Under the pieces are notes generated by a model. It was not told the DNA's origin. It made no database searches and saw nothing but the letters and a program-made list of their open reading frames with translations. A stretch of DNA of 64,000 bases, taken from assembly GCA_030645615.1 (NCBI GenBank), contig JAUSNB010000014.1:33710-97709 (forward strand), written 5' to 3'. Position numbers and translations under genes: made by a program. Below are positions 1 through 64,000 of the stretch, piece after piece. Numbering within the stretch: the stretch's first letter is position 1; each line of letters opens with the position of its first letter. The DNA comes from Actinomycetota bacterium (GTDB taxonomy: Bacteria > Actinomycetota > Actinomycetes > S36-B12).

Positions 1-633
1 GCTGAGGATGAAGACGATGCCGAAGGCGATGAACAGCCCGAGGACGATCCACAGATGCCTCGACTGAAGGCTCCCGGCCACCTGCCAGACCTCGGTGTTC
101 AGGAACAGGAAGGTGATGAACAGCAGCAGGAGAGGAAGCGCCCTGGTGGTGAGCCGGTACAGGTCGCTGACCCCGCGGAACGTGTAGCGGACGGCCCAGC
201 CCACCAGAGCAAGGATGGCGTACCGCGTGAGCGCCCAGGCGACGGCGAGGATGAACGCGGCGAGGAGGACCGTCTCGAGCGTCGGTAGCCAGGCACGCGT
301 CGTGGCGAACGCCACGACCCCCGGCACGAGGACGAAGCCGGCCAGGACCGGCCAGGTGACCCGGTCGGGCAGCGCCCGCCACGGCCTGCCGTGACGACGG
401 TTCCACGCGGCCGCCACCAGGCTGACCGCCATGACGAGGACGACTCCCGCGGCCGCCCCCGCGATGTCATCGAACGAAGCAGCCGACAGCAGCACCAGCA
501 CGACGAACGCAACCGCCAGCGACGGGCTCGCGCGCGTCCACACGGCCGTGGAGGATCGGTAGTCCTCGGCAAGGAAGGGCAGGCCGCGACGATAGAACCA
601 TCGCTCCGTCCGCCGCAGTCGCTCGTCAGCCAT
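1..633 (-). CDS. Integral membrane protein of unknown function (3' end runs off the window)
   Basis: Not in ORF track. Hand translation from ATG at 633 gives MADERLRRTERWFYRRGLPFLAEDY... with several hydrophobic helices (RALPLLLLFITFLFLNTEVWQ). The frame stays open to position 1, and the start overlaps the ribF stop (ATGGCTGA). Confidence 0.8.
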   Translation of the reverse strand, partial: MADERLRRTERWFYRRGLPFLAEDYRSSTAVWTRASPSLAVAFVVLVLLSAASFDDIAGAAAGVVLVMAVSLVAAAWNRRHGRPWRALPDRVTWPVLAGFVLVPGVVAFATTRAWLPTLETVLLAAFILAVAWALTRYAILALVGWAVRYTFRGVSDLYRLTTRALPLLLLFITFLFLNTEVWQVAGSLQSRHLWIVLGLFIAFGIVFILS

Positions 634-1555
634 GGTCACGGAGGATCGTGGACGCGGCGGAGACGTCGCTGCTCATCTGCTCGATGAGGGCGTCGACCCC
701 GGGGAAGGTCAGTTGCCCGCGGATGCGCTCGACGAACTCAATCGACGCCTCGTGCCCGTACAGGTCGAGATCGCCCCGGCCGATTGCGTACGCCTCGACC
801 CGGCGTTCGCTCCCTCCGAATTGCGGGTTCGTGCCGACCGAGATCGCAGCCGCCATTCGATCGTTGCCGTCGATGAGCCAGCCGGCGTAGACCCCGTCGG
901 CGGGGATGGTGGGGTCGCCCGGCCAGGCGAGGTTCGCCGTCGGGAAGCCGAGGTCCCGGCCACGATGGTCGCCGTGCACGACGATGCCGTCCAGCCGGTA
1001 GTCCCGGCCCAGGACGGCGGCCGCCGCGCGCAGGTCGCCCTCGACGACCAGTCGGCGGGCCAGCGTCGAGGACCAGCGTTCCTCGCCGTGGCCCGCCAGC
1101 GGAACTGGGATCGCCACGAAGCCCCAGCGCTCGCCTAGGTCGGCCAGGGTGGCGACGCTCCCACGTGCCTGGTGCCCGAACCTGAAGTCCTCGCCGACGA
1201 CGACAGCGCGCACGCCAAGGCGATCCACGAGGAGGAACCTGACGAAATCCGCCGCGTCGGTGGCCGCCATGGCGGCATCGAAGGGCAGCACGTCGACCTC
1301 GTCGGCACCGGCCTGCAGCAGCAAGGCGGACCTATGCGCGACGCTGGCGAGCGAGGTCGGCGCCCCCTGCTCCGAGACCACGGTCATCGGGTGCGGGTCG
1401 AACGTGACGGCGACAAGCGGCAGCCCCAACGAGTCTGCCTCCCGGCGGGCCCGGGCCATTAGCGCTCGGTGGCCCAGGTGGACTCCGTCGAAGACGCCGA
1501 TACACGCGACAGTTCCGCCGGTGGCTGCGGCCGAGGGCGCCGGGGTGATGGACAT
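626..1555 (-). CDS. ribF: Bifunctional riboflavin kinase/FAD synthetase
   Basis: IGVFDGVHLGH, GEDFRFG, GRDLGFPTAN, VGTNPQF motifs; directly downstream of truB. Confidence 0.97.
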   Translation of the reverse strand: MSITPAPSAAATGGTVACIGVFDGVHLGHRALMARARREADSLGLPLVAVTFDPHPMTVVSEQGAPTSLASVAHRSALLLQAGADEVDVLPFDAAMAATDAADFVRFLLVDRLGVRAVVVGEDFRFGHQARGSVATLADLGERWGFVAIPVPLAGHGEERWSSTLARRLVVEGDLRAAAAVLGRDYRLDGIVVHGDHRGRDLGFPTANLAWPGDPTIPADGVYAGWLIDGNDRMAAAISVGTNPQFGGSERRVEAYAIGRGDLDLYGHEASIEFVERIRGQLTFPGVDALIEQMSSDVSAASTILRDHG

Positions 1556-1567
1556 CGCCGGGCCAGC

Positions 1568-2494
1568 CTATTGGGCCTGCTGGTCACCCTGGCCGGCGAA
1601 GACGGCCAGGTAGCGGGCCATCCCGCCCTCGTCGACTGCGAGGGCCAGCAGGTGGCCTTCCGGCGAGACGACGGCCATGGGACCGGCCTCGTTCGGCGGA
1701 CCGGCCCAGGCGATCCGCTGGCCGTAGGCCACGGCTCGCGCGGCGAGCGCGTCAACCCGCCACGTCGGGAAGCACGCCGCGGCCACCTCGTCCAGCGGCA
1801 CCAGGTGCCCTGCGGGATCCGCCTGGACGTCCGCCAGGGGGAACGGGTCTGCGAAGGGACCGACGCGGGTGCGCCGCAGTGCCGTCAGGTGGCCGCCCAC
1901 GCCGAGCGCGGCACCGAGATCACGGGCCAGGGCGCGCACGAACGTGCCGGTCGAGCACTCGACGTCGACGTCGACGTCGATGCAGCCCCCGCCGTCGGAG
2001 TCCCCAGGTCCACGTCGAATGGCCAGGGCATCGAACCGTGCGATGCGGACGGGGCGCTCGGCCAGGACGACGTCCTCGCCCGCGCGGACCCGGTCGTACG
2101 ACCGGCGGCCAGCGACCTTGATGGCGCTCACCGCACTGGGCCGCTGCCGGATGTCACCGGTGAGCGCGGCGACTCCGGCCCTGATCCCGTCATCGGACAC
2201 TCCTACCAATGCTTCGCGGCTCGCCATGCCGAGGGGTTCGCCCTCGCGGTCGTCGGTGACCGTGGTGGCCCCCAGCCGGATCGTGGCCAGGTACCGCTTG
2301 TCGACGAGGGCGAGGTGCCCGAGCAGCCGGGTGGCCCGCTCGACCCCGACGACGAGCACGCCGGTCGCCATCGGGTCCAGCGTCCCGGCGTGTCCCACCT
2401 TGCGGGTGCCGGCCGCACGCCGGATCCTGGCCACGACGTCGTGCGAGGTCATGCCCTCCGGCTTGTCGACGACCAGCAGTCCCGCGTCGATCAC
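1568..2494 (-). CDS. truB: tRNA pseudouridine(55) synthase
   Basis: VDKPEGMTSHDVV, GHAGTLDPMATGVL, CSTGTFVRALARDLG; GTGA overlap with rbfA stop. Confidence 0.97.
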   Translation of the reverse strand: MIDAGLLVVDKPEGMTSHDVVARIRRAAGTRKVGHAGTLDPMATGVLVVGVERATRLLGHLALVDKRYLATIRLGATTVTDDREGEPLGMASREALVGVSDDGIRAGVAALTGDIRQRPSAVSAIKVAGRRSYDRVRAGEDVVLAERPVRIARFDALAIRRGPGDSDGGGCIDVDVDVECSTGTFVRALARDLGAALGVGGHLTALRRTRVGPFADPFPLADVQADPAGHLVPLDEVAAACFPTWRVDALAARAVAYGQRIAWAGPPNEAGPMAVVSPEGHLLALAVDEGGMARYLAVFAGQGDQQAQ

Positions 2495-2973
2495 GCGCTG
2501 GCGGCGTCCGGGCGGTCATGCTCGACGCCCTCGACACCGCCGCCGGGCTCATCGGCCTCGGCTCGTCGATACGGGTCCGGGTCCCCGGCGAAGCTAGCGC
2601 CCGCTGCCTGGGCGTGGACCTCGGCATCGGCCATGGCGGCCTGCTTCAGCAGGTCCTCCAACTGGCGCGCGGTCTCGGGGATCGCGTCGGGGATGAACTC
2701 CAGCGTCGGCGTGAACTTGATGCCGGTCTGCTTGCCCACCTCGCTGCGCAGCACGCCCTTGGCCGAGGCCAACGCGGCCGCGGTCGAGGCACGGGCCTCA
2801 TCGTCGCCGTACACCGTGTAGAACACCGATGCCTCGCGCAGGTCAGGGGTGACCCGCACGTCCGTGATCGTGATGAAGCCCAGTCGGGGATCCTTGATCC
2901 GGAACTCCAAGGCCCCGGCGACGATCACCTTGATCCGGTCGGCCATCTTGCGCTGCCGCGCCTCGCTGCTCAT
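2491..2973 (-). CDS. rbfA: 30S ribosome-binding factor A
   Basis: IKDPRLGFITITDVRVTPDL...FTPTLEF; SD AGGAGGAG upstream; follows infB. Confidence 0.97.
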   Translation of the reverse strand: MSSEARQRKMADRIKVIVAGALEFRIKDPRLGFITITDVRVTPDLREASVFYTVYGDDEARASTAAALASAKGVLRSEVGKQTGIKFTPTLEFIPDAIPETARQLEDLLKQAAMADAEVHAQAAGASFAGDPDPYRRAEADEPGGGVEGVEHDRPDAASA

Positions 2974-2997
2974 CCGTGCTCCTCCTGGGCCGCACTC

Positions 2998-3024
2998 CCG
3001 TTCGTGACTCCGTTCGTGACTCCG
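2998..3024. repeat. 12-bp tandem repeat (CCGTTCGTGACT x2.25) between infB and rbfA
   Basis: Exact copies at 2998-3009 and 3010-3021 plus CCG. Confidence 0.8.
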
Positions 3025-3025
3025 G

Positions 3026-5740
<2,715 letters not shown>

Positions 5741-5779
5741 GTCTCTCCTGTCTTGGCCCGGGCGGGGTGCACGGGACCG

Positions 5780-5828
5780 TCAGTGCGAACGTTGCATCTT
5801 CATGCTCGTGCGCTCATGGGGTGTTCAT
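5780..5828 (-). promoter_or_regulatory. Chain of three ATGA-overlapping mini-ORFs in the infB leader (MNTP*, MSARA*, MKMQRSH*)
   Basis: Minus strand ATG AAC ACC CCA TGA (5828-5814), ATG AGC GCA CGA GCA TGA (5817-5800), ATG AAG ATG CAA CGT TCG CAC TGA (5803-5780); GGGAGTGA SD-like sequence upstream of the first. Translation and regulatory role are inferred. Confidence 0.6.
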
Positions 5829-5865
5829 CCTCGAATCACTCCCGATCCGCTGGACCTGAGCTTGG

Positions 5866-6186
5866 TCAGGCCTTGCCGGCCCCGGACGGTTGCCCGGGGG
5901 TCGTGCCCTGCTCCAGCTCGACGCGCACGGCGACCAGGTCCAATGGACCCGGGGCGCGTAGTGCGCGAGCCAAGGACCGTCGGCGCTCGGCGCGCTCCAG
6001 GCACTGCAGGTCCGGATGCAGGTACGCACCACGGCCCGGCAGCCGCCGGCCAGGATCTGGGACACAGGCCCCGGACACCGCGACGACCCTCAACAGGTCT
6101 GTCTGTGCAGACCGCCCCCGGCATCCCACGCAGGTGCGCACGGGACCGGGCGGACTGCCCGCCAAGGAGTGTACCTCGCCGGACAC
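5866..6186 (-). CDS. ylxR: YlxR/RnpM (DUF448) family RNA-binding protein
   Basis: PVRTCVGCR and LPGRGAYLHP motifs, between nusA and infB; start set to GTG at 6186 (uncertain). Confidence 0.9.
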   Translation of the reverse strand: MSGEVHSLAGSPPGPVRTCVGCRGRSAQTDLLRVVAVSGACVPDPGRRLPGRGAYLHPDLQCLERAERRRSLARALRAPGPLDLVAVRVELEQGTTPGQPSGAGKA

Positions 6187-6191
6187 CCGGC

Positions 6192-7193
6192 TCAGTCCGT
6201 GGCCGGGCCGGGGGCTACCGGGCCGGCGACTGCCGTGTCGGCCCGGATGTCGATGCGCCACCCCGTGAGGCGGGCCGCCAGCCGGGCGTTCTGGCCCTCG
6301 CGGCCGATGGCCAGGGACAACTGGTAATCCGGGACGATGACCCGGGCGGCACGAGCGACCGGATCCACGATCAGCACGCCGGACACCCGCGCAGGCGACA
6401 GCGCGTGCGCGATCATCTCCGCCGGGTCATCGGCATGGTCGACGATGTCGATCTTCTCGCCGTTCAGCTCGGCCATGACCTGGCGCACGCGCTGGCCCAG
6501 CGGTCCGATGCAGGCGCCCTTGGCGTTGACTCCCGGGACCGTGGAGCGGACGGCGATCTTCGTGCGGTGCCCCGCCTCCCGGGCGATGGCGGTGATCTGG
6601 ACGGAGCCGTCGGCGATCTCCGGCACCTCAAGGGCGAACAGGGCCTTGACGAGGTTCGGATGGGTCCGCGACACGGTCACCTGCGGTCCCTTGAAGCCCT
6701 TGCGGACATTGGTGACCAGGCACTTGATCCGGGTGCCGTGCGGGTAGGGCTCCCCGGGCGCCTGCTCCTCGGGCGGCAGGTTGGCCTCCACCTTGCCGAT
6801 GTCGACCCGCACCATGCGCGGGTTGCTGGACTGCTGGACGACCCCGGAGACGAGGTCGCCCTCGCGGCCGGAGAACTCCAGCATGGTGGCATCGCCCTCG
6901 GCGTCCCGGAGCCGGGCCAGGAGGACCTGCCGGGCGGTCGTCGCCGCTATCCGGCCGAAGCCATCCGGGGTGTCGTCGAACTCACGGAGAATCACGCCGT
7001 CCTCGTCGGTCTCGGCCGCCCAGACCGTCACGTGGCCGGTCTTGCGGTCGAGGGTCACCCGGGCCTTCGCGGCCGCCCCCTCGGTGCGGTGGTAGGCGAC
7101 AAGGAGCGCCTGCTCGATCGTCTCGACCACGAGGTCCAGCGAGAGGTCCTTCTCGCGCACAAGCGCCTTCAGCGCACTGACGTCGATGTCCAT
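6192..7193 (-). CDS. nusA: Transcription termination/antitermination factor NusA
   Basis: [50 protein letters not shown]. Confidence 0.98.
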
Positions 7194-7198
7194 GGTCG

Positions 7199-7711
7199 CT
7201 ACTCCTCATCCTGCTGGGCCTCGTCCTGCCGGGCCTCGTCCGCGGCGGGAACCCGGTTGAACTCCACCTGGACGAGCGCGCTGTCCACGGTGGCGATATC
7301 AAGCAGGACGTCGCCCGTCGCCGTGGCGAGCGTCACCTGCTGCTCGCTCGGCATGCCGGCGATCCGTCCGTCGACAACCGTGCCGTCGCTGCGGGCCACG
7401 TGCACGAGGCGCCCCTTGGCCCGGCGCCAATGGCGCGGCTCGGTGAGAGGGCGGTCGACCCCGGGTGAGGTCACCTCGAGCACGAAGGGCCCCGGCAACT
7501 CGTCGGACAGCGGCGGCTCGTCGAGGAGTGCGGAGGCCTGCTGGCTCACGGCGGCGACGAGGTCGAGGTCGACTCCCCCGTCCTTGTCGATGACCACCCG
7601 CACGACGTGGCGGCGACCCACCTTGGCCACCTCGACGGCCTCGACGTCGACGCCCATGCTCGCCAGCGGGCCGGACAGCCCGGACTTGACCACGTCTGCG
7701 GATGCGGTCAT
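7199..7711 (-). CDS. rimP: Ribosome maturation factor RimP
   Basis: [24 protein letters not shown]; ATG at 7711 with GGAGG; the ORF-track N-terminal extension is spurious. Confidence 0.95.
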
Positions 7712-7798
7712 GGCGCCTCCCGGGGATCCTGTTGTGGTCGAGCAGTTGTCGGTCTTGGTGGTACCGGAACTGTACCCACCGCATGCCATCCTTGGCAC

Positions 7799-8281
7799 AT
7801 GCCAGCGCCAGCACGGCCCGTCCGCCTGACCAGGCGCCAGGCCCTGGCCGGGGTTGCCACGCTCGGGCCGGTCGCCTTGCTCGCCGCCTGCAGCAGCGGC
7901 GACACGCCGGACGAGCCGGTGCCGTCGTCGCCGGAGCAGACCGTTGCCTCGGCGCAGGCCGCCGCCGAGCAACGGCTGATCGACGGGTACGAGGCCACGA
8001 TCGCCGCCCATCCCGGCCTCGCCGCCACTCTCACCCCCCTCCGCGACCAGCACATGGCCCATGCTGACGCACTCGGTGGCAGCCCGGGCGCCGGGACGGC
8101 CACCGTCGCGCCATCGCAGGGCGCGGCCATCGCCGCCCTCGTGACGGCCGAGCGCCAGGCCGCGCGCGACCGCATCGGCGCCTGCGTCGAGGCCAGGGAG
8201 CCCGGACTGGCCCGGCTGCTCGCGTTCATCGCCGCGTCGGAGGCCTCCCATGTCCCCGCCCTGCGGAGCCTGGGGGCATGA
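7799..8281 (+). CDS. Tat-type lipoprotein with ferritin-like helical domain
   Basis: LTRRQALAG twin-arginine motif, lipobox LLAAC, AAE..L...Y / H..H / ASEASH helices; CATCCT-N6-ATG leaderless start. Confidence 0.8.
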   Translation: MPAPARPVRLTRRQALAGVATLGPVALLAACSSGDTPDEPVPSSPEQTVASAQAAAEQRLIDGYEATIAAHPGLAATLTPLRDQHMAHADALGGSPGAGTATVAPSQGAAIAALVTAERQAARDRIGACVEAREPGLARLLAFIAASEASHVPALRSLGA

Positions 8282-8682
8282 CCGCCCAGGAGGCGTGGCC
8301 AGCGGTCGTCGCCGGGGAGGACGCGGCGGTGTTCGCGTACTCAGTGGCGGGCGCGCGGGTGGCGACGTCGGAACTCCGCGCCGCGCGGGCAGGACTGGAC
8401 GCCCACCGGGCCAACCGCGACCGGGCCGCGAGCCTGGCAACGCAGGCCGGGGGAACACTGCCGACGCCGGCGGCCGCGTATGAACTCCCGTTCCCCGTGC
8501 GGACGCCCGGGCGGGCTCGCGAATTGCTCGCGCTGGTCGACAACCGACTGGTCGCGCTGTATGCCGAGGCAGCAGAGGCAGCCGCGGGCCCGGACCGCCG
8601 GTGGGCAGCCAGGCGCGCGGCGGAGTGCGCCACCCGAGCGGTCAGCTGGGGCGCGGCTCCGCAGGCCTTCCCGACCGGCTGA
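8278..8682 (+). CDS. DUF4439 ferritin-like domain protein
   Basis: AGEDAAVFAY, HRANRD, AAAYELPFPV, C-terminal WGA...AFP; ATGA overlap with upstream lipoprotein. Confidence 0.85.
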   Translation: MTAQEAWPAVVAGEDAAVFAYSVAGARVATSELRAARAGLDAHRANRDRAASLATQAGGTLPTPAAAYELPFPVRTPGRARELLALVDNRLVALYAEAAEAAAGPDRRWAARRAAECATRAVSWGAAPQAFPTG

Positions 8683-9459
8683 TCACGGCAGCAGGTCCCA
8701 CGCCAGCCGCACGATCAGCAGGCCGACGACGGCGAGGAACACGGCCCGCACGAAGCCACTCCCCCGCGTGATCGCCATGCGGGCTCCGATCACCGCGCCC
8801 GCGACGTTGCACACACCCATGAGCAGGCCGAGCAGCCACAGCACCGATCCGGTGATGCCGAACACGAGAAGTGCGGCGAGGTTGGTGCCGAGGTTGACCA
8901 CCTTGGCGGTGGACGACGCATTCAAGAACGAGTACCCGAGCCCGGCAACGAGGACGATGAGCAGGAACGAACCGGTGCCGGGACCGAGGATCCCGTCGTA
9001 GAACCCGATCCCCAGAGCTGCCACGGTGGCGACGGCGTAGTGGCGACGGCCGGTCCACCTCAGCGCCTGCTCCTGACCGAGCTGGGGACGCAGCAGCGTC
9101 CACGTCCAGACGACCACGAGCAGGACAACGATGACGGGCCGGAATGCAGCTGCGGGCACGCGACTGGCGACGAGGGCGCCGGCAGCCGCTCCGGCACATG
9201 CGGCCAGGGCCATGGGAAGCGCGGTGCGGACGTCTGGCGGGGCGCGACGCACGTATGTCGCCGTCGCGGCCGACGTGCCCATCAGGGAGGACAGCTTGTT
9301 GGTGCCAAGTGCCTGCACCGGTTCCGATCCGGGGAGCGCGATCAGCAGCGCCGGCAACTGCAGCAGGCCCCCGCCCCCGGAGATGGCATCGACCCATCCG
9401 GCCACCCCAGCGGCCAGGCAGAGCAGGAGCAGGGTGGTTGGGTCGAGCAGGGTCTCCAC
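8683..9459 (-). CDS. TSUP family (TauE/SafE) membrane transporter
   Basis: AGWVDAISGGGGLLQLP, LGTNK, GFYDGILGPGTGSF; GTG start overlaps HAD stop (TAGTG). Confidence 0.93.
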   Translation of the reverse strand: METLLDPTTLLLLCLAAGVAGWVDAISGGGGLLQLPALLIALPGSEPVQALGTNKLSSLMGTSAATATYVRRAPPDVRTALPMALAACAGAAAGALVASRVPAAAFRPVIVVLLVVVWTWTLLRPQLGQEQALRWTGRRHYAVATVAALGIGFYDGILGPGTGSFLLIVLVAGLGYSFLNASSTAKVVNLGTNLAALLVFGITGSVLWLLGLLMGVCNVAGAVIGARMAITRGSGFVRAVFLAVVGLLIVRLAWDLLP

Positions 9460-10175
9460 TAGGGAAGCTGGTCCCAGCGCTCGACTATCCCGAGGATCTC
9501 CTGCAATCGCTGCGCGGTCGCGTCCGGCCTGGCCTCGGGAACCTCCCGGCCGGGGATGGTCGAGTGCGGGATCCAGATCGTGCGCATGCCGGCCTCGCGA
9601 GCGCCCTGGATGTCGTCCCACAGCCGGTCCCCCACGAAGACGGCCTCCTCGGGCCGCACGGCGAGCGCCTGCAGGACGACGCCGAAGGCCGACGCGTGCG
9701 GCTTGGCGACCGATAGCTCGCTGGAGTAGACGGCAACGTCGATGAAGGCATCGAGATCGTCGCGCGCGAAGACCTCCTGGTGATACGAGCGCGGCCACAT
9801 CGTGTTGCTCAGCACCCCGACGAGGCAGCCCCGGTCCTTCAACCCGCGGAGCAGGTCGAGCGCTTCGGGGTCCGCGTAGGTGTGCGGCAGCCAGAAGTCC
9901 AGGTAGTGGCCGAGAGCGCGGAGGTGGCGTGCATCGTTGATGTCGATTCCCTCGGCGAAGAACAGCGAATCCAGGGCGCCCGTGCTCACCGCTCCGGCCG
10001 AGGCTCGCTGCTGCTGCCAGAGCTGCTCCTCGCGGTCGCGGAGCCGGCGGGCGAGCGACGCTGCCTCGGCCGGGTCGTACACCTGGGCATAGGCGTACCA
10101 CTGCGCAGTCAGGTCGACGTCGTGCCACGGCGTGAGGGTGCCGCCCCAGTCGAAGACCACCGCCCGAACGGCCAC
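9459..10175 (-). CDS. HAD-superfamily hydrolase
   Basis: FDWGGTL motif I, LSNT, KPH, FVGDRLWDDIQGA. Confidence 0.93.
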   Translation of the reverse strand: MAVRAVVFDWGGTLTPWHDVDLTAQWYAYAQVYDPAEAASLARRLRDREEQLWQQQRASAGAVSTGALDSLFFAEGIDINDARHLRALGHYLDFWLPHTYADPEALDLLRGLKDRGCLVGVLSNTMWPRSYHQEVFARDDLDAFIDVAVYSSELSVAKPHASAFGVVLQALAVRPEEAVFVGDRLWDDIQGAREAGMRTIWIPHSTIPGREVPEARPDATAQRLQEILGIVERWDQLP

Positions 10176-10176
10176 G

Positions 10177-11946
10177 TCAGCCCCCGGCCTTCACCAGGCG
10201 CGCCAGCGTCCCGACCGCCTCGGCCAAGGGGATGTCGGTGCGTTCCCCCGTGCGCCGGTCCTTGACCTCGACGACCCCGTCGACCAAGCGCTTGCCCACG
10301 ACCACGATCGTCGGCACCCCGAGCAGCTCGGAGTCGTTGAACTTCACGCCCGGTGACACCCCGCGACGGTCGTCCAGCAGTACGCGGACGCCCTGCTCGG
10401 CCAATTCCGACGCCAGGCGGTCGGCCTCCTCGAAGGGCTCGTCCGCCTTCCCGGTGGCGATGACGTGGACGTCGGCCGGGGAGACCTCCCGCGGCCAGAT
10501 CAGGCCCTTGTCATCGTGGGACTGCTCGGCGATCGCCGCGACGGCGCGCGAGACACCGATCCCGTAGGAGCCCATCGTCACGGTCACGAGCTCGCCGTGC
10601 TCGTCCAGGACGCGCAGGTCCAGTGCCTCGGCGAACTTGCGGCCCAACTGGAAGATGTGGCCTATCTCGATGCCCCGGGCCATCTCGAGCGGTCCGCCGC
10701 ACCGGGGGCACAGGTCACCCGCCACGATCTCCGCCGCCTCGATGGTCCCGTCCGCCGAGAAGTCCCGGCCCATGACGAGGTCGAACACGTGCCGGCCCGG
10801 GGCGTTCGCTCCCGTGATCCAGGCGGTGCCCGGGACCACCCGTGGATCCACGAGGTAGCGGATGCCCGAGCCCGAGGACTCCCCGAGGGCCTGCGGCCCG
10901 ATGTACCCCTTCACCAGGACGGGGTACGAGCGCAACTCGTCCTCGTCCATCGCCACGGGCTCGTCCGGATGGAGCACCGCCGCAAGCCGCTTCATGTCCA
11001 CCTCGCGGTCGCCCGGCAGGCCCACGACGAGCGGGTAGCGGGTCGCGTCGGGGCGCGTCACGGCAAGGACGACGTTCTTCAAGGTGTCACCTGCGTCCCA
11101 CGGAAGCCCCGGGCGCGCATGGTGCGCGTTCGCGTGGTCGACCAGCGAGGAGATCGTCGGCGTGTCCGGGGTGTCCTCCACGTGGGCAGCGGGCAGGCCG
11201 TCATACCCGATCGTCGGTGGTGCAGGGGTCACGACCGCCTCGACATTGGCGGCGTAGTCCCCCGTGGCGCACCGCACGTACGTGTCCTCGCCGTTGTCGG
11301 TCATGGCGAGGAACTCCTCCGACGCCGAGCCGCCCATCGCGCCGGACATGGCCGAGACGATCACGTAGCCCAGTCCGAGTCGGTCGAATGTCGCGACGTA
11401 GGCATCGCGATGCCGCTGGTAGGAGCGCTCGAGGCCAGCATCGTCGATATCGAAGGAGTACGAGTCCTTCATGACGAACTCCCGGCCCCGCAGGATGCCG
11501 GCGCGCGGCCGCGCCTCGTCGCGGTACTTGGTCTGGATCTGGTAGATCACCAACGGCAGGTCCTTGTACGAGGAGTACTCCCCCTTGACCATGAGGGTGA
11601 ACATCTCCTCGTGGGTCGGGCCTAGGAGGTAGTCGTTCCCCTTGCGGTCCTTGAGCCTGAAGATGCCGTCGCCGTAGTCGGTCCATCGCTGGCTCGCCTC
11701 GTACGGCTCGCGGGGCAGGAGCGCGGGAAAGTGCACTTCCTGGAAGCCGGCCCGGTCCATCTCCTCGCGGATGATCCGCTCGACGTTCCGGTACACGAGG
11801 TAGCCGAGGGGCAGCCATGAGAACACGCCAGGGGCGACGCGCCGGACATACCCGCCCCGCACGAGCAGCCGATGGCTCGGCACCTCGGCATCGGCCGGAT
11901 CGTCCCTGAGGGTCCGCAGGAACAGCGTCGACATGCGCAGGATCAC
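10177..11946 (-). CDS. proS: Proline--tRNA ligase (with editing insertion domain)
   Basis: [43 protein letters not shown]. Confidence 0.98.
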
Positions 11947-11952
11947 GGCGAC

Positions 11953-11958
11953 AGCCTA
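11953..11958 (-). promoter_or_regulatory. -10 element of leaderless proS promoter
   Basis: TAGGCT 6 nt before GTG at 11946; no SD. Confidence 0.65.
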
Positions 11959-11992
11959 TTGGCCGCCCCGGTCGCCATCCCCCCGCCTCAAT

Positions 11993-12041
11993 CTTGAGGT
12001 TGGCGTGGCAATCGACCCCGAGAACCCACGCCAACCTCAAG
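11993..12041. repeat. Perfect 16-bp inverted repeat with 17-nt loop (terminator or REP-like hairpin)
   Basis: CTTGAGGTTGGCGTGG (11993-12008) / CCACGCCAACCTCAAG (12026-12041), just after the glycoside hydrolase stop. Confidence 0.85.
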
Positions 12042-12047
12042 GTCGGG

Positions 12048-14708
<2,661 letters not shown>

Positions 14709-14734
14709 CTGCCGAGACTAGGACAACGGCGGCG

Positions 14735-15601
14735 CTAGAACAGCACCGTCGCGAAAGCGCCGACCTCGCGGAAGCCCACTGCGCGGTAGGCCTTGCGTGC
14801 CGCCGTGTTGTAGTCGTTGACGTACAGGGACACCGACGGTGCGATCGTGGCCCGGGCCAGCGCCACCACGGCGGCCATGCCGGCCTCCGAGATCCGCTGG
14901 CCGCGGTGGGCGGGATCCACCCACACCCCCTGCACCTGGCAGGCGGCGCCGCTGACCGCCCCGACCTCTGCCTTGAAGACGACGGTGCCCGCCTCGATGC
15001 GCGAGAAGGAACGCCTCTCCGACACGATCTCGGCGATGCGCGCCCGGTAAGCGAGGCCGAGGCCGCCGGCCGTGGGCGACACTCCGACCTCAGCCGTGAA
15101 CATGTCGGTGCATGCGGGCACCAGCAGGTCGAGGTCGTCCTGCGACGAGGCCCGCACCCGCGGGTCGGGCGGCAGCCATGGGTCGTGATCGATGAGCATC
15201 AGCGGCTGGGACGCCCGCACCTCGCGCGCAGGGCCCCAGGCCGGTTCCAGCAGCCGCCACAGGTCCAGCACCTCCTCGGCCGGACCGACGAGCGACGAGC
15301 ATCGGCGCCCGCGAGGTCTCAGCCGGTCCGCGAAGGCGGCGCGGGACTGCGGCGTCGTCGCCACGGGCACGAGGTTGGCGCCCACGTACACCAGCGAGGC
15401 AAGTCCCGTCCCGGTGAAGTACCCGAGCAGGTCCCCACCGAGCCGCCACGGGTCGGCACCGGCCTGGGCCACCCGCGATGCGACGAAGCAGTGCGCCACC
15501 GGGTCCTGGGCGAGCAAGGCGACGACCGCATCGGTCTCGCGGGCAGTGATCGGCCGCACCGAGCCGACGACCTGCGAGCCGACGACTCCCGAAAGCGTCA
15601 C
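14735..15601 (-). CDS. DUF4081-domain GNAT family N-acetyltransferase
   Basis: MFTAEVGVSP, QVQGVWVDPAHRG, SLYVNDYNTAARKAYRAVGF; conserved position after ispG. Confidence 0.9.
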   Translation of the reverse strand: MTLSGVVGSQVVGSVRPITARETDAVVALLAQDPVAHCFVASRVAQAGADPWRLGGDLLGYFTGTGLASLVYVGANLVPVATTPQSRAAFADRLRPRGRRCSSLVGPAEEVLDLWRLLEPAWGPAREVRASQPLMLIDHDPWLPPDPRVRASSQDDLDLLVPACTDMFTAEVGVSPTAGGLGLAYRARIAEIVSERRSFSRIEAGTVVFKAEVGAVSGAACQVQGVWVDPAHRGQRISEAGMAAVVALARATIAPSVSLYVNDYNTAARKAYRAVGFREVGAFATVLF

Positions 15602-15615
15602 GCCGTCCCGTGCCC

Positions 15616-16773
15616 TCAGGACGTGGACACGACTGGGGTGCCCGAGATGTCGCCCATCTGCTCGGCCAGCTTCATGGCCTCCTCGATGAGGGTCTCGACG
15701 ATCTGCCCTTCGGGGACCGTCTTGATGACCTCCCCGCGGACGAAGATCTGGCCCTTCCCATTGCCCGACGCGACCCCGAGGTCAGCCTCCCGGGCCTCCC
15801 CTGGGCCATTCACCACGCAGCCCATGACGGCAACGCGCAGAGGTACGTCGAGTCCCTCGAGCCCGGCAGTGACCTGCTCCGCCAAGGTGTACACGTCGAC
15901 CTGGGCACGGCCGCATGACGGGCACGACACGATCTCCAGCCCCCGCTGACGAAGGTTCAAGGACTCCAGGATCTGGTTGCCGACCTTGACCTCCTCGACC
16001 GGCGGGGCCGACAGCGACACCCTGATCGTGTCGCCGATGCCGCGGCTCAGCAGTCCGCCGAAGGCGACGGCCGACTTGATCGTGCCTTGGAAGGACGGCC
16101 CGGCCTCCGTCACGCCGAGGTGCAACGGGTAGTCGCACTGCTCGGCCAGTTGCATGTAGGCGGCCATCATGACGACGGGGTCGTGATGCTTGACCGAGAT
16201 CTTGATGTCACGGAAGCCGTGCTCCTCGAAGAGGGAGGCCTCCCACAACGCGGACTCGACCAACGCCTCGGGCGTCGCCTTGCCGTGCTTCGCCAGCAGG
16301 CGAGGATCCAGTGAGCCGGCGTTGACCCCGATCCTGATCGGGGTGCCGTGATCCTTCGCCGCCCGGGCGATCTCGGCGACCTTGTCGTCGAACTGCTTGA
16401 TGTTCCCGGGGTTGACCCGGACCCCGGCGCAACCGGCCTCGATCGCCGCGAAGACGTACTTTGGCTGGAAGTGGATGTCCGCGATGACCGGGATGCCGCT
16501 CTTGCGGGCGATCTGCGGCAGGGCGTCCGCGTCGTCCTGGCTAGGCACCGCCACGCGGACGACCTGGCAGCCGGAGGCGGTCAGCTCGGCGATCTGCTGC
16601 AGCGTGCTGTTGACGTCGGACGTCAGCGTCGTGCACATGGACTGGACGCTGATCGGTGCGTCGCCGCCGACCGCCACGGGGTGGGTGGGGTGGTTCAGCA
16701 GGATCTGCCGGGAGGCCCGGCGCGGCGCGACGACCGGTGGTGGGGCGGACGGGATGCCCAGGTTGATGGTCAC
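15616..16773 (-). CDS. ispG: (E)-4-hydroxy-3-methylbut-2-enyl-diphosphate synthase
   Basis: [45 protein letters not shown]; CATAAT-N6-GTG start. Confidence 0.98.
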
Positions 16774-16800
16774 GCCGCCATTATGACCGCCCGCGAAACC

Positions 16801-16824
16801 CCCGGCGAGGGGCCACTCGCCGGG
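16801..16824 (-). terminator. GC-rich hairpin immediately after rseP stop
   Basis: CCCGGCGAG / CTCGCCGGG 9-bp stem; only a weak U-tract follows. Confidence 0.5.
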
Positions 16825-18141
16825 CTAGCCGAGGGAGATGGGCTTGACCAGGTCGGCCCAGATCACCACGACGCCCATGAGCAGCAGCGCCCCCGCGACC
16901 ACGTACGCCACCGGCAGCAGTCGCGCCGTGTCCACCGGCCCGGGGTCAGGGCGACCACGCAGCGCCGCCAGGCGACGCCGGGCCCCTTCGTACAGGGCGC
17001 TCGCCACGTGCCCGCCGTCCAGCGGAAGGATGGGCAGCAGGTTGAACAGGAACAGGAACAGGTTCAGGGAGGCCGCCAGGCCGAGGAAGGTGGCCACCTT
17101 GGCCTCGAGCGGCTCATCCATGGCCGCGACCTCACCACCAATGCGGCTCACGCCCACCACGCTGACCGGGCTGTCCACCGCGCGCTCCTCGCCGCCGATG
17201 AGGGTGCCGGTCACCAGGTCGTAGAGCTTGACCGGCAAGGTGAGCAGAGCGACCGCCGAGCGCGCGGTGATGTCCCACATATAGGCCGGCACGGAACTCC
17301 AGGGCTGCGCCACGAAGTCGAACTCCGGCGACAAGCCGACGTACCCCGCGGTCACGATCTCCTCCGTGGGATTCCCCTGCTCGTCCAGCACCGGGCGCTC
17401 GGCAGTCGCGATGACGACCGGAACGTCCACCACCCCGCCGGCCCGCTCGATGGTGAACACCGCCGATGCCCCGGCGTGCGCCCGGATCCACGCCGTCGCC
17501 TCGTCCCATGACGTGGCCGGGACACCGTCGATGGCGAGGATCACGTCGCCCGCCACGATGCCCGCCACGACTGCGGGCGATGCCTCGGTGCCGGTGGGGC
17601 ACGCGCCGGACGGCAGCGGCTCGGTGGACTGGCTGGCGCTCGGCGTGCACGCGACGACCGCGCGGACCTGCAGCGTCGGCTCGGGCAGCCCGATGCCGAC
17701 GAGCACGATCGCGAAGAGCACGAAGGCGAGCATCAGGTTCATGACCGGCCCGCCGAGCATCACGACCAGCCGACGCCTGACCGGCAGCCGGTAGAAGGCG
17801 CGCGACTCCTCCCCAGGCACGACCTCCTCCGCCGAGGCGCGCCGGGCGTCGTCGATCATCGCCCCGAAGCGACCGGTGGACATCGTTCGCGAGGTCCCGT
17901 CGGGACCAGGGGGCAGCATGCCGATCATCCGGATGTAGCCGCCGACGGGGATGGCCTTGAACCCATAGCGGGTCTCCCCCTTGCGGGTGGACCACAACGT
18001 CGGCCCGAAGCCGATCATGTAGTCGGTGACCTTGACCCCGAAGCGCTTGGCGGGCAGGAGGTGGCCGAGCTCGTGCAGCGCGATGGACGCGCCGATGAGA
18101 GCGGCGAACAGCAGGATTCCGACCAACTCAAGCATCGCCAT
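16825..18141 (-). CDS. rseP: M50 family site-2 membrane zinc metalloprotease with PDZ domain (RseP/Rip1)
   Basis: HELGH, IGFGP, GPVMN, NLLPILPLDGGH; between dxr and ispG. Confidence 0.94.
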   Translation of the reverse strand: MAMLELVGILLFAALIGASIALHELGHLLPAKRFGVKVTDYMIGFGPTLWSTRKGETRYGFKAIPVGGYIRMIGMLPPGPDGTSRTMSTGRFGAMIDDARRASAEEVVPGEESRAFYRLPVRRRLVVMLGGPVMNLMLAFVLFAIVLVGIGLPEPTLQVRAVVACTPSASQSTEPLPSGACPTGTEASPAVVAGIVAGDVILAIDGVPATSWDEATAWIRAHAGASAVFTIERAGGVVDVPVVIATAERPVLDEQGNPTEEIVTAGYVGLSPEFDFVAQPWSSVPAYMWDITARSAVALLTLPVKLYDLVTGTLIGGEERAVDSPVSVVGVSRIGGEVAAMDEPLEAKVATFLGLAASLNLFLFLFNLLPILPLDGGHVASALYEGARRRLAALRGRPDPGPVDTARLLPVAYVVAGALLLMGVVVIWADLVKPISLG

Positions 18142-18179
18142 CCCTTCCTGCCACCCGGTCCGTCACGCCACCCCTTCCG

Positions 18180-19409
18180 TCATCGGGCACCGATCACATC
18201 ATGGGCCCGGCTGCGGGACCAGGCATCCGCAGCTGTGACGTCCTCGAGGGTCGCCTCGTTCCCCGCGACCCACGCCGAGCCGGGGTCGCCCGACGCGCCA
18301 TCGAGATGCTCGGCCAGCACCCGCTGCACCGTCGGGACGATGCCCGTGAAGGCCAGGTCGCCAGCGAGGAACGCGGCGACGCACGCCTCGTCGGCACCGT
18401 TCAGCACGGCCGGCGCGGTACCGCCGGCAACCCCTGCGGTGCGGGCAGCCGTCACGGCCGGGAACACGTCCTCGTCAAGGGGGAAGAAGTCCCAGGTGGC
18501 CGCGGTCGTCCAGTCGCAGCCAGGGGCCGCGTCAGGGACCCGGTCCGGCCATGCGATGCCCAGCGCGATGGGCAGCCGCATGTCTGGCGGGCTCGCCTGC
18601 GCGAGCGTCGACCCGTCGACGAACTCGACCATCGAGTGGACGACGGACTGGGGGTGGACGACGACGTCGATCCGGTCGTACGGGATGTCGAAGAGCAGGC
18701 TGGCCTCGATGACCTCCAGGCCCTTGTTCATGAGGGTTGCCGAGTTCACCGTGACCAGCGGCCCCATGGACCAGGTCGGGTGTGCGAGCGCCTGCGCGAC
18801 CGTCACCCCCGCCAGTGCCTGGGCGTCCCAGCCGCGGAACGGTCCGCCGCTGGCCGTGAGCACCAGCCGGCGAACCTCCCCGGCAGCGCCCGCACGCAAG
18901 GCCTGGGCCAAGGCGGAGTGCTCGGAATCGACCGGGACGATCTGGCCAGGCCGGGCCTGGGCCTTGACCAGCGGGCCGCCGATGATGAGGGACTCCTTGT
19001 TGGCGAGGGCCAGGACGCGGCCGCACTGGAGCGCCGCCAGGGTTGGTCGCAGGCCGCTCGCCCCGGCCATCCCGTTGAGCACGACGTCGGCTTCCCACGC
19101 GGCCGCCTCGGTGGCTGCGTCGGGACCGGCCAGGATCGCCGGCATGGCGAACCTGCCTTCCGGATAGCCGCGGGCCGACGCCTCCGCATAGAGCGCCAGT
19201 TGCAGGTCGGCGGCCGCGGTGGCGCGCGCGACCGCTACGGCCTCCACCCCGAACTCGAGAGCCTGGGCGGCGAGGACCGCGACATCGCTCCCGCCGGCAG
19301 CGAGGGCCACGATGCGGAACCGGTCCGGATTGCGTCGCGTGATGTCGAGGGCCTGGGTCCCGATCGAGCCGGTGCTGCCCAGGACGACGACCCGACGGGG
19401 CCCGGTCAT
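18180..19409 (-). CDS. dxr: 1-deoxy-D-xylulose-5-phosphate reductoisomerase
   Basis: [39 protein letters not shown]; start ATG 19409 with TAGGCT-N7. Confidence 0.97.
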
Positions 19410-19509
19410 GCCCGGCAGCCTAATCGCCCGGGCTCCGCTGGGTGGCTCGCCCAGGCTGCGCTCGGCGGCGAGGTGCATCTAGGCTCCTGCCAGGACCCTA
19501 GGAGGAACG

Positions 19510-20865
19510 ATGACTGCCCCCACGACGCAGGAGGTTCACGGCGGCGTGCCGCAGGAGCGCCGACTGGTCACGAGCATCCCCGGTCCGAGGTCCACGGCCC
19601 TGCAGGCCCGCAAGGTTAATGCGGTCTCGGCCGGCGTCGGGGTCACCCTGCCCGTGTACATCACGAAGGCGGGCGGCGGTGTCCTGGTCGACGTCGATGG
19701 GAACCACCTGATCGACATGGGGTCGGGAATCGCGGTCACCACGGTCGGCAACGCCAACCCCATGGTTGTTGCCGGCGTGCAGCAGCAGGTGGCGGACTTC
19801 ACGCACACCTGCTTCATGGTGACCCCGTACAGCGGCTACGTCGAGGTCTGCGAGGCGCTGAACCGGCTCACTCCCGGCGATCACGAGAAGCGGTCCGCGC
19901 TGTTCAACTCCGGCGCCGAAGCGGTCGAGAACGCGGTCAAGATCGCGCGGGCGTACACCAAGCGCCAGGCCGTCGTCGTCGTGGAGCACGGCTACCACGG
20001 GCGCACCAACCTCACGATGGCGCTGACCGCCAAGAGCATGCCCTACAAGCACTCCTTCGGCCCATTCGCGCCAGAGGTGTATCGCGTTCCCACCTCGTAC
20101 CCGTTCCGTGACCGCGGCCTGAAGGGCCCCGAGATGGCGCAGATCGCCATCTCCCGGATCGAGAAGGAGATCGGCGCCGGCAATGTCGCCGCCATCATCA
20201 TCGAACCGATCCAGGGTGAGGGCGGGTTCATCGTGCCCGGCGACGGCTACTACGCGGCGATGGCCCAGTTCGCCACCGACAACGGGATCGTGTTCGTGGC
20301 CGACGAGATCCAGACCGGCTTCTGCCGCACCGGCGATTGGTTCGCCAGCGAGTACGAGGGGGTCGTGCCCGACCTCATCACCACGGCCAAGGGCATCGCC
20401 GGCGGCATGCCCCTGGCAGGGGTCACCGGCCGTGCGGAGATGATGAACGCGGTCCACGGCGGCGGGCTGGGCGGTACCTACGGAGGCAACCCGGTCGCGT
20501 GCGCCGCCGCACTTGGCGCCCTTCGCTGGATGGAGGATGTGGACGCGAACGGCCTGGCCAAGGCGATCGAGGCGGTCATGCTCCCGAGACTGCGCAGCAT
20601 GGCCGAGCGCTACCCGGCAATCGGCGACGTCCGCGGCCGCGGGGCGATGATCGCGATCGAGCTCGTCAAGCCCGGCACGATCGATCCTGACGCCGACCTG
20701 GCCGCGGCCCTCAACAAGCACTGCCACCTGCACGGCGTGGTCACGCTGACGACCGGCACCTACAGCAACGTATTCAGGTTCCTGCCGCCCCTGACCATGC
20801 CTGTCCCCCTGCTCGAGGAGGCCTTGACCATCCTCGAGGCAGGATTCGAGTCCCTCGCCACCTGA
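19510..20865 (+). CDS. gabT: 4-aminobutyrate (or 5-aminovalerate)--2-oxoglutarate transaminase
   Basis: [46 protein letters not shown]; SD AGGAGG; TAGGCT -10 upstream. Confidence 0.93.
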
Positions 20866-20953
20866 CGCGGTCTCGGCCTTTGCGGGTGAAGCGAAGACAG
20901 CGGGCCCTCGCCAGGCCTAGCCTGCAGGGCATCACCCTCAGGAGGGAGCAACC

Positions 20954-21397
20954 ATGAACCGCAGGATCTGGAGCCTGGTGGCGGCCGTCGGCCTGACCGC
21001 CACGTTGATCCCCGCCGCAGGCGGGGTTGCGCAAGCTGCGCCGGCGCCCCTCGCACCGGACGCCCGGCCCAGGGCCCAGGTGTTCTTCTGGGACTGGGAG
21101 GACGGCGTCGACTCGCGCAAGCGAACGTTCCGCGAGAGCGACTATGGGAGCGCCGAGAACCTCCCGCGGCTGATCGTGACCGCCGAGCCGGCACGGCCCA
21201 GCCAATACATCAAGCTGCAGTACAAGCAGAACGGCAAATGGCGGCGCGAGGACGCTGACACGACCGACGGGAACGGCGAGGCATTCCTCGCATTGAACCC
21301 CTACTGCAACGACAACACCTGGTGCGACGGCACCTACAAGTACCGCCTCCTGGTCAACGGCAAGTACACGCTGTTCACCATCACGTACATCGACTAG
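20954..21397 (+). CDS. Secreted hypothetical protein (paralog A)
   Basis: Signal peptide ending AQA, SD GGAGGGAG, beta-rich mature domain with PYC-x5-C; end-to-end similarity to the next gene. Confidence 0.85.
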   Translation: MNRRIWSLVAAVGLTATLIPAAGGVAQAAPAPLAPDARPRAQVFFWDWEDGVDSRKRTFRESDYGSAENLPRLIVTAEPARPSQYIKLQYKQNGKWRREDADTTDGNGEAFLALNPYCNDNTWCDGTYKYRLLVNGKYTLFTITYID

Positions 21398-21416
21398 CTA
21401 CGGCGGGAAGGACGAC

Positions 21417-21863
21417 GTGGGCAGGGCTTGGGGTTCGGTTGCGGCCACCATGGTGCTCGCCGCCGGGTTCAGCGTGCTTCCGGTCGGGGCCAGCGGCGCC
21501 GTCCCGGCTCCGCTGGCCCCTCAAGTCCTGCCGATGGCGCAGGAGTACTACTGGGAATGGAGCGACGGGTCGCGCAAGGCCACCCGCACCTTCAGCCAGG
21601 CCGAGTACGGGATGCAGAGCAACCTGCCGCACCTGGTGGTCACGGCGGTGCCTGCGCGGCCCAGCCACGAGGTGCTGCTCCAGTACTACCAGGACGGTGA
21701 GTGGTTCACCGAGAACGAGGTCCCCACGAACAGCCGCGGGATCGCGAGCATCGACATCGATCCCTACTGCCGCGACGATGACTGGTGCGACAGCACGTTC
21801 AAGTACCGGCTCAAGGTCGACGGCCAGACGGCGCGCCTGAGGATCACCTACAGCACGGACTAG
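21417..21863 (+). CDS. Secreted hypothetical protein (paralog B)
   Basis: Hydrophobic N-terminus; colinear similarity to 20954..21397 (PAPLAP, NLP.L.VTA.PARPS, PYC...WCD.T.KYRL). Confidence 0.85.
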   Translation: MGRAWGSVAATMVLAAGFSVLPVGASGAVPAPLAPQVLPMAQEYYWEWSDGSRKATRTFSQAEYGMQSNLPHLVVTAVPARPSHEVLLQYYQDGEWFTENEVPTNSRGIASIDIDPYCRDDDWCDSTFKYRLKVDGQTARLRITYSTD

Positions 21864-21878
21864 CCGCAGCCGCAGGAC

Positions 21879-23087
21879 TCACCCTTCCCGCATGCCGAAC
21901 GCCTGGCCGTAGCCATCACGCATCAGGTCGAGGTAGGGGACGGCGTCGAACGCCTCGGGACCGAGCACCCCCGAGCCATGCCACGTAGCGTCGGAGAGGA
22001 GCTCCAGCGCGATCACGGGGTTCATTGCCGTCTGCCATACGACGGCCTGCACGCCGTACTCGCGCATCGTCCACTCGTTGTCGGCCACGTGGTAGAGGTA
22101 GACCTCACGCCGTCGTCCGTCCAGGCCCCTGCCGGTCACCCAGGTCCCTGCGCATGTCTTGCCACTCATGCGATCACCCAGGGTTGCCGGGTCCGGCAGG
22201 ACGGCGGCGACGAGGTCCCGTGGGCTGACCGGCTGCCCCTTGACGATGACGGGATCCGTGCGGTCCAGGCCCAGGCGATGCAGCGTCTTCAGCACCTCGA
22301 TGAACTCGTCGCCGAGACCGTACTTGAAGGTGACTCGCTTGCAGTCGATCCAGCGCGGGACGAGGAGCACCTCCTCGTGCTCGACGTTGACGCACTCGAC
22401 TGGGCCGATCCCCTCGGGGAAGTCGAACACCTCCGGCTCGGAGAAGGGAGCGGTCGTGAACCACCCGCGGTCGCGCTCCCAGATGACGGGCGGGTTGAGG
22501 CATTCCTCGATCGTCGTCCAGATCGAGAAGGACGGAGCGAAGTCGAACCCCCGGACAAGCAGGTTGGCTCCATCGCGGATCCCGACCTCGTCGATCTCGC
22601 TGAACAGGTGGTCGGCGGCGTATCGAGCGAACACGTCGGCGAGCCCTGGCTCCACACCGATCCCGCACAGCGCCAGCCGGCCCCGGTCCGCCCAGGCCGC
22701 AGACGCCGCGAACTGCTCGTCCCCCAGCTTGACGCCGACCTCCTCGAAAGGCCGGTCGTGATGCGGTCTCGACAGGCTCATCGCCGTATCGAGGTAGTCG
22801 GCGCCTGCGGCGAAGGCTCCGTCGAAGATGGCCATGACGAAACGTGGGTCGACGGCATTGAGGACGTGCGTGATCCGGTGCGCTCGGCAGAGATCCGCCA
22901 CTGCCTCCGAGCTCGAGGCGTCCACCTGAGCGGCCTCGAATCGGGTATCTGCCAACGAGTCCACGACGGCTGCCGCGCGGGCCAGCTCCACGTCCGACAC
23001 CACCCACCGCTCGAAGTAGTCGCGGCGCGCGGCGATTCGGGCCGCGGCAGCGCCGACCCCACCGGCACCGACGACGAGAACTCGCAC
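21879..23087 (-). CDS. Saccharopine dehydrogenase family NAD(P)-dependent oxidoreductase (carboxynorspermidine synthase-like fold)
   Basis: VLVVGAGGVG Rossmann motif, YLDTA, GVEPG, HEEV, VVWQTA; GTG start 2 nt after speB stop. Confidence 0.9.
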   Translation of the reverse strand: MRVLVVGAGGVGAAAARIAARRDYFERWVVSDVELARAAAVVDSLADTRFEAAQVDASSSEAVADLCRAHRITHVLNAVDPRFVMAIFDGAFAAGADYLDTAMSLSRPHHDRPFEEVGVKLGDEQFAASAAWADRGRLALCGIGVEPGLADVFARYAADHLFSEIDEVGIRDGANLLVRGFDFAPSFSIWTTIEECLNPPVIWERDRGWFTTAPFSEPEVFDFPEGIGPVECVNVEHEEVLLVPRWIDCKRVTFKYGLGDEFIEVLKTLHRLGLDRTDPVIVKGQPVSPRDLVAAVLPDPATLGDRMSGKTCAGTWVTGRGLDGRRREVYLYHVADNEWTMREYGVQAVVWQTAMNPVIALELLSDATWHGSGVLGPEAFDAVPYLDLMRDGYGQAFGMREG

Positions 23088-23089
23088 CG

Positions 23090-24115
23090 CTACTCCCCCG
23101 TCTCCCGGTCGGCCAGCAAGGGCTGCCGCGGGTCCCACTGGGTGCCATCGCTGTCGTCCTGGCGCCGGCGCGCGATCGCCGACAGGGCCTCGAGGACCAC
23201 CCGGTTGCCCAGGAGGGCGGTGATGTCGGAGTGGTCGAATGGCGGCGACACCTCGACCACGTCCATGCCTACGACCGGCAGTTCGTAGCAGATCCGCCGC
23301 ACGGCGTCGAGCAGCTGCCGCGACGACAGGCCGCCCGGTTCGGGCGTCCCGGTTCCCGGGGCGTGACCGGGGTCGCAGACGTCGATGTCGACACTCAGGA
23401 AGATGCCATCGCAATCATCCAGGGCGATGGCGAAGGCCTCGTCCAGGCATTCGTCGAGGCCGCGAGCGACGATCTCGGTCATCTCGAACGAGCGCATCCC
23501 TTGCTCGGCCATCCAGTCGAGGATGTCGGGCGGCGGCCAGTAGCCCCTCAGGCCGATCTGGAGGAACCGATCACCGCGGGCCGCCCCAGACTCGATCAGC
23601 CGGCGCATGGGCTGCCCGTGGCCGATGAGGGAGCCGAACTCGATGTTGCCCGTGTCGGCATGCGCGTCGAAGTGGATCACGGCTACCCGGCCCCAGCCGC
23701 GGGCACGGGCGACGCCGGTCACGTCCGGCCAGGTGATGGTGTGGTCGCCGCCCAGCACGACAGGGATCGCGCCGCTCGCAGCCACCTGCTCGACGACTCG
23801 CTCGAGGCTGGCGCAGGCGGTCGCCGCATCGCCACTGAACATCTCCACGTCGCCCGCGTCGACGACCCGCAAGTCGCGCAGTCCGTCGGTCCGCATGGCC
23901 AGCGACGGCCGCGAGCCGTCGTGCCCGAGGTAGCACGCCGCCCGCATCGCGCTGGGCCCGAAGCGCGCACCGCTGCGATACGAGGTGCCGCCGTCGAAGG
24001 GCGCACCGAGGATCACGACATCGGCATCCGCGTATGTCGACGAGTCGTCCAGGTCGCACATGTCGACGCCCAGGAAGGAGTAGTCAGGTCCGAACTGCGA
24101 TCCGTAGCGGGCCAT
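23090..24115 (-). CDS. speB: Agmatinase (ureohydrolase family)
   Basis: GARFGP, LGGDH, FDAHAD, SVDIDVCDP..APGTGTPEPGG, VEVSP; TAGTCT-N6-ATG. Exact guanidino substrate uncertain. Confidence 0.85.
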   Translation of the reverse strand: MARYGSQFGPDYSFLGVDMCDLDDSSTYADADVVILGAPFDGGTSYRSGARFGPSAMRAACYLGHDGSRPSLAMRTDGLRDLRVVDAGDVEMFSGDAATACASLERVVEQVAASGAIPVVLGGDHTITWPDVTGVARARGWGRVAVIHFDAHADTGNIEFGSLIGHGQPMRRLIESGAARGDRFLQIGLRGYWPPPDILDWMAEQGMRSFEMTEIVARGLDECLDEAFAIALDDCDGIFLSVDIDVCDPGHAPGTGTPEPGGLSSRQLLDAVRRICYELPVVGMDVVEVSPPFDHSDITALLGNRVVLEALSAIARRRQDDSDGTQWDPRQPLLADRETGE

Positions 24116-24137
24116 GTCGCCAGACTATGCGATGGCC

Positions 24138-25556
24138 TCAGCTGTCGAAGCCGAGTCCGAGCCGGTCAAGTGAGCGCAGCCAGAGGTTGCGGCGACCGTC
24201 ATGCTCGTCCGCCCGTCGCAGGGATGCCGTGGTGAGGCCGATGCCCCACGCACGAAGAGGTTCGGGAGGGAAGGGCATCGGCTTGCTCCTGACCATCTCC
24301 AGCCGCGTCCGCTCGGTATCGCTGCCGTTGAGCAGGTCGAGCATGGTCGCCGCGCCGAAGCGCGCCGCACCGACCCCGAGCCCGGTGTAGCCCGCTACGT
24401 AGGCCGTGCGCCCGGCATGCGCCGTGCCCCAGAACGCAGAGAAGCGAGAGCACGTGTCGATCGCGCCTCCCCAGGCGTGGGAGAAGCGAAGCCCGGCGAG
24501 TTGCGGGAAAGTGGTGAGGAAATTCTGCGCGAGCCGCTCGTAGGACGGCACGCTGTGCTCGAACTCCGGGCCGAAGCCGTTGCCCCGGTGGTAGATGGCG
24601 TCGTAGCCCCCCCAGAGGATGCGCCCATCCGGTGTCGGACGGTAGTAGTGGAACTGGTTCCCGGCATCGCTGACGCCCTCGCCGCCCTGCCAGCCGATCG
24701 ACGACCACTGCCCGTCCGTGAGCGGCTCGGACACGAGCACGTAGTCGTAGACGGGCACGACGTAGTGCCCGATGCGCCGGAGAAGCGGTGGATACGCGTT
24801 CGTGGCCAGGGCCACCCGCTCGGCCTGCACCGTCCCGCCGCGGGTTCGCGCGGTCACTCGCGCCCCCCGCCCGGTCAGTTCCTGCACCGGTGTCCGCTCG
24901 AAGATCCGCACGCCCAGCGCCTCGGCCGCCGTCCGCAGCCCCCAGGCCAGGCGGGCGGGGTTGACCAGCGCCACCCCGGTGCGGTCGAGCACGCCGCCCA
25001 GGTACAGCGGGGAGTCCAGCCTGGCCCGCACGCCGGCCGCATCCAGCACCTCGAGAACCTCCCCCATGGCCTCAGCGCGGCCAGCTGCCCTCGCCAAGGA
25101 GTCGACCTGGTAGGCCTCCACGGCGACGTCCAGCTCGCCCGCCAGGGTGAAGTCGCAGTCGATGCCTAGGCGCGTGACGGTCTCCGCGATGGCCTCGAGG
25201 TTCTCCCGTCCCAGCCGAAGCAGCTCCGGCATCTCCTCGGGCCATCGGTCCAGGCCGTTGGCGAAGCCGTGGGTCAGCGAGGAGGCCACGAAGCCGCCGT
25301 TGCGTCCCGAGGCACCGTCGGCGATGCGACCACCTTCGAGCAGGACGACATCGCGCCCAGGATCGGCCTCCTTCGCCAGGAGGGCGCACCACAGGCCGGT
25401 GAACCCCCCGCCGACGACGAGCAGGTCGGCCCGCTCATGCCCGTCCAACGGCGGTGCTGCGGCCGGGCGCCGCGGGTCGTCGAGCCAGTAGGGGGCACGG
25501 CGCGACCCGGCGACCATGGCGATTGCCGCATCGGTAGGGCGAGAGCCGTACTGCAT
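24138..25556 (-). CDS. FAD-dependent amine oxidoreductase (DAO/PuuB-OrdL-like)
   Basis: VVGGGFTGLW, GASGRNGG, YTGLGVGAARFG; follows polyamine ABC permeases. Confidence 0.9.
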   Translation of the reverse strand: MQYGSRPTDAAIAMVAGSRRAPYWLDDPRRPAAAPPLDGHERADLLVVGGGFTGLWCALLAKEADPGRDVVLLEGGRIADGASGRNGGFVASSLTHGFANGLDRWPEEMPELLRLGRENLEAIAETVTRLGIDCDFTLAGELDVAVEAYQVDSLARAAGRAEAMGEVLEVLDAAGVRARLDSPLYLGGVLDRTGVALVNPARLAWGLRTAAEALGVRIFERTPVQELTGRGARVTARTRGGTVQAERVALATNAYPPLLRRIGHYVVPVYDYVLVSEPLTDGQWSSIGWQGGEGVSDAGNQFHYYRPTPDGRILWGGYDAIYHRGNGFGPEFEHSVPSYERLAQNFLTTFPQLAGLRFSHAWGGAIDTCSRFSAFWGTAHAGRTAYVAGYTGLGVGAARFGAATMLDLLNGSDTERTRLEMVRSKPMPFPPEPLRAWGIGLTTASLRRADEHDGRRNLWLRSLDRLGLGFDS

Positions 25557-25580
25557 GGGATCTCCGGGGCCGGCCGCGCG

Positions 25581-26417
25581 CTAGGAGCGCGAGAGCCGGT
25601 CCACGAGAATCGGTTCCGGCACTGGGGCCTCGAGGGCCTTGCGGCGCCGGTTGCCGACGAACTGCGCCCCCAGCACGATGAGCAGGGCCACGACGAACAC
25701 CAGGGTCGCCAGCGCGTTGACCTGCACCGGGATTCCTCGCTGCGCCGCGCCCCAGATGAAGATCGGGAAGGTGACCAGCGTGCCGGCGTTGAAGAAGCTG
25801 ATGATGAAGTCGTCGAACGACAGCGAGAATCCGAGCAGCGCGGCGCCGATGATCCCGGGCAGGACAAGCGGGAAGGTCACGTACCGGAAGGTGGCGCGCG
25901 GGCTGGCGTAGAGGTCGCGGGCCGCCTCCTCCAGGCGCGGGTCCATGCCCTGCAGGCGCGCCTTCACGGTCACAACGACAAAGGAGATGATGAACATGAT
26001 GTGGGCAACCATGACCGTGCCCATGCCGAGTGGGAACCGGAGGTTGAGGAAGAGGGCCAGCAGGCTGGCGCCCATGACGACCTCAGGAGTGGCCATCGGC
26101 AGGAAGATGAGCAGGTTCGTGGTGCCCCGGCCGCGGAAGCGGTAGCGCACGAGGCCGAACGCGATCATCGAGCCCAGGAGGGTGGCGATGAGCGTGGACA
26201 CCAGCCCGATCTGGATGCTCGTCACGAAGGACGAGCACACGCCGGGGACGCCGCAGATGTTCTTCCACGCATCGAGGGAGAACTCGTTCCAGCTCGTGTT
26301 GAACTTGCCACTCGGGTTGTTGAAGCTGAGCGCGATGACGACGGCGATCGGGATGAACAGGTACACCAGGACGAGGATGGCGATGATGCCGATGAGGTTC
26401 CGTCGCAGCCAGCGCAT
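25581..26417 (-). CDS. potC: Spermidine/putrescine ABC transporter permease II
   Basis: PMATPEVV, LEEAARDLYA, SLSFDDF. Confidence 0.9.
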   Translation of the reverse strand: MRWLRRNLIGIIAILVLVYLFIPIAVVIALSFNNPSGKFNTSWNEFSLDAWKNICGVPGVCSSFVTSIQIGLVSTLIATLLGSMIAFGLVRYRFRGRGTTNLLIFLPMATPEVVMGASLLALFLNLRFPLGMGTVMVAHIMFIISFVVVTVKARLQGMDPRLEEAARDLYASPRATFRYVTFPLVLPGIIGAALLGFSLSFDDFIISFFNAGTLVTFPIFIWGAAQRGIPVQVNALATLVFVVALLIVLGAQFVGNRRRKALEAPVPEPILVDRLSRS

Positions 26418-27313
26418 CAGACGAGGTCCTCCGTCCCGGCGCGGCGTATATAGGTGAACACGAGCACGAGGATCGCGGCCATGAGCACGATCGACAGCGC
26501 ACTGGCCGTTGGATAGTCGCGGAACTCGATGAAGTTCGTCTGGATGACGTTGCCGATCATGCGGTCCTTGGTCGACCCCAGCAGTTCGGCGTTGATGTAG
26601 TCACCGGCCGCGGGGATGAAGGTCAGCAGGGTGCCGGCGACCACGCCTGGCATCGACAGGGGCCAGGTCACCTTGCGGAACGCGGTCTGCGGCGAGGCGT
26701 ACAGGTCTCCCGCCGCCTCGATCAGGCGGGGATCGACGCGTTCCAGAGCCGCGTAGAGCGGCAGGATCATGAACGGCAGGAAGTTGTACGTCAACCCGGC
26801 GACCACCGCGATCCCGGTGTTCAGGATTCGGCCGTCGGGAAGAAGGTGGAGCGAGTTGAGGGTGCTGGTGATCACCCCCTCGTCGGCCAGGATCGTCTTC
26901 CACGCATAGGTGCGCAGCAGGAAGGACGCGAAGGATGGCGCGATGACCAGGACGAGCATGAGCCCTCGCCACCGACCGGCCCGGAAGGCGATGAAGTACG
27001 CCAAGGGATAGGCGATCACCAGGGCCAGCAGCGTGGCGATGCCGGCGTACACGAAGGAGCGCAGGAACTGCGGCCAGTACTCGACGAGCGCGTCGGCGTA
27101 GTTGCTGAACTGCAGGCCGGACGTGTACTTGCCCGGCTTGCCGGGAATCGGCTTCTGCAGGCTGGTCAGGAACAGCGTCACGAACGGTATGGCGAAGAAT
27201 ACCGCCAGCCAGGCCATGCCGGGGAAGAGCAGGAGGTAGCCGGTGCGGCCGCGTCGCTGCGCCATCACGGAAGCCGGCTGCGCAGCGGCCGAAGTCGGGA
27301 CGACGGCGACCAT
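26417..27313 (-). CDS. potB: Spermidine/putrescine ABC transporter permease I
   Basis: YNFLPFMILPLY, LIEAAGDLYA, FIPAAGDY. Confidence 0.9.
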   Translation of the reverse strand: MVAVVPTSAAAQPASVMAQRRGRTGYLLLFPGMAWLAVFFAIPFVTLFLTSLQKPIPGKPGKYTSGLQFSNYADALVEYWPQFLRSFVYAGIATLLALVIAYPLAYFIAFRAGRWRGLMLVLVIAPSFASFLLRTYAWKTILADEGVITSTLNSLHLLPDGRILNTGIAVVAGLTYNFLPFMILPLYAALERVDPRLIEAAGDLYASPQTAFRKVTWPLSMPGVVAGTLLTFIPAAGDYINAELLGSTKDRMIGNVIQTNFIEFRDYPTASALSIVLMAAILVLVFTYIRRAGTEDLV

Positions 27314-27315
27314 TC

Positions 27316-28503
27316 TCAGGACTCCGGGGCGTCAGCGATGAGTGCCTGTGCGGCGGCCTCGAGGGCGAGCACCTCGGGGTCGACGCCGACGCTCGTCCCG
27401 GCCGATCCGTCCAGGCCGAACGTGTGCTGCGTGGACCAGTGGACGACGACTTCGTCGCCCACCTCGCAGCGGTCCCCCACAACGACGTTCTGCTCGAAGA
27501 CGATGAGTTCCTGATCCCACGGCGTCATGACGAGGTACTGGGTGGATACACCGGTATACGAGACGTCCGTGACCCGGCCGTGGACGCGGTTGTGTGCCTC
27601 AGGCACCCGGTGCTCGTCGACCAGGTCGAGGATGGTCATCTTCTCCGGTCGGACGCCCACGATGACGTCGGTGCCCACCGCGAAGCTCCTCGCGGCCGGG
27701 ACAGCGAAGGTCTCGCCGAACGCGCTGACCAGGACGTCGTCGCCCGAGTGGCCGGCCGGGGCCCCCTGGATCAGGTTCGACTGGCCGAGGAAGTTGGCCA
27801 CGAAGACCGTGCGGGGCAGTTCGTAGATGTCGGCGGGATGGCCGAGTTGCTCGATGCGACCCGAGTTCATGACGGCGACCGTGTCAGCCATGGTCATGGC
27901 CTCCTCCTGGTCGTGCGTCACGTGCACGAACGTCGTCCCGACCTCCACCTGGATCCGCTTGAGCTCGATCTGCATCTGGCGGCGCAACTTGAGGTCGAGT
28001 GCGCCGAGCGGCTCGTCGAGGAGCAGGACGTCCGGGCGGTTGATCAGCGCCCGGGCTACCGCCACGCGCTGCTGCTGGCCTCCGGACAGCTGGGCTGGCT
28101 TGCGGCGGGCCATCGGTCCCAGTTCGACCAGCGCAAGCATCTGCTCGACCTGAGCGGACACATCCTTGACCTTGCGGCGGCGAAGCCCGAACGCGACGTT
28201 CTCGAAGATGTCCAGGTGCGGGAACAGGGCATACGACTGGAAGACCGTGTTGACGGGTCGCTCGAAGGCGCGCAGCCCTGTGATGTCCTTATCCCCGATG
28301 CTGATCGTGCCCCCGGTCGGGTCCTCCAGCCCGGCCACCATGCGCAGGGTGGTCGTCTTGCCGCATCCCGAGGCACCCAGCAGCGCGAAGAAGGACCCTG
28401 CCGGAATGGTGAGGGTGAGGTCATCGACCGCCGCCACGTCGCCGAACTTCTTGCTGAGGTTGCGTAGGTGCAGGTCTTCGACCGGCCGCGACCCGTCTGC
28501 CAC
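27316..28503 (-). CDS. potA: Spermidine/putrescine ABC transporter ATP-binding protein
   Basis: [49 protein letters not shown]-terminus. Confidence 0.93.
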
Positions 28504-28552
28504 TGCTGCCCTCTTCCCTCGTGTGGTTCCGCAGTCGTGGTTCTGCAGGCGC

Positions 28553-29776
28553 CTAGTTGCCGATGGCCTTCTGGAATGAGCGCTCGTACTGGTCCTGCTG
28601 CTCGGGCGTCAAGGTCATGAAGACGTAGGAATTGGAGAGCGTCTCCTCGTTGGGGAAGATCCACTGGTTGTCGACGAGGGCCGGGTCGATCGCAGCCATG
28701 GCCTCCTTGGCGCCGGCCACCGGCGAGATGTACTGCACGTACGCGGCGACCTCGGCGGCAACCGCGGGGTCGTAGTAGTAGTTCATGACCAGCTCAGCGT
28801 TCTTCTTGTGCTGGGCCAGGGCCGGGACGAGCATGTTGTCGGTCCACAGCGTGCCGCCCGTCTCGGGCAGGGCGACCCCGAAGTCCTCGCCGAGCTGGAT
28901 CATGTCGCCGGACCAGCCGATGACAGCGATGACATCGCCGCTCTCGAGCGCCCCTGCATAGTCATTGCCGGTGACCTGGCGGATCTGGCCGCTGTCGACC
29001 TGCTGGGTAAGCAGCTCGATCGCCTGGCTGAACTGGTCGTCGGTGAAGTTCGAGGGGTCGTTGCCCTGGTAGGCGATGAGGATTCCCATCGTGTCGCGCA
29101 TCTCGGACAGGACGGTCACCCGGCCCGACAACGCAGGGTTGAACAACTGGTCGAGCGAGCTCATCGTGTCGGTGCCAATGGCCTCCTGAAGGGCCGCCTT
29201 GTTCCATCCCAGCGCCCCGAAGCCGGACTGCCACGGCAGGGTGTAGTCGCGGTTCGGGTCGAACGACACGCCCTGCCACGCGGGCAGCAGGTTCGCCGAG
29301 TTGGGGATCAAGGACTTGTCCAGCTTCTGCGCGAAGCCGTTCTGGAGCCACAGGGCCGCCATCCAGTCGGTCAGAACGACGAGGTCACGCCCGATGTCCT
29401 GGCCCTGCTCCAGCTGGGTGCGCACCTTGGCGTAGAACTCGTTGTTGTCGTTGACGTCCTCGGTGTAGGTGACAGTGACCCCGGACTGCTTTTGGAATTC
29501 CTCCAGCGAAGGCCGGGTACCGGACTCGTCGTCGATGTCGATGTAGAGGGGCCAGTTCGACCAGTTGAGCATCTTGTCGGTGTCGGACATGTCCTCGGCA
29601 CTGGCCGCGGACGGGGAGCCGGTCGCCTCTGCGTCGTCGGCGCCGGAGGCACCGCAGGCCGCTGCGACCATGGCCACACCACCCAGCCCGGCGGCCTGCA
29701 GTATGCGGCGTCGCGATACGGACGACTTCATGGCACCTGCGATGGCCGCCACTGCCTCGGGTCGCTTGCTGCTCAT
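28553..29776 (-). CDS. potD: Polyamine ABC transporter substrate-binding lipoprotein (Tat signal)
   Basis: SRRRILQ twin-arginine, lipobox VAAAC, NWSNWPLYID, WSGD, LWTDN. Confidence 0.9.
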   Translation of the reverse strand: MSSKRPEAVAAIAGAMKSSVSRRRILQAAGLGGVAMVAAACGASGADDAEATGSPSAASAEDMSDTDKMLNWSNWPLYIDIDDESGTRPSLEEFQKQSGVTVTYTEDVNDNNEFYAKVRTQLEQGQDIGRDLVVLTDWMAALWLQNGFAQKLDKSLIPNSANLLPAWQGVSFDPNRDYTLPWQSGFGALGWNKAALQEAIGTDTMSSLDQLFNPALSGRVTVLSEMRDTMGILIAYQGNDPSNFTDDQFSQAIELLTQQVDSGQIRQVTGNDYAGALESGDVIAVIGWSGDMIQLGEDFGVALPETGGTLWTDNMLVPALAQHKKNAELVMNYYYDPAVAAEVAAYVQYISPVAGAKEAMAAIDPALVDNQWIFPNEETLSNSYVFMTLTPEQQDQYERSFQKAIGN

Positions 29777-29827
29777 CGTGATTCCCCAATCATCGTGACA
29801 TCCCTCGGGTGGAATGTGCCTACGCTA
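29773..29827 (-). promoter_or_regulatory. potD leader: -10 TAGCGT plus ATGA-coupled mini-ORFs MSR* and MIGESR*
   Basis: TAGCGT 29827-29822; ATG TCA CGA TGA 29801-29790; ATG ATT GGG GAA TCA CGA TGA 29793-29773 with SD GAGGGA; last stop overlaps potD ATG. Confidence 0.45.
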
Positions 29828-29834
29828 CCCATGC

Positions 29835-31352
29835 TCATGGCCGCTCGGTGAACACAGTCCGATGCCAGCTCTTGCGAGTTTCACCGGTGATGTCCATCGA
29901 CACGTGCTTGACCTGCGTGTACTCGTCGAACGAGTAGCCGGACATGTCCTTGCCGAATCCGGACTGGCCGAAGCCCCCATGGGGCATCTCGCTCACGATC
30001 GGGATGTGGTCGTTGATCCACACGCACCCAGCCCGGAGCTCGCGCTGGGCTCTCAGCGCCCGGAAGACCCCGGTCGTCCATGCGGAGGCGGCGAGCCCGA
30101 ACGGCGTGTCGTTCGCCAGGTCGAAGGCCTCGTCGTCGGTATCGAACGGCAGGACGACGAGCACGGGACCGAACACCTCGCTGCGGACCAGCTCGGCCGC
30201 CTGGGGCAGGCCCGTGACGAGCGTCGGCAGGTAGTAGCAGCCTCGGGAGAGCTCGCCTCCGGGCGCGTTGCCGCCCACGACCACCGTTCCGCCGTCGGCG
30301 CGGGACCGGTCGACGAACCCGGCTACGCGCTCCTGGTGGCGGCGCGAGACGAGGGGGCCGAGGTCGGTCGCCGGGTCCTCCGTAGGCCCCAGCACGACCC
30401 CCGCGTACAGGTCTGCCACCCCGGCGACGAAGGCGTCGACGAGGGATCTGTGGACGTACGCACGGGTCGCGGCCGTGCAGTCCTGGCCGGCGTTGATCAG
30501 CGAGGCCGCTACCGCACCGTGAACGGCCGCCTCGAGATCCGCATCCTCGAACACGACGAAGGGGGCCTTGCCGCCAAGCTCGAGGTGCACGCGCTTGATG
30601 CCCTGCGTGGCCAGCTCCATGACCCGGCGGCCCACGGCCGTCGAGCCGGTGAAGGAGACCATGGCGACCCGGGGGTCGCCCACCAAGGCCTCCCCTGCGA
30701 CCGGCCCAGTTCCTGTGACGACGTTCACCACTCCGGGCGGGATCCCGGCCGCCAGGCAGTCCTGGGCAAGCATCAGCGCGGTCAGTGGCGTGATCTCCGC
30801 GGGCTTGAGGACGATCGTGTTGCCGGCCGCGATGGCGGGAAGGATCTTCCACATGGCCATCTGCAGCGGGTAGTTCCAGGGCGCGATGGACCCGACGACA
30901 CCGATCGGCTCGCGCCGGATGATCGAGGTGTGCGCCCCGTCCCACTCGGCCGATGCCTTGCCCTCGAGATTGCGCGCCGCACCCGCGAAGAAGGCGATGT
31001 TGTCGATCGACCCCGGCACGTCGAACTCGGTGGTGAGCCGGATCGGCTTGCCGGCCTGGCGGGTCTCGACCCGAGCGTACTCGTCCGCGCGGGCCTGGAT
31101 CGTGGCAGCGAGGCGGGTCAGCGCGGCCGCCCGATCGGCGGGCGTGGCGGTCGACCAGCCGGGGAACGCCGCCGCGGCCGCCGCTACGCAGGTCCCGACA
31201 TCCGCGGCCGAGGCCAACTCGATGGTGTCCAGCACTGCACCGGTCGCCGGGTTGACGACATCGATGCTCTCTCCGGACGAGCCCGGGAGTGACCTGCCTC
31301 CCGCGACGATCGCGTCCGACACGTACACCTGCCTCTCCTGCGGTTCCGGCAT
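29835..31352 (-). CDS. Gamma-aminobutyraldehyde dehydrogenase-like ALDH (copy 1)
   Basis: [42 protein letters not shown]; start (ATG 31352) uncertain. Confidence 0.9.
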   Translation of the reverse strand: MPEPQERQVYVSDAIVAGGRSLPGSSGESIDVVNPATGAVLDTIELASAADVGTCVAAAAAAFPGWSTATPADRAAALTRLAATIQARADEYARVETRQAGKPIRLTTEFDVPGSIDNIAFFAGAARNLEGKASAEWDGAHTSIIRREPIGVVGSIAPWNYPLQMAMWKILPAIAAGNTIVLKPAEITPLTALMLAQDCLAAGIPPGVVNVVTGTGPVAGEALVGDPRVAMVSFTGSTAVGRRVMELATQGIKRVHLELGGKAPFVVFEDADLEAAVHGAVAASLINAGQDCTAATRAYVHRSLVDAFVAGVADLYAGVVLGPTEDPATDLGPLVSRRHQERVAGFVDRSRADGGTVVVGGNAPGGELSRGCYYLPTLVTGLPQAAELVRSEVFGPVLVVLPFDTDDEAFDLANDTPFGLAASAWTTGVFRALRAQRELRAGCVWINDHIPIVSEMPHGGFGQSGFGKDMSGYSFDEYTQVKHVSMDITGETRKSWHRTVFTERP

Positions 31353-31443
31353 ACAACCACGCATTCCGCCGTCAAACAAGGTCTTTCCGCACTGAATCCC
31401 TACAGGAGGGCTCGGGAGAAGGCGGAAACCGTCGTCTAGGGCG

Positions 31444-32841
31444 TCAAACTCCACGCAGCGTGGGCTCGGCGGCAGCGGCGCGCGCCAACGCCCCGATGAC
31501 GTACTGCAACTGGTCCGGATCGAGTTCGTCGAGCACGCCCGTGGTGACCCGCACGTGCGCGCTGCCGCCCGGCGCCACCATGAACGGGCTTCCCGGCGAT
31601 ACCCGGATCCCCTGAGCAGCCAGGTGAATCAAGGCGGCTCTCTCGTCGCGGACCTCGACCCACGCGTTGATGCCCTCACCGGTGGTGCTCACGACGGACT
31701 CCCCGGCCAGTCCAGCCCGAACCGCGAGGCTGCGCATGGCGTACGTGGACCGGGCACGCGTCACGGCCGCCACTGCGGCCGGATCCGTGAGCAGTTCGAC
31801 GAGCACGGCCTGCAAGAGCCGGCTGGTCCACCCCGGTCCCAGCATCCGGCGGGAGACCATCGGATCGACCACGTCGGCGACGCCACCGACGGCCGCGATG
31901 CGCAGGTCGGGACCGTGCGACTTTGAGTAGCTGCGGATGTGCACCGTGCGCTCGGGCAGGTGGCGGCCGATGCTCACGTCCTCCCCGGTCGCGATGTCGC
32001 CACTGTGGTCGTCCTCGACGATCAGCGCCCGCCCCGTGGACAGCAGAGCCGCGAGCTCGGCGCACCGGGACGTGCTCATGCTGGTGCCGGTGGGATTCTG
32101 GGCCCGCGGCTGCAGGAACACCGCGACTGGCTCGAGCAGCAGCGCCTCGGCAAGTGATTCCGGCACGACGCCCGAGTCGTCCATGGCCAGCGGGATGACC
32201 TCGGCCCCGGAACGCTCCAGCAGGTCGATCAACGGCGGGAAGCCGGGGTTCTCCATGGCCACCCGGTCGCCGAGGCGCACGACCTGGTCGACGATCCGGG
32301 ACAGGGCATCCAGGGCGCCATCGACGACCGTCAGCCGGGCCGGCTCGAACGGCCAGCCCGCCCGCAGGATCGCATCCAGTTCCGGCAGCACGGGGTCGTC
32401 GAGGTAACTCGTCGTCCACACGGCCGACCGGGCCAGCACGCGCTCGAGTGCGTCGCGCAGTGGGGGCAGCAGGGCCGGGTCAGGCGTGCCGGTGGACAGG
32501 TTGATCCCTTCGGCCAATGGGTCGCCGCCGATGCCGAGGTACCGGCTGGGGCGGGTCGGTTCCATGGTCGTCCGCACGAATGTCCCGGCCCGGCCCCGCG
32601 CCTGGATCGCACCCACCGCGGCCAGGGCTTGCCAGGCCTCGCTGACCGTCGCGGGGCTGATCCCGAGTTCCTTGGCCAGGTCGCGCACGGTGGGCAGCCG
32701 GTCACCGGTACCCAGGCGACCCGCCCGGATCAGCCGGTGGACGGCGGCCGCGATGCCCTTGGGTGAGCGATCGTGCACGGCGCCGGCGACGAGCCCCACC
32801 ACGGGCTCGGCGGCCCGTTCCGGCGCGGCGCCCAGCGACAC
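31444..32841 (-). CDS. MocR/GntR family PLP-dependent transcriptional regulator
   Basis: wHTH GDRLPTVRDLAKELGISPATV plus aminotransferase-like domain (QNPTG, EDD, SYSK); GTG start with GGGAGG; divergent from pyrimidine operon. Confidence 0.92.
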   Translation of the reverse strand: MSLGAAPERAAEPVVGLVAGAVHDRSPKGIAAAVHRLIRAGRLGTGDRLPTVRDLAKELGISPATVSEAWQALAAVGAIQARGRAGTFVRTTMEPTRPSRYLGIGGDPLAEGINLSTGTPDPALLPPLRDALERVLARSAVWTTSYLDDPVLPELDAILRAGWPFEPARLTVVDGALDALSRIVDQVVRLGDRVAMENPGFPPLIDLLERSGAEVIPLAMDDSGVVPESLAEALLLEPVAVFLQPRAQNPTGTSMSTSRCAELAALLSTGRALIVEDDHSGDIATGEDVSIGRHLPERTVHIRSYSKSHGPDLRIAAVGGVADVVDPMVSRRMLGPGWTSRLLQAVLVELLTDPAAVAAVTRARSTYAMRSLAVRAGLAGESVVSTTGEGINAWVEVRDERAALIHLAAQGIRVSPGSPFMVAPGGSAHVRVTTGVLDELDPDQLQYVIGALARAAAAEPTLRGV

Positions 32842-32952
32842 TCGTGTCCTCCCGATTCGTGGAAACGTCGTTGTAACACATTGCCGATTGTCTAAGGTCA
32901 CGAATCACACAACTGCGTGCGTCCGGGCGTCCCGGGCGATGAGGAGGACGGC

Positions 32953-33789
32953 ATGACGGTGGTACGCGCGGCGCTGGTGCAGACCAACTGGACCGGCGAC
33001 AAGGAGTCGATGATCGTCGCGCACGAGGGCTATGCCCGTGAGGCGGCGGCCCAGGGTGCGCAGGTCGTCTGCTTCCAGGAACTCTTCTACGGCCCCTACT
33101 TCTGCCAGGTCCAGGACAAGCAGTACTACGACTACGCGGAGTCGATCCCCGGCCCGACCACCGAGAGGTTCCAGGCCCTTGCCAAGGAACTCGGCATCGT
33201 CATGGTCCTGCCCATGTACGAGGAGGAGCAGCCGGGGGTCCTGTACAACACGGCGGCTGTCGTGGACGCCGACGGCAGCTATCTGGGCAAGTACCGCAAG
33301 CAGCACATCCCGCATGTGGGCGGCTTCTGGGAGAAGTTCTACTTCCGGCCGGGCAACGGCGGGTACCCGGTATTCGACACCGCGGTCGGCAAGGTCGGCG
33401 TCTACATCTGCTACGACCGCCACTTCCCGGAGGGCTGGCGCGCGCTCGGCCTCAACGGAGCACAGATCGTGTTCAACCCGTCAGCCACCTCGCGGGGGCT
33501 GTCGCAGTACTTGTGGAGCATCGAGCAGCCCGCCGCGGCGGTCGCCAACGAGTACTTCGTCGGAGCGATCAACCGCGTGGGGATCGAGCCGCTCGGCGAC
33601 GACGACTTCTACGGCCAGTCCTACTTCGTGGATCCCGAGGGGAACTACGTCGGCGACAAGGGGGACGGCTACCAGCCTGAGGTGATCGTCAGGGACCTCG
33701 ACATGGACCTGCTGACCGAGGTCCGCAATCGCTGGCAGTTCTACCGTGACCGGCGTCCGGACGCTTACGGCGACCTCGTCCGACCGTAG
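32953..33789 (+). CDS. Nitrilase-family carbon-nitrogen hydrolase (beta-ureidopropionase-like)
   Basis: Catalytic triad QELF / YRKQHIP / ICYDRHFPE; SD GAGGAGG; adjacent to hydA. Confidence 0.9.
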   Translation: MTVVRAALVQTNWTGDKESMIVAHEGYAREAAAQGAQVVCFQELFYGPYFCQVQDKQYYDYAESIPGPTTERFQALAKELGIVMVLPMYEEEQPGVLYNTAAVVDADGSYLGKYRKQHIPHVGGFWEKFYFRPGNGGYPVFDTAVGKVGVYICYDRHFPEGWRALGLNGAQIVFNPSATSRGLSQYLWSIEQPAAAVANEYFVGAINRVGIEPLGDDDFYGQSYFVDPEGNYVGDKGDGYQPEVIVRDLDMDLLTEVRNRWQFYRDRRPDAYGDLVRP

Positions 33790-33813
33790 CCGGTCCGCCT
33801 CGAAGGAGCAGTC

Positions 33814-35232
<1,419 letters not shown>

Positions 35233-35258
35233 TCCCACCGAAGGAATCGGAGATTCGC

Positions 35259-36746
<1,488 letters not shown>

Positions 36747-36765
36747 CGCACACGAGAGGCCATCC

Positions 36766-37797
36766 ATGGACATCGGGGTCGTCCTGCAGTGCACGCCACC
36801 GGCAGCCCGCGTCATCGACCTGGCCAAGCGGGCCGAGACGTACGGCTTCGGCTACGTCTGGACCTTCGATTCCCACATCCTGTGGGAAGAGCCGTACGTC
36901 ATCTACAGCAAGATCCTCGATGAGACCCGCAAGGTCGTGGTGGGCCCGATGGTCACGAATCCCGCGACTCGCGACATCACCGTGACGGCGTCCGTCTTCG
37001 CCACCCTGAACGAGATGTACGGCAACCGCACGGTGATCGGGATCGGCCGAGGCGACTCTGCGGTCCGGGTCACCAATGGCAAGCCTGTGTCGGTCGACCA
37101 GTTGCGGCAGGCCGTCGTCGACATCAAGGGCTTGGTCAACGGTGAGTCCATCGAGTACAAGGAGAATCACCTCCGTCTTCCGTGGGCTGGCTCGAGCCGC
37201 ACTGGGGTGTGGGTGGCCGCGTACGGGCCCCGGGTCCTCGCCCTGGCCGGCGAGGTGGGCGACGGCTTCATCCTCCAACTGGCCGATCCGTCGATCGCCG
37301 AGTGGACCATCAAGGCCGTGCGCGATGCCGCCGCGGCCGCCGGGCGCAACCCTGACGATGTCTACGTCTGCGTTGCCGCACCGGCCTATGTCACGGACGG
37401 CTCGCCGGAAGCCCACGCGCACGCCCTCGATCAATTGCGCTGGTTCGGCGGCATGGTGGGCAATCACGTGGCCGACATCGTGGCTCGCTACGGCGAGAAC
37501 GGCGGGGCGGTGCCGCCGGCCCTGACCGACTACATCAAGAACCGCCAGGGCTACGACTACAACGAGCACGGCCAGGCAGGGAACACGCACACCGACTTCG
37601 TCCCGGACGAGATCGTCGACCGGTTCTGCATCATCGGCCCGCCGGAGGAGCACATTCGGCGGATCGAAGAGCTCAAGGCGCTCGGGGTGGACCAGTTCGC
37701 CGTCTACCTGCAGCACGACGACAAGGACCACACGCTCGCCGAGTACGGCGAGAAGGTCATTCCCGCGGTGCAGGATCACCTGAGGGCGACATCCTGA
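36766..37797 (+). CDS. LLM-class oxidoreductase, probably F420-dependent (TIGR03842-like)
   Basis: WTFDSHILW, GPMVTNP, GIGRGDSA, AAYGP, WFGGMVGNHV; hydA-neighbour context. Confidence 0.88.
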   Translation: MDIGVVLQCTPPAARVIDLAKRAETYGFGYVWTFDSHILWEEPYVIYSKILDETRKVVVGPMVTNPATRDITVTASVFATLNEMYGNRTVIGIGRGDSAVRVTNGKPVSVDQLRQAVVDIKGLVNGESIEYKENHLRLPWAGSSRTGVWVAAYGPRVLALAGEVGDGFILQLADPSIAEWTIKAVRDAAAAAGRNPDDVYVCVAAPAYVTDGSPEAHAHALDQLRWFGGMVGNHVADIVARYGENGGAVPPALTDYIKNRQGYDYNEHGQAGNTHTDFVPDEIVDRFCIIGPPEEHIRRIEELKALGVDQFAVYLQHDDKDHTLAEYGEKVIPAVQDHLRATS

Positions 37798-37814
37798 CCG
37801 CGGCCCCTGCTCCT

Positions 37815-38696
37815 GTGCGCCCACGGCAGAGCACTGTCGGACGCCGAATCAAGCGAGGGGCCGTCGGCGCCCTGTGGGCCCTCGCCGGGGTCCTCCTGAC
37901 CGTCCTGATGTGGGAGCTCGTGAAATGGCTCGGCGGTGTCGTGTCGCTCCCCTTCAACACCAACGACCAGGCCATGCCGCACGTGTGGACCATGCTGCAG
38001 GGAGCCAGCAAGCCCGAGGTGCGCGGCTCGAGCACCACCGTGCTCCAGGCGGTGATCCAAGCGGCGGGCTACTCGCTGATGATCGCGCTGGGCGGCTTCG
38101 CGATCGGGGTCTTCGTCGGGCTCGTCCTCGCAATCGTCATGCAGCGGTTCGCCTTCATGGAGCGCGGGCTCCTTCCCTTCGTGATCGCCTCGCAGACCGT
38201 GCCCCTCATCGCGCTGGCTCCTCTCATCACCGGCATCGGCAACCGGATCAGCATCGGCCCGGTCCAGTGGAACACGACCTACTCGGTCATGTTCATCGCC
38301 GCGTACCTCGCCTTCTTCCCGCTCAGCGTCGGCGCACTGCGAGGCCTGCATGCCCCGACTCCCACGTCTCTCGAGCTCATGCGGTCCTACGCGGCGACCC
38401 CGCGGGCCACTCTCATCAAGCTGCGGTTCCCGGCGTCCATTCCCTACCTCGTGCCAGCGATGAAGGTCTCGGCCGCAGCCGCCGTCGTGGGCACCGTCGT
38501 CGCGGAGATCTCCACAGGGGTGCGCGGCGGCATCGGCCGGCTCATCCTGGAGTACTCACGGGAGGCGACGTCGCAGCCGGCGAAGGTCTACGTGGCCGTG
38601 TTCGGGGCCATCCTGCTTGGCCTGGTGGCGGCCGGCCTCGTCACGCTGATGGACCTCTACCTCACCCGCAACCTGCCCAAGGAGAGCCCCGCATGA
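37815..38696 (+). CDS. NitT/TauT-family ABC transporter permease
   Basis: SQTVPLIALAP, AFFP, VVAEI...GGIG. Confidence 0.9.
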   Translation: MRPRQSTVGRRIKRGAVGALWALAGVLLTVLMWELVKWLGGVVSLPFNTNDQAMPHVWTMLQGASKPEVRGSSTTVLQAVIQAAGYSLMIALGGFAIGVFVGLVLAIVMQRFAFMERGLLPFVIASQTVPLIALAPLITGIGNRISIGPVQWNTTYSVMFIAAYLAFFPLSVGALRGLHAPTPTSLELMRSYAATPRATLIKLRFPASIPYLVPAMKVSAAAAVVGTVVAEISTGVRGGIGRLILEYSREATSQPAKVYVAVFGAILLGLVAAGLVTLMDLYLTRNLPKESPA

Positions 38697-39511
38697 CCGC
38701 TCCTGCAATCGCCGATGCTGCCGTCCGCGCTTCAGGTGTCTGGAAGGTCTTCAACGAGGGTCTGCCGAACGAGGTCACCGCCCTGCAGGACATAGACCTC
38801 GCCGTCGGCCAGGGCGAGTTCGTGTCGCTGATCGGGCCGTCCGGGTGCGGGAAGAGCACCCTTCTGCGGGTCATCGCCGACCTCACCGAGCCCACCCAGG
38901 GCACCCTTGAAGTAGCGGGCATGTCGGCTGCTCAGGCCCGACAGGCGCAGCGCTACGGGATCGCCTTCCAGCAGGCGGCCCTCTTCGACTGGCGCACGGT
39001 CCGCCGGAATGTCGAGTTGCCCCTGGAACTGCAGGGCTGGGACAAGTCGCGGCGCCGTGCCCGGGCGATGGAGCTGCTGGAGATGGTGCAGTTGGCCGAC
39101 TTCGCCGAGCACCGGCCGTGGGAGCTTTCCGGCGGCATGCAGCAGCGGGTAGCGATCGCTCGCTCGCTTGCCGTCGACCCGCCGCTCCTCCTCATGGACG
39201 AGCCGTTCGGCGCCTTGGACGAGATGACCCGCGAGCGCATGCAGAATGAGTTGCTGCGCATCCGGCAGGAGACCGGGAAGTCGATCATCTTCGTCACGCA
39301 TTCGATCCCCGAAGCCGTCTACTTGTCCGACCGGGTCGTCGTCATGTCCCCCCGGCCGGGAAGGATCACGGACCTCATCGACGTGAGCCTGGGCCAGCGG
39401 AACGAGGACACGCGTGAGGCCGAGGCCTTCTTCGAAGGTGTCACGGCCGTGCGTGAGGCGTTGCGCGGCAATCCGTCCAGCGGCGCGCGCGCCCGGGTCG
39501 GCGAGGTGTGA
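38693..39511 (+). CDS. NitT/TauT-family ABC transporter ATP-binding protein
   Basis: GPSGCGKST, LSGGMQQR, MDEPFGALD, VTHSIPEA; ATGA overlap with permease. Confidence 0.94.
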   Translation: MTAPAIADAAVRASGVWKVFNEGLPNEVTALQDIDLAVGQGEFVSLIGPSGCGKSTLLRVIADLTEPTQGTLEVAGMSAAQARQAQRYGIAFQQAALFDWRTVRRNVELPLELQGWDKSRRRARAMELLEMVQLADFAEHRPWELSGGMQQRVAIARSLAVDPPLLLMDEPFGALDEMTRERMQNELLRIRQETGKSIIFVTHSIPEAVYLSDRVVVMSPRPGRITDLIDVSLGQRNEDTREAEAFFEGVTAVREALRGNPSSGARARVGEV

Positions 39512-40281
39512 TGAGCAGCCGGCTCCGGAGCATCTGGCCTCCGGTCCTCATCGCGATCATCGCCTTGGTGGGCTGGCAGTTGCTGGTCGTCGTGCGCGAA
39601 ATCCAGCCGTATCTGCTCCCGTCGCCCAGCCTGATCGCGTCGAACTTCTTCAAGGACTTGAGCCTCATGTGGGGCGCCGGCTTCTACACCGGCACGACGG
39701 CACTGCTCGGGCTCATGCTCGGAACGTTCCTCGGCATTCTCGCCTCGCTCCTGGCCCAGCGCTTCGTGGTCGTTAACAATCTGATCACACCGCTTGCCGC
39801 GGGGCTCGCTGCTGTGCCCATCATTGCCCTCACCCCGATCCTCAACAACATGTTCAACATCACGAGCCGGACCCCCCGTGTCCTGGTCACCACGATCATC
39901 GTGTTCTTCCCGATCTTCGTGAACCTGCTCCGGGGCCTGGTGCAGGTCCAGCCGGTGCAATTGGAGTTGATGCGGTCGATGAACGCCAGCCCGCGCACGG
40001 TGCTGCGGGTCCTGCGCATCCCCAATGCGATCCCGTTCTTCTTCACCGGGCTCAAGGTGGCCGCGCCGCTGGCCGTCATCGCCGCCCTCGTCGCGGAGTA
40101 CTTCGGCGGTCCGCAGGAGGGCTTGGGGGCGCGCATCGCCTCGAATGCCGCGAACACTGCCTATGGTCGGGCCTGGGCCTATGTCCTCGCGGCCATCATC
40201 ACGGGCCTGCTCTTCTACGTCACGGTCCTGCTGCTGGAGCGCTGGGCAGCTCCCTGGACCGCCCACAGGCGGTCCGCATGA
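39511..40281 (+). CDS. NitT/TauT-family ABC transporter permease
   Basis: LLPSP, FFPI, VAEYFGG..GLG. Confidence 0.9.
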   Translation: MSSRLRSIWPPVLIAIIALVGWQLLVVVREIQPYLLPSPSLIASNFFKDLSLMWGAGFYTGTTALLGLMLGTFLGILASLLAQRFVVVNNLITPLAAGLAAVPIIALTPILNNMFNITSRTPRVLVTTIIVFFPIFVNLLRGLVQVQPVQLELMRSMNASPRTVLRVLRIPNAIPFFFTGLKVAAPLAVIAALVAEYFGGPQEGLGARIASNAANTAYGRAWAYVLAAIITGLLFYVTVLLLERWAAPWTAHRRSA

Positions 40282-40328
40282 CCCCCGGCAAGGCACGACT
40301 CATGCAACACACCAACCAAGGAGGAAGA

Positions 40329-41558
40329 ATGCGTCACACCGCTCGCAGTCGATGGGCAGCCCTTACGGGCATTGCCGTCGTCGGCGCCCTAGCACTGTCC
40401 GCCTGCGGAAGCAGCTCCAGCACCACGGAGTCGTCTGCGGAGGCACCGGCGGCGTCGGCCGCGGCGGAGTCCCCCGCTGCCGAGTCATCGGCTGCCGCCG
40501 AGTCACCCGCGGCCGAGGAGTGCACGACCCCGACCCCGGTCAACCTCCAGTTGCAGTGGGTGGCCCAGGCGCAGTTCGCGGGCTACTACGCCGCGAAGGA
40601 GTTGGGGTACTACGCCGAGCAGTGCCTCGACGTGACCATCCTCGAGGGCGGCGTCGACATCGTGCCGCAGACCGTGCTCGCCCAGGGCGGCGCGGACTTC
40701 GCCATTTCGTGGGTGCCCAAGGCGCTCGCCTCGCGCGAGCAGGGCGCGAACATCACCAACGTGGCCCAGGTCTTCCAGCGCTCGGGCACGCTGCAGGTGT
40801 CGTTCAAGGACAGGAACATCACCACGGCGGCTGACTTCAAGGGCAAGAAGATCGGCAACTGGGGCTTCGGCAACGAGTACGAGGTCTTCGCGGCGATCAC
40901 CAAGGCGGGACTCGACCCGGCCGCCGACGTCGAGCTGGTGCAGCAGCAGTTCGACATGGCTGCTCTCCTCAACGGTGAGATCGACGCCGCCGAGGCCATG
41001 ACGTACAACGAGTACGCCCAGGTCCTCGAGGCCATCAACCCCGCCACGGGCGCGCTCTACACGCCCGAGGACTTCAACGTCGTCGACTACAACGTCGAAG
41101 GTGTGGCCATGTACCAGGACGCGATCTGGGCCTCCACCGAGCGCCTGGCCGACCCCGCGTACCAGGACCTGACCCAGAAGTTCGTGACCGCGTCGCTGCA
41201 GGGCTGGATCCACTGCCGTGACAACGCTCAGGAGTGCGCGGACATCGTCCTCGCCGCCGGCACCAAGCTGGGCGCGAGCCACCAACTGTGGCAGATGAAC
41301 GAGGTCAACAAACTCATCTGGCCGTCGCCGCTGGGCGTCGGGGTCAGCGACCCGGCCATGTGGGAGCAGACCGTGACGGTCGCGCTGAACACGAAGAACC
41401 TCGAGGGAGCGACCATCATCACCGTCGATCCATCGGCCGAGGCGGACACCACGCAGTTCTCGGTAGCCGCGAACGAGGCCCTTGCCGGCATGGGGCTGAA
41501 CACGACGGGTGACGCGTTCGCGCCGATCTCGGTCACCCTCACGGAGGGTGGCAACTAG
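40329..41558 (+). CDS. ABC substrate-binding lipoprotein, NMT1/THI5-like (probable pyrimidine binder)
   Basis: Lipobox LSAC, Ala/Glu/Ser linker, LQLQWVAQAQFAGYYAA, AMTYNE; SD AAGGAGG. Confidence 0.9.
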   Translation: MRHTARSRWAALTGIAVVGALALSACGSSSSTTESSAEAPAASAAAESPAAESSAAAESPAAEECTTPTPVNLQLQWVAQAQFAGYYAAKELGYYAEQCLDVTILEGGVDIVPQTVLAQGGADFAISWVPKALASREQGANITNVAQVFQRSGTLQVSFKDRNITTAADFKGKKIGNWGFGNEYEVFAAITKAGLDPAADVELVQQQFDMAALLNGEIDAAEAMTYNEYAQVLEAINPATGALYTPEDFNVVDYNVEGVAMYQDAIWASTERLADPAYQDLTQKFVTASLQGWIHCRDNAQECADIVLAAGTKLGASHQLWQMNEVNKLIWPSPLGVGVSDPAMWEQTVTVALNTKNLEGATIITVDPSAEADTTQFSVAANEALAGMGLNTTGDAFAPISVTLTEGGN

Positions 41559-41568
41559 CACGGGGAGC

Positions 41569-41604
41569 CAAGGGGGCCGGTGGCGGTTGCCACCGGCCCC
41601 CTTG
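41569..41604 (+). terminator. Intrinsic terminator-like hairpin ending the pyrimidine operon
   Basis: Perfect 16-bp stem CAAGGGGGCCGGTGGC / GCCACCGGCCCCCTTG, 4-nt loop, 10 nt after the stop. Confidence 0.8.
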
Positions 41605-41714
41605 CGCGTCCGAACCGGTCCGCCTCGGCCAAGTTCTCCCGTGTCGGTGGCGGGGTCCTGTGGCAGCCGTCACACTGTGGCCGTCCGATCGTCCACCGAC
41701 ACGAGGAGCCGTGC

Positions 41715-43262
41715 GTGATCGTCCACACCAGCCCGTACCCCGACCGCGAGATCCCCGCCATCCCGATCACCGAGTTCGTCCTTCAGGCAGCCGGGCGCCA
41801 CCCCGACCGCCCGGCGCTGATCGATGGGCCCACGGGCCGGACGTACACGTACGGACAGCTCGGTGGCCTCATTGCGTCGTTCGCGGGCGGACTGGCCGCG
41901 CGAGGCATGGGTGTTGGCGACACCATCGCGCTCATGGCTCCGAACATCCCTGAATTCGCGCTGGTCTTCCACGGCGCGGCCGTGGCCGGGGTGGCGGTCA
42001 GCACGGTCAACCCCACCTACACCCCCGACGAGGTGAGGTTCCAGCTCAACGACTCGCGCGCCACCATGCTCATCACCATCGCCCTGTTCGCCGACACCGC
42101 GAAGGAGGCGATCGTCGGGACATCCTGCACGGACATCTTCATCATCGGCGACCCGCCCGAGGGCATGGAGTCGGTCATGTCGCTGTTCGGCGCCCCCATC
42201 GAGCAAGTGCAGGTGGACACCGCCGAGCAGGTCGTCGTCCTGCCCTATTCCTCGGGCACGACCGGGCTGCCCAAGGGCGTCATGCTCACGCACCGCAACC
42301 TCGTCGCCAACCTCGTGCAGACGGAGGACTTCCTCCCGATCGAGGACGGGGAGATCGTGCTCGCCGTCCTGCCGTTCTTCCACATCTATGGCATGCAGGT
42401 GCTCATGAACAAGTTCCTGTCCGTGGGCGCCACCATCGTCACGCTCCCGCGCTTCGACCTCGAGCAGGCCCTGAGCATCATCCAGGAGCGGCGGATCACG
42501 CGGTTCTTCGTCGTCCCGCCGATCGTCCTTGCGCTGGCCAAGCACCCGCTCATCGACCAATACGACCTCACCAGCCTCCGGCAGGTGTTCTCCGGCGCTG
42601 CCCCCCTCTCGGCCAGCCTGGCCGACGAGGCCGCGGCCCGGATCGATTGCGAGGTCGTGCAGGGATTCGGGATGACCGAGCTCAGCCCCGTCAGCCATGC
42701 CTCGTCGCCCGAGTACGCCAAGGCAGGGACGGTCGGCGTGACGATCGCTGGCACGGAGTGCCGGATCGTCGACCCGGAGACCGGCGAGGACCAGGACGTC
42801 GGCGGGGTCGGCGAGATGTGGGTCCGCGGCCCGCAGGTCATGAAGGGCTACCTCAACAACCCGCAGGCGACCGAGATCACGATCGTCGAGGACGGGTGGC
42901 TGCGCACGGGCGACATCGGCACGATCGATGACGAGGGGTACGTCACGATCGTCGACCGGCTCAAGGAACTGATCAAGTACAAGGCGTTCCAGGTGGCGCC
43001 GGCGGAACTCGAGGCCCTCCTGCTCACGCATCCGGCCATCGCCGACGCCGCGGTCATCGGGGTCCCGGACGACGAGGCTGGCGAGATCCCGCGCGCCTTC
43101 GTGGTCCTGCGGCCGGGCCAGGATCTCACTGCGCAGGACGTCACCGAGTTCATGCAGGGCAAGGTGGCGACCTACAAGGTCATCCACGACATCGTCATCA
43201 TCGACGAGATCCCGAAGTCGGCCTCCGGCAAGATCCTGCGACGGCTGCTCCGCGACGCCTGA
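41715..43262 (+). CDS. 4-coumarate--CoA ligase-like AMP-dependent acyl-CoA synthetase
   Basis: YSSGTTGLPKG, LPFFHIYG, QGFGMTE, LRTGD, PKSASGKILRR; GTG start with GAGGAG. Confidence 0.92.
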   Translation: MIVHTSPYPDREIPAIPITEFVLQAAGRHPDRPALIDGPTGRTYTYGQLGGLIASFAGGLAARGMGVGDTIALMAPNIPEFALVFHGAAVAGVAVSTVNPTYTPDEVRFQLNDSRATMLITIALFADTAKEAIVGTSCTDIFIIGDPPEGMESVMSLFGAPIEQVQVDTAEQVVVLPYSSGTTGLPKGVMLTHRNLVANLVQTEDFLPIEDGEIVLAVLPFFHIYGMQVLMNKFLSVGATIVTLPRFDLEQALSIIQERRITRFFVVPPIVLALAKHPLIDQYDLTSLRQVFSGAAPLSASLADEAAARIDCEVVQGFGMTELSPVSHASSPEYAKAGTVGVTIAGTECRIVDPETGEDQDVGGVGEMWVRGPQVMKGYLNNPQATEITIVEDGWLRTGDIGTIDDEGYVTIVDRLKELIKYKAFQVAPAELEALLLTHPAIADAAVIGVPDDEAGEIPRAFVVLRPGQDLTAQDVTEFMQGKVATYKVIHDIVIIDEIPKSASGKILRRLLRDA

Positions 43263-43279
43263 CCTCCCCCGGCGCTGTT

Positions 43280-43335
43280 GAGAGGCCAGCCGTGGGGGTC
43301 GTCGGCCGCAGGCCGACCCCCACGGCTGGCCTCTC
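43280..43335. terminator. Bidirectional terminator-like hairpin between convergent genes
   Basis: Perfect 22-bp stem GAGAGGCCAGCCGTGGGGGTCG / CGACCCCCACGGCTGGCCTCTC. Confidence 0.82.
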
Positions 43336-43358
43336 GCCGATCGATCGACGGGGAAGGG

Positions 43359-44807
43359 TCAGCTGTCGAGTGATGCCATGACGTGCTTGATGCGCGTGTA
43401 GTCCTCGAACCCGTACATCGACAGGTCCTTGCCGTACCCGCTGTGCTTGAAGCCGCCGTGCGGCATCTCCGCCACCAGCGGGATGTGGGTATTGATCCAC
43501 ACGCAGCCGAAGTCGAGGTACTTGGCCATGCGCATGGCGCGGCCGAAGTCCTTCGTCCAGACGCTCGAGGCCAGCCCGTACTCGACCCCGTTTGCCCACG
43601 CGAGGGCCTCGGCCTCGTCGCTGAACCGCTGGATGGTGACCACCGGCCCGAAGATCTCGTTCTGGATCATCTCGTCGTCCTGCCGTAGGTCGGCAACGAC
43701 CGTGGGCTCGATGAAGTAGCCGCGATCACCTTGCCGGGCACCTCCCGCGACCACCTGGGCATGCTTGGGCGCCCGGTCGATGAAGCCGAGCACGCGCTCC
43801 AACTGAGCGGCGTTGTTGACGGGTGGCACGAGGGCCTCTCCCCCGGGTCCGTCCGCGAACGTCGTCTGCGTCGCCTTGGCCTGCTCCGCGATGGCCGCGA
43901 CGAAGTCGTCGTAGACCTTGGGCCCCACGATCATGCGGGTGGCAGCCGTGCAGTCCGGGCCGGCGTTGAAGTAGCCGGCCACGGCGAGCCACTCAGCGGC
44001 GGCCGCCACATCGGCGTCGTCGAAGATGACGACCGGGGCCTTGCCGCCGAGCTCGAGATGGACCCGCTTGACGTCCTTGGCCGCGGACTCCGCCACCTGC
44101 ATCCCCGCCCGGACGGATCCGGTGATCGACACCATCTGCGGGGTACGGTGCTCGACGAGCGCCCGGCCGGTGTCGCGGTCCCCGCATACGACATTCATGA
44201 CCCCGGGCGGCAGCGCACCGGACTCGGCGATGATCTGGGCCATCCGGACCGTGGACACAGGGGTCGTGTCACTGGGCTTGACCACGACCGTGTTGCCTGC
44301 CGCGATGGCGGGCGCCCATTTCCAGACGGCCATCATCATCGGGTAGTTCCACGGCGTGACCTGGCCGATGACGCCGACCGGCTCGCGGCGGATGATGGAC
44401 GTGAATCCCGCCATGTACTCGCCCGCGGCACGCCCCTCGAGGACTCGTGCCGCACCGGCGAAGAACCGGATCTGGTCGATCATCGGTGGGATCTCCTCGG
44501 CCATCGTGACCGCAATCGGCTTGCCGGTGTTCTGGCTCTCGAGCGCCACGAGCTCGTCGGCGTGCGACTCCAGGGCGTCGGCAATCGTGAGCAGGGCACG
44601 CTGCCGCTCCGACGGGGTGCTGTCCCGCCAGGCGGTGAAGGCCGCAGCGGCAGTCTGGTAGGCCAGGTCGACGTCGGCGGGCCCGCTGACCGCTGCCGTG
44701 CCGAACACCTCGCCCGTGGAAGGGTTGTAGAGGTCGCTCGTGGCACCGTCGATGGCGTCGACGCTCTCGCCGTTGATGACGTTTCGAATGATCCGCTTGT
44801 CGCTCAC
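43359..44807 (-). CDS. Gamma-aminobutyraldehyde dehydrogenase-like ALDH (copy 2)
   Basis: [44 protein letters not shown]; GTG start 44807. Confidence 0.9.
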
Positions 44808-44860
44808 GCCGCTCGTCTCCCGGTCTCGCGTGGTCAGTGCGGAAAGCCTAGTCGACCTCT

Positions 44861-44935
44861 TGCGGAATCTGCATCGGATACGCCCATCGCGTGCGGATTT
44901 CGCGGCACAGCGACCCCTGCGCCGCGAAATCACTT
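44861..44935. promoter_or_regulatory. Putative Lrp/AsnC binding sites with 31-bp periodicity
   Basis: TGCGGAATCTGCA 44861, TGCGGATTTCGCG 44892, CGCGAAATCACTT 44923, in the divergent ALDH/lrp intergenic region. Confidence 0.6.
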
Positions 44936-44970
44936 GCCATGGCCCGGTTCGGTGGCCCATGATGGCGCCC

Positions 44971-45444
44971 ATGCCGCCTCGCGAGCGAACCGCCAGCAGC
45001 CCCCTGGATGACGTCTCCAAGGCCATCATCGAGCAGCTGCAGCAGGACGGCCGTCGTCCCTATGCAGCGATCGGCAAGGCGGTCGGCTTGTCCGAGGCGG
45101 CCGTGCGCCAACGGGTCCAGCGACTGCAGGACACCGGGATCATGCAGATCGTCGCGGTCACCGACCCGCTGCAGGTCGGCTTCGCGCGCGCCGCCATGAT
45201 CGGCATCCGGGTGGACGGCGACGCCGAGGCCGTGGCCGATGAGCTCGAGGAGATGCCCGAGGTCGACTACCTCGTCGTGTGCGCCGGCTCGTTCGACATC
45301 CTCGCCGAGATCGTGGCCGAGGACGACGAGCACCTGCTCGAGCTCAGCAACCGCCGCATCCGCGCGATCACGGGGGTCCGGTCGACCGAGACCTTCGTCT
45401 ACCTCAAGCTCCGCAAGCAGCTCTACAACTGGGGGACCCGATGA
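44971..45444 (+). CDS. Lrp/AsnC family transcriptional regulator
   Basis: [46 protein letters not shown]; CATGAT-N7-ATG. Confidence 0.95.
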
Positions 45445-46844
45445 CTCTCTCGCCGCAGCCCATCACCGAGGCAGGCGACGACCGGCTCGCCGACAGCGCT
45501 CGCGACCACCTGTGGATGCACTTCACCAGGCACTCGCACTACTACGACGGCTCGGGTCACGTGCCGGTGATCGTTCGCGGCGAGGGTGCCTACATCTGGG
45601 ACGACCAGGGCAACCGCTACCTCGACGGCCTCTCCGGCCTGTTCACCGTCCAGGCCGGCCACGGGCGTACCGAGCTGGCGCAGGCCGCGGCCACGCAGGC
45701 AGGCGAGCTCGCCTACTTCCCCATCTGGTCCTACGCCCACCCCCGCGCTATCGAGCTCGCCGAGCGACTGGCCCACTACGCCCCTGGCGACCTCAACCGG
45801 GTCTTCTTCACCACGAGCGGCGGCGAGGCGGTCGAGTCCGCCTGGAAGCTGGCCAAGCAGTACTTCAAGATCACCGGCAAGCCAAGCAAGCACAAGGTGA
45901 TCAGCCGCAACATCGCCTACCACGGCACGCCCCAGGGTGCCTTGTCGATCACCGGGATCCCGGCCGCGAAGGTCCCGTTCGAACCGCTGGTGCCCGGTGG
46001 CGTGAAGGTCCCCAACACCAACTTCTACCGCGCCCCCGAGGAGTACCGGCACGACGAGAAGGCCTTCGGGCTCTGGGCGGCCGACCGCATCGCCGAGGCG
46101 ATCGAGTTCGAGGGTCCCGAGAGCGTGGCCGCCGTGTTCCTCGAGCCGGTGCAGAATTCCGGCGGCTGCTTCCCGCCGCCGCCCGGCTACCTCGAGCGGG
46201 TCCGCGAGATCTGCGACCGGTACGACGTGCTTATGGTCGCGGACGAGACCATCACGTCCTTCGGCCGGATCGGCGAGATGTTCGCGATGACACGGTTCGG
46301 AGTCACGCCCGACATCATCACGTGCGCGAAGGGCATGACCTCGGGGTACTCCCCGTTGGGAGCGATGATCACCAGCGAGCGGCTCTTCGAGCCCTTCAAG
46401 CACGGCACGAACACCTTCCTGCACGGCTACACCTGGGGCGGCCATCCCGTGTCCGCGGCCGTCGCCCTGGCCAACCTGGACATCTTCGAGCGCGAGGGCC
46501 TCAACGAGCACGTGCGCGACAACGAGGCCGCCTTCCGGCACACCCTTGAGCGGCTGCACGACCTGCCGATCGTCGGCGACGTCCGTGGAGCCGGGTTCTT
46601 CTACGGGATCGAGCTGGTCAAGGACAAGGTGACCCGCGAGACCTTCAACGACGACGAGGCTGAGCGGCTGCTGCGCGGCTTCCTCAGCAAGGCGCTGTTC
46701 GACGCCGGCCTGTACTGCCGCGCGGATGACCGCGGTGACCCGGTGGTTCAGTTGGCCCCCCCGCTGGTCATCGGACAGCCCGAGTTCGACGAGATCGAGC
46801 AGATCCTGCGCACGGTCCTCACCGAGGCCTGGTCCATCCTGTGA
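45441..46844 (+). CDS. Class III PLP aminotransferase (polyamine/beta-alanine type)
   Basis: LWMHFT, YLDGLSGL, SGGEAVE, EPVQNSGG, AKGMTSGY, HGYTWGGHP; ATGA overlap with lrp. Confidence 0.93.
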   Translation: MTLSPQPITEAGDDRLADSARDHLWMHFTRHSHYYDGSGHVPVIVRGEGAYIWDDQGNRYLDGLSGLFTVQAGHGRTELAQAAATQAGELAYFPIWSYAHPRAIELAERLAHYAPGDLNRVFFTTSGGEAVESAWKLAKQYFKITGKPSKHKVISRNIAYHGTPQGALSITGIPAAKVPFEPLVPGGVKVPNTNFYRAPEEYRHDEKAFGLWAADRIAEAIEFEGPESVAAVFLEPVQNSGGCFPPPPGYLERVREICDRYDVLMVADETITSFGRIGEMFAMTRFGVTPDIITCAKGMTSGYSPLGAMITSERLFEPFKHGTNTFLHGYTWGGHPVSAAVALANLDIFEREGLNEHVRDNEAAFRHTLERLHDLPIVGDVRGAGFFYGIELVKDKVTRETFNDDEAERLLRGFLSKALFDAGLYCRADDRGDPVVQLAPPLVIGQPEFDEIEQILRTVLTEAWSIL

Positions 46845-47503
46845 CCTCGCGGCCGGGAGGCACCGAGCGCACCCGCGGCCGCCGACTGGCTGATCGCGCG
46901 GTCACGGAGACCGCCGCGCTCCACGCTGTCCTCGACGCAGGACTCGTCGCGCACGTCGGGGTCGTCGACGACGATCAGCCGTTCGTCCTTCCCATGGGAT
47001 ACGCCCGCCTGGGCGACGACCTCATCCTGCACGGGTCCACCGGGTCCCGCCTGATGCGATGCCTCGCCGCCGGAGCACCGGTGTGCGTGACGGTGACCCT
47101 GCTGGACGGCATGGTGCTCGCCCGAAGCGCCTTTGAGTCCAGCATGAACTACCGCAGCGCCATGGTCCTTGGCGTGGCCAGGCGCCTGGACGGCGACGCG
47201 GAGCTCGCCGCGCTTCGAGCCCTCTCCGACCACCTGCTCCCGGGCCGATGGGATGACATCAGGCCGCCGTCGGCCAAGGAGCGGGCCGCGACCATGACGT
47301 TGGCCCTTCCGCTGGCGGAGTGCTCGGTCAAGATCCGCACCGGCGGCCCTGACGACGACCCTGCCGACCTCGTTGATCCGATGTACGCCGGCACCTGGGC
47401 CGGTGAGGTCCCCCTCGAAGCCTCGTTCGGGACGCCCGTGCCAGAGCCGGCGTCCGCCCTGTCGCCCGTGCCGGACTATGTGTCCCAGTGGGGCAGGGCG
47501 TGA
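46841..47503 (+). CDS. Pyridoxamine 5'-phosphate oxidase family flavin-binding protein
   Basis: LHGSTGSRL, LDGMVLARSAF, SMNYRSA, WAG; GTGA overlaps on both sides. Confidence 0.88.
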   Translation: MTSRPGGTERTRGRRLADRAVTETAALHAVLDAGLVAHVGVVDDDQPFVLPMGYARLGDDLILHGSTGSRLMRCLAAGAPVCVTVTLLDGMVLARSAFESSMNYRSAMVLGVARRLDGDAELAALRALSDHLLPGRWDDIRPPSAKERAATMTLALPLAECSVKIRTGGPDDDPADLVDPMYAGTWAGEVPLEASFGTPVPEPASALSPVPDYVSQWGRA

Positions 47504-48885
47504 CGGAAGACCTGCGCCACCTGTCGTTGTGGTGGGACGCGCTTCCCGACGAACTCCGCATGCCGCTCGGGGCCGCCATGACCGGCGACACCGACGCCGA
47601 TGTCGCCATCGTCGGCGGCGGCTACACCGGGTTGTGGACCGCGCACTACCTGCACCGCGCCGACCCCACCCTGCGGATTGCCATCGTCGAGGCCGAGCAA
47701 GCCGGCTTCGGGGCCAGTGGCCGCAACGGCGGCTGGGCCTCGTCGCTCTTCCCGGCCAGCCTCGACGCGCTCGCTCGCCGGTCATCGCGAGCAGAGGCCG
47801 TCCGCATGAAGCGGACGATGAACGACACCGTCGACGAGATAGGCCGCGTCGCATCGGCAGAAGGCTGGGACATCGGGTGGCGCAAGGGCGGCACGGTCGT
47901 GCTCTGCCGCACCCCGCTGCAGTGGCAGGCCGCGCGCGATGAGGTCGACTCCATGCGCGGCTGGGGCTTCGGCGCGGACGACATCCGCCTGCTCGACCGC
48001 GACGAGGCCCTCGGCCTGGCCGGCGCCACTGACGTCATCGGGGGCACGTATACGCCTCACTGCGCCGCGATCCAGCCGGCCCGGCTGGTCCGGCTGCTGG
48101 CCCGGAGCGTCGTCAACGATGGAACCCGCCTCTTCGAGGGCACCCGTGCCCTCGCCATCGAGCCGGGCCTGGTCCGCACGGATCGGGGCAGCCTGCGGGC
48201 CCGGGTCGTCGTGCGGGCCACCGAGGGGTACACCCGGACGCTGAAAGGGCAGGCCCGCGCACTCGCCCCCATCTACTCGCTCATGCTCGCCACGGAGCCG
48301 TTGCCCGAGGACGTCTGGCGGGCCATCGGACTCGCGCACCGGGAGACATTCGCCGACGGCCGCCACCTGATCATCTACGGGCAGCGCACGGACGACGGCA
48401 GGATCGCCTTCGGGGGACGTGGCGCGCCGTATCACTTCCGGTCACGGATCACGGCGGATCAGGACCGCAACGCGCATGTGCACCGGGCGCTGTGGGAGGT
48501 ACTGGTGGACCTGTTCCCCGTGCTGCACGACGCCCGCGTCACGCACACGTGGGGAGGTCCGTTGGGGGTGCCGCGGGACTGGTGGGCCTCCTGCGGGCTC
48601 GATCGTGCGACGGGGCTGGCGTGGGCCGGCGGATACGTCGGTGACGGCGTCGGCACGTCGAACCTGGCCGGGCGCACGCTCGCGGACCTCATCACGGAAC
48701 GGGCGAGCGACCTGGTCACCCTGCCGTGGGTCAATCACCGCTCGCGGGACTGGGAGCCCGAGCCGCTGCGATGGCTGGGGGCCAACATCGGACTGCGCGT
48801 GATGACGAGCGCAGACGAGGTCGAGGCCCGCACCGGCATGCCTTCGCGGCGCGCTGCCCTATTCGCCAGGAAGATCGGGCACTAG
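47500..48885 (+). CDS. FAD-dependent amine oxidoreductase (DAO/PuuB-OrdL-like), second copy
   Basis: IVGGGYTGLW, GASGRNGG, WGGPLG, YVGDGV, WEPEPLRW. Confidence 0.9.
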   Translation: MTEDLRHLSLWWDALPDELRMPLGAAMTGDTDADVAIVGGGYTGLWTAHYLHRADPTLRIAIVEAEQAGFGASGRNGGWASSLFPASLDALARRSSRAEAVRMKRTMNDTVDEIGRVASAEGWDIGWRKGGTVVLCRTPLQWQAARDEVDSMRGWGFGADDIRLLDRDEALGLAGATDVIGGTYTPHCAAIQPARLVRLLARSVVNDGTRLFEGTRALAIEPGLVRTDRGSLRARVVVRATEGYTRTLKGQARALAPIYSLMLATEPLPEDVWRAIGLAHRETFADGRHLIIYGQRTDDGRIAFGGRGAPYHFRSRITADQDRNAHVHRALWEVLVDLFPVLHDARVTHTWGGPLGVPRDWWASCGLDRATGLAWAGGYVGDGVGTSNLAGRTLADLITERASDLVTLPWVNHRSRDWEPEPLRWLGANIGLRVMTSADEVEARTGMPSRRAALFARKIGH

Positions 48886-50324
48886 GGGCGGCCGGCGGCC
48901 AGGTACGAGGTCTTCGATGTCGTGAAGAACTCCACGGCAGCGGTGCCCTGCTCCCTCGGCCCGTGGCTGCTCTCCCCGCGACCGCCGAAGGGGACGTGGA
49001 AGTCGACGCCCGCCGTAGGCAGGTTGACCATCACCATGCCGGCCTTGCTCGCGCGCCGGAAGTGCGCGGCCTCGGCCAGGTTCGTGGTGCAGATCCCGGC
49101 CGACAGGTTCATCGTGCTGGCGTTTGCCGCGGCAACGGCTTCCTCGTAGTCCGCGACGCGCACCACCGAGACGACGGGTCCGAAGACCTCCTCGCGGCTG
49201 ATCGTGCTGTCGACCGTCGCGCCCAGCGCGAGCGCCGGCTCCAGGAAGTGCCCGGCGTCGCCGAGCCGTCGGCCACCGATGACGTCGGCGCCCTCTGCGG
49301 CCGCGATGGCGAGGTAGCGCTCGTCCTGCTCGAGCTGGGACGCATCGACGACCGGTCCCATGTCGATGCCAGTCGCCCTTGCGTCCCCCACCCGCCAGCC
49401 GGCCAGGCGACTCCGGATGCCGGCCACCAGGGCGTCGTGGATACCGTCCGTCGCGACGAGCACGGATGAGGCCGTGCACCGCTGGCCGGTGGAGCCGAAG
49501 CCGCCCTGCACCAGGCATTCGACCGCAACCGCCAGGTCGGCCTTGTCCGTGACGACGAGCGGGTTCTTGCCGCCGAGCTCGAGCTGGACCTTGGTGCTGC
49601 GCCCGGCCAGCGACTCGAGGATCCGGCGGCCGGTCTCCACGGATCCCGTGAACGTCACGGCAGCGACGGACGGGTGCCCGGTCAGCGCGGGTCCGACCTG
49701 GGAGCCGCGGCCCAGGACGAGGTTGAGCACCCCAGGGGGCAGGCCGGCCCGGTTGAGGATGTCCACCAGCTCCCAGGCGGAGGCCGGGACCAGCTCGGCT
49801 GGCTTGAACACGACGGTGTTGCCGAATGCGAGCGCGGGAGCGATCTTCCATGCCGGGATGGCGATGGGGAAGTTCCACGGCGTGATCACGGTGACCACCC
49901 CCAGCGGCTCCCGGGTCACGGTGATCTCCACGCCGGCTCGCACGGAGTCCAGGGCCTGGCCGTGTGGCTGGAGGGCCACGCCCGCGAAGTACTTCAGGAT
50001 CTGGCCGGCCCGGACGACCTCGCCGCGCGCCTCGGCCAGGGTCTTGCCCTCCTCGCGCGCGAGCAGGTCGCCGAGCTCGTCGGCTCTCGCGAGGACCTCG
50101 CTGCCGGCCCGGTCCAGGATCTCGGCTCGCTGCCACGGAGTGGTCGCTGCCCACTCGGGGAAGGCGGTCGCGGCGGCGTCCACCGCGGCGACGGCGGTGC
50201 CGGGGTCGCCCATGCTGGCCACCGCCACCACGTCAGTCGGTTCCGACGGGTTGAGGTCGGGCTGCTCGGCAGAGCCGGCATAGCTCGCTCCCGCCACCAC
50301 GGATGCGAGCACCCGCGACGTCAT
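48882..50324 (-). CDS. Aldehyde dehydrogenase (semialdehyde dehydrogenase-like)
   Basis: ITPWNFPIAIP, FKPAE, FTGS, LELGGKNP, STGQRCTA, EEVFGP. Confidence 0.92.
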   Translation of the reverse strand: MTSRVLASVVAGASYAGSAEQPDLNPSEPTDVVAVASMGDPGTAVAAVDAAATAFPEWAATTPWQRAEILDRAGSEVLARADELGDLLAREEGKTLAEARGEVVRAGQILKYFAGVALQPHGQALDSVRAGVEITVTREPLGVVTVITPWNFPIAIPAWKIAPALAFGNTVVFKPAELVPASAWELVDILNRAGLPPGVLNLVLGRGSQVGPALTGHPSVAAVTFTGSVETGRRILESLAGRSTKVQLELGGKNPLVVTDKADLAVAVECLVQGGFGSTGQRCTASSVLVATDGIHDALVAGIRSRLAGWRVGDARATGIDMGPVVDASQLEQDERYLAIAAAEGADVIGGRRLGDAGHFLEPALALGATVDSTISREEVFGPVVSVVRVADYEEAVAAANASTMNLSAGICTTNLAEAAHFRRASKAGMVMVNLPTAGVDFHVPFGGRGESSHGPREQGTAAVEFFTTSKTSYLAAGRP

Positions 50325-51496
50325 CGGTAGGCCGCGATCCCCGTGAGTGCCTCGCCCACGACGAGGGTGTGCATCTCGTTCGTGCCCTCGTAGGTGTACA
50401 CCGACTCAAGGTTGTTCATGTGGCGGATCACGGGGTACTCCAGCGTGATCCCGTTGCCGCCGAGGATGCCACGGCACTCGCGGGCAATCGCCAGGGCCTC
50501 GCGGGCATTGTTGAGCTTGCCGACGCTGACCTGCTCGGGACGCAGCAGGTGCTCGTCCTTCAGACGGCCGAGGTGCAGCGCCAGCAGCATGCCCTTGCCC
50601 AGCTCGAGCGACATGTCGGCCAGCTTGCGCTGGGTCAGCTGGAAGCCGGCGATCGGACGGTCGAATTGCTCGCGGCTGATCGCGTAGTCGATCGCTGTCT
50701 CCAGGCAGTCGCGGGCGGCGCCCATCGTGCCGAACACGATGCCGAAACGTGCCTCGTTCAAGCACGAGAGCGGGCCGCGCAGGCCGCGCACCCCGGGAAG
50801 CATGGCATCGCCCGGCAACCGCAGCCCGTCGAAGACCAGCTCGCTGGTGACCGATGCACGAAGCGAGAGCTTCTTGTGGATCTCGCGCGCGCTGAAGCCG
50901 GGCGCGTCGGTCGGGACGACGAATCCCCTGATGCCGTCGTCGGTCTGCGCCCACACCACGGCCACGTCGGCCACGTTGCCGTTGGTGATCCACATCTTCG
51001 ACCCGTCGATCACCCAGTCGTCCCCGTCGCGACGCGCGCTCGTGCGCATCCCGCCGGGGTTCGACCCGAAGTCCGCCTCGGTGAGCCCGAAGCAGCCGAT
51101 GGCCTCGCCCGTCGCCATGCGCGGCAGCCACTCCTGCTTGTGCTCCTCGCTGCCGAACGCGTGGATCGCGTACATCGCCAGCGATCCCTGGACGCTCACG
51201 AGGGACCGGATGCCGGAGTCACCGGCCTCGAGTTCCACGCAGGCCAGGCCGTAGGCGACCGCCGAGGTGCCCTGGCAGCCGTACCCCTCCAGGTGCATGC
51301 CGAGCACACCGAGGGTGCCCAGCTCGCGGGCCAGCTCGCGGGCGGGGATGCGGCCCTCCTCGAACCAGTCGGCCACCAGCGGCTTGATCTCGGTGTCGAC
51401 GAAATCCCTCACCACATCGCGGATGGCCCGTTCCTCCTCGGACAGGAGGTGGTCGAACGAGATCAGGTCAAGTGGTGATTGCGGCACGACGGGCAT
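50321..51496 (-). CDS. Acyl-CoA dehydrogenase, glutaryl-CoA dehydrogenase-like
   Basis: DSGIRSLVSVQGSL, IGCFGLTE, KLSLRASVT, LGGNGI, HMNNLESVYTYEGT (GCDH-type signatures). Confidence 0.88.
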   Translation of the reverse strand: MPVVPQSPLDLISFDHLLSEEERAIRDVVRDFVDTEIKPLVADWFEEGRIPARELARELGTLGVLGMHLEGYGCQGTSAVAYGLACVELEAGDSGIRSLVSVQGSLAMYAIHAFGSEEHKQEWLPRMATGEAIGCFGLTEADFGSNPGGMRTSARRDGDDWVIDGSKMWITNGNVADVAVVWAQTDDGIRGFVVPTDAPGFSAREIHKKLSLRASVTSELVFDGLRLPGDAMLPGVRGLRGPLSCLNEARFGIVFGTMGAARDCLETAIDYAISREQFDRPIAGFQLTQRKLADMSLELGKGMLLALHLGRLKDEHLLRPEQVSVGKLNNAREALAIARECRGILGGNGITLEYPVIRHMNNLESVYTYEGTNEMHTLVVGEALTGIAAYR

Positions 51497-51505
51497 GTGT
51501 CCCTC

Positions 51506-52219
51506 TCAATGTGGATCCAATTCGCGGATTGTATCCAATCCACGGAACGGCGGCGTTGCAGGTCCCATCTGGCGTTCGAGGATCGCCCGCACCGTGTCCA
51601 CCGAGTTGGCCCGATGCACCTCGTGCAGGTCGATGACGTGCTGCGGGTTTCCCGCGCGCAGCGCCTCGACGATCCCGGCGTGCTCATCAGCAACCCGGGA
51701 CCGGTTCGCCTCCTGCTGGAAGTACAGCGCCCGGTAGGCGTCCGTGGCATCCCAGAGCTGGTGCAGCAACCGGGACAGCCGCGGGAGTCCGGCCGCATCG
51801 AAGATCGCGAAGTGGAATCGGCGATTGGCCGCGGTCATGGCCAGGACGTCGCCAGCCGCTGCCGCCCGGTCCACGTCACCCGAGAGAGCCGCAACGGCAT
51901 CGACGTCCGGCTCGGTGAGGGCCGGCACGGCCACCCGCAGCGCCTCCGCCTCGAGCAGGGAGCGCAGGCGGTACACCTCGAGCAGGTCCCCCACGCTCAA
52001 CTCCGCGATGAAGTAGCCGCGGTGCGGGTGGTAGACCACCTGCCCCTCTGCCTCCAGCATCTTCAGGGCCTCGCGGACGGGCACCCGGCTCACCCCGTAC
52101 CGCTCGGCCAGCGCTTCCTGGACGACCTGGTCGCCGGGGCCGAGGTCACCCGTGAGGATGTCGGTTCGCAGCCCGACGAGCACGGCATCCTGGGCGGTGG
52201 GCCTGCGCGGCGCGGTCAT
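51506..52219 (-). CDS. GntR family transcriptional regulator (FCD domain)
   Basis: LAERYGVSRVPVREAL HTH, NRRFHFAI, EH. Confidence 0.94.
   Translation of the reverse strand: MTAPRRPTAQDAVLVGLRTDILTGDLGPGDQVVQEALAERYGVSRVPVREALKMLEAEGQVVYHPHRGYFIAELSVGDLLEVYRLRSLLEAEALRVAVPALTEPDVDAVAALSGDVDRAAAAGDVLAMTAANRRFHFAIFDAAGLPRLSRLLHQLWDATDAYRALYFQQEANRSRVADEHAGIVEALRAGNPQHVIDLHEVHRANSVDTVRAILERQMGPATPPFRGLDTIRELDPH
51509..51541. promoter_or_regulatory. Putative GntR operator(s) and internal promoter for the acyl-CoA dehydrogenase
   Basis: GGATTGTATCCAATCC at 51526-51541 (identical to 53372-53387) containing minus-strand -10 TACAAT; variant GTGGATCCAAT at 51511-51521. Confidence 0.7.
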
Positions 52220-53367
52220 GCCGGCGCTCCGGACATGCCCAGCATGGCCAGCACCTCGGCGCGGTCCTCCCCGATCCCGGGCGGGGCGCCGCGGTAGGCG
52301 ATGGGGGTCGCGGAGAAGCGCACCGGGTTCGCCACCTGGCGCACCCGACGAGGCCCGTCGACGAGCGTCACGACGGGCTCGAGCCCGAGTCGCTCAGCCA
52401 AGGCGAACCCCTGCGCGACGTCGTTGATAGGACCGCATGGAACCCCGACGGCCGTGAGATCCACCTGCCAGGCGTCCGCATCGCGCTCGCCGAGCCGGGC
52501 CTCGAGCAACACGCGGAGCGCCATGCGGTTCCGCACGCGCGCGCTGTTCGTCGCGAACTGCGGGTCGGCCGCGATCCCGGGCAGGCCGATGACCTCGGCC
52601 AATCGGGCGAACTGCCCGTCGTTGCCGACGGCGACCACTATCGGCCGATCGCGGGCGGCAAGCACCTCATACGGCGCGATCGACGGATGGGCGTTGCCCA
52701 GGCGGCCCGGCACGACGCCGGCCCCCACGAAAGCCGAGGCCTGGTTGACCAGGCTCGACTGCAGGGCGCCGAGCAGGGTCACCTCGAGATGCTGGCCGAT
52801 GCCCATGGCCTCCCGGTGGCGCAGCGCGGCGAGGATCCCCACCGTTGCGTGCAGCCCCGTCAGGACATCGACCAGCGCGACCCCCGCCTTGGTCGGCTCG
52901 GCATCGCCGGTGATGCTCATCAGCCCGCCCATGGCCTGGACCAGCAGGTCGTACCCCGGCAGGTCCGCCCCGGCCCCCGACCCGAAGCCGCTGATCGAGC
53001 AGTACACGATCCCGGCGTTGGCCGTCCGGACCGTGCCGTAGTCCAAGCCGAACCGGGCAAGCCCGCCCGGCTTGTAGTTCTCCACAAGGACGTCGGCGCG
53101 CCGTGCCAGCGCCTCCGCGACCGCGCGGTCACCTGGTGAGCCTAGGTCGAGGTCGATCGACTTCTTGCCGCGGTTGACGGACTGGAAGTAGGTCGACTGG
53201 CCATCCGGGGCAAACGGCGGGCCCCACGCCCGGGTGTCGTCGCCGACGACCGGGCGCTCGACCTTGATCACGGTGGCGCCGAGGTCAGCGAGCAGCATCG
53301 TGGCATAGGGACCGGCCAGCACCCGCGAGAAGTCGGCGACCAGGACCCCGTCCAGCGTTCCCGTCAT
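52216..53367 (-). CDS. CaiB/BaiF family III CoA transferase
   Basis: DFSRVLAGP, GDDTRAWGPP, NRGKKS, ENYKPG, GYDLLVQA, GNAHPSIAPY. Confidence 0.94.
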   Translation of the reverse strand: MTGTLDGVLVADFSRVLAGPYATMLLADLGATVIKVERPVVGDDTRAWGPPFAPDGQSTYFQSVNRGKKSIDLDLGSPGDRAVAEALARRADVLVENYKPGGLARFGLDYGTVRTANAGIVYCSISGFGSGAGADLPGYDLLVQAMGGLMSITGDAEPTKAGVALVDVLTGLHATVGILAALRHREAMGIGQHLEVTLLGALQSSLVNQASAFVGAGVVPGRLGNAHPSIAPYEVLAARDRPIVVAVGNDGQFARLAEVIGLPGIAADPQFATNSARVRNRMALRVLLEARLGERDADAWQVDLTAVGVPCGPINDVAQGFALAERLGLEPVVTLVDGPRRVRQVANPVRFSATPIAYRGAPPGIGEDRAEVLAMLGMSGAPA

Positions 53368-53368
53368 G

Positions 53369-53390
53369 GCGGGATTGTATCCAATCCCGC
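53369..53390. promoter_or_regulatory. Operator palindrome overlapping the leaderless promoter of the CoA transferase
   Basis: GCGGGATTG-TATC-CAATCCCGC; minus-strand TACAAT (53379-53374) is 6 nt before ATG 53367. Confidence 0.75.
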
Positions 53391-55273
53391 TACCCGGAGC
53401 GCGGAGCCAGGAACGGGGTGATCGCTTCGAGCACGCCGGGGTCCTCGATCGTGCTCGGCGTGGGCTCCGGTCGACCGTCGGCGATGCCCCGCATCGTCCG
53501 CCGAAGGATCTTGCCCGATCGGGTCTTCGGCAGTCCCGGCACGACGACCACTTCCTTCAGCGCGGCGACCGGGCCGATCTGGCTCCTGACCGCTGCCACC
53601 ACCTGGCGCTCCAACTCGGCCGGGTCGATCCCCGCGCCCGCCTTCAGCACGACGAACGCCCGCGGCACCTGGCCCTTGAGGTCGTCGTGAACACCGATCA
53701 CCGCGCACTCAGCGACCATGGGGTGGCTGGCGACGACTGCCTCCATCGAGCCGGTCGACAGTCGGTGCCCGGCCACGTTGATGACGTCGTCGGTGCGACC
53801 CATGACGAAGACATACCCGTCGTCGTCGAGGTACCCGCCGTCGCCCGTCGTGTAGTAGCCAGGGAAGGCACGCAAGTAGGAGTCCACGAAGCGGTCGTCA
53901 TCCCCCCACAGGGTCGGCAGCGTGCCGGGCGGCAACGGGAGCCGGATCACGATCGACCCGTCCTGGCCGGGCGGCACCTCGATGCCCTCGGCATCGACGA
54001 TGCGGATGTCGTAGCCCGGAACGGGCACTGTCGGAGAGCCAGGCTTGATCGGCATCGGCTGTAACCCGCGCAGGTTGGCCGCGATCGGCCAGCCGGTCTC
54101 GGTCTGCCACCAGTTGTCGACGATCGGGATGCCGAGGCGCTCGGCTGCCCAGTGGTACGTATCGGGGTCGAGCCGCTCCCCGGCGAGGAACAGCGTGCGC
54201 AGGGTCGACAGGTCGTGGCCCGCGACGAGCGCGCCGTCCGGATCCTCGCGCTTGATCGCGCGGATCGCGGTGGGGGCCGTGAACAGCCCGGCCACCCCGT
54301 AGTCGGCGACCACTCGCCAGAAGGCCCCCGCGTCGGGGGTGCCGACCGGCTTGCCCTCGTAGAGGACCGTGGTGGCCCCGCTGATCAGCGGCGCGTACAC
54401 GATGTAGGAGTGGCCAACCACCCAGCCGACGTCGGAGGCCGCCCACCAGGTGTCGTCGGGAGTCATCCCGTACACGGCGTCGAACGACCACGCCATCGCC
54501 ACGGCATGTCCGCCGTTGTCGCGCACGACGCCCTTCGGACGGCCCGTGGTGCCCGACGTGTACAGGACATAGAGCGGATCGGTTGCCGCGACGGGCACGG
54601 GCGGGTGCGGCTCGGCTGTCGACATGGCCGCGTCCCAGTCGACGTCCCGCTCCCCCAGCGCAACCTGGGACTGGGGCCGCTCGAGGACGACCGTGGCCGC
54701 GGGCTGATGCGTCGCCAGCGCAAGCGCCTCGTCAAGGAGCGGCTTGTACGGGACGACCCTGTTCGGCTCGATGCCGCAGCTTGCCGTGACGATCGCCGTG
54801 GGCCTGGCATCGTCGATCCGGACGGCCAGTTCCGCGGGCGCGAAGCCGCCGAACACCACGGAATGCACCGCACCCAGTCGAGCGCACGCCAGCATCGCCA
54901 CGACGGCCTCAGGCACCATCGGCATGTAGACGAGCACACGTTCGCCCGCGCGCACCCCCAGCCCGGCCAGGACCCCCGCGAACCTCCCCACGAGGTCGAG
55001 CAGCTCGACGTAGGTGATCGCCCGCGCCTCTCCGGTCACCGGGCTGTCGTAGTGGATCGCCACCCGGTCGCCGCGACCCGCCGCGACGTGCCGGTCGACG
55101 GCGTTGGCGCAGGTGTTCAGGGTGCCGTCCGGGAACCACCGGTACAGCGGGGCGGCCGTGTCGTCGAGGGCCTGCGTGGGCGCCTGCACCCAGTCGATGC
55201 GCCCAGCCTCGCGTAGCCAGAACGCCTCCGGGTCCGCCAACGATTGCCGGTAGGCGTCCTGGTAGGCGGTCAT
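53390..55273 (-). CDS. prpE: Propionyl-CoA synthetase
   Basis: YTSGTTGRPKG, ASDVGWVVGHSY, LAGERLD, DNWWQTETG, PKTRSGKILR. Confidence 0.88.
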   Translation of the reverse strand: MTAYQDAYRQSLADPEAFWLREAGRIDWVQAPTQALDDTAAPLYRWFPDGTLNTCANAVDRHVAAGRGDRVAIHYDSPVTGEARAITYVELLDLVGRFAGVLAGLGVRAGERVLVYMPMVPEAVVAMLACARLGAVHSVVFGGFAPAELAVRIDDARPTAIVTASCGIEPNRVVPYKPLLDEALALATHQPAATVVLERPQSQVALGERDVDWDAAMSTAEPHPPVPVAATDPLYVLYTSGTTGRPKGVVRDNGGHAVAMAWSFDAVYGMTPDDTWWAASDVGWVVGHSYIVYAPLISGATTVLYEGKPVGTPDAGAFWRVVADYGVAGLFTAPTAIRAIKREDPDGALVAGHDLSTLRTLFLAGERLDPDTYHWAAERLGIPIVDNWWQTETGWPIAANLRGLQPMPIKPGSPTVPVPGYDIRIVDAEGIEVPPGQDGSIVIRLPLPPGTLPTLWGDDDRFVDSYLRAFPGYYTTGDGGYLDDDGYVFVMGRTDDVINVAGHRLSTGSMEAVVASHPMVAECAVIGVHDDLKGQVPRAFVVLKAGAGIDPAELERQVVAAVRSQIGPVAALKEVVVVPGLPKTRSGKILRRTMRGIADGRPEPTPSTIEDPGVLEAITPFLAPRSG

Positions 55274-55869
55274 GTGCCCGCCTCGCGCCGGCCGGCGCGT
55301 TCCTGCAACGCCTTCTTGGCGGCGCCGCCCATCACCCGGATCAGCACGGCGATGAAGGCGATGTCCAGGGCCATCTGCGCCATCGTCACTGCGCGGGCCG
55401 GGACGGTCGTCGGCGAGATGTCGCCGAACCCGACGGTGGCCAGCACGGTGAGCGCGAAGTAGTAGGCCGAGAAGCTGTTGAGCGGCTCGCTGAATGCGTC
55501 AGGGTTGTCGACCGAGATGACGACGTAGAAGACCGAGAAGATCGCGAGGAACATCGTCGCGGTCAGGATGAGCGCCTCCACCGCGCGCAGCGTGGGAAAC
55601 CGCGCCTTGTACACGCCCCGCAACTGGCGCACGAAGAACACGGCGTAGATCGCGGACCCCCCCACAGCCATGGCCACCGGGTACACGGCCGACTCCTCGG
55701 GGCTCTCGGGGGCCAGGGACATGAGCCAGAAGATGAAGGCGAACCCGATCAGCAGGCGCGCCGCGGTCTGGAGGGACACCAGCGCAAGCTCCCGCCGGCT
55801 CAGCTGCGCCCTCGGCCCGCGCGGGACCGGGTCGTCGTCCGGAATGCCGCCCATGGAGGAGATGGTCAT
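55270..55869 (-). CDS. Potassium channel family protein (pore domain, no RCK)
   Basis: YFALTVLATVGFGDISP selectivity-filter motif; CAGACT-N6-ATG. Confidence 0.88.
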   Translation of the reverse strand: MTISSMGGIPDDDPVPRGPRAQLSRRELALVSLQTAARLLIGFAFIFWLMSLAPESPEESAVYPVAMAVGGSAIYAVFFVRQLRGVYKARFPTLRAVEALILTATMFLAIFSVFYVVISVDNPDAFSEPLNSFSAYYFALTVLATVGFGDISPTTVPARAVTMAQMALDIAFIAVLIRVMGGAAKKALQERAGRREAGT

Positions 55870-55908
55870 GGCCGGAGTCTGCCACCCGGGAACGGGGTCG
55901 TTGAGGTG

Positions 55909-57066
55909 CTATGCGGACGTGGCCGCGAGCTGGCCGCAGGCACCGTCGATCTCGCGGCCGCGGGTGTCGCGCACGGTGACCGGTACCCCGCGACGCTCCA
56001 GGGTACGGACGAACGCCCGCTCGTCCTCGGGACGGGACGCGGTCCACTTCGAGCCCGGAGTCGGATTGAGCGGGATGAGGTTGACGTGCACCAGCCGCCC
56101 GACCAGCAGGTCGGCGAGCAGATCGGCTCGCCAGGCCTGGTCGTTGATGTCCTTGATCAGCGCGTACTCGATGCTCACTCGGCGGTGGGTGCGATCGGCG
56201 TACCCCCACGCGGCGTCCAGGACCTCCGCCACCTTGTAGCGCGTATTGATCGGCACGAGGGTGTCGCGCAAGGCGTCGTCCGGGGCATGCAGCGAGACGG
56301 CGAGGGTGACCGGCAGGCCTTCGTCCGCCAACTGGCGCATGCGCGGCACCAGGCCGACGGTCGAGACGGTCACCCCGCGGGCGCTGATGCCCAGGCCACT
56401 CGGTGCAGGTTCCACGATGCGCCGCAGCGCGGACACGACGGCGGAGTAGTTGGCGAGTGGCTCGCCCATCCCCATGAAGACGACGTTGGACACCCGCCCG
56501 GGGCCGCCGGTGATCTCCCCCCTCGCCAGCGCACGAGCGCCCGCCACGACCTGCTCGGCGATCTCCGCGGCTGAGAGGTTCCTCGTCAGGCCAGCCTGCC
56601 CCGTGGCGCAGAAGGGACAGTTCATCCCGCAGCCGGCTTGGGAGGAGATGCACATGGTCACCCGGCCCCGCCGGGGGCGAGGAGGGAGCACAGCGAGCCC
56701 CGGAGCCACCGGCGTATCAGCCGGGTAGCGCATGAGGACGCTCTCGACGAGGGCTCCGTCGTGCAGTCGCCAGACCGTCTTGACGGTCGTGCCCGCGTCG
56801 CAGTCGATCGACCGCACGGGCGTCAGCAGCGGTGGCAGCAGGGCCTCGGCGATCGTGCTGCGCTGCTCTGCCGGGAGGTCGGTCCACTCCGCCGGGTCGT
56901 TGCTCAGGCGCCCGAGCCAGTGACGCGACACCTGATCGGCGCGGTAGGCGGGCACGCCCAGCGCAGCAACGGCCTCGCGACGCGCAGCCGGATCGAGGTC
57001 GAGCAGGTGCCGGGGCGGCCGGCCGCGGGCGGGCGCCTCGAAGACCAACTCACCTGGCCGAGGCAC
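55909..57066 (-). CDS. rlmN: 23S rRNA (adenine(2503)-C2)-methyltransferase
   Basis: [18 protein letters not shown] radical SAM motif, [14 protein letters not shown]. Confidence 0.97.
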
Positions 57067-57067
57067 C

Positions 57068-57916
57068 TCAGGTCCCCGAGCCCAGGAACACCATGAAGAT
57101 CGCCCAGGACGCGAATGCGTTCGGGATCAGCGAATCCAGCCGGTCCATCATCCCGCCGTGGCCAGGCAGGAACGTGCCCATGTCCTTGATGCCCAGGTCA
57201 CGCTTGACGGCGCTCTCCGCGAAGTCGCCGGCCGTGGCCGTCATCGTCAGGATCACGCCGGCGATCACGCCCTGCCACCACGGCGCCTCGAGCAGCCAGG
57301 CGAATGCGATCGCGCCGACGACGGCCTGCAGCAGCAGCGAACCGGCAAATCCCTCCCACGACTTCTTGGGGCTGATCTGCGGCGCGATCGGGTGCTTGCC
57401 GAAGAGCACCCCGGCCGCATACCCGCCGATGTCGTTGCAGACGGTGAGCAGGATGAAGACGATGACCCGCTGCGCACCGTTGTCGGCGGCCAACGTGAGC
57501 ATGAGGAAGCCGGCCATGAACGGCAGGTACACCGTGACGAACGCACTGGCCGTCACATCCCTGACGTAGCCCTCATAGCCGCGCCTGATCCGCCAGAGCA
57601 GCAGCGTCAGCACCACCGCGCCGGTCGCCACCAACTGGGCCGTCGGCCCCCACACGTACGCGACGGCAGGGACCACCACTGCGGCCGCGTAGAGAGGCGT
57701 GCGGGCCACGCGGATCTGCCGCTGCGCGAACGCGCGGACGAACTCGTGGACGGCGATCACGATCGCGACGACGACGACGATCCCGAAGATCCACTTGTAG
57801 GTGAACAGGCTCACGGCCACGACAGCGCCCAGGACCACGCCGGAGGCGATGGCCGCAGGGAGGTTCCGGCCGGCTCGCGACGCCTTGGGGGGCGGACTGC
57901 CGTCGGGTTCCGCCAC
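57068..57916 (-). CDS. cdsA: Phosphatidate cytidylyltransferase
   Basis: [36 protein letters not shown]. Confidence 0.96.
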
Positions 57917-57920
57917 CGCG

Positions 57921-58487
57921 TCAGACCTCGAGCAGTTCTGCTTCTTTGTGCTTCAGCACCTCGTCGATGTTCTCGACCGCCTTATGGGTGGCGTCGTCGA
58001 GGTGCTTCTCCGCGCGGCGAACGTCGTCCTCCCCGGCCTCGCCGTCCTTCTGCATCCTGTCGAGTGAATCCTTGGCATGCCGGCGGATGTTGCGGATCGA
58101 GACGCGGGCATCCTCCGCCTTGTGCTTCGCCATCTTGATGTACTCCCGGCGCCGCTCTTCGGTCAGCTGCGGGAGGTTCACCCGGATGACGATGCCATCG
58201 TTCGTCGGATTGACGCCGAGATCGCTGTCTCGCAGGGCCTTCTCGATGGCCGTGAACGCGCCCTTGTCGTAGGGCGTGATGAGCACCGAGCGCGGCTCGG
58301 GAATCTGGAACTGGGCCAACTGGTTGATGGGCGTGGGCGCGCCGTAGTAGTCCACCATGACCTTGCTGAACATGGCCGACGTGGCGCGTCCGGTGCGGAT
58401 CGTGGAGAAGTCCTCACGGGCGACGGCGATGGCCTTGTCCATCTTCTCCTCGGCCTCGAGGAGGATCAGGTCGATCTGCTCGCTCAC
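57921..58487 (-). CDS. frr: Ribosome recycling factor
   Basis: [24 protein letters not shown]. Confidence 0.98.
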
Positions 58488-58512
58488 AACATCTCCCGTG
58501 CGTCTGGGTTGC

Positions 58513-59334
<822 letters not shown>

Positions 59335-59372
59335 CTACGGGCGGCGGGTCATGCGCTCCGAGACTATGCCGC

Positions 59373-60191
59373 CTACGACTGGCCCGGTTCGAATCTGGCG
59401 AACGCCGTCACGGACGTTCCCGCGTCGGCCAGGACCTGCGCCACGCTCTTCTTGTTGTCCACGACACTGGGCTGCTCGAGCAGGACGGTGTCCTTGAAGA
59501 AGGCGTTCACGCGGCCCTCGACGATCTTCGGCATGGCCGCCTCCGGCTTGCCCTCCTCCTTGGCGGTGGCCTCGGCGATGTGCCGCTCGTTCGCGACGAT
59601 CTCGGCCGGGACCTCCTCGCGGGTCAGGTACTGCGGTCGCATGGCGGCGACCTGCATGGCTGCGCCGCGGGCGGCATCCTCGGATCCCTCGTACGCAACG
59701 ATGACGCCCACCTGCGGGGGCAAGTCGGACGCACGCCGGTGCAGGTACAGCGCAACCGCTCCGTCGAGGACGGCCACGCGGCCGAGCTCGATCTTCTCCC
59801 CGATCACCCCGGACATCTCGGCGATGGCGCCCGACACCGTGCGGCCATCAGCCAAGCTGGCGGCGAGCAGCGCATCGCGGTCGCCCACCTCGCCGGCCTG
59901 CGCCGCCTCGGCGATCGCGTCGGCTAGGGCGAGGAACTCGGCATTCTTGGCCACGAAGTCGGTCTCGCACAGCAGCTCGATGAGGGCATTGCCTGCAGCG
60001 GCGACCAGGCCGTTGGATGCCTCGCGCTCGGCACCGCGCTTGGCGGCCTTGGCGGCGCCGGAGATGCGCAGCAACTCCACGGCCTTGTCGAAGTCGCCGT
60101 CGGTCTCCTCGAGGGCCTTCTTGCATTCCATCATTCCCGCGGACGTGAGGTCGCGCAGCTTCTTGACGTCAGCGGCGGTGATAGTCGCCAT
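59373..60191 (-). CDS. tsf: Translation elongation factor Ts
   Basis: [34 protein letters not shown]. Confidence 0.98.
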
Positions 60192-60249
60192 GGTCTTCCC
60201 ATCCTCCAGTGAACGTACGTGGGTTGGTGTGCGGGCAAGCGGCTGCCGG

Positions 60250-60275
60250 GACGCGGGGGCCGTGGCCCCCGCGTC
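60250..60275 (-). terminator. GC hairpin between rpsB and tsf (attenuator or stabiliser)
   Basis: GACGCGGGGGC / GCCCCCGCGTC 11-bp stem, 4-nt loop; no U-tract. Confidence 0.5.
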
Positions 60276-60284
60276 GCCGCGTGG

Positions 60285-61145
60285 TTACTCGGCTGCGGGC
60301 ACCTCGACGGCGGGCACCTCGGCGTCGGTCGCCACTGCCTCGACGGCGGCTTCCGCCGCCACCGGGTCCGCCACCGGGTCGGCCGTGCCGACCAGGAGCT
60401 CGCGCTCCCACTCGGCCAGCGGCTCCTCGGCCACCGCACCCGCGGCAGCGCCGCCGGCTCGCGCGACCAGGCCCTCGGCAACCGCGTCGGCGATGACACG
60501 AGTGAGCAGAGCGACGGAACGGATCGCGTCGTCGTTGCCCGGGATCGGGAAGTCCACCTCGTCGGGGTCGCAGTTCGTGTCCAGGACCGCGATGACCGGG
60601 ATGCCCAGCTTGCGAGCCTCGCCGACGGCGATGTGCTCCTTCTTCGTGTCGACGATCCACACCGCGCTGGGAATCTTGCTCATGTCCCGGATGCCGCCGA
60701 GCGTCTTCTCCAGCTTGTCCTTCTCGCGACGCAGAACCAGGAGCTCCTTCTTGGTCATGCCCGAGCCGGCGACATCGTCGAAGTTGATCTCCTCGAGCTC
60801 CTTGAGCCGCTGGAGCCTCTTGTGCACGGTCTGGAAGTTGGTCAGCATCCCGCCCAGCCAGCGCTGGTTCACGTAGGGCATGCCGACTCGGGTCGCCTGC
60901 TCGGCGATCGCCTCTTGGCCCTGCTTCTTGGTGCCGATGAACATGACCGAGCCGCCCCGGGCCACCGTCTCGCGCACGTACTCGTAGGCGCGATCGATGA
61001 AGGACAGCGACTGCTGCAGGTCGATGATGTAGATGCCGTTGCGCTCAGTGAAGATGAAGCGCTTCATCTTGGGGTTCCATCGGCGGGTCTGGTGCCCGAA
61101 ATGGACCCCGCTCTCGAGCAATTGGCGCATGGTCACGACGGCCAT
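60285..61145 (-). CDS. rpsB: 30S ribosomal protein S2
   Basis: [43 protein letters not shown]; ATG 61145 with GAGGAG. Confidence 0.99.
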
Positions 61146-61352
61146 GGATGCACTCCTCTTTCGCGGCGGCCCGTGGGGCCGTCGCCTGTCGGTTGTCGGC
61201 GCCGGACGGCCGTCCGGAGCCCCTGACGGTCCCCGCCTGCTGCTGCCCGCCGAGGCGGAACCGACCAGCGTGCGCCGCGGGCCTCGCGCCCGCGTCATGG
61301 ACCGTGCGAATTCCCTTCGAGCCGAGTCGGCCCTCAGGGTTGCCTCATTCTA
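61146..61352 (-). promoter_or_regulatory. rpsB promoter (-10 TAGAAT) and long 5' leader (probable S2 autoregulatory RNA)
   Basis: TAGAAT at 61352-61347 implies a ~195-nt GC-rich leader; S2 leaders are established in other bacteria; structure not verified here. Confidence 0.55.
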
Positions 61353-61461
61353 CGCAGCCCGCAGCCGTGCTCCGTCCACAGGGCCGGGGCGGTCCCGGCC
61401 CGGCAGCCACCGGGCAGCGCCGGGGGTCGTGCCAGGCGCCCGGGCCCGGCACGGTACCGGC

Positions 61462-61986
61462 ATGGGGATCCTGATGGCGGGGGGCGGGGCCGTGGCCGTG
61501 GCCGCAGCCGTGTCCCTGGGCGGTCCCGGCCCGGCCGCCTGGCCGGTTGAGCCCGCGGGCGTGGTCCGCCCCTTCGACCCGCCGGCCGCGACGTGGCTGG
61601 CCGGCCACCGAGGCCTGGATCTAGCCGCCGCGCCGGCCGCGCCGGTTCGCGCGATGCTGGCCGGGACCGTCCGGTTTGCCGGCGAGGTGGCCGGCAAGCC
61701 CGTGGTCGTGGTGTCCCACCCCTCGGGCCTGCGCTCGACCTACGAGCCGGTGCTGGCGTCGGTGCGTGTGGGGACTGACGTGGCTACCGGCCAGCAGATC
61801 GGCCGACTCGCCGTGAGCGGCGGCCATTGTGGCGGCCTCGTGGGCTGCCTGCATGTCGGCCTGCGGGCCGGCGACACCTATCTCGATCCGCTCCGACTGC
61901 TCCGGCCACCGTCCATCGTGCTCAAGCCGGTGGGCGCTCCTCGTGCTCCCCGGCCCGCGGGTGTGCCTGAACGAAGGTCGCCCTGA
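61462..61986 (+). CDS. M23 family metallopeptidase
   Basis: WP...VVRPFDPP, AGHRGLDL, RSTYEPV, CLHVGLR..YLDPL; divergent from rpsB; CACGGT-N6-ATG. Confidence 0.88.
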   Translation: MGILMAGGGAVAVAAAVSLGGPGPAAWPVEPAGVVRPFDPPAATWLAGHRGLDLAAAPAAPVRAMLAGTVRFAGEVAGKPVVVVSHPSGLRSTYEPVLASVRVGTDVATGQQIGRLAVSGGHCGGLVGCLHVGLRAGDTYLDPLRLLRPPSIVLKPVGAPRAPRPAGVPERRSP

Positions 61987-62869
61987 GTCGTTCCACCGAA
62001 ACGTGCGTGTAGCGCTGGGTGGTGGCCAGGGAGGCGTGGCCCAGCAATTCCTGGACGGACCTCAGGTCGGCACCCCCGTCCAGAACGTGGGTGGCCGCCG
62101 TGTGGCGGAGCGCATGGGGCGCGACCTCGGGACCGCCGGCGCCCGCTGTCAACCGATGGACGACGAGGCGCACGGTACGTGGATCGATGCGGCGGCCCCG
62201 GACGCCGACGAAGACGGGCCCGGCCGGCGCGCCGGCCAGTTCGGCACGACGGGCCAGCCAGTCGCCGAGTGCCTCGTCCGCCGGTCTCCCGAACGGGACG
62301 GTGCGCTGCTTGTCCCCCTTGCCGGTGACCCGGACGGTCAGCCGGTGGCGGTCGACGTCGCCCACGTCGATCGCGCACAGCTCGGCGACCCGCATGCCGG
62401 TGGCGTACAGGAGCTCGACGATGGCCCGATCGCGCGCGGCCACGGCCGACCCGTCGTCAGAGGCCACCGCTGCGTGCCGCATGAGATCCGCAGCCTCGCC
62501 GGCGTCGAGGACGGTCGGCAGGGTCCGGGTGACCCGCGGGCTGGCCAGCCGCTCACCGGCATCGGTCGGGGCCAGGCCCCGGCGCAGGCACCAGCCAGTG
62601 AAGGCGCGGGCCGTGGCCGCTCGCCGGGCCACGGTCGCCCGGGCACGGCCATGCGCCCCCTGCAGGGCCAGCCAGCCGCGCAAGTGGGCCAGGGTCAAGT
62701 CCCCTGGATCGGCGGCACCCTGCTGCGCTGCGTAGGCGAGCAGGTCGGCCAGGTCCCCCGCGTAAGCGCGAACGGTATGGCGGCTGCGGCCCCGCTCGTC
62801 GCGCACATGCTCGATGAAGCCCGCGAAGGCATCGTCCAGCGCAGGCGGAAGCCCGGCCGGATACACCAT
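61922..62869 (-). CDS. xerC: Tyrosine recombinase XerC
   Basis: RDRAIVELLYATGMRVAEL, VTGKGDKQR, PHALRHTAATH, LLGH, TTQRYTHV; housekeeping dprA-xerC-rpsB context. Confidence 0.93.
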   Translation of the reverse strand: MVYPAGLPPALDDAFAGFIEHVRDERGRSRHTVRAYAGDLADLLAYAAQQGAADPGDLTLAHLRGWLALQGAHGRARATVARRAATARAFTGWCLRRGLAPTDAGERLASPRVTRTLPTVLDAGEAADLMRHAAVASDDGSAVAARDRAIVELLYATGMRVAELCAIDVGDVDRHRLTVRVTGKGDKQRTVPFGRPADEALGDWLARRAELAGAPAGPVFVGVRGRRIDPRTVRLVVHRLTAGAGGPEVAPHALRHTAATHVLDGGADLRSVQELLGHASLATTQRYTHVSVERLRATFVQAHPRAGEHEERPPA

Positions 62870-62890
62870 GGCCTCATGGTGTCAACCCGT

Positions 62891-64000
62891 TCAACGCTGG
62901 CCGGGCAGGCGCGCCAGCCGCCAGCCCCCTGCATCCGGCTTGACCCACCCGCCATCCTCGAGGATCGCCAAGGCCGCCCAGACCGAGGCAGCCGGGAGGG
63001 CCGCGGCTGCCACCAGCGCGCCTGGGCCGATCGGGCCACGGGTCGGCATGGCGTCGAGCACCCGTCGCTCGGCCTCGGAGAGCGCGTCCCGCCGCGACGG
63101 TGCCACCGCGTCCGTCGGCTGCAGGGCTGCTGCCTGGGCGAGGTCCAAGGCGGCGACCACATCCGTCGGGCAGCGGGCCAGCACCGCCTCCCGGTCCTGG
63201 ATCATGCGGTGGCAGCCGGCGGAGGCCGGGGAGTGGACCGGGCCGGGGACCGCGAGCACCGGTCGGTTCATCGCGTGGGCCGCCCGGGCGGTGGCGATGG
63301 TCCCGGACCGCTCGGCCGCCTCGACCACGACCGTCGCGCGGGTGAGTGCCGCGATGAGCCGGTTGCGCGACAGGAAGCGCTGCCGCCTCACCGGCTCCCC
63401 GGGCGGGGATTCGCTGGCCAACAGGCCTTCATCAGCAATCCGGGCGAGGAGCGCCTCGTGCGCCCGGGGATAGGCCACGTCGACGCCGCCGGCCAGGACG
63501 CACACGGTGGTCCCGCTGGCCGCGAGGGCTCCGCGATGCGCGGCGGCGTCGATGCCGAACGCTCCTCCGGACAGCACGCACCACTGAAGCTCCGCAAGCG
63601 CGGCCGCCCAGTCGCGGGCCACCTCCTGGCCATACGCGGTGCACGCGCGGGCCCCGACGATGGCCACGCTGCGCAGGGCCAGCAGGCGAAGGTCCGCCGC
63701 CCCGGCCACCCAGAGGGCGAACGGCGCCCGGTCGCCCAGATCGGCCAATTGGCCCGGCCACTCGCGGTCGGCCCGGGTGACGATGCGGGCCCCTGCGGCT
63801 CGGGCACGGTCATCGGCCGCCGTGCCGGGGACGGCTGCGTCGCTGGCCGCGAGTCGCGCCTGGAGGGCAGGGCCATGGGGCAGTCCGCTCGACCCGGACG
63901 TGAGCCGGTCGAGGGCCTCGACCGGCCCCCACCGGCGGCACAGCCGGGCCACCGCCGGATCGGCCGGCTCGGCGCAGTGGGCCCATGCGACGAGGGCTGC
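62891..64000 (-). CDS. dprA: DNA-processing protein DprA (5' end outside window)
   Basis: AIVGARACT.YG, SGGAFGIDAAAHRG, FLSRNRLIAAL, VVEAAERSG, C-terminal wHTH; frame open to 64000. Confidence 0.95.
   Translation of the reverse strand, partial: AALVAWAHCAEPADPAVARLCRRWGPVEALDRLTSGSSGLPHGPALQARLAASDAAVPGTAADDRARAAGARIVTRADREWPGQLADLGDRAPFALWVAGAADLRLLALRSVAIVGARACTAYGQEVARDWAAALAELQWCVLSGGAFGIDAAAHRGALAASGTTVCVLAGGVDVAYPRAHEALLARIADEGLLASESPPGEPVRRQRFLSRNRLIAALTRATVVVEAAERSGTIATARAAHAMNRPVLAVPGPVHSPASAGCHRMIQDREAVLARCPTDVVAALDLAQAAALQPTDAVAPSRRDALSEAERRVLDAMPTRGPIGPGALVAAAALPAASVWAALAILEDGGWVKPDAGGWRLARLPGQR

Follow-up and report, generated by a model that had tools for sequence, protein, structure and literature searches.

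Translational attenuators of the ermC/cat type are governed by a leader ORF and by alternative hairpins in the leader RNA. The leader ORF is short, and the position of the ribosome on it determines which of two competing helices forms; one of the two masks the region in which the main gene starts. A general description of leader-ORF translational attenuation is found in the accessible part of PMC13236596. The leader of infB, the gene for translation initiation factor IF2, which is discussed here, resembles these attenuators in having short leader ORFs and a pair of helices that exclude each other, one of them masking the start region. However, no conserved peptide or stalling codon is present, and a chain of three coupled mini-ORFs is found. 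Moreover, a ribosome at the end of this relay would close, rather than open, the start site, and the switch is composed of three arms instead of four.

IF2 is an essential protein, and for two other translation factors, IF3 and RF2, self-control loops are textbook knowledge. In the case of prfB, self-control is exerted via a frameshift at a UGA codon. In the case of infC, a poor start codon is read by IF3 itself, as mentioned in the accessible part of PMC5472188. The infB leader is similar to these systems in that the control element is part of the gene, or of the leader, of the factor itself and would test the very step in which the factor acts. In contrast to infC and prfB, the device in infB would consist of serial reinitiation plus an RNA switch, and no special codon is involved. 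A literature search for a self-control loop of the infC/prfB kind for IF2 did not yield any, and the sections available of PMC6511841 cite only NusA-mediated feedback on the operon.

Two further systems are based on reinitiation. In Mycobacterium tuberculosis, termination-reinitiation at NUGA overlaps, including overlaps between two upstream ORFs (uORFs), has been reported (bioRxiv 10.1101/2022.06.01.494293, available portion). The overlap there is also four bases long, and the downstream ORFs likewise lack a Shine-Dalgarno (SD) sequence. To the extent covered by that portion, the work is a genome-wide catalogue, in which neither a serial relay nor a linked RNA switch is described. The yeast GCN4 mRNA contains four short uORFs that exert reinitiation control (PMC4793210, in part). 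As in the infB leader, the uORFs are very short and arranged in series, and the output would follow the ease of reinitiation and the supply of the initiator tRNA complex. Unlike the infB leader, GCN4 depends on eukaryotic scanning, stop and start codons do not overlap, an RNA switch is lacking, and the target is a transcription factor and not an initiation factor.

The infB locus was analyzed in a 64-kb stretch of DNA, hereafter the window, in which Pfam matches reveal the gene order rimP, nusA, ylxR, infB, rbfA, truB on the minus strand. The longest ORF containing ylxR spans positions 5866..6261 (YlxR/DUF448; PF04296, E 1.2e-20) and ends with a TGA stop codon at 5868-5866; its true start is probably located further downstream. 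The infB gene (3026..5740, minus strand) encodes an IF2 of 904 aa with the Pfam domains IF2_N, GTP_EFTU and IF-2, and it starts with a GTG at 5740. The two genes are separated by a spacer of ~125 nt. Further upstream, the longest ORF bearing the RimP_N domain (7199-8458, minus strand) encodes 419 aa, but the domain is found only at residues 264-335. Either the gene actually starts far downstream of the first codon of this ORF or its RimP carries a long N-terminal extension.

The original prediction placed a relay of three mini-ORFs, coupled by ATGA overlaps, in this spacer, and direct reading of the minus strand shows that they are present. Mini-ORF1 (ATG AAC ACC CCA TGA, encoding MNTP) is located at 5828-5814 with its stop codon at 5816-5814, and it is preceded, 10 nt 5' of its ATG, by the SD-like sequence GGGAG (5843-5839). 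The ATG of mini-ORF2 (MSARA, 5817-5800, stop codon at 5802-5800) at 5817 overlaps the stop codon of mini-ORF1 as ATGA, and the ATG of mini-ORF3 (MKMQRSH, 5803-5780, TGA stop codon at 5782-5780) at 5803 overlaps that of mini-ORF2 in the same way. The hairpin at 5778-5755, the infB SD AGGAG at 5749-5745 and the GTG at 5740 are also as described before. A possible fourth link, running from a GTG at 5839 to a TGA at 5827-5825, was proposed as well. It does exist in the window, where the ATGA junction thus occurs twice, or three times when this weak link is included, but it is not conserved: of the 22 loci examined from the genus, only 7 contain it.

How unusual such an arrangement is can be judged only partially from one genome. 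The pattern ATGA-N6..12-ATGA-N6..12-ATGA has one match in the window, where 0.05 would be expected, and at least one match was obtained in 5 of 100 shuffled sequences. When any start codon is allowed, chains of three mini-ORFs give 46 listings, representing ~35 distinct places, on both strands of the 3.6-Mb genome; inspection of this list by eye revealed that the chain in the infB leader is the sole one with three linked ATG starts. As chains with any start codon are not rare, a single genome proves little, and the weight rests on the comparison between genomes. It is chiefly the conservation across genomes that bears out the earlier notion that the relay is unlikely to have arisen by chance.

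For this comparison, the conserved N-terminus of IF2 was located in relatives, and the 200 nt upstream of it were read. A chain was defined as at least three ORFs, each of at most 14 codons, that are joined via a 4-base or a 1-base overlap. The collection comprised 194 loci, of which one (L103) was dropped as no start codon was found; 30 loci that had been selected by pattern (L031-L060) were kept outside all counts, and four loci whose genomes carry an unpublished flag (L081, L093, L095, and L096) were excluded from the final chain counts and from the alignment-based, codon, SD, folding-cost and position analyses described below. In the order to which the window belongs, 38 of 39 genomes have a chain of at least three mini-ORFs upstream of infB, and in other orders of the class 97 of 101 genomes do. 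Among 19 genomes from other classes of the phylum, a set that includes genomes flagged as unpublished, none had such a chain in the 200 nt upstream of infB. Controls, in which the four unpublished loci are included, contained a chain in 16 of 780 and 35 of 2040 cases after dinucleotide shuffling, i.e., about 2%, and in 2 of 39 and 3 of 102 cases after reversal of the sequence. Since the relatives are not independent of each other, the chain counts describe the breadth of the phenomenon and not its statistical weight. In three of the five genomes of the class that were missed (L143, L144, and L151), the last ORF is longer and the end point is the same; in L143, it consists of ~21 codons and, hence, exceeds the limit of 14.

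A strict pattern, anchored on the infB start, was recovered in 87 of 301 genomes of the order, and the reversed control pattern in none. Many of the genomes that did not match contain variants of the pattern. In one family of the order (f7), with genomes of 1-2 Mb, the strict pattern was found in only 2 of 88 genomes. The two leaders of this family that were read (L029 and L191) contain fewer, longer and more loosely arranged ORFs and have a lower GC content. Thus, the relay may be decaying or may have been remodeled in this streamlined family.

With a relaxed pattern, at least 120 loci were detected among species-representative genomes. The IF2 N-terminal motif follows in 119 of the 120 matches listed, and all 80 titles among these listed matches belong to or fit Actinomycetota. 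Named carriers include Streptomyces, Mycobacterium, Mycolicibacterium, Micromonospora, Rhodococcus, Gordonia, Amycolatopsis, Nonomuraea, and Acidipropionibacterium. Judging from these named carriers, by which the class is identified here, the class in which the relay is kept would include both Streptomyces and Mycobacterium.

The leaders differ in some details. In L154 (locus ~234-316, + strand), an 11-nt unit consisting of ATGA and 7 nt is present three times in tandem and provides extra links to the relay, which suggests that the relay expands and contracts through the duplication of complete mini-ORFs. A conserved stretch, GGAAGC(A/G)GGTCGAG, is found ~10-30 nt upstream of ORF1 in the majority of orders in the class (e.g., in L085, L120, and L167), and GGGAG..CGAGG takes its place in the order to which the window belongs. 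This stretch may serve as an SD or standby site only, or it may have a further role, for instance as a promoter element.

As a check, the original prediction asked whether the register of the ATGA and GTGA junctions, and not the peptide sequence, is kept. This is indeed the case: the register is conserved across the class and the peptides vary. ORF1 encodes MSAR, MNTP, MSTR, and other peptides; ORF2 encodes MSTQR, MSTRA, and others, and the product of ORF3 is very variable. A conserved stalling peptide or sensor codons were not encountered in the leader ORFs, where only the ATGs are invariant. In most relatives, ORF1 has 4 codons, ORF2 has 5 and ORF3 has 5-7. These exact lengths were found in 85 of 136 chains, or in 95 when an ORF2 of 4 codons is allowed. 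The distances between neighboring ATGA tetramers are 2 modulo 3 (11, 14, or 17 nt) in 250 of 278 cases. The junctions are of the ATGA type in 310 cases, and the variants GTGA (13), TGATG (6), TTGA (3), and TAATG (1) keep the coupling. The final stop codon of the relay is TAA in 51, TGA in 45 and TAG in 40 leaders, and it is located at a median distance of 42 nt from the infB start. The counts of junctions, stop codons and ORF lengths include the unpublished locus L081, the removal of which would shift any of them by a few at most.

Base-pairing energies with the anti-SD, for which the generally known anti-SD motif was used, distinguish the first ORF of the relay from the others. The median duplex energies are -6.1 kcal/mol for ORF1, -2.7 for ORF2, -1.9 for ORF3, and -7.4 for infB. 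An SD of -6 kcal/mol or stronger precedes ORF1 in 52% of the leaders, ORF2 and ORF3 in 1% each, and background positions in 14%. For infB, an SD of this strength was found in all 135 leaders. Hence, ORFs 2 and 3 show two hallmarks of termination-reinitiation, i.e., a NUGA or one-base overlap with the preceding ORF and the lack of an SD of their own. RNAalifold did not detect any conserved pair in 98 relay regions, i.e., the distinct sequences with canonical lengths of ORF1 and ORF2 among the 135 leaders, and the only invariant columns were the ATGs. The preserved register, the coupled variants, the free use of stop codons and the restriction of the SD to ORF1 argue for translated, coupled mini-ORFs and not for an RNA motif or a protein-binding motif.

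The segment between the relay and infB contains a second element. Folding of the region from the last stop codon to position +36 of infB revealed, in many species, two competing structures, which are mutually exclusive because they use the same middle arm. In the window, arm 1 (GGTCCCG, 5778-5772, minus strand) begins 1 nt past the stop codon of ORF3. Arm 2 (GCCCGGGCC, 5763-5755, minus strand) can pair with arm 1 in helix A, i.e., the hairpin noticed before, or with arm 3 in helix B. Arm 3 (GGTTCGGGT, 5732-5724, minus strand) consists of codons 3-6 of infB, which encode K-V-R-V. Formation of helix B places both the SD and the start codon of infB inside its loop, as is evident from the sequence and the fold. 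Thus, as in translational attenuators, the start region of the main gene is masked in one of two alternative pairings. The window itself has a weak helix A of 5 pairs, including one G-U pair, and its minimum-free-energy fold already contains the 9-bp helix B between 5763-5755 and 5732-5724. As a whole, the leader of the window is not significantly more stable than shuffled sequences when folded as a single sequence (z = -1.36).

Perfect complementarity of arm 2 and arm 3 over 8 positions was found in 108 of 134 leaders, a count in which L081 is included and from which two leaders without the AAG anchor were dropped. Where the arms differ from those of other species, they do so together: GGCCCGCG is found with CGCGGGCC, GGTTCGCG with CGCGGACC, and GGTCCGTG with CACGGACC. 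In a MAFFT alignment of 128 distinct leaders, 92.7% of the cells of helix B are paired, and at most 56% in slid controls. The covariation score of helix B is 0.209 as compared to 0.156 after shuffling, with 0 of 500 shuffles reaching as high a value. For helix A, 91.6% of the cells are paired in the 128 sequences, and the score is 0.235 vs. 0.161, again with 0 of 500 shuffles as high. The shuffles ignore relatedness, and arm 3 is additionally constrained by the protein that it encodes, which should be kept in mind when these scores are considered. In a column of arm 2 that is shared by the two helices and contains A or G, the corresponding T or C is found in both partners.

The position of the switch relative to the relay is also conserved. 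Of 121 leaders, 95 have an arm 1 that starts 0-6 nt past the last stop codon, with 1 and 4 nt being the usual distances, and in the remaining 26 leaders no good arm 1 was found between the stop codon and arm 2. The median distance from the end of arm 2 to the infB start is 14 nt. In the examples read from mycobacteria-like leaders and from some others, the arms are GAGGCG and CGCCTC(C), and arm 2 can pair with the infB SD. In the mycobacteria-like leaders, arm 1 resembles a decoy SD and arm 2 an anti-SD directed against the SD of infB and not against codons 3-6, which would represent the same logic with a different third arm. In several of these mycobacteria-like leaders (L063, L069, L071, L073, L198, and L222), the second junction is GTGA.

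The imprint of helix B extends into the coding sequence. In arm 3, Val is encoded by GTC or GTT in 110 of 111 leaders and by GTG in none, whereas GTG accounts for 241 of the 1137 Val codons in the remainder of the first 110 codons of infB. Likewise, CGG is used for the Arg of arm 3 in 102 of 132 cases, compared to 97 of 541 in the background. We attribute this strong bias at codons 4-5 of infB to the pairing between arm 2 and arm 3. The switch would, thus, explain why the first codons of infB are chosen in such an unusual way.

Originally, the relay was suggested to control access to the infB start or, alternatively, transcriptional read-through. The covarying three-arm switch, the first arm of which lies within a few nucleotides of the last stop codon, offers a concrete candidate for the former. 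The latter was dropped, as no terminator-like site was detected at 5650-6300 and the hairpin is followed by AAGACAGGAG, which lacks a T-run. A scan for sigma-70 promoters in the same segment was also empty, and a scan of 5000-7500 against Rfam 15 with E-values up to 10 gave no match in the spacer and one unrelated weak match at 5178-5210. Another candidate, i.e., read-through of the ORF3 stop codon with the production of a longer IF2, was rejected as ORF3 is in frame with infB in only 80 of 136 leaders.

We consider it an even proposition that the ylxR-infB spacer is a class-wide translational attenuator for infB, consisting of the relay and the three-arm switch. In this model, ribosomes would be loaded at the SD-led, 4-codon ORF1 and would be handed over to the 5-codon ORF2 and then to the 5-7-codon ORF3 by termination-reinitiation at the overlapping stop and start codons in ATGA. 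When the end of the relay is free of ribosomes, arm 1 would pair with arm 2, leaving the SD and the GTG of infB accessible. When a ribosome translates or terminates at ORF3, it would cover arm 1, and arm 2 would then pair with arm 3 and close the initiation region of infB. Hence, more flux through the relay would result in less translation of infB. This negative sign is suggested by a thermodynamic model, in which pairing was forbidden for 12 nt from the stop codon onward as the presumed cover of a terminating ribosome, a length based on generally known sizes of ribosome footprints. With these 12 nt blocked, the median modeled cost of opening the infB start region was 18.3 kcal/mol, compared to 9.4 kcal/mol without the block. 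Of 130 leaders, 123 showed an increase, 6 showed a decrease and 1 did not change.

What the relay would sense is a separate matter. As three successive initiations are required to reach the last stop codon, the flux through the relay may depend steeply on the initiation capacity of the cell, i.e., on IF2, fMet-tRNA and free ribosomes. Such a steep dependence could generate negative feedback on the synthesis of IF2: when initiation becomes limiting, traffic through the relay would drop steeply, infB would open, and IF2 would be restored. We regard it as conceivable, but lean against it for now, that the three serial reinitiations constitute a steep meter of IF2/fMet-tRNA capacity and, thereby, a GCN4-like self-regulation of IF2 in essentially all members of the class sampled. 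Initiation at infB itself needs IF2, which makes the gain and even the sign of the feedback loop uncertain. Furthermore, IF1 and IF2 were reported to promote the loss of short peptidyl-tRNAs (Karimi 1998, cited in PMC10192219), which could reverse the dependence of the relay flux on IF2. The relay might just as well respond to IF3, the recycling factor, formylation or free ribosomes; IF2 or initiation capacity is the presumed signal.

The main rival is positive coupling, in which ribosomes would remain bound to the mRNA after ORF3, melt the local structure and reinitiate at the GTG of infB, ~42 nt downstream, so that the relay would activate infB and tie its expression to upstream translation of ylxR or of the operon. 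We deem this unlikely. NUGA overlaps are a common coupling device in the operons of M. tuberculosis, according to the available portion of bioRxiv 10.1101/2022.06.01.494293, and the median distance between the last stop codon and the infB start given above fits this explanation as well. Moreover, in a few leaders, such as L157, the last ORF ends directly at arm 2, where a terminating ribosome would open helix B. However, infB has a strong SD of its own in every leader in which it was evaluated, and a ribosome at the usual stop codon covers arm 1 and not arm 2, which frees arm 2 to close the start region; the modeled increase in opening cost in nearly all leaders is likewise at odds with activation. 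Finally, the conservation of helix B and the codon bias at its distal arm point to a functional closed state that lies beyond the reach of a ribosome in the relay.

A second rival, which appears improbable, is that ribosomes on the mini-ORFs protect the leader by blocking Rho loading or RNase attack, with the hairpins acting as independent stabilizers. Translated uORFs do shape Rho-dependent termination in M. tuberculosis (bioRxiv 10.1101/2022.06.01.494293, available portion), and a separate regulatory input upstream of infB has been reported in two actinobacteria: a WhiB7 ChIP peak is located there in Mycobacterium abscessus (PMC10727445, in part), and infB belongs to the SigR regulon in Streptomyces (PMC5472188, in part). 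Protection would, however, leave unexplained why the last stop codon is placed so exactly before arm 1, and it does not account for the covarying helix between arms 2 and 3 or for the codon bias in infB; besides, the spacer to be protected measures merely ~125 nt. The third rival, in which the AUGA repeats form a non-translated RNA element, either as binding sites for a protein (e.g., YlxR, NusA, or IF2) or as part of a structured RNA, is very improbable: although three tetramers with a constant distance between them are reminiscent of the targets of multimeric RNA-binding proteins and the neighboring gene ylxR presumably encodes an RNA-binding protein, the start spacings step by three, the GTGA, TTGA, TGATG, and TAATG variants keep the coupling and break the motif, all three stop codons are in use at the end of the relay, an SD is found before the first unit only, and the relay regions and the spacer yielded neither conserved pairing nor an Rfam match.

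The translational attenuator that we propose is built from parts of known kinds, i.e., NUGA coupling and leader-ORF attenuation with alternative helices. What appears to be undescribed is the serial relay as a sensor, the connection of this relay with a switch in which the first infB codons take part, and the class-wide conservation; the switch is new relative to the original prediction. No description of mini-ORFs or of a switch upstream of infB was found in a full-text literature search outside subscription journals. The main text of the Ribo-RET paper on M. tuberculosis (PMC9094748) does not mention infB, but its supplementary tables may list these ORFs. Similarly, infB and nusA do not occur in the main text, as far as available, of the Term-seq preprint (bioRxiv 10.1101/2022.06.01.494293), the supplements of which may contain the mini-ORFs as anonymous entries.

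A device that is present in nearly every sampled genome of a class that holds major antibiotic producers as well as pathogens would reveal how the components of initiation are kept in balance in these bacteria. If the feedback on IF2 is real, it would be the first bacterial case, as far as the literature search reaches, of serial mini-ORF reinitiation being used as a sensor, by which the cell may gauge how well it can initiate translation and may regulate this ability. It would also supply the missing self-regulation loop for IF2 and would be at work in Mycobacterium and Streptomyces, too.

The locus is also represented in metatranscriptome data. Of the runs X1-X20, X1, X2, X3, and X14 were aligned to the window, and the small shares of X2-X13 carry no weight as evidence. 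In one run (X1), a 523-nt contig spans positions 5630-6152 of the window, from within ylxR through the spacer into the beginning of infB, with 5 differences, all of which are located outside the relay. This contig indicates at most that the sequence is present in an RNA library, where DNA carry-over is possible; strand, transcript ends and translation are beyond the information that contigs can provide. In a related contig from another run (X14), 146 nt at 5382-5529 are swapped for 149 other letters. This segment is located inside infB, in the low-complexity region of the N-terminal part of IF2, which looks variable between close relatives.
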